Program-made: the position numbers and the translations under genes
Notes under the pieces: model-generated
Seen by the model: the letters and a program-made list of their open reading frames with translations, nothing else
Database searches by the model: none
What the model was told of the DNA's origin: nothing
Origin: Candidatus Tayloriibacteriota bacterium
Lineage (GTDB): Bacteria > Patescibacteriota > Minisyncoccia > Phycocordibacterales > PALSA-1337
Direction of reading: 5' to 3'
Assembly (NCBI GenBank): GCA_003151615.1
Contig: PLXZ01000004.1
Location: 1-44,117, forward strand
DNA length: 44,117 nt
Part shown: piece by piece, positions 1-44,117 of the stretch
How the letters are laid out: each line of letters starts with the position of its first letter
How positions within the stretch are numbered: the stretch's first letter is position 1

Positions 1-130
1 CTCACCGCCCGTCAACTCAAGGGAGTTGGGAGTGCCCGAAGTCCGTCTTTATGGCGGCCTAAGGCAAGCTCAATGACAGGGAGTAAGTCGTAACAAGGCA
101 CGGGTAGCGGAAGCTGCTCGTGGATTATTT
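1..130 (+). rRNA. rrs: 16S rRNA, 3' end (partial, truncated by window start)
   Basis: Conserved CACCGCCCGTCA (3-14), GTAAGTCGTAACAAGG (83-98) and helix 45 CACGGGTAGC-GGAA-GCTGCTCGTG (99-122). Ends GGATTATTTT rather than GGATCACCTCC. Exact 3' end uncertain. Confidence 0.95.
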
Positions 131-429
131 CAAATTGATCAAACGATGTGCCCAGAATTTATTCTGAAGCCATCTTACCGAGTCGATTGTTTAGCATTCG
201 CAAGAGTGTTAAACCACAGTAATTGTTCTCAACTGCAAATGGAACACTCAGTCCGCGAGAGAAAGGACAAAGGAGGGTGCCACCTTAAGAGGCCCTCTCC
301 GGTGAACGGAACAAAATAAAGGATATTAAAGCAATAGCAAGCATAAGCAAAAACGGCGGAAATGCCGTCAAAAAGTCATCCACAGGGGTGGCTTTTTGTT
401 TTATCGCGGTAAGGTGTTATAATTTTGTC

Positions 430-1239
430 ATGAAAACTAAAAACAATAGCGTATTGAATATGGTGAAAGTTTTATCCCTCTCCGTTCTCCTCGCCGCCGG
501 CGTCAGCTACATATTCGCCTGGACTGGTCCTTCGACCACGCCGCCGGGCGGGAATGTCGCGGCGCCTCTCAATGTCGCCACATCATCTCAGACCAAAATG
601 GGTCCTCTTATCGTCAATTACGCCAACCTCTTTTCACCGGCGTTGGAACTTCTTGGTCCGATCCAAATCGTTGATGGCACGCAGGCTTCCGGTTCGGTTC
701 TAACGTCCGACGCCAACGGTATAGGACATTGGGCTACGAGTACGTTGAGTGAAGGAAATTTACAATATGTAGCGACCACCCCAACAGAGATATTCGGGCG
801 AGGCTTTAAGATGGGAGATCAGGCAAACGACGGAAGTCCTTCAGTCTACGCTTTTCCCGCTGAATATTTTGACTCAAATTCTACCTACACCAATGAAGGA
901 AGCTACGTAACGGTAAATTATCCAACAGGCATACCCTCAAACGCAACTGCGCTAGAGGTTAAATTTTTTGCCTATAGTAACGGTGGTTCGTATAGTTCTA
1001 CATGGGACTCTCCCACAACTCAGTTGTGGGTCAAAGCAAGTAACATGCCAGAAACTGTGGTAGTCAGCGCACACGATGCCATACAAGACTCTAATGCTGA
1101 TTCAGAAACCAATACAATGCTTATCCCATACTCTTCTGACAGACAAGTTCAATTTAAATGGAACACTAGCGCTAGTGCGAGTGGCTCTGCAGATCCAGCG
1201 GCAGTTCGTGCTATAGTCGTTGGCTATATGGCTGGGTAG
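430..1239 (+). CDS. Secreted/surface protein with CPR-type N-terminus (signal/TM + WTGP...PPGGNV..PLNV) and variable C-terminal domain
   Basis: Hydrophobic N-terminus, Pro-rich motif, GSVLTSDANGIGHW fibre-like motif. ATG at 430 lies 6 nt after TGTTATAAT. Confidence 0.7.
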   Translation: MKTKNNSVLNMVKVLSLSVLLAAGVSYIFAWTGPSTTPPGGNVAAPLNVATSSQTKMGPLIVNYANLFSPALELLGPIQIVDGTQASGSVLTSDANGIGHWATSTLSEGNLQYVATTPTEIFGRGFKMGDQANDGSPSVYAFPAEYFDSNSTYTNEGSYVTVNYPTGIPSNATALEVKFFAYSNGGSYSSTWDSPTTQLWVKASNMPETVVVSAHDAIQDSNADSETNTMLIPYSSDRQVQFKWNTSASASGSADPAAVRAIVVGYMAG

Positions 1240-1562
1240 TGGTGACGGGGGCAGTAACTAGTCAGACATGGACGAATGAAACAGCGTCAAGACGATTTTA
1301 TACCAATTATACCAACACTACAGGTCAACCTATTGAAGTGAATGTTGCGATTGGTAACACCCCTAATTATGTGACATCGTATATAGATATTGCTGGAACA
1401 TATGTATTTGGCACCCCAGCGGGTACTAGCCCGGGAGCTACCGCAGTGATAGCGACCGTTCCGAATAATACGACTTATAGCGCAGGACTCATGAATGGCA
1501 CGTCATAACAGGGGCAGGGGACATTGAACGGAGCCGTCTCTTCGTGGGCTGAATTGCGATAA
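1239..1562 (+). pseudogene. Orphan tail-fibre-like C-terminal domain relic with in-frame TAA at 1506-1508
   Basis: SQTW...TASR...YTNTTGQPIEVNV motif. The same frame continues past the TAA as QGQGTLNGAVSSWAELR*, a typical end for this domain. No N-terminal export signal. Confidence 0.6.
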
Positions 1563-1623
1563 ACACCAAAAACCCTTCAAATAAGGCGTATAATAGCGTT
1601 TTTTTCTGTGCGATTGTTAGTCA

Positions 1624-1652
1624 TTGACTTAGTCAAGACTCTATGATATAAT
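1624..1652 (+). promoter_or_regulatory. Sigma70-type promoter with a palindrome over the -35
   Basis: TTGACT-17nt-TATAAT with TG extension. TTGACT-T-AGTCAA palindrome at 1624-1636. Confidence 0.65.
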
Positions 1653-1732
1653 GGAATCTGAAACAAAAGGTGGCTTGTGTCAACACAAGTTGACTGCCAC
1701 TTCAACAATTGAACAATTCCAATTAAAAAATT

Positions 1733-1954
1733 ATGAATGCAAACAACCTTAACGGTTATGGTGACGACCTTGCGGACACGACAGGCCTCATCAATCCGCC
1801 GCAACGGCGCGATGTGCACTATGTTCCTTTGATTGATTATCTCGGCCGATTCCTAGCCGGAATGACGCCGAGAAAGATCACCGTCGGAGCGATCGAGGTG
1901 CTTGGCGCGCTCGCCGCGCTGTGGTTGGCAATCAGCATCGGTTTCGCGGCGTAA
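1733..1954 (+). CDS. Small protein with C-terminal transmembrane helix
   Basis: 73 aa with hydrophobic C-terminus, between a strong promoter and a terminator. Confidence 0.6.
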
Positions 1955-1969
1955 ATCGCCTGTGAAGCC

Positions 1970-2001
1970 AAAAGGCGCTTGGAAAACCGAGCGCCTTTTT
2001 T
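1970..2001. terminator. Intrinsic terminator (bidirectional form)
   Basis: AAAAGGCGCTTGG-AAAA-CCGAGCGCCTTTTTT. Confidence 0.75.
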
Positions 2002-2031
2002 GTTTCATGGCGTTGTGTATAATGTCGAAAC

Positions 2032-2113
2032 GAGCATGTGGCGGAACTGGTATACGCGTACGCTTCAGGAGCGTATGGGGCAACCCTTGGAGGTTCGAGT
2101 CCTCTCATGCTCA
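2032..2113 (+). tRNA. tRNA-Leu(CAG)
   Basis: Acceptor GAGCATG/CATGCTC, anticodon arm TACGC-TTCAGGA-GCGTA, variable arm, GGTTCGAGTCC T-arm. CCA not encoded. Confidence 0.95.
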
Positions 2114-2203
2114 CTCGAATGTAATTTCGATGTAAATTGCAGTTTGAGCTTCTTTCTGCTATATTTTGGCATACGTTTCTTTCACGGTTTTCGCCTTTTT
2201 GAT

Positions 2204-2276
2204 GCGCGCGTAGCTCAGTTGGTAGAGCACGCCACTGATACTGGCGGGGTCCCAGGTTCGAATCCTGGCGCGCGCA
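2204..2276 (+). tRNA. tRNA-Ile(GAT)
   Basis: GCGCGCG/CGCGCGC acceptor, CGCCA-CTGATAC-TGGCG anticodon arm, GGTTCGAATCC, A73. Confidence 0.9.
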
Positions 2277-2409
2277 CCCTGTTCAATACTTAACCCAAAT
2301 TCCCGGATTAAAACCGGCGGTGGATAACCCGTTCCACACGGATTTCCGGCAAATGCTATAATTTAAGGCGTAGAAGTACATTCTTATTATTATTTAATTT
2401 TCTTATAGT

Positions 2410-2664
2410 ATGAAAGCAACACATGTTATCGCGTACATCCTCCTTATTATCGGAGGATTGAATTGGGGTATTCTTGGTATCGCGTATTTTTTCGGATCAA
2501 GTTTGAATGTGGTTCAATGGATTTTCGGTTCATGGCCGTGGCTTTTGAACGTCGTTTACATTCTCGTCGGTATTGCGGCGGTTATGTCATTCGGTTGTCA
2601 CAAGAAAAACTGCAAAATGTGCACAGGTTCGTCGTCCGCTTCCGCAGGAGGACAACAGATGTAA
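2410..2664 (+). CDS. DUF378 family small membrane protein
   Basis: LLIIGGLNWG...VYILVGIAA motif. Confidence 0.85.
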   Translation: MKATHVIAYILLIIGGLNWGILGIAYFFGSSLNVVQWIFGSWPWLLNVVYILVGIAAVMSFGCHKKNCKMCTGSSSASAGGQQM

Positions 2665-2694
2665 TCGCGATTTGATTTTTTCTGTGGTTCGCAC

Positions 2695-2722
2695 AAAAAA
2701 AACCGTCTTGTGGCGGTTTTTT
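2695..2722. terminator. Bidirectional terminator between DUF378 and recG
   Basis: A-tract, CCGTC-TTGT-GGCGG hairpin, T-tract, between convergent genes. Confidence 0.7.
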
Positions 2723-2744
2723 GTTGGGGCGCGTATGACTGTTT

Positions 2745-5078
2745 TTATTCAAAATGCGGAGTGTCGCTGTCTTTTTTGCGCGAAGCAAGATGTGCGGCGA
2801 TAATGGGGAAGTTGGCTGCGAGATTCGGCATGATTGCGTGGGCTTCATTCCGTGCGGCTTCCACCATTTTAATATTTTTGAGGGCTTCCATGGCGATGTC
2901 GGAAATGCCCCATTGTTTGCCGCCCGCGAGTACGCCGGCTCCGCGTTGCTGGAGATCGAATTCGGCGAGCTCGAAACCGTTTTTGGCGGCGGTCAGGGCT
3001 TTCAGCCGTTCGATCGTTTTCTCGCTCGGTTTATGGGTCGTCACGCCGTCGCCGGTGAAAACGTAGCAGTATGCCTGATGTGTTCCGCGGATGACGCGCC
3101 CGCGCAATTGATGCAATTGCGCAAGGCCGAAACGTTCGCTTCCTTCAATGACGATGATTGTCGCGTTCGGAACATTGACGCCGACTTCGACGACGGAGGT
3201 CGCGCAGAGAATGTCGATTGAGCCTGCTTTAAAATCGAGCATCACTTTTTCCTTTTCATCGGGCTTCATTTTGCTGTGAAGAATGCCGATTTCATATTCG
3301 GGGAATACGCGGTCTTTCAGGCGCTTTGCTTCTTCAACGACTGATTTTGCGTTGACGGCCATTTCCTTGGTTGGGTCCGGTTCATCGATGCGCGGACAGA
3401 TTATATATGCCTGGCGGCCGGCTGCCATTTCCGCGTGGATTTTTTCATATGTTGATTCACGTTTGTCCGGCGTGACAATTTCGGTGATGATCGGCTTGCG
3501 GCCCGACGGCATAACGTCGATTAACGTAAGGTCTAGGTCGCCGTATATGGTCAGCGCCAGCGTGCGGGGAATTGGCGTCGCTGTCATTGAGAGAAGATGG
3601 GGAACCGGCTGGATAGTTTTTTCCGGCTGAACCCCGAATGTTTTACCTGTTTGTACTGCGGCTTCCTTGCGGATGAGCTCGGCACGCTGATTGGTGCCGA
3701 AACGATGCTGTTCGTCGATGATTGCGAGTGCCAGATTTTTAAATTTGACTGATTTTTGGATGAGGGCGTGCGTGCCGATCAAAACGTGGATTTCGCCGTT
3801 CGCCACCCACTTCAATAATTGCGTGCGGGAAATGTCCGTCCAGCCTTTCGGATTTATTTTCGAAGGGAATTTTCGGCAGCCGTTTCCGGTGATGAGGCCG
3901 ATCTGAATGCCGAGGTATGCGAAATAGCCGATGAACGATTCGAAGTGTTGCGTCGCCAAAATTTCCGTCGGGCACATGTAGGCGACTTGCAGCTGTCTTT
4001 TGCGGTTGGCGACTACGGCATAGACCGCCGCCGCTGCGACGGCCGTTTTTCCGGAACCGACGTCGCCCTCGAGAAGTCGCGCCATCGCGTGGCCTTCATT
4101 GAAATCCCGCATGATTGCCTCGATGGCTTTCATCTGTGCCTCGGTCGGGGTGAACGGAAAGTGTTTTATAAAGTCGAGCACACTGCCGGCGTTTTGGATT
4201 TTTTCGTCGATTTTCGTTTCGATTTTCCACGCGGGATTTTGCTCGTATTCGCGCCGGGCCAATTGCTTCTCGAGCTGGATGAAGAAAATTTCCTCGAAGG
4301 CGAAGCGTTTTCGTGCGGATTCCGCGAGCGCCAGTTTCGTCGGCGTATGTACCCAGATGAGCGCGGTTTTCAATCCCGGCAAATTGTATTTTTTGAGCAT
4401 TTCCTCCGGAATCGGGTCGACGAGAGCGTCGAGCAATCCGCTTCGAAAAATACCGATGATTTTATGGTACATCCAGTTTGAGGTAATGCCGCGCGATTCG
4501 GGGTAGACGGGATATAGGTTGTGAGCCGCGGAATTCGCCGCATCATCGGCATTGCCGGAAGAAGCGAACAGCGAATCGCCGACGCCGGTCGGTATCGTGT
4601 TTACGACTTCCAGTTTTGGGTTGGAAAAATAGAGTTCCGGCGTTTTGTCCTTGTCCGCGAGATTTTTTTTGCGGCGTTGCGAAACCCTGCCTTCAATTCG
4701 AACGAGCGCGCCTTCCGGCGTCATTTTGGCGAGATACGGCTGGTTGAACCAGACGCATTGGATTTTGCCGCTCTCGTCGATGACAGTCGCGGTGGCCATG
4801 GTCATTCTGCTTTTGAAGCCTTTGCCGGCTTTCAGATTCGTGATTTTCCCGAAGATAACTGCGGCTTCACCCGCCTCGAGCAAACCGATATTTTTCATCT
4901 CCGAAATGTCGCCGTAACGCGCGGGGAAATGATAAAGGAGGTCGCCCACGGTGGTTAGCCCTAGTTTTTTCAGGGCTTTTATGTGCGACTCGTCCAGTCG
5001 TCCGGTTTTCGCGATCGGTGTGTCGAGTTGCAGACGTGGACGTTGTGAAGATTGCTGTGAAAATTGCGGCGAGGGCAT
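2745..5078 (-). CDS. recG: ATP-dependent DNA helicase RecG
   Basis: GDVGSGKT, DEQHRFG, MTATPIPRTL, ERFGLAQLHQLRGRV motifs and OB/wedge domain. Confidence 0.97.
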   Translation of the reverse strand: MPSPQFSQQSSQRPRLQLDTPIAKTGRLDESHIKALKKLGLTTVGDLLYHFPARYGDISEMKNIGLLEAGEAAVIFGKITNLKAGKGFKSRMTMATATVIDESGKIQCVWFNQPYLAKMTPEGALVRIEGRVSQRRKKNLADKDKTPELYFSNPKLEVVNTIPTGVGDSLFASSGNADDAANSAAHNLYPVYPESRGITSNWMYHKIIGIFRSGLLDALVDPIPEEMLKKYNLPGLKTALIWVHTPTKLALAESARKRFAFEEIFFIQLEKQLARREYEQNPAWKIETKIDEKIQNAGSVLDFIKHFPFTPTEAQMKAIEAIMRDFNEGHAMARLLEGDVGSGKTAVAAAAVYAVVANRKRQLQVAYMCPTEILATQHFESFIGYFAYLGIQIGLITGNGCRKFPSKINPKGWTDISRTQLLKWVANGEIHVLIGTHALIQKSVKFKNLALAIIDEQHRFGTNQRAELIRKEAAVQTGKTFGVQPEKTIQPVPHLLSMTATPIPRTLALTIYGDLDLTLIDVMPSGRKPIITEIVTPDKRESTYEKIHAEMAAGRQAYIICPRIDEPDPTKEMAVNAKSVVEEAKRLKDRVFPEYEIGILHSKMKPDEKEKVMLDFKAGSIDILCATSVVEVGVNVPNATIIVIEGSERFGLAQLHQLRGRVIRGTHQAYCYVFTGDGVTTHKPSEKTIERLKALTAAKNGFELAEFDLQQRGAGVLAGGKQWGISDIAMEALKNIKMVEAARNEAHAIMPNLAANFPIIAAHLASRKKDSDTPHFE

Positions 5079-5187
5079 GCGGGAATTGTACGATATATAC
5101 TGCGGATTTGCGACCTTTTTGGCGGTGTGGCGCGCGCGTATGTGCGCGGGAGGGGGAGTGGAAGTGCGTTTTTATTTCATTTTTTGC

Positions 5188-5261
5188 AAATGAGAATGAA
5201 GTTGTTCCTCTCCACGATTTTAAGCCATATTTTTTTGATCAGAACAGCTTCATTCTCATTT
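5188..5261. repeat. 20-bp inverted repeat (1 mismatch) with 34-nt spacer
   Basis: AAATGAGAATGAAGTTGTTC (5188-5207) / GAACAGCTTCATTCTCATTT (5242-5261). Confidence 0.8.
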
Positions 5262-5303
5262 AGAAAAACAGGAAGAAAAGAGATTATCCGCCGCCGCCAG
5301 CCA

Positions 5304-6164
5304 TTATCGAATCGAAATTTTTCGGCTGATTTTATCCTTCATCAAAAAGCCTTCTTTAGTCAAGTCGGCGATATTTTTATCAATTTGTTTTGTATTGTAG
5401 CGCGAACCGGCGGCTGTTCCCGAAAATTTTCGTCCGATTTCGGCGACACTTCGGCCTGACGGCTTTTCCATGACGAACCGCAGTATGTACGAACGCAATT
5501 GGCGATTGGACCCCTCGAATTTTTGTTGGCGTATATGGTGTACACTCCGTCGGGAAGGGTTCGGGAGCGTGCGTTTCAAATTCGAACCATAATCCATGAG
5601 GGCGTAGTACCATTCACGCGGATTTTTCAGGTCGAGTGACTTTTTAATGAACGGCGTCAGCTGATCGTCGCTGATTTTTTTGCAGGCTTTACGGCCGAAA
5701 GCGCGCTCGGTTTCGGGAAAGAAAAAGTGAATGTAGACGCTGCGGATGTTTGTTTCAATGAATGCCCGCGGGATATTGAAAGCGAAAGCCAAAATCGAGC
5801 CGGCCGTGTTCGGGCCGATACCCGGCAGTTCGGCCAATTCTTCATATGTTTTCGGCAGCTTGCCGCCGTATTTTTCGGTGACGATTTTAGCCAGTCTCTG
5901 TAAATTCAGTCCGCGGCGGTTGTAGCCGAGGCCTTGCCATTCGCGGAGGACTTCAATCGTGGGTGCTTTTGCGAGCGCAGCAAAATTCGGGAACTTTTTC
6001 AGGAACGGATTGAATTTATGCGCGACCCGCGTCACCTGCGTCTGCTGCAGCATCATTTCGGAGACAACGACTTCATAGGGAGTCGGCTTGTTGCGCCACG
6101 GGAGACTGCGCCCGTTGTGCGCATAATAGTCCCGTATTTTTTTGGATAAGGCGGCTATGGTCAT
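5304..6164 (-). CDS. mutY: A/G-specific adenine glycosylase (MutY-like, HhH-GPD)
   Basis: LPWR...VSEMMLQQTQV, WQGLGYNRR, LPGIGPNTA. The usual Fe-S Cys cluster is not seen. Confidence 0.85.
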   Translation of the reverse strand: MTIAALSKKIRDYYAHNGRSLPWRNKPTPYEVVVSEMMLQQTQVTRVAHKFNPFLKKFPNFAALAKAPTIEVLREWQGLGYNRRGLNLQRLAKIVTEKYGGKLPKTYEELAELPGIGPNTAGSILAFAFNIPRAFIETNIRSVYIHFFFPETERAFGRKACKKISDDQLTPFIKKSLDLKNPREWYYALMDYGSNLKRTLPNPSRRSVHHIRQQKFEGSNRQLRSYILRFVMEKPSGRSVAEIGRKFSGTAAGSRYNTKQIDKNIADLTKEGFLMKDKISRKISIR

Positions 6165-6207
6165 TTGTGCATAATACTATTGTATGGCAAAATGCCAAAG
6201 CGAGTTT

Positions 6208-6298
6208 GGAGGGGTGTCAGAGCGGTCGAATGAGCTTCTTTGCTAAAGAAGTAAGCCCTTTAAAGGCTTCGCGGGTTCGAATCCCGCCCCTTCCGCCA
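6208..6298 (+). tRNA. tRNA-Ser(GCT)
   Basis: GGAGGGG/CCCTTCC acceptor, CTTCT-TTGCTAA-AGAAG, long variable arm, G73, encoded CCA. Confidence 0.95.
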
Positions 6299-6351
6299 AC
6301 ACGAGTTAGCTCGAGTATTAAGAGGCAGTCGAGCGCTCGAGATTACAACAT

Positions 6352-6696
6352 ATGATTGCAAAAAATAATGATTTTGGAGTTCTATTTTGGATCCACCTTA
6401 TTTTAATAATTTTTGCGTATCTTTCTCCCATTTGGCTTGATTGGAAAATCATACTCGTAGTTGTAATAGGATTACAAATGTACTATTCAATAAGAGGTGG
6501 TTGCGATATTACTTTCTGGCAATTTGGTGACGATACTAATACGACGTTTGTTTGGTTCTATCTCAGAAAAATATTTCCCAAATTAGATCAAAGGAAGACT
6601 AAATTTTTTGTGAGGATAATTTTGCCCACATTATTGGTAGCTATTTCTTTTTTGACCCAATATTTTTATGGTTATAATCCATATGTGAGTTTCTAG
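6352..6696 (+). CDS. Hypothetical membrane protein (AT-rich)
   Basis: 114 aa, several hydrophobic helices, visibly lower GC than flanks. Confidence 0.7.
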   Translation: MIAKNNDFGVLFWIHLILIIFAYLSPIWLDWKIILVVVIGLQMYYSIRGGCDITFWQFGDDTNTTFVWFYLRKIFPKLDQRKTKFFVRIILPTLLVAISFLTQYFYGYNPYVSF

Positions 6697-6808
6697 CCTG
6701 CTCTAGACGCGGCGATGTGATATCATAAAAAGTGTTCCAAAAGCCTTATGGCGCAATGAACCAAAAGGTTCTAACTCGAGACGGCCCGCCAGTTTTTATT
6801 AGATATAA

Positions 6809-7600
6809 ATGATCGAAGTAAAAGAGAAATATAAAAATTATCTGAACACTCGCGAAGGAGCTGATACGTATAATCGTTTCAAGGAGATTCTTTATGGCAC
6901 GCCAGATACATTGGTTTTACGTCTTGCCGATAGAATTATGTCTCATGTACACAGGAAGAAATTGAGTATTCTTGATGTGGGTGGTGGAGATGGTAAGCGC
7001 TTAATTTTACTCATTGACTTGCTCCATTCAAAAGGGATTGAATGCTCAGCGACACTTGTCGACCAGTCTGGAATTTTTATCAATGATTTTGATGCAACGG
7101 ATAATTTTACCGCAAATATCCAAGCGGTTCATTCTACTTTTGAAGCATTCGAGTCATCACAGAAATACGATTTGGTATTGCTTATCCATAGTATTTTTAC
7201 ATTCGAAGATTCATTCTATGTGGATAAGATTAAAAATCTCTTGAATCCTCAAGGGATTGCGATCATTGTCGCGGATACCTCTGATTCGTTTCTTGCAGGC
7301 CTCAAAGCAATTACCGACAGCTCATTTGGGACAGAAAGGAAAAATATTTTGTCCGTCGTCAAGGATTTTACCGATGTCGGCTTTATGGTTGAACAAGAGA
7401 TGTCAGACACATGTTATGGCGACTGTTTATCTGACGGAGCATTGAACGATAATGGCAAACTAATTCTTCGTTGGATAGCTCTCCGCGATTGGAGTGATAT
7501 TCCTCCTGCTATCGTAGATATGGCAACCAAGCTTTTTATCGATAAAAGTAATGGCGGCAAGATCTGCGACAAGGAATGTTTTGTTTATGCTAGTCTATAG
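6809..7600 (+). CDS. Class I SAM-dependent methyltransferase
   Basis: ILDVGGGDG motif I and YDLVLLIHS motif. AT-rich. Confidence 0.85.
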   Translation: MIEVKEKYKNYLNTREGADTYNRFKEILYGTPDTLVLRLADRIMSHVHRKKLSILDVGGGDGKRLILLIDLLHSKGIECSATLVDQSGIFINDFDATDNFTANIQAVHSTFEAFESSQKYDLVLLIHSIFTFEDSFYVDKIKNLLNPQGIAIIVADTSDSFLAGLKAITDSSFGTERKNILSVVKDFTDVGFMVEQEMSDTCYGDCLSDGALNDNGKLILRWIALRDWSDIPPAIVDMATKLFIDKSNGGKICDKECFVYASL

Positions 7601-7617
7601 TCAGTGGGAATTGACCC

Positions 7618-7989
7618 CTATTTCTTTTCCTTCCTCCGGTGAATCATGATCTGATTTCCGTCGGGGTCTTCGATAAGAATCATATTGCAAGCGGGACCGT
7701 CATACGCGTCCATCAAAAATTTTACTTTTTTCGATTTCAGTTCCTTCACCGCACCGTCAAAGTCAACGACTTCCAACGCAACGGTTCCGCCCATTTTGCC
7801 GGGCTTGAAATTCGGAGCGCCTTTGCCGATGGCCAGGGTGTTCGGTCCAATTTCATATTCGATAAAAGCGGAATCCGCACCCTCCCATACGTTAATGGTT
7901 TTCAAACCTAAAACGCCCTCGTAAAAAGCACGGGCCCGAGGCACATCCGTGGTCGCATATGCGACGAAAGAAAATTCTTTGAATGTCAT
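7618..7989 (-). CDS. VOC/glyoxalase family protein
   Basis: DVPRARAFYEGVLGL and EDPDGNQI motifs. Confidence 0.9.
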   Translation of the reverse strand: MTFKEFSFVAYATTDVPRARAFYEGVLGLKTINVWEGADSAFIEYEIGPNTLAIGKGAPNFKPGKMGGTVALEVVDFDGAVKELKSKKVKFLMDAYDGPACNMILIEDPDGNQIMIHRRKEKK

Positions 7990-8025
7990 GGTAGTTCCAT
8001 TATATAACGTGCTAAACTAATTGTC

Positions 8026-9045
8026 ATGACACGTCAGGGAAAAATTTTCAGCATTCTCCGTATCGCCTTTGGAATTGTGTGGGCGATAGACGCGGCATTC
8101 AAATGGATGCCCGCGTTTTTGAACGGCTTGCCCGATATGATAGGCGGGTCAATTGCCGATCAGCCGGTTTTGATTGCTAACGTGCTTACTCTTTGTCTGA
8201 AAATTATCAGCATCGAACCCCATTTTTTTGCCGTCCTCATCGCGCTCACCGAATCGGCCCTTGCCATCGGACTCATTCTCAATGTGTTTCCAAAAACCAT
8301 TTATACGTTTGGTTTTATTTATTCGCTTTTTGTCTGGGGCATTCCCGAAAGTTTTGGCGGACCCTATGCGGCCGGTTCAACCGACGTCGGCACAGGAATC
8401 ATTTACGCTTTTGTTTTTGCCGCTTTTTACTTTGAAAGATTTGGCGGAAAGAATGCCGCTCAAAATACGGCAATTGACGCGGCCAAAAAAATTGAAGCGG
8501 ATAAAAGTCACAGAAAGGACATGGCAATCAAGATCCTCATTCTGGTTGCCGTCATTTTGTTCGCGCTTCTCGTTTCGCCGTACATTATTATTCGCAACAA
8601 CAGCGCGCCGGTTGCCGATATGAATATGGGCCTAGGAAACAGTTCAAGCACATCGTCGGAAATGTCTATGTCGGCCATGCAACAGACATTTGAATTGGCG
8701 AGCAGTACTGCACCGGGGGGAATCATTGCTCCGGTTCCGACTATTTCATTTACTCTGACTAAAGACACTCTCGACGGCTGGGATTTGCATATCGACACAA
8801 CCAACTTCACATGGACTCCGCAGAATATAAATCAGGCTCCTGTTGCCGATCAGGGCCATGCTCATTTATATATAGATGGAAATCTCATTGTGCTTCTTGC
8901 CCCGTGGTATCACATCGAAAGCGCACTTCTGCCGCCGGGCACTCACACAGTCACTGTTTCGCTCAATGCCAATGATCACAGCGTATTTTCGTATCATAAT
9001 AAATACATTGAAGTGTCGCAGACTCTGGTGGTAGGGCAGATTTAA
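8026..9045 (+). CDS. DoxX/DoxD-like membrane domain fused to a His-containing putative metal-binding domain
   Basis: LRIAFGIVWAIDAAFKW N-terminus, Met-rich linker, GHAHLYIDG...LNANDH C-terminal motif. Confidence 0.55.
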   Translation: MTRQGKIFSILRIAFGIVWAIDAAFKWMPAFLNGLPDMIGGSIADQPVLIANVLTLCLKIISIEPHFFAVLIALTESALAIGLILNVFPKTIYTFGFIYSLFVWGIPESFGGPYAAGSTDVGTGIIYAFVFAAFYFERFGGKNAAQNTAIDAAKKIEADKSHRKDMAIKILILVAVILFALLVSPYIIIRNNSAPVADMNMGLGNSSSTSSEMSMSAMQQTFELASSTAPGGIIAPVPTISFTLTKDTLDGWDLHIDTTNFTWTPQNINQAPVADQGHAHLYIDGNLIVLLAPWYHIESALLPPGTHTVTVSLNANDHSVFSYHNKYIEVSQTLVVGQI

Positions 9046-9054
9046 TGCAAACAG

Positions 9055-9315
9055 ATGGATAAGAGAAAAATACAAAAATCACATAAAAACTTTATCTGCA
9101 TCGGCTGCGGCAAAGATACATGGAATGAATATTACATGCTCTATGGCAGAATATGGAGGAGAGCCAATCCCAGGGAAAAGGGGATGCTTTGCATCTCATG
9201 CGTTGAAGAAAAATTGGGAAGGAAACTTACAAAGAAGGACTTTACGAAAGCTCCGGTCAATATTGCGTCTGCGCTACGAACGGCCATTTTGAAAAATAGA
9301 CTGTCCCGTTCCTAA
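9055..9315 (+). CDS. Small basic CxxC...CxxC (zinc-binding) hypothetical protein
   Basis: CIGC...CISC, 86 aa. Confidence 0.65.
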   Translation: MDKRKIQKSHKNFICIGCGKDTWNEYYMLYGRIWRRANPREKGMLCISCVEEKLGRKLTKKDFTKAPVNIASALRTAILKNRLSRS

Positions 9316-9345
9316 TATTTTTCTACTGCAATTCTTTTTCCGTCC

Positions 9346-10473
9346 CTACAAAATCGGCTCGTACTTTTTCTTGCGGAAGAACCAGCCTTCGATTGAATAT
9401 TGATCGTAGCCGTACATGACCAGTGCGATTGGAATGCCGATCAAAATGATGTGCGGCCAGACGACTTCGCCGAAGAAAAAGAGCGAGAGCATAAGCCAGA
9501 ATTCAAAGAAAAGGGCGGCGAAGCGGATTTCCACGCCGAGAATGATGAAGGTACCGAGCAGGATTTCAATGATGGCGGCGCCAAGCACCAGGAAATGCGG
9601 TTCGAAGCCGAGAAGTTTGTCGAGGTGATATTGCATGACCGTGAAAAGGCCGAGATTGTTGTAGACGACTTTCGCGTACGCCGAGGCGAAGATGAGCGAG
9701 ATGCCGAAACAGACGCGAAGGATTGCAAAGCTTCGCGCGGCAATCCAACCGGAAATTTTTTGCCACGCGGTCAGTGATGAGTCGCCGGATTCTGTATTTA
9801 TTGTCGTCGGATTTGTCACGGATCCCGCCAGCGGCATTTTCGAGGTTTTCTTTTTCAGGAAAAAATTATCGAGACTTAAATTGTGCGCGCCGAGGGCGAG
9901 TAGGACGATGATTTCGCCCATGTAATTTATATAAGTGAGCATGTACCAACCGTGATACCAGACGGCAATTGAGTACATGACGAATGCCACAAACGCCGCA
10001 ATCCGGGCGTAAAAACCGATCATCGTGAGAATGCCGATGACGACCAAAACGACTGTGATAAAACCGGTCAGCGAGCCGTACGTATTGACCAGAGGCAATT
10101 CGGGTCCATAACTCGCCTGATAATATGCAGCCGCCAAAAATGACAGGCCGACGGTAACGCGGGCGACGAACGGGGCATAGGGACGCAACTTCGTAAAAAA
10201 CGGATCAATCCAACGCTCCAAAAAACGGATGATTGAAATAAAGAAGACGCAAAAAATCGCCAAAATTGTCACGAAAGCCCAGAAAATAAATTCATGAAGA
10301 TTGTTTTGGATGACCGCAATCATATTGAAGGGCGGTATTCCGATTGCTTGGGTAATCTGTGCCGGAGTCAGGACGTAGACTTCATGGGCGGATGCGATTG
10401 CCGGAGTGAAGAGTATTTGTGCTGAGATAAAAATGGCGATTGACGCGAAAAAAACTTTATTCATGTATTTCAT
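9346..10473 (-). CDS. Membrane protein with two DoxX-like domains
   Basis: Two repeats (ARVTVGLSFL...GAHNLSLD and LRVCFGISLI...GYDQYSIE). AHEVYVL after a signal peptide. Start chosen 6 nt after TGCTATACT. Confidence 0.7.
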   Translation of the reverse strand: MKYMNKVFFASIAIFISAQILFTPAIASAHEVYVLTPAQITQAIGIPPFNMIAVIQNNLHEFIFWAFVTILAIFCVFFISIIRFLERWIDPFFTKLRPYAPFVARVTVGLSFLAAAYYQASYGPELPLVNTYGSLTGFITVVLVVIGILTMIGFYARIAAFVAFVMYSIAVWYHGWYMLTYINYMGEIIVLLALGAHNLSLDNFFLKKKTSKMPLAGSVTNPTTINTESGDSSLTAWQKISGWIAARSFAILRVCFGISLIFASAYAKVVYNNLGLFTVMQYHLDKLLGFEPHFLVLGAAIIEILLGTFIILGVEIRFAALFFEFWLMLSLFFFGEVVWPHIILIGIPIALVMYGYDQYSIEGWFFRKKKYEPIL

Positions 10474-10510
10474 GACATTAGTATAGCACCGCATTAAGTA
10501 TTGGTGTGAA

Positions 10511-11212
10511 TTAATGCGCCAGCGCCAATCCGGACACGTTTTTACATCCGGCTTTTTGCAAAGTCAAAATAGCTTCATTCATCGTGCTTCCGGTCGTGAG
10601 GACGTCGTCAATGATTATGAATTGCCGGCCGGAAAAGTTTTCGATTTTTCCGAGCACGGACTGATGCGCGGAAAAAACACCTTTCATTCCGGCAATGCGT
10701 TCAGCTCGTTTTTTGAAAGCCTGTTTTTTGGCATTTTCTTTTCGATAATTTCTGAACAAGATGTCGGTTCTTATTTCGATGCAGCAATTTTTACTGTCGC
10801 AGTGTTTTTTCATCTCACGAGCCAATAATTCGCACTGATTGTATCCGCGTTCGCGCCGTCTTTTTTGATGGATTGGCATGGGAATAATCACAGGCGCATG
10901 CGATGCAAGGGATGTGCCCGCCATTTTTTCAGCCAAAATATATCCGGCGCAGACGAATGCGTGGCGGTCGCGTTTTGTTTTTATATACCAGACGAGTGCG
11001 CGAACGGCGGGATTTTTATATGAAAGGCAGACGGCAATTTTTATGTTTTCGGGACCCAATTTTGGCGGCTGACGGGCCATTGGCAAAGTTCGGGCCAATT
11101 CGCGCGGTGATACCGTGGAAAAATCAAAAGTGCGGCGTTTTTCGGACCGCCGTTCGGGGAAGAGCAGATTGAGGATTGCGGAGCAGACAAGGCTGATTTT
11201 TAAATGTCGCAT
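10511..11212 (-). CDS. comF: ComF family phosphoribosyltransferase-like competence protein
   Basis: PMPIH...RERGYNQCELLA and IIDDVLTTGST. Divergent from the pil cluster. Confidence 0.88.
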   Translation of the reverse strand: MRHLKISLVCSAILNLLFPERRSEKRRTFDFSTVSPRELARTLPMARQPPKLGPENIKIAVCLSYKNPAVRALVWYIKTKRDRHAFVCAGYILAEKMAGTSLASHAPVIIPMPIHQKRRRERGYNQCELLAREMKKHCDSKNCCIEIRTDILFRNYRKENAKKQAFKKRAERIAGMKGVFSAHQSVLGKIENFSGRQFIIIDDVLTTGSTMNEAILTLQKAGCKNVSGLALAH

Positions 11213-11326
11213 GCCGAAATCATCGCATACTGCCGATAGAGAAACGCTGAAGTTTTGCTAAAATAACGATAAAATTTCGCAAAGAAAACAATCGATGCCG
11301 ACAAAGAGCTGTGGTATAATAATTTC

Positions 11327-12457
11327 ATGGCTTTTTCCTTTACTTCATTGTTCGGTTCGAAAGACCAAAGCGTTCTCGGCATTGACGTCGGCTCGTCGTC
11401 GGTCAAAGTCGTCGAGATAAAAAAGAAGCGCGGCCGCGCGGTCCTGAAAACGTACGGGGAGCTCGCTCTCGGTCCGTATGCTTCGACCGAAGTGGGTCGC
11501 GCGACCAATCTTCCGCCGGACAAAATCGCCGAGGCGATAAAGGACATTCTCCGCGAAGCGAAAACGACCTCGACGGCCTGCGGCATCGCTTTGCCGTTTT
11601 CATCGAGTCTCATTTCATTCATCACCATTCCGCCGGTTCCCGAAAAACAATTGGCCGAAGTCATTCAGCTGGAAGCCCGCAAATACATTCCCGTTCCGAT
11701 GAACGAGGTTCTCCTCGACTGGTCGCTCATTCCGCGCGAGGACAATTATGCAAACGAAGAGGAAGATGATGACGGAAAAAGCGGCGCGAAGGAAAATAAA
11801 GGGGGTAAAGCCCAGCAGGACGTTTTGGTTGTCGCGATCCACAACGAATTTATCGCTTCGTACCAGCAGATCATGGCAAACTCCGGGCTTCAGCCGACCT
11901 TTTATGAAATAGAAATATTCAGCGCGATCCGCGCGGTCGTCGAGCAGGGCGTTCAGGCCGTCATGATCCTCGACATGGGCGCGCGCGCCACGAAACTCTA
12001 CATAGTTGAGCGCGGCATACTGCGTACGGCGCACATCATAAACAGGGGAGGCCAGGACATCACCCTCGCCGTTTCAAAATCGCTTTCCGTCACCGTTGCC
12101 GAAGCGGAGAACATGAAACGGCTGTACGGCCTGTCCGGCGGACCGGAACATAAAGACCTCGCCAATATAATCATGACCAACCTCGACTACATTTTTTACG
12201 AATCGAATGCGGCTCTTCTCAATTACCAGAAAAAGTACGGTAAAAATGTGGCAAAGGTCATCCTGACGGGCGGCGGCGTCCTGCTCAAAGGCTTTGCGGA
12301 CATAGCGAAAGTCAGTTTTCAGACCGATATTTTCTATGCAAATCCCTTTGGAAAGATGGAAACGCCGGCATTTTTCGAGCAGCAGCTTCGTGAGGCGGGT
12401 CCGGAATTCGCGGTCGCCATCGGCATTGCCTTGCGTCGCTTGTCGGAGACGCAATAG
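11327..12457 (+). CDS. pilM: Type IV pilus assembly protein PilM
   Basis: LGIDVGSSSVKVVE, EARKYIPVP, ILTGGG, AVAIGIALR. Confidence 0.93.
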   Translation: MAFSFTSLFGSKDQSVLGIDVGSSSVKVVEIKKKRGRAVLKTYGELALGPYASTEVGRATNLPPDKIAEAIKDILREAKTTSTACGIALPFSSSLISFITIPPVPEKQLAEVIQLEARKYIPVPMNEVLLDWSLIPREDNYANEEEDDDGKSGAKENKGGKAQQDVLVVAIHNEFIASYQQIMANSGLQPTFYEIEIFSAIRAVVEQGVQAVMILDMGARATKLYIVERGILRTAHIINRGGQDITLAVSKSLSVTVAEAENMKRLYGLSGGPEHKDLANIIMTNLDYIFYESNAALLNYQKKYGKNVAKVILTGGGVLLKGFADIAKVSFQTDIFYANPFGKMETPAFFEQQLREAGPEFAVAIGIALRRLSETQ

Positions 12458-12489
12458 GGTTATATAATGAAAGGGAATATATAGAGAAT

Positions 12490-13101
12490 ATGGAAACTAA
12501 ATTTCAAACGTCGTTCATACCAAAAAAGCCCATTCTTGCGCAGACTTCCGTTGCGCACTCCGGTCCGGGCATAAACCTGTTCACGATGTTTTCCGTTCTC
12601 GTTTTCATTCTCTCCCTTGCCGGCGCGGGCTTTGTCCTCGTCTACCAGAACTACCTTAATAAAACCCAGGCCGAATATCAGCAGACCCTGCAGGCCAATG
12701 AAAATCAATTCAATCCGACCCTCATCGCCACGCTCCAGCGCGCAAGCGACAAGATAAATACCGCCAACACCCTTCTTTCGGATCATCTTGCCGTTTCGAA
12801 GGTGCTCAACATCATTGCGGCGCTTACCGCGCAAAATGTCACTTTCAGCAGCTTGTCATATACGGCTCCGGCGACCCCGGGCAGTCCCGCCTTGATTTCA
12901 ATGAGAGGCACCGCCAACAGTTTCAGCGACATTGCCTTCCAATCCGATGTTTTCGGTTCGGCCATAGATTACGGAACCAACGTGAAAATTGTCACTCCGA
13001 TATTGTCGAATCTCGGCCTTGCCCAGAACGGAGGCGTTACGTTCACCTTTACTGCCGGCATAAATCCATCCGATATCCTGTACAACAAATTCATACAATA
13101 A
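12490..13101 (+). CDS. pilN: PilN-like protein
   Basis: FQTSFIPKK N-terminus, TM, coiled coil. Follows pilM. Confidence 0.7.
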   Translation: METKFQTSFIPKKPILAQTSVAHSGPGINLFTMFSVLVFILSLAGAGFVLVYQNYLNKTQAEYQQTLQANENQFNPTLIATLQRASDKINTANTLLSDHLAVSKVLNIIAALTAQNVTFSSLSYTAPATPGSPALISMRGTANSFSDIAFQSDVFGSAIDYGTNVKIVTPILSNLGLAQNGGVTFTFTAGINPSDILYNKFIQ

Positions 13102-13107
13102 ATTTTT

Positions 13108-13677
13108 ATGAACAAAAATGTAATTCCAATTATTCTCATCGTCCTCGCCATCGGAATTTTCTATACGTTCACGGATTCGCGCATCGGCGCCATTCAGGCA
13201 ACGGCGGCATCCAACGGCGGTTATCTTTCCGCGATCAATAATTCCGTGGAGCTTATCAGCGAGCGTGATGCGGTTCTGAAACAATACAACGCCATCTCTC
13301 CTTCGGATCAGTCACGCCTCAATACGATGTTGCCCGATAATGTCGACAATGTCCGCCTCATAATTGACATTAACGGCATAGCGGCGCGCCACGGTTTCTC
13401 CCTGCAGGGTATCACGACAAGCGCAGATTCGACGACTGCGAACGGCAGCACCGGCGGCCTGTCGGAAAGTTCGGGCGGAACCGATTCCAATAATCATTAC
13501 GGAGTGGTCACTATTTCGTTCAGTTTCACCGCCTCCTACGACAATTTCCTGGCATTCATGCAGGATGTTCAGTCGAGTTTGCGCATTTTGGACATTTCAC
13601 AAATGACCGTTACCACCGGTTCGACTCCCGGCACCTATACGTATTCGATGCAGCTCCAGACATACTGGCTTAAATAA
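13108..13677 (+). CDS. pilO: PilO-like protein
   Basis: TM, MLPDNVD, ASYDNFLAFMQDVQSSLRILDI. Synteny. Confidence 0.75.
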   Translation: MNKNVIPIILIVLAIGIFYTFTDSRIGAIQATAASNGGYLSAINNSVELISERDAVLKQYNAISPSDQSRLNTMLPDNVDNVRLIIDINGIAARHGFSLQGITTSADSTTANGSTGGLSESSGGTDSNNHYGVVTISFSFTASYDNFLAFMQDVQSSLRILDISQMTVTTGSTPGTYTYSMQLQTYWLK

Positions 13678-13686
13678 AACCATTAT

Positions 13687-14049
13687 ATGAATCAATCAAT
13701 TAAAGCTCAAAAATCAAGACTTCCGGAAATAATAGCCATTCTCCTGGTTATTGGGGCAATCGGCTACTATTTTTACTCTTCGGGTTCAAACGGTTCGGCA
13801 TCCTCTTCCTTCACCATTTCCTCGGCAACGTCGAGCGTAGGGGCAAACGTCCTCGGTCTCCTCAACCAGATACATTCGCTGAAAATAGACGCGTCGCTTT
13901 TCCAGTCGCCGGTGTATCAATCCCTGAATGACTTCACCGTGCAGGTTCCTCCCGAGCCGATCGGCAAGAGCAATCCGTTCGTGGCCGGCGGCGCAGGCGT
14001 CAGTCCCGCTTTCACCGCGTCGACTTCTTCAACCACTGCGGGGCGTTAG
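13687..14049 (+). CDS. Small pilus-associated membrane protein (PilP position)
   Basis: N-terminal TM and GKSNPF motif. Lies between pilO and pilB. Confidence 0.6.
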   Translation: MNQSIKAQKSRLPEIIAILLVIGAIGYYFYSSGSNGSASSSFTISSATSSVGANVLGLLNQIHSLKIDASLFQSPVYQSLNDFTVQVPPEPIGKSNPFVAGGAGVSPAFTASTSSTTAGR

Positions 14050-14072
14050 TTTCGGCATGTAATATTTACATT

Positions 14073-15791
14073 ATGAGCGTCCTTGATACACTTCTCGAAA
14101 AAAAACTGATAACCAAAGACGACTACCGTGAGGTCAAGAAACAGACCACCACGGGAAAGATCTCCCTTGACCAGGTTTTGGTCGCCCGCGGCCTCAAGCC
14201 GGAGGATATTTTGGCCGCGAAAGGCGAATCCCTCAACATCCCGGTCCGGTCGCTCGGCGACGTCAGCATTCCTTTTGAAGTTCTCGAATATATTCCGCAG
14301 GAATCCGCCGTCCATTATAAATTCGCGCCGATTGCGGTGAAGGACGGCACGCTCGAAGTGGGTATCGTCGATCCGGACAATATCGAAGCCCGCGACGCCC
14401 TTAACTTCATAGCGGCGAAAAGCAACATTCCCTATAAGATTTTCCTCATAAGCGAAGATGATTTCAAAAAAGTCCTCGATACATACAAAGGCCTTTCGGG
14501 AGAAGTTTCGAATGCTCTGAAGGAACTCGAAACAGTTCTCTCCGTCGACGGGGATTCGGGAGTTGACCTGAAGCAGAGCAAAGCCGACGAAAAAACAAGC
14601 GCATTCATTATCGAGGACGCCCCGGTGGTCAAAATTGTGGCAACAATCGTCCGTTACGCGACGGAAGGGGACGCATCCGACGTGCATATAGAAGCAATGC
14701 GCGACAAAGTCCGCGTACGTTTCCGCGTCGACGGCATTTTGAACACCAGCCTCATTTTGCCTCCGCAAGTCCACGATGCCGTAGTTGCCCGCATCAAAGT
14801 GCTCTCCAACATGAAGCTCGACGAGCGCCGCAAGCCGCAGGACGGCCGCTTTTCCGCGCGCATTGACGGCCGAAAAATCGATTTCCGCGTTTCGACGTTT
14901 CCGGCGTACTACGGGGAAAAAGTTGAAATGCGTATCCTGGATCAGGAACGAGGCGTTAAAAAACTGGAGGAACTTGGTCTTTCCCAAAAAAATCTCGATT
15001 ATGTGAAAGACGCAATCAACCGCCCGTACGGCATGATTCTCATCACCGGTCCAACAGGTTCCGGAAAATCAACGACCCTCTATTCCATGCTCAATGCCGT
15101 CGACCGCGAGAGCTACAACGTGCTTTCCCTTGAAGACCCGATCGAATACAACATGGATGGCGTGACGCAGTCCCAGGTTCATCCTGAAATCGGATACACG
15201 TTTGCGTCCGGATTGCGCACGACATTGCGACAGGACCCCGACATCATCATGGTGGGCGAGATCCGCGACAAGGAAACCGCACAGCTCGCCGTGCAGGCGG
15301 CGTTGACCGGCCACCTCGTATTTTCAACGCTCCACACCAACAATTCCGCCGGCGTCATTCCGCGTCTCATCGACATGGGTGTCGACCCGTACCTAATCGC
15401 GCCTACTCTCATTTGCGCCATCGGCCAACGTCTCGTTCAGACTCTGTGTCCCGGTTCCGGCAAGCCGATTCCGGTTGAAGGCAGCATCAAGCTCATGATC
15501 GACAAGGAATTCGCGGATCTGCCCGCGCAATACCGCGCCGAAATCCCGTTTTCCAATACGGTGTACGAAGCGTCGCCGACTCCCGAATGTCCGAAAGGCG
15601 TCCGCGGCCGCATGGCCGTATGGGAAGTCTTCAAGATGGACAAGGACATCGAAGGAGCAATACTTAAAAATCCCACGGAACTTGAAATTTCACGCCTGCT
15701 CCGCACAAAGGGCATGCTCACCATGAAGGAAGACGCCCTCATCAAGGCCTTCCAGAAAATAATTCCGTTTGAGGAAGTCAATAAACTCTAG
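14073..15791 (+). CDS. pilB: Type IV pilus assembly ATPase PilB (GspE/PulE family)
   Basis: ASDVHIE, GPTGSGKST, LRQDPDIIMVGEIRD, GHLVFSTLHTN. Confidence 0.93.
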   Translation: MSVLDTLLEKKLITKDDYREVKKQTTTGKISLDQVLVARGLKPEDILAAKGESLNIPVRSLGDVSIPFEVLEYIPQESAVHYKFAPIAVKDGTLEVGIVDPDNIEARDALNFIAAKSNIPYKIFLISEDDFKKVLDTYKGLSGEVSNALKELETVLSVDGDSGVDLKQSKADEKTSAFIIEDAPVVKIVATIVRYATEGDASDVHIEAMRDKVRVRFRVDGILNTSLILPPQVHDAVVARIKVLSNMKLDERRKPQDGRFSARIDGRKIDFRVSTFPAYYGEKVEMRILDQERGVKKLEELGLSQKNLDYVKDAINRPYGMILITGPTGSGKSTTLYSMLNAVDRESYNVLSLEDPIEYNMDGVTQSQVHPEIGYTFASGLRTTLRQDPDIIMVGEIRDKETAQLAVQAALTGHLVFSTLHTNNSAGVIPRLIDMGVDPYLIAPTLICAIGQRLVQTLCPGSGKPIPVEGSIKLMIDKEFADLPAQYRAEIPFSNTVYEASPTPECPKGVRGRMAVWEVFKMDKDIEGAILKNPTELEISRLLRTKGMLTMKEDALIKAFQKIIPFEEVNKL

Positions 15792-15803
15792 TATACTAAA
15801 GCC

Positions 15804-16211
15804 ATGAATCCAGAAAGCACCAAAGCAAAACTGACCATTTTCGTAGTCGATGACGACAAATTCCTTCTCGACATGTACGCCCTGAAGTTCTCGAAAAGCG
15901 GCTACGTGGTCGAAGCGGCCGACAACGGGGAAGACGCGCTGAAGAAATTCCGCGGCGGATTCGCTCCCGACATTCTCCTTCTCGACGACATCATGCCGGG
16001 TTTGACCGGACTGGAAACGCTCGAGGCCGTCCGCAAGGAAAATCTCATCCCCAACGCGACCGTCATCATGCTCACCAATCAGAATGCACCGGAAGACATC
16101 GCCCGGGCGAAAAGATGCAATGTCGACGGATATATCGTGAAGGCCATGGCCATCCCGTCCGAAGTCCTGAGCGAAGTCGAGAGGATCAACACGGCCAAGC
16201 AAAAAAAATAA
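15804..16211 (+). CDS. Single-domain response regulator (CheY-like receiver)
   Basis: VVDDD, LLLDDIMPG, MLTN, YIVK. Confidence 0.9.
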   Translation: MNPESTKAKLTIFVVDDDKFLLDMYALKFSKSGYVVEAADNGEDALKKFRGGFAPDILLLDDIMPGLTGLETLEAVRKENLIPNATVIMLTNQNAPEDIARAKRCNVDGYIVKAMAIPSEVLSEVERINTAKQKK

Positions 16212-16215
16212 ATAT

Positions 16216-17274
16216 ATGGAACATAAAAAAGAATTGGAGGACATTGTCACGACGGTCATCAGGGAGGGAGCATCGGATCTCCATCTTACGGAAGGCCGCG
16301 TGCCGTTTATCCGTTCCGCCGGCGAACTTATTCCTCTTGTAAAAAAAGCCGCTCTGACAAACTCGGATTTGAAGGGTTTTCTCGATGAATTCCTGACTCC
16401 CGCGAACAAAATTCGCTTGGAAAAGGACAAGCAGGTTGACTTTTCATACAGCCTGACCGACGCGCGTTTCCGTGGCAACGCCTATTATCGCCAGGGACTC
16501 ATTGCCATTGCTTTGCGCCTCATTCCGAAAAAAATCATGAGCATTGCCGATCTCAACCTCCCGCCGATTTTGGAAACCTTCACCAGAAACCGCCAGGGAT
16601 TCTTTTTGGTGGTGGGGCCGATCGGCCAGGGCAAGACGACGACGCTCGCCGCCCTCATTGAAACAATAAATCAGACCCGTTCCGAGCACATTTTGACGAT
16701 TGAAGATCCGATTGAATATTTGTATGAATCGAAAAAATCCATCATCGACCAGCGCGAGGTTCTGATCGACACGCCTGATTTCAAGGACGCTCTCGTCGGC
16801 GCCTTGCGCGAGGATATTAACGTGATTCTCGTCGGGGAAATGCGCGACGCGGAGACGATGGCGACAGCCGTGACCGCCGCGGAAACGGGACATCTTGTTT
16901 TTTCGACGCTCCACACGAACAATGCCGCACAGACCATCAACCGCATCATCGACTCGTTTCCTCAGGGCCAGCAGGACCAAATTCGCGTTCAGTTGGCTAG
17001 CTCGCTCACCGGCATTTTCTCGCAACGCCTCATTCCGCGCGTTTCAGGAGGCCTCATTCCCGCCTACGAGCTTTTGATCAATAACGCCGCAGTATCCAAC
17101 CTCATCCGCGAAAAGCGCATTCACGAAGTCGGCACGGTCATCGAAACTTCCTCGACCGAAGGCATGATTGACATGAACCGATCTCTCGCCGACCTCGTCC
17201 GCCGCGGACAAATAACCGTGGAAAACGCCTATCTTCATTCCGTAAATCCGAAAAACCTCGAGAGGCTGATATAA
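16216..17274 (+). CDS. pilT: Pilus retraction ATPase PilT
   Basis: ASDLHL, GQGKTTT, EDPIE, GEMRD, AAETGHLV, VSNLIRE. Confidence 0.93.
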   Translation: MEHKKELEDIVTTVIREGASDLHLTEGRVPFIRSAGELIPLVKKAALTNSDLKGFLDEFLTPANKIRLEKDKQVDFSYSLTDARFRGNAYYRQGLIAIALRLIPKKIMSIADLNLPPILETFTRNRQGFFLVVGPIGQGKTTTLAALIETINQTRSEHILTIEDPIEYLYESKKSIIDQREVLIDTPDFKDALVGALREDINVILVGEMRDAETMATAVTAAETGHLVFSTLHTNNAAQTINRIIDSFPQGQQDQIRVQLASSLTGIFSQRLIPRVSGGLIPAYELLINNAAVSNLIREKRIHEVGTVIETSSTEGMIDMNRSLADLVRRGQITVENAYLHSVNPKNLERLI

Positions 17275-17298
17275 TGGGGAAGTCACTTCAAAAAACAC

Positions 17299-18507
17299 AT
17301 GCTTTTTAATTACACAACCGTAGACGAAAAAGGCTCATCGACCAGCGGCTCCATTGACGCGGTCAATGCCGATATCGCAATTGCGTCCCTCCAGCGCCGC
17401 GGACTGACCATCACCTCGATCCACAGCGCCGACGAGAAAAAATCCCTGCTGACGATGAACATTAGCTTCTTCGACCGCGTATCAAACAAAGACGTGGTGA
17501 TTCTCTCGCGCCAGCTGTCCACGCTGTTTCAGGCGCAGGTCTCGGCGCTTCGCATTTTCCGCCTTCTCGGTTCCGAATCGGAAAACAAGATTCTCGGCGC
17601 GAAACTCACCACCATCGCCGACGATCTTCAGAGCGGCTCGTCCATATCGCAGGCCATTTCAAAACACCCGAAGGTCTTCTCCGAATTTTACGTTAATATG
17701 GTGAAGGCCGGAGAAGAGACGGGAAAATTGGACGAGACGTTTGCCTTCCTCGCCGATTATCTCGACCGAACCTACGAATTGGTGTCGAAGGCCAAGAGCG
17801 CCCTCATCTATCCGGCGTTCGTTATCGTGACGTTCGTGTCGGTCATGCTCCTCATGTTCACGGTCGTCATCCCGAAAATCGCCGCAACTCTGACGGATTC
17901 CGGCCAGGCCATTCCGGTGTACACGCAGGCGGTTTTGGATATCAGCCAGTTTCTCATCAATGACGGATTCTTTCTTTTGGCTGCGGTGGTCATTGCCGGC
18001 TATTTTTTCTGGCGTTACGTCCGAACGCCGACCGGCAGGCTCGCGTTCGACACCTTCAAACTGAAGATACCGTACATCGGCACATTGTATCGGAAACTGT
18101 ATTTGTCGCGCCTATCGGACAACATGAATACCATGCTCGTGTCCGGCATTCCAATGATACGCGCGCTGGAGCTGACGTCCTCGGTTATCAGCAATATGGT
18201 GTACCGAAACATCATTTCCGAAGCCGTTGAGTCGGTGAAGGGCGGCAAACCCGTTTCCGAAGCTCTCGGCAATAACCGCGAAATTCCCGGAATCATGATT
18301 CAGATGATAAAAGTGGGCGAAGAATCAGGGGAATTGGGCAATATTCTGAAAACACTGGCTAAATTCTATTCCCGCGAAGTTTTGACGGCCGTGGATAACC
18401 TGGTTGATTTGATTGAACCGGCCATGATCGTTCTTTTGGGCATTGGCGTGGGCATATTGCTCGCATCGGTTCTCATCCCTATTTACAACGTCGCCGCGGC
18501 CCAGTAG
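17299..18507 (+). CDS. pilC: Platform protein PilC (GspF family)
   Basis: SRQLSTL, GEETGKLD, ALIYPAFV, GEESGEL, IEPAMI. Confidence 0.93.
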   Translation: MLFNYTTVDEKGSSTSGSIDAVNADIAIASLQRRGLTITSIHSADEKKSLLTMNISFFDRVSNKDVVILSRQLSTLFQAQVSALRIFRLLGSESENKILGAKLTTIADDLQSGSSISQAISKHPKVFSEFYVNMVKAGEETGKLDETFAFLADYLDRTYELVSKAKSALIYPAFVIVTFVSVMLLMFTVVIPKIAATLTDSGQAIPVYTQAVLDISQFLINDGFFLLAAVVIAGYFFWRYVRTPTGRLAFDTFKLKIPYIGTLYRKLYLSRLSDNMNTMLVSGIPMIRALELTSSVISNMVYRNIISEAVESVKGGKPVSEALGNNREIPGIMIQMIKVGEESGELGNILKTLAKFYSREVLTAVDNLVDLIEPAMIVLLGIGVGILLASVLIPIYNVAAAQ

Positions 18508-18518
18508 AGCCATAAAAC

Positions 18519-18527
18519 TTATCCACA
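18519..18527 (+). promoter_or_regulatory. Perfect DnaA-box 9-mer upstream of the pilin promoter
   Basis: TTATCCACA, followed by TTGCAC...TGCTATAAT upstream of pilA. Confidence 0.4.
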
Positions 18528-18616
18528 TAAGCGTCTTGCACCTTTATTGGCCGTTCTTGCTATAATTACCCGTATGAGATTAGGTTTATAGATTATTTAT
18601 TAATTTTATTTAAAGT

Positions 18617-19138
18617 ATGAAATTCAACATGTTCAGAAAAAACACATTGCGCGACACGAAAGTGGCCGGTTTCAAGGGCGGCTTCACCCTCATCGAACTT
18701 CTCGTCGTCATCGCAATTATCGGTATTTTGTCTTCAATCGTTTTGGCCAGCTTGAGTACGGCGCGATCGAAGGCCAACGACTCGAAGGTTCAAGAACAAC
18801 TTTCCGGTTTGAGAAGCGCGGGTGAGATTTACAATTCTACTAATGGAGGGTACGCGACTGATTCTTCAACACATACAGGAACTACCGTTGCTGCGTGTGA
18901 AGGTCTATCGACTACACTTTTCTCTGATCCAACTTCGGGTGCCCTTGGTATCTTGAATGGTATTGCAAGCACGACGGGTATCGGTACGGTTAGCTGTGTA
19001 GCAAGCAGCACAGCTTGGGCTTTCGAAGCAGTTCTTCCTTCCAACCCTAGCACGAACCCATCATGGTGTGTTGATAGCACAGGCAAGTCTGAGGGACAAC
19101 CTACTGTTACTGTGACAGCAAGTCAGCTTTGTCATTAA
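18617..19138 (+). CDS. pilA: Type IV pilin (copy with promoter and ATG)
   Basis: G|FTLIELLVVIAIIGIL class III signal, four Cys in the variable domain, last gene of the pil cluster. Confidence 0.9.
   Translation: MKFNMFRKNTLRDTKVAGFKGGFTLIELLVVIAIIGILSSIVLASLSTARSKANDSKVQEQLSGLRSAGEIYNSTNGGYATDSSTHTGTTVAACEGLSTTLFSDPTSGALGILNGIASTTGIGTVSCVASSTAWAFEAVLPSNPSTNPSWCVDSTGKSEGQPTVTVTASQLCH
18637..18773 (+). repeat. Left arm of pilin inverted repeat (pairs with 20714-20838)
   Basis: Outer 26 bp identical (AAAAAACACATTGCGCGACACGAAAG), then 7 substitutions and one 12-bp indel by manual alignment. Confidence 0.92.
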
Positions 19139-19162
19139 TTCCCAAATTAGTTTATTTTTTGA

Positions 19163-19200
19163 ATAAAAATCCCGGCATATGCCGTGATTTTTGTATGTGT
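19163..19200 (+). terminator. Terminator after pilA
   Basis: AAAAATC-CCGGCATATGCCG-TGATTTTT hairpin, related to 20310-20354. Confidence 0.65.
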
Positions 19201-19275
19201 GAGTTATCCCCAACTTTATCAAAATTTTATTCTTTCTTGAGCGTTTCTTCATTGTTGTATTGCTAAGCTGGTTAT

Positions 19276-19680
19276 GTGAAAACGGCAAAGAAAAATTATA
19301 AACAGTGGCACGTAGTCAAAGTAAAGGTAAACGACGCTGAACATGCACATGTTTACTTCAAAGAACGTGAAATTTGGTGGTGCTATTGCGGAGCAAATAT
19401 TGGTATGGAAGAGGATGGAAAAGGCGATCAGTTTAAGAGGCCGTTTCTCATCTTCAAAAAATTTAATAAACGACTCTGCTGGGCAATCCCGCTTTCGACC
19501 CAAGTCGCAAGAGGATCTTTTTTCTTTTATCTGTTGGCCGAGTCAAATATAATCCGTATGGCTATAATGCCCCAAATGCGCATGATTGATTCGAAACGAC
19601 TGATAAAAAAGACAGACATCATTTCTATGACGGAATACGGATTTATAAAAGAAAAAATCACCAAAGAATTTCTCCGGTGA
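19276..19680 (+). CDS. PemK/MazF-family toxin, no adjacent cognate protein antitoxin recognised
   Basis: FKEREIWWC..GANIGMEEDGK...RPFLI...AIPLST...QMRMIDSKRL. GTG start. Confidence 0.85.
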   Translation: MKTAKKNYKQWHVVKVKVNDAEHAHVYFKEREIWWCYCGANIGMEEDGKGDQFKRPFLIFKKFNKRLCWAIPLSTQVARGSFFFYLLAESNIIRMAIMPQMRMIDSKRLIKKTDIISMTEYGFIKEKITKEFLR

Positions 19681-19731
19681 CTTTTTCTAATATCTGAAAC
19701 AATTTTCATTGTTCCGAGCCTTGCGGCCAAT
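19647..19731 (-). ncRNA. Putative small RNA convergent with and overlapping the pemK 3' end
   Basis: Minus-strand TTGACT(19765-19760)-16nt-TAGTAT(19743-19738). Hairpins GGCC-GCAA-GGCT and GGAACAAT-GAAA-ATTGTTTC, then an 18-bp terminator stem whose G-U pairs work only on the minus strand. Confidence 0.55.
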
Positions 19732-19829
19732 ATATACATACTAGCAAAAACAAAAATATAGTCAAGTAATTTTTAGAAAATAAAATGAACATAGTTGACC
19801 GACAAAAATTTGTGACATATCATGAGGGT

Positions 19830-20072
19830 ATGAAATCGTATACGTATCGCATAATCATTAAAAAAGACGAGAAATCTTTTCACGCGTACGTTCCGGCGCT
19901 TCCCGGATGCCATAGTTTTGGCAAAACCGTGTCGGACGCGCGCAGACACATCCGTGACGCCATAAAGACGTATATTTTGAGTCTTATCGATGACAAGCAG
20001 AAAATTCCGCACGACGAAAATATGGAATCCGTTGAGACTATTTCTATTTCGCTGAAGCCGTCATATACCTAA
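19830..20072 (+). CDS. hicB: HicB family antitoxin
   Basis: AYVPALPGCHSFGKTVSDARRHIRDAI. Confidence 0.88.
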   Translation: MKSYTYRIIIKKDEKSFHAYVPALPGCHSFGKTVSDARRHIRDAIKTYILSLIDDKQKIPHDENMESVETISISLKPSYT

Positions 20073-20292
20073 ATTAAAAAGCGTCAAACCGCGCGAACTT
20101 GTTCGCATGCTTCTAAAACTTGGCTGTATCGAGAACAGACGACACAGTGGCAGTCACTTGATTATGAAGCATTCAGATGGTCGCCGAACAACTGTACCCA
20201 TTCATTCGGGACGAGACATTCCAAGAGGGACTTTGTTGGCGATTTTGCGAGATATTCGAGTTTCAAAAGATGATTTTTTGGCGAATTTATAG
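20065..20292 (+). CDS. hicA: HicA family toxin; natural start position reads ATA (possibly attenuated or a pseudogene)
   Basis: Frame from 20065 reads (I)PKLKSVKPRELVRMLLKLG...HSGSHLIMKH...TTVPIHSGRDIPRGTL. Confidence 0.8.
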   Translation: MPKLKSVKPRELVRMLLKLGCIENRRHSGSHLIMKHSDGRRTTVPIHSGRDIPRGTLLAILRDIRVSKDDFLANL

Positions 20293-20309
20293 GCACAAGA
20301 GACGGAGAA

Positions 20310-20354
20310 TACACAGACAAAAAAACCGGCATGTGCCGGTTTTTTGTCTGTGTA
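20310..20354. terminator. Long palindromic bidirectional terminator (hicA / second pilin)
   Basis: TACACAGACAAAAAAACCGGCA-TG-TGCCGGTTTTTTGTCTGTGTA. Confidence 0.8.
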
Positions 20355-20372
20355 GACTTTACAAAATTCTGA

Positions 20373-20828
20373 CTAAGGACAAATTGTTGCATTCGCTGCG
20401 AGAGCAGAGGGCTCTGACTTTGAAGAACCATTATTATCAACACACCAGTATGTACCCGATGTGCTTAATGGAGCCGCTGCAGTCCATGTATTTGCTGCGT
20501 CATTACAAGACACTACTGATCCTGATGATACTACATCATGCCCCACACTCGTAGCTCCAGAAGAAGACGCCACACCTAATAGAATTCCAGCGAGTCCTCC
20601 TGCTCCCGCGCTACCCTGACAAAGGCCTGCATAACTATTCGAGCTTGATGCGGCATAGATTTCACCCTGTGCTCGTGCGCCAGATAGACCTTCTTCCGTA
20701 GCCGCATCCTTGCCCTTCGATCGCGCCGTGCTCAAGCTCGCCAATACGATTGACGACAAAATACCGATGATTGCGATGACGACGAGAAGTTCGATAAGGG
20801 TGAAACCGGCCGCTTTCGTGTCGCGCAA
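20373..20828 (-). CDS. Second type IV pilin, inverted, no ATG start (probable silent cassette)
   Basis: G|FTLIELLVVIAIIGILSSIVLASLSTARSK identical to pilA, divergent four-Cys C-domain. Only a TTG at 20828; no in-frame ATG before the upstream stop. Confidence 0.88.
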   Translation of the reverse strand: MRDTKAAGFTLIELLVVIAIIGILSSIVLASLSTARSKGKDAATEEGLSGARAQGEIYAASSSNSYAGLCQGSAGAGGLAGILLGVASSSGATSVGHDVVSSGSVVSCNDAANTWTAAAPLSTSGTYWCVDNNGSSKSEPSALAANATICP

Positions 20829-20838
20829 TGTGTTTTTT
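20714..20838 (-). repeat. Right arm of pilin inverted repeat
   Basis: Reverse-complement match to 18637-18773; perfect 26 bp at 20813-20838. Confidence 0.92.
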
Positions 20839-20924
20839 AGGACGTGATTTGCGGTGTTATAAAAAATGGAAATACTTGTGTTTTTTGTAATAAAAATGCT
20901 ACTATTACTGTAATAAAAGGCGCC

Positions 20925-21284
20925 ATGTCAAAATCTGAAATTATCAAAAAATACGACAAAATTCTCCCGCAAAGAATAACAGTAAGAGTGGAAAAAAATC
21001 AAGACGAAAAAGGATACTGGGCAAAGATTTTGGAACTTCCTCATTGCTATACTCAAGCATCAACAATCAGCGAGTTGGCTGGTATGGTTACTGATGCAAT
21101 ACAAACTCATTTTGAAATCCCTCAATCTTACAGAAAAAATGTCGGGTATTATGTTCCCATATCTGAAAAACATTTTCAATTGGAAGAAATGTTCCGAAAA
21201 CTGGTTTCGATCGAACAAAAAGTTTCAGAAGGAAAAGAAGTTAGAGCCGTATTCCAAAGAGCTGGACAAGGAATGGCGTGTTAG
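20925..21284 (+). CDS. hicB: HicB family antitoxin
   Basis: GYWAKILELPHCYTQASTISELAGMVTDAI. Confidence 0.8.
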   Translation: MSKSEIIKKYDKILPQRITVRVEKNQDEKGYWAKILELPHCYTQASTISELAGMVTDAIQTHFEIPQSYRKNVGYYVPISEKHFQLEEMFRKLVSIEQKVSEGKEVRAVFQRAGQGMAC

Positions 21285-21305
21285 TTTAATTAATAAATCA
21301 GAAGT

Positions 21306-21566
21306 ATGGCAAGATATAGAGGAAAACCAAAGTTGGCATCTTGCTCTCCGAATGACGTCCTCCGCGCTCTTAAAAAGATAGGCGGATTCAACATTCTTGA
21401 GGGAAATAAACATATCAAAGTCGTCCATATAAAAACGGGCAAACCTTCGACGATTCCGAGGCACGAGAAAGTCAATAGACATCTTCTAAGAGATTTTGTC
21501 GATAATTATCTTATACGGGATTTGGGATATTCAGAAGAGACAGTATATGCGCACTTATGGTGTTAA
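21306..21566 (+). CDS. hicA: HicA family toxin
   Basis: DVLRALKKIGGF..EGNKHIKV...TIPRH, directly after hicB. Confidence 0.8.
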   Translation: MARYRGKPKLASCSPNDVLRALKKIGGFNILEGNKHIKVVHIKTGKPSTIPRHEKVNRHLLRDFVDNYLIRDLGYSEETVYAHLWC

Positions 21567-21601
21567 GCCTAAAAGATATCGTGATCTTACTTAATCTACA
21601 C

Positions 21602-21663
21602 AAGACGAAACCCCGCCGATAATGGCGGGGAATCTCGGTTGCCCTAAATGGGCGGCTGGAAGT
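21602..21663 (-). ncRNA. Putative small RNA convergent with hicA
   Basis: Minus-strand TTGACT(21697-21692)-16nt-TATTAT(21675-21670). Hairpins GCCC-ATTTA-GGGC and CCCCGCC-ATTATC-GGCGGGG followed by TTTC. Confidence 0.45.
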
Positions 21664-21740
21664 GAATTAATAATAGCAGATCCAAAATAGCAGTCAAGAA
21701 AATTTGTGCATAAGTTTGCATAATTTGCTACAATCACCGC

Positions 21741-23219
21741 ATGAAAGAAACTGCGGTTGCACAGCCTGCTTCAAAATACATCCCGACCATCGGCTTGGAA
21801 ATTCACGCCGAACTGGCGACGAAGTCAAAGATGTTTTGCTCGTGCAAAAATGATCCGGACGAGGAGAAGCCGAATGTGAATATTTGCCCGGTCTGCATGG
21901 GGCACCCGGGAACTTTGCCGGTGCTCAACAGGGAAGCAATACGGCATGTATTGAAGATGGGGCATGCCGTCGGCGGAACGATTGCGGACTTCACCGAATG
22001 GGACCGCAAAAACTATTTCTATCCCGACATTCCGAAGGGTTATCAAATCAGCCAATACAAACATCCACTTGTTACCGGCGGTGCGGTCGCCGGCGTTTCG
22101 ACTACTCGAATTCATTTGGAAGAGGATACGGCGCAGTCTACACATGACATCAGTGAAAAAAGCCTTGTGAATTTCAATCGTGCCGGCGTGCCGCTCATGG
22201 AGCTTGTGACCGAGCCGGTCATTCACGATGCGTTGACTGCGGGAAATTTTGCGCGCGAATTGCAGTTATTATTACAGTATCTCGGCGCCGGCGAAGCCAA
22301 CATGGAAAAAGGCGAGATGCGCGTGGAAGCAAATATTTCAGTTGCATCGCCTGAAGATACCGCTGCCGGAAAATTCGGCACGAAAACCGAAGTAAAAAAT
22401 CTGAATTCGTTCCGTTCCGTCGAACGCGCAATCGCATATGAAATCGAGCGGCAGGTAAAGCTTATAGAGGCTGGCGAAAAAATTGTCCAGGAAACGCGTG
22501 GCTGGGACGAAGGGAAGCAAAAAACGTTTTCACAGCGTGCGAAGGAAAGCTCCCATGATTACCGCTATTTTCCCGACCCTGACATTCCAAAAATGAAGAT
22601 AAGCGAAGTTCCCGAATTTGCGCCTGCCGCGCTTCAAAAAGACATGCCCGAATTGCCAGCAGCCAAGCGCGCCCGGTACGCCGGGGATTTCGGCATGACG
22701 CCGAAGGAAGTCGCCATGTTTATCGATACGCCCGAACTTTCCGCATATTTTGAAGGCCTCGATTTTAATTCGTCTTCGGAAAAAAAATTGGTGCGTCTGG
22801 CAGTCAACTATCTTTTGACGGATTATGTCGGCCTTCTCAAAAAAGATTTCGGCGAGGCCGATTGGGTCAAAAAAATCGACCGCATCAAGTTGAATCATTT
22901 TGGCGCGCTCGTTCGTCTTGCCCAATCGGGCAAAATCAATTCCCGTGGTGCAAAGGACATCCTCGCGGAACTCTATAGAAATTTCGAAAATCCGGCTGAT
23001 CCCGAAAAAATTGCGGACGAAAAAGGGCTGATCCAAAAAGACATCGACCTGAAACCGATGGTGCAGAAAATTGTCGATGAAAATCCTGCGGTTGTCGCGG
23101 ATTATAAAGCCGGCAAGCAGGCGGCGCTCCAATTTTTCATCGGGCAGGGAATGAAGGTTTCGAAGGGGAGCGCCAATCCTGAGGCCTTAAAAGCCGCATT
23201 TATAGCCGTTTTGGGTTAG
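21741..23219 (+). CDS. gatB: Asp/Glu-tRNA amidotransferase subunit B
   Basis: IGLEIHAEL, RKNYFYPDIPKGYQISQ, RIHLEED, YRYFPDPD. Confidence 0.97.
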   Translation: MKETAVAQPASKYIPTIGLEIHAELATKSKMFCSCKNDPDEEKPNVNICPVCMGHPGTLPVLNREAIRHVLKMGHAVGGTIADFTEWDRKNYFYPDIPKGYQISQYKHPLVTGGAVAGVSTTRIHLEEDTAQSTHDISEKSLVNFNRAGVPLMELVTEPVIHDALTAGNFARELQLLLQYLGAGEANMEKGEMRVEANISVASPEDTAAGKFGTKTEVKNLNSFRSVERAIAYEIERQVKLIEAGEKIVQETRGWDEGKQKTFSQRAKESSHDYRYFPDPDIPKMKISEVPEFAPAALQKDMPELPAAKRARYAGDFGMTPKEVAMFIDTPELSAYFEGLDFNSSSEKKLVRLAVNYLLTDYVGLLKKDFGEADWVKKIDRIKLNHFGALVRLAQSGKINSRGAKDILAELYRNFENPADPEKIADEKGLIQKDIDLKPMVQKIVDENPAVVADYKAGKQAALQFFIGQGMKVSKGSANPEALKAAFIAVLG

Positions 23220-23341
23220 TCTGGTGCGATTTTTTGGCTCAAAACTTGACTTTTCGCCGCGAATCTGCTAGACTATTCAGTGAGTAAGTTTTCTCAGTCG
23301 CTTACGAATTAATTTTAAAAGACGGGAAGTAAATAGAAAAA

Positions 23342-23656
23342 ATGGCAAAGAAGCTATATGTAGGAGGTATTGCATACGGAACAAGCGAAGACACGTTGAA
23401 AAACCACTTCGCACAGGCCGGTGCAGTTGAATCAGCTAGCATTATCATGGACAAGATGACGGGCCGATCAAAAGGTTTCGGATTCGTCCAGTTTGCTAAC
23501 GATGCTGACGCTGACAAAGCGATCAACCAGTTCAACGGTCAGGAGCTCGAAGGACGAAAGCTTACGGTAAACGAAGCACGTCCTATGGAACCTCGTGCAC
23601 CACGCCGCGATTTCAATCGTGGAGCTGATGCAGGCGCAGGACGAAGCAACTGGTAA
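23342..23656 (+). CDS. RRM RNA-binding protein
   Basis: RNP2 LYVGGI and RNP1 KGFGFVQF. Confidence 0.93.
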   Translation: MAKKLYVGGIAYGTSEDTLKNHFAQAGAVESASIIMDKMTGRSKGFGFVQFANDADADKAINQFNGQELEGRKLTVNEARPMEPRAPRRDFNRGADAGAGRSNW

Positions 23657-23699
23657 TACCAACCGTCTTGTAAATCGGTTCTCTTGAATCGATTTGCGC

Positions 23700-23731
23700 A
23701 AAAAAGCCCCGGCAAAAGTCAGGGCTTTTTT
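23700..23731 (+). terminator. Intrinsic terminator
   Basis: AAAAAAGCCC...GGGCTTTTTT. Confidence 0.7.
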
Positions 23732-23760
23732 GTTGTGTAAATTGTGATACAATTTTCAGT

Positions 23761-24558
23761 ATGAGTAAAATAGCAATCCTAAAGGTTATGCAGATTATTT
23801 ATATTGTCTGTATAGCTTCGTATGTCCTGCTTGTTTTAGTTGTCAAATTTAAATTAGTTCACGATTCAGAAGGAATTGGTTTATTGTGGGGAATAACATT
23901 TGGTACTTTGTTTACTGCGTCTCTTGTCGCGTATATTGGATATTCTTTTTGGTATATAAAAAAGCTTGGGAAAATTGACTGGGTCTTTTTCATTTTTTCT
24001 CTGTTACTTGTTTTATTTTGGATTGTTTCCACTTTTTTAGGTTTTAGGGATGCTATTTATCAGGCACAAGAGATAAACAAGACATTTGGAACAAGTCAAC
24101 AACCTCTTATAGGAACTTTATACGCGGATAGTTTTGATTTGCCGGTGAGTTATTTCACTTTAAAGACCATAGCTCCGATGATGAAGGAAAATGCTAACAT
24201 TCAGATCGATCCAAATATATCTGACGGCAATTTTTCTTCGCCCGCGGGTCAAGGTCAGCAGGAGACAATGTATCTCATGTCGTTTAATATATTCGCATCG
24301 GGTGATAAGATTTCAAAAGAGATTGATCAACTCGGATATCGGCCGGCAAATATAGATGAGTTTTTGGCTTTTGTGTGGAATGAGTATGAAAGTCTTAAGA
24401 ATACCCAAGTAACCAGTGATCTTTCGTCTATTAATACAATCAATGGTTTGTACGAGATTCCTGTGTTTGTTTGGGTTAACGGTGTACCTACAGTAACTCT
24501 GAGAAATCAATCAATTGTTCAGGGAAGTAATGAATATTCGTTAGTAGTAAAAAAATAG
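23761..24558 (+). CDS. Hypothetical membrane protein (3 TM + soluble domain, AT-rich)
   Basis: 265-aa ORF with hydrophobic N-terminus. Confidence 0.7.
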   Translation: MSKIAILKVMQIIYIVCIASYVLLVLVVKFKLVHDSEGIGLLWGITFGTLFTASLVAYIGYSFWYIKKLGKIDWVFFIFSLLLVLFWIVSTFLGFRDAIYQAQEINKTFGTSQQPLIGTLYADSFDLPVSYFTLKTIAPMMKENANIQIDPNISDGNFSSPAGQGQQETMYLMSFNIFASGDKISKEIDQLGYRPANIDEFLAFVWNEYESLKNTQVTSDLSSINTINGLYEIPVFVWVNGVPTVTLRNQSIVQGSNEYSLVVKK

Positions 24559-24620
24559 AGGATCGTTGATTTTTCGTTGTCCAATTTGCAGCCACCCAAA
24601 AATTTTGCTATTGTTAGCAC

Positions 24621-24944
24621 ATGAGCAAAATCCCTAATACACCCAATAGAGGTTCAGTGCGCTACATTGTCTTCAAGGAAGAAAATGAGTGGTACGCGGT
24701 CGGACTCGAATTCAACATTGTCATTGCCGCTGAAAATGCCCAGCTCGCACTTTTTGAATTGTTTGAAGCAATGAAGGGATATGTGGAATCGTTCCGGAAA
24801 CTGCGCGGGGTGCGGACACATGCGCTCAACCAGAAGGCTGATCCAGAATATGAATCATTGTGGAAATCCCTGCAGAAAAATAAACAGCCGGTTAAATCTC
24901 CCTACGAGGTTTACGCATTTGGGGAGAAAACTCTCGCGGCTTAG
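24621..24944 (+). CDS. HicB-like antitoxin
   Basis: VRYIVFKEENEWYAVGLEFNIV..AEN...LFEAMKGY, upstream of hicA. Confidence 0.65.
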   Translation: MSKIPNTPNRGSVRYIVFKEENEWYAVGLEFNIVIAAENAQLALFELFEAMKGYVESFRKLRGVRTHALNQKADPEYESLWKSLQKNKQPVKSPYEVYAFGEKTLAA

Positions 24945-24974
24945 TTTTGGCGTTTTTTAATTTCGTAACATATC

Positions 24975-25208
24975 ATGCCGAAAGGACTTCATAATTGGAA
25001 TTTTTATGCGGTTGAAAAGTTTCTTAAGAAGAATGGATTTTACCTTAATCACGTGCGCGGCAGTCATCATTATTTTGTCGCAGTCATCGGTGGAATCACG
25101 CGTCAGGTTTTAGTTGCTTTTCACGGTTCACAAAGCATTAAGCCAAAAACAATGAAAAGCATTATCGTCCAGTCCGGAATTTCGACGGAAGAATGGCTCA
25201 ACATATGA
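24975..25208 (+). CDS. hicA: HicA family toxin
   Basis: FLKKNGF...RGSHHYF...FHG..IKPKTMKSIIVQSGI. Confidence 0.85.
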   Translation: MPKGLHNWNFYAVEKFLKKNGFYLNHVRGSHHYFVAVIGGITRQVLVAFHGSQSIKPKTMKSIIVQSGISTEEWLNI

Positions 25209-26143
25209 ACACTATTATTTTATTCTACAACTATGTGCCGATTAAAGATCCAGAAGTTTTGATGCATCAACAAGGCATCTTATGCGAACAATTAAATTTG
25301 AAAGGCCGCGTCATTGTCGCGCATGAAGGCGTAAATGTTACGTTGGAAGGGAAGACTGAAGCGATTGAAAAATATTGTACTGCTCTGCTGTCCGATCCGC
25401 GTTTTGCCGATACGCACATAAAAAAGAGTGCGGGGACCGGAAAGGCTTTTCCAAAATTGTCTGTAAAAGTGCGCAAAGAAATTGTTTCTCTTGGTTTGTC
25501 GCCAAAAAATGACATTAATCCGCGCGAAGTTTCCGGAAAATATGTCAGCGCCGACGAATTCCACGAGCTTTTGAATAAGAAAGAAAAAGGCGAAGAGGAT
25601 TTTGTCATCATCGACATGCGCAATGATTATGAACATGCGTCAGGACATTTCAAAGGCTCGGTTTTACCGCCAATCCACAATTTCCGCGATTTGCCGAAAA
25701 TCTTGTCGACGCTTGAACATCTGAAGAATAAAAAAGTGGTGACGGTCTGCACTGGCGGCGTTCGATGCGAAAAAGCTTCGGGTTTTCTGGTCAAAAACGG
25801 CTTCAAGGACGTGTATCAATTGCACGGCGGCATTGTCACGTACATGGAAAAATATGAAAATATGCAGGCAGGAGTTGCACAAAGCTCCGCATCAACTTTA
25901 ACTCCTGCCAAAAATTTCCTCGGTTCGCTCTATGTTTTCGATGATCGCGTGACGATGGCTTTTGCCGAAGCAGGCGAAGGGAAACAACGCAGACCGCTCA
26001 TAGGAACATGCGAATTGTGCGCGACTTCTTCGGAAAAATACATGAATTGCGCGAATAACGACTGTCATCGTCACTTTATCGTATGCGAGAAATGCACCGC
26101 GGCCAAGTCGGCCGATAATTTATTGTGCAGTCTCTGTCGCTAG
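25205..26143 (+). CDS. trhO: Rhodanese-domain tRNA uridine-34 hydroxylase TrhO (UPF0176)
   Basis: LKGRVIVAHEGVN, IDMRNDYE, CTGGVRCEK, GSLYVFDDR, C-terminal Cys cluster. ATGA overlap with hicA stop. Confidence 0.85.
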   Translation: MNTIILFYNYVPIKDPEVLMHQQGILCEQLNLKGRVIVAHEGVNVTLEGKTEAIEKYCTALLSDPRFADTHIKKSAGTGKAFPKLSVKVRKEIVSLGLSPKNDINPREVSGKYVSADEFHELLNKKEKGEEDFVIIDMRNDYEHASGHFKGSVLPPIHNFRDLPKILSTLEHLKNKKVVTVCTGGVRCEKASGFLVKNGFKDVYQLHGGIVTYMEKYENMQAGVAQSSASTLTPAKNFLGSLYVFDDRVTMAFAEAGEGKQRRPLIGTCELCATSSEKYMNCANNDCHRHFIVCEKCTAAKSADNLLCSLCR

Positions 26144-26155
26144 AAAATTCCGAAA

Positions 26156-26920
26156 TCAATCCGCATCATTCCACCATTCGGAATTCGGGCCTTTTTTGAT
26201 AATATCGATAATCTGGCTGACATCGTCGCTGACGGTATAAATGTGCATGTCGCCCTTGCTTATGGATGCGTGATTCTCAAACAAGTTCGTTCGGATGAAA
26301 TTAGTCAGTGGTTTCCAAAAATCCGATCCGACCAAAATGACCGGTACGCGCGGAATCTTGTGCGTTTGGATCATAGTGAGTATGCCGAAAAGTTCGTCAA
26401 ATGTTCCGAAGCCGCCGGGGAAGAAAACGTAGGCCTTGTCGGCGAACGCGAGCATGGCTTTGCGTGCGAAGAAATGATTGAAGCACATTGAATCGTCGAC
26501 ATATTTATTGACATGCTGTTCGCGGGGAAGACCGATCGAAAGGCCGATTGTTTTCGGGCTGTTTTTGACGCTTCCAATTGGGGCCGGGTTATCCCGTTCA
26601 ATGCGCACGCCTTTGTTCGCGGCTTCCATGATTCCGGGCCCGGCACCCGTCACTACGACGAGATTGAGTTCGGCTGAAATTTTTGCGGCCAGTTCCTCCG
26701 CGGCTTTATAATGAAGGCTTTCCGGCAAGGCACGGGCGGATCCGAAGATAGTCACGCGATGGGGATATTTTTCCAGGAACTCGAAACCTTCGCGGAACTC
26801 GCGCGCCGCGGCGTCCGATTGGGTTAGTATATTTTTTTCTATTTCTTCCTTCGTCGTTATCGGAACATGAAGGTTCGCTGTTTCTTCGACGGGAATCTTT
26901 TTGTCTGTCTTCTTGCTCAT
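26156..26920 (-). CDS. LOG family protein (TIGR00730)
   Basis: IFGSAR, TGAGPGIMEAAN, FPGGFGTFDE. Confidence 0.92.
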   Translation of the reverse strand: MSKKTDKKIPVEETANLHVPITTKEEIEKNILTQSDAAAREFREGFEFLEKYPHRVTIFGSARALPESLHYKAAEELAAKISAELNLVVVTGAGPGIMEAANKGVRIERDNPAPIGSVKNSPKTIGLSIGLPREQHVNKYVDDSMCFNHFFARKAMLAFADKAYVFFPGGFGTFDELFGILTMIQTHKIPRVPVILVGSDFWKPLTNFIRTNLFENHASISKGDMHIYTVSDDVSQIIDIIKKGPNSEWWNDAD

Positions 26921-26971
26921 AATGAGCTAGTATATCATACTAGCGATATCACTTTAAAACGCCTTAAGCAT

Positions 26972-44117: not shown

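Follow-up and report, generated by a model that had tools for sequence, protein, structure and literature searches.

The window analysed here, a stretch of 44,117 nucleotides from a Candidatus Tayloriibacteriota bacterium, carries two type IV pilin genes, pilA1 and pilA2, which are arranged tail to tail directly after a pilus operon, share their 5' coding part as an inverted repeat and differ in the bodies that follow. We regard them as a static pair of alternative major-pilin alleles, the second one 5'-truncated, and although we give this reading a probability of only about 0.42, it is the best of those considered. The initial annotation had proposed a Moraxella-like inversion switch, of which the geometry, the in-frame register and the missing ATG of the second copy stand, but none of the tests run gave a positive result, and we put the odds against a dedicated switch at about 4 to 1. 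The locus is laid out as follows.

Upstream of pilC: the other operon genes (Pfam PilM_2, PilO, T2SSE twice, Response_reg).
17299..18507, + strand: pilC, platform protein (Pfam T2SSF, E 1.3e-55), closing the upstream pilM-N-O-pilB-response regulator-pilT-pilC pilus operon.
18558..18566, + strand: extended -10 promoter motif of pilA1, TGCTATAAT, from the motif scan, 50 nt ahead of the ATG.
18617..19138, + strand: pilA1, putative expressed major pilin of 173 aa when read from its first ATG (Pfam N_methyl, E 2.2e-7).
18637..18780, unstranded: left arm of the inverted repeat, with the 26-mer at 18637-18662, a TTG (18647) and, around 18671-18682, an in-frame insertion of 12 nt.
19163..19194, + strand: terminator hairpin 3' of pilA1, with a CCGGCAtaTGCCG core (-14.4 kcal/mol, z -4.7).
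19202..19252, + strand: conserved upstream element of 45-50 nt.
19276..19680, + strand: PemK/MazF-like toxin gene (Pfam PemK_toxin, E 4.8e-5, 24.0 bits against a cut-off of 23.1).
19785..20072, + strand: hicB antitoxin (Pfam HicB_lk_antitox, E 4.1e-12).
20107..20292, + strand: hicA toxin (Pfam HicA_toxin, E 1.2e-16).
20310..20354, unstranded: two-way terminator in the hicA/pilA2 gap (about -32 kcal/mol on either strand, z about -9).
20373..20828, - strand: pilA2, candidate second pilin allele, 151 aa from the TTG (Pfam N_methyl, E 1e-8).
20707..20838, unstranded: right arm of the inverted repeat, its outer end lying 10 nt upstream of the TTG, at the start of the hicB'A' block.
20897..20905, + strand: extended -10 motif of hicB', TGCTACTAT, from the motif scan, 19 nt ahead of the hicB' ATG.
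20925..21566, + strand: weaker HicB-like (20925-21284) and HicA-like (21306-21566) pair (Pfam E 8e-4 and 4.2e-4, both under the curated cut-offs).
21741..23219, + strand: gatB, conserved right flank, its name read off the translation.

Both genes encode class III signal pilins, as their N_methyl scores (30.6 bits for pilA1 and 34.8 bits for pilA2, against a cut-off of 21.2) indicate. pilA1 has the cleavage motif G/FTLIELL (the slash marks the cleavage site) and a C-terminal Cys pair, and pilA2 is an intact frame of 151 codons with the cleavage motif, both cysteines and the leader MRDTKAAG/FTLIELL. The assembly genes pilM, pilO, pilB, pilT and pilC are present upstream, and a prepilin peptidase gene (Peptidase_A24, 44.5 bits) is found at C5:382017-382343. 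Each pilin is followed by a hairpin that folds, as had been claimed (-14.4 and about -32 kcal/mol), and the only Rfam matches, three and all sub-threshold, fall at terminator hairpins; the tRNA search returned none near the pilin locus. The PemK/MazF-like toxin gene starts with a GTG 6 nt past TGCTAAGCT, which is a leaderless layout. Further copies of the element at 19202..19252 occur elsewhere in the genome, ahead of dprA, a pilin and a secreted-protein gene.

The convergent pilins and their shared 5' inverted repeat (18637-18780 / 20707-20838) proved to be as the initial annotation described them, including the identical outer 26 bp, which are also the longest exact match between the arms, and the six synonymous changes in the helix. 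The repeat consists of two segments, 18637-18674 / 20801-20838 (38 nt, 97% identity) and 18676-18780 / 20707-20811 (105 nt, 90% identity), offset by the 12-nt insertion in pilA1, which places an extra G-F-K-G ahead of the cleavage site. With the insertion removed, 8 of 126 positions differ, the helix changes being joined by a V/A difference in the leader and an A/G difference at the inner edge. Homology begins at 18637, downstream of both pilA1 ATGs (18617 and 18629), and the claim that identity ends just inside them and leaves pilA2 without an ATG is borne out. The C-terminal parts are divergent, as stated there, with 38 of 101 aligned residues identical (41% over the whole proteins), and a crossover anywhere in the repeat would, judged from the sequence, yield an in-frame gene joining the pilA1 leader to the pilA2 body. 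The arms are the sole inverted pair within 20 kb in the genome at a length of at least 100 nt and an identity of at least 90%. Identical codons encode 25 of the 33 residues that are identical between pilA1 and pilA2, against at most 10/16 in the remaining 27 pairs among the eight pilin paralogs of the genome, indicating that the 5' similarity exceeds protein constraint. The 26-mer was also considered as a recombinase target repeated elsewhere, and this was rejected: at up to 3 mismatches the 923-kb genome holds exactly 2 copies, the two arms themselves, and the further copies that the annotation had suggested looking for were not found (reversed-pattern control, 0).

The start of pilA2 is exceptional. 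Its frame contains no in-frame ATG, and the first start codon is the TTG at 20828. An in-frame ATG is present in 99 of 102 pilin-like frames (searched 4-40 codons before the cleavage Gly, with 12 frames that have an ATG at 2-3 codons counted as ATG-bearing), and pilA2 is one of the three without it and the only one that depends on TTG. The TTG is also unique among the roughly 38 gene starts inspected in the window, the rest being ATG except for two GTG. The claim that pilA2 has no promoter holds in part, in that no typical one lies nearby, but a TGnTAnnnT motif is found 109 nt upstream, inside hicB', where its placement may be due to chance. The same motif as at pilA1 also stands 6-8 nt ahead of the start codons of 8 window genes. 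A consensus promoter and terminator scan returned nothing for either pilin, and it was also blind to the conserved pilA1 promoter and to both hairpins, so that its result carries no weight here. Set beside a silent store that has neither promoter nor start, pilA2 lacks an ATG and a nearby typical promoter but retains a TTG with a plausible upstream stretch.

On the reading of a static pair, pilA1 would be the expressed gene, starting at an ATG behind a conserved extended -10 promoter and an AT-rich 5' UTR, and pilA2 would be a second allele of a different body type, whose 5' end was cut mid-leader where the hicB'A' toxin-antitoxin block now sits. This block may have caused the truncation, and the loss of the 5' end would explain why pilA2 has neither an ATG nor a nearby typical promoter; pilA2 would then be silent, or at best weakly made from the TTG. 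The shared 126-138 nt would reflect common descent and strong nucleotide conservation of this gene part in the clade and not a recombinase site, and the pemK-hicBA cargo between the pilins would be a later insertion. The arms could still recombine through RecA, in presumably rare events of inversion or gene conversion, with no machinery dedicated to the purpose.

An exact 20-mer scan of metagenome contigs found a single contig, L015, and degenerate leader patterns in species-representative genomes gave 0 matches and then 2 chance matches (Planctomycetota and Methylococcales records). L015 is 81% identical to the window in pilC and 83% in gatB (over 191 codons) at the nucleotide level, and its order is pilC, pilA, one terminator resembling the two-way terminator at 20310..20354, a convergent pilin remnant, a PemK-like gene and gatB, which argues that the convergent pair is ancestral. 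The remnant comprises 35 codons and abuts a PemK-like gene different from that of the window, in the slot that holds the HicB-like/HicA-like pair next to pilA2; the second pilin is therefore truncated in both, at different points, each beside different toxin cargo in the same slot. The extended -10 motif and 5' UTR of pilA1 are conserved in the L015 ortholog. Comparison of this genome (G000) with that ortholog shows identity or near-identity across the 26-mer and the complete 5' UTR, so that the leader, called fast-evolving in the initial annotation, does not evolve fast in this clade. The arm distances per 126 nt form a star (8 between pilA1 and pilA2, 9 between pilA1 and L015, and 6 between pilA2 and L015). 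The arms are thus no more alike than orthologs, and the 26-nt identity needs no special site.

In 20 of 20 relatives, pilC is followed by one to three major-pilin genes, all of them codirectional and each with its own ATG. A convergent pilin occurs at none of these 20 pilC loci, and the convergent truncated second copy is confined to the window and L015. Two minus-strand motif matches, L023:210 and L027:225, were rejected as pilins, being short frames antisense in pilC. In G004 (L030), two tandem pilins in direct orientation have 29 of 31 identical codons at the 5' end and 32 of 104 identical residues in the body, which repeats the pattern of a common 5' end with different bodies and indicates that inversion is not needed to explain it. 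Either body type occurs at the pilC-proximal site among sister species, and the pilA2 type is that of the pilC-proximal pilin of one of them. The best database relative of pilA2, P0001, is 72% identical and ATG-led, and the first pilin of G001 is 60% identical. The orthologs of pilA1 are the L015 pilin, P0122-P0124 and P0126, and the tail of the L015 remnant is closest (20/29) to the tail of P0126, an expressed pilin with the clade leader from another sample. Together with the two body types at the pilC-proximal site, this indicates that bodies do move from slot to slot in the course of evolution.

Several observations speak against a static truncated pair. The pilA2 frame is intact, with motif and cysteines. 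Its arm shows 6-8 differences per 126 nt against a background of 17-19%, which is unlike a long-dead copy, and its ortholog-like conservation implies either a recent truncation or a copy in use. Homology that stops abruptly in the leader, a missing ATG and in-frame arms are exactly what a swap of coding bodies would need, the movement of bodies between slots also tells against a static arrangement, and the shallow depth of the orientation contigs (2-4x) weakens the case further.

A somewhat unlikely alternative is that pilA2 is an ordinary paralog, with its own promoter, located within the 86-nt spacer between it and hicB' or farther out, a start at the TTG (20828) and the short leader MRDTKAAG, the repeat being merely the conserved 5' end of two related genes. 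Its intact frame and conserved arm agree with this, several pilin paralogs per genome are the rule in the group, and a basic leader of 8 residues is normal for a family whose relatives have MKKG, MKFNKG and MNLRKG. The 10 nt directly ahead of this TTG (AAAAAACACA) are closely similar to those ahead of the pilC ATG (AAAAAACAC) and may mark where translation of both pilins really begins; in P0126, KKTLRDTKVAG is shared but the sequence upstream is unrelated, which hints that translation may begin near there. The motif 109 nt upstream (TGATAATTT) could serve as a promoter, but chance alone should place such a motif on each strand about every 900 nt (81 in 2 x 44 kb), and no same-strand gene lies upstream of pilA2 for read-through transcription. 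The singular TTG start also weighs against an ordinary paralog, as does the protein collection, which has no entry more than 72% identical to pilA2 although the window's own pilA1 is in it (read from the second ATG, it is identical to P0121, on 2 contigs).

We consider it unlikely that the pair is a variation device in which inversion of the 2.2-kb segment, or conversion of pilA1 by pilA2, brings the pilA2 body under the control of the promoter, ATG and leader of pilA1. The exchange would be carried out by RecA on the 126-138-nt arms, or by a trans-acting recombinase, and the outcome would be a changed pilus surface, perhaps affecting host attachment. Geometry, register, absent ATG and abrupt outer boundary all fit, the codon identity lies above protein constraint, and RecA is present in the genome. 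The L015 pilin is moreover a mosaic relative to G000, agreeing with the pilA2 arm at 5 of 6 informative synonymous helix sites and in lacking the 12-nt insertion, with a body of the pilA1 type. A length of 26 nt is near the lower limit for efficient RecA exchange, and the longest exact match between the arms counts against such a device. The shared 38-mer is also devoid of dyad symmetry (743 of 2000 shuffles score as well), the swapped form appears in 0 of 5 leader-sharing database pilins, and the layout is absent from 20 of 20 relatives and decaying in L015.

PMC9881135 names four sequence attributes tied to gene-altering programmed inversions, lists 'Pilin' among the enriched targets with an odds ratio of 8.4, and describes some invertible regions without a nearby recombinase. 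By the thresholds given there, three of the four attributes are found at this locus. The repeat length is 102-138 nt (at least 44 bp), the gap between the pilin coding sequences, 19139-20372, is 1234 nt (at most 2588 bp), and asymmetry is 1.0 (at least 0.87), the last on very small numbers (u_L = 20, u_R = 0). Orientation matching, calculated by hand as (20+1234+0) / ((20+1234+0) + (358+1234+334)), is 0.39 and falls short of 0.58.

The recombinase and orientation searches likewise disfavour a variation device. The window contains no recombinase gene, in agreement with the initial annotation, and of the families that it proposed to look for in the genome (completeness 91.8%), Piv/IS110 (PF01548, PF02371) had 0 matches, with controls matching in 6 of 14 genomes. 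One tyrosine recombinase (PF00589) lies on another contig (C5:148737-149297), and seven serine recombinases (PF00239), all large (frames of 443-592 aa), come no closer than 90 kb, C2:111-113 kb being the nearest. A body-swap switch without a recombinase gene of its own in this ultrasmall Patescibacteria-type bacterium, flipping or converting through RecA or one of these large serine recombinases in trans, seems quite doubtful to us. Orientation was assessed on Logan contigs, in which stretches without cover carry no meaning. Of 4 runs, covered at a patchy depth of 2-4x by contigs that drop minor variants, none yielded an inverted junction. The left 26-mer is bridged in the reference orientation by two contigs from two studies (X1, X6), an identical pilA1 protein occurs on two contigs, and L015 has the same pilin orientation.

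That the locus is an assembly artefact, in which the pilA allele of a strain present in the same sample was attached the wrong way round, is rejected as highly improbable: it would suit a metagenome-assembled genome with low depth in public runs and a palindromic terminator at one pilA2 end, but the sequence right of 20838 is unique and has no word in common with that upstream of pilA1, no shared k-mer explains the join, the longest exact repeat is 26 nt, the independent contig L015 likewise carries a convergent pilin remnant after a terminator of this kind, and 20881-21186 and the hicBA genes are matched perfectly by contigs from other runs.

Cultivated members of this radiation live attached to other microbes, and epibionts of this group are thought to find and hold host cells by pili. 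In Saccharibacteria, attachment is reported to be driven by type IV pili (PMC11623550). Our literature search found no paper pairing Patescibacteria with pilin inversion or phase variation. If pilA2 is a truncated allele, as seems more likely, the locus still shows that sister species exchange one allele for another at the major-pilin site and that toxin-antitoxin genes settle in the space behind this site. A body-swap switch, if true, would alter the pilus surface used for finding and holding hosts, and a swappable stored pilin would be a first hint of programmed surface variation in the group, with possible shifts in host range.

In Moraxella bovis and M. lacunata, the Piv recombinase acts on about 2 kb between inverted pilin bodies that share a 5' coding part and use one promoter-bearing site. 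PMC4073114 describes this Moraxella site-specific inversion system as switching between two pilin genes. Our locus resembles it in having two inverted type IV pilin bodies around about 2 kb, a shared 5' coding part, one expression site and a second copy without a start of its own (here, without an ATG). It differs in that the genome has no Piv/IS110 gene, no recombinase adjoins the pair, a single orientation is seen at the 2-4x depth covered, toxin-antitoxin cargo lies inside the segment, and pilA2 keeps a possible TTG start. Shufflons consist of several segments with many short repeats between them and an adjacent tyrosine recombinase (Rci). In the IncI shufflon, as described in PMC9881135, C-terminal segments of PilV are exchanged behind a constant N-terminus, altering binding specificity. 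The likeness lies in type IV pilin-family C-terminal parts behind a constant N-terminus, but here there is one repeat pair, the 26-mer has 2 copies, the locus lacks any further close inverted pair, and the single gene for a tyrosine recombinase sits on a different contig. The Neisseria pilS loci are promoterless, start-less pilin stores that lack the conserved 5' helix and are used through RecA-dependent recombination into pilE. pilA2, without an ATG or a nearby typical promoter, may likewise be a store of alternative sequence, but it is one copy and not many, it keeps the conserved 5' helix, and nothing shows transfer. Within the same family, the tandem pilins downstream of pilC offer another comparison, as the G004 (L030) neighbours also combine a near-identical 5' end with differing bodies; the copies of the relatives are codirectional and ATG-bearing, whereas those of the window are convergent, with the second one truncated.

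The two convergent pilin genes lie on a 346-kb contig, within its first 44 kb, in a genome of 923 kb (47% G+C, 92% complete), a size typical for a candidate-phyla bacterium. Their neighbourhood reads as follows.

11327-18507, plus strand: type IV pilus operon (pilM, possible pilN, pilO, one further gene, pilB, response regulator, pilT, pilC)
18617-19138, plus strand: pilA1, downstream of pilC
Next, in order: hairpin terminator, PemK-like toxin gene, hicB, hicA, strong two-way terminator
20373-20828, minus strand: pilA2, after the two-way terminator
Beyond pilA2: a weaker HicB/HicA-like pair (hicB'A', plus strand), then gatB

Both pilins have the G↓FTLIELL cleavage/methylation motif and a C-terminal cysteine pair, and contig C5 carries a second pilus cluster that includes a prepilin peptidase gene. 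A lineage-specific 12-nt insertion in pilA1 (18668-18685) doubles the G-F at the point of cleavage (AGFKGG↓FTLIELL), giving two candidate cleavage sites; it is missing in pilA2, in the pilin of L015 (a metagenome contig from a close relative) and in the related database pilins P0122-P0126.

The 5' ends form a real inverted repeat, as the initial annotation claimed, with outer arms (18637-18674 and 20801-20838) identical at 37/38 nt and inner arms (18676-18780 and 20707-20811) 90% identical, the offset between them being the in-frame insertion in pilA1. With the insertion left out, 8/126 positions differ, six of them synonymous helix changes; the outer 26 nt are identical in both arms; the homology starts downstream of both pilA1 ATGs, and pilA2 contains no ATG in frame, so that the earliest start codon available to it is a TTG common to both genes; and the bodies after the shared leader and helix are divergent (38/101 identical). 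Because codons are identical at 25 of the 33 identical residues, compared with at most 10/16 in the other 27 paralog pairs, the likeness exceeds protein constraint. These arms are the sole inverted pair in the genome with spacing <=20 kb, length >=100 nt and identity >=90%, and a search for further copies of the 26-mer found no third site genome-wide with 3 or fewer mismatches.

We tentatively favour, with a probability of about 0.42, a static pair, in which pilA2 would be an alternative pilin allele that recently lost its 5' end and would now be silent or weakly expressed, any exchange with pilA1 passing through general recombination. L015, a single contig retrieved by an exact-word scan of metagenome contigs, is 81% identical to the window in pilC and 83% in gatB, and its order is pilC, pilin, one two-way terminator, an opposite-strand pilin remnant, a PemK-like gene and gatB; thus, the convergent pair is older than the split of the two lineages. 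Nearly every base of the promoter and 5' UTR after pilC is as in the window, and the first pilin combines the same leader (MKFNMFRKNTLRDTKVAG) with a pilA1-type body. The opposite-strand pilin retains only its last 35 codons and adjoins the PemK-like gene, which has no nucleotide match (blastn) to that of the window. The second copy is therefore truncated in both lineages, at differing points, and the same slot beside it (window 20839-21598, L015 762-1186) holds different toxin cargo, hicB'A' here and pemK in L015, so the sharp outer edge at which the repeat stops in the window can be a plain insertion/deletion breakpoint. The pemK-hicBA block at 19195-20309 is missing in L015, and the space behind pilA is a landing place for toxin-antitoxin genes. 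The three 5' ends are about equidistant (pilA1-pilA2 8, pilA1-L015 9 and pilA2-L015 6 differences per 126 nt; background divergence 17-19%), so the 26-nt identity is explicable without a recombination site. Judging from these alignments, leader and helix are very conserved in the clade at the nucleotide level, and the idea that the 26-bp identity is special in a fast-evolving leader does not stand.

The convergent layout of L015 did not recur among 20 relatives (same genus 3, same family 16, same order 1): all pilins following pilC are co-oriented in 20/20 genomes, and a translated search of their pilC loci found no minus-strand pilin or remnant. The first pilin is pilA1-type in one sister species (65% identical) and pilA2-type in another (60%), so the two body types behave as allelic alternatives at the pilC-proximal site. 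A direct tandem pilin pair in G004, a related genome of another genus, has 29/31 identical codons at the 5' end and bodies identical at 32/104, which indicates that the pattern arises without inversion. Five related proteins with a TLRDTK-type leader have a pilA1-type body start in 5/5 cases and a pilA2-type one in 0/5, and the closest database relative of pilA2 (72% identical) has its own ATG-led leader. The pilA1 protein is on 2 contigs in the protein collection, a search of which returned no entry for pilA2 itself.

It is rather unlikely that pilA2 is an ordinary paralog with a TTG start. Its frame is intact, its arm is well conserved, its leader from the TTG has 8 residues, a normal length for the family, and the preceding 10 nt are akin to the stretch before the pilC ATG; however, of 102 pilin-like frames from this genome and the loci of relatives, 99 contain an in-frame ATG, and pilA2 alone depends on TTG. 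The inspected starts in the window have no Shine-Dalgarno motif, and eight window genes carry a TGnTAnnnT box (extended -10) that ends 6-8 nt upstream of the start codon, a leaderless arrangement (for example 11312-11320, 19261-19269, 21726-21734, 23745-23753, 31296-31304 and 36543-36551). The PemK-like gene has this layout with a GTG start, and leaderless mRNAs seem to be used extensively in this organism. The promoter box of pilA1, TGCTATAAT, lies 50 nt upstream. The reported absence of a pilA2 promoter is right for its close vicinity, where the nearest TGnTAnnnT box lies 109 nt upstream, within hicB', at a spacing attainable by chance, which counts against expression of pilA2.

A conserved 35-50-nt element (core TTTATCAAAAyTTTATTCTTTCTT) occurs upstream of four unrelated genes (window 19202-19252; C2:134437-134487, minus strand; C3:188-221; C2:173319-173357), namely the window's PemK-like gene, dprA (Pfam DNA_processg_A, E 1.6e-61), a secreted-protein gene and a separate pilin, with a 90% match at G004:C2:34193-34234. 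The element may act as a common promoter or operator, perhaps for a DNA-uptake regulon. A further major-type pilin gene (C2:110521-111105, plus strand) is directly followed by a large serine recombinase gene in convergent orientation (111192-112736, minus strand) and another minus-strand frame; this region (C2:110521-113549) has the appearance of a mobile element integrated just downstream of the pilin gene. The genome also has a dispersed repeat, about 90-115 nt long and 79-90% identical between copies, at >=11 places in both orientations (C2:147360, 243379, 258021, 266516; C3:11856, 14101; C4:26480, 30971, 35836; C5:93442, 375991).

That the pair is a device in use, working by inversion (proposed in the initial annotation through crossover in the 26-mer) or by gene conversion, appears improbable. 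In PMC9881135, pilins are among the enriched targets of gene-altering programmed inversions and some invertible regions have no nearby recombinase; of the four sequence attributes given there, the locus shows three, its orientation matching of 0.39 falling below the threshold of 0.58. The genome (92% complete) has no match to the Piv/IS110 domains PF01548 and PF02371; it encodes RecA, one tyrosine recombinase on another contig and seven serine recombinases, all large and the closest about 91 kb off. The 38-mer has no dyad symmetry (743/2000 shuffles score as well). Assembled contigs of four public runs (depth 2-4x) included two, from two studies, that span the left 26-mer mismatch-free in the reference orientation, and no strand-changing joint was reported; this carries little weight, since minor forms are lost from contigs. 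An assembly artefact is very improbable, as is any reading besides these four. The locus fails the recombinase test that defines the Moraxella pilin inversion, although the layout of that system is matched on paper by pilA1 and pilA2.
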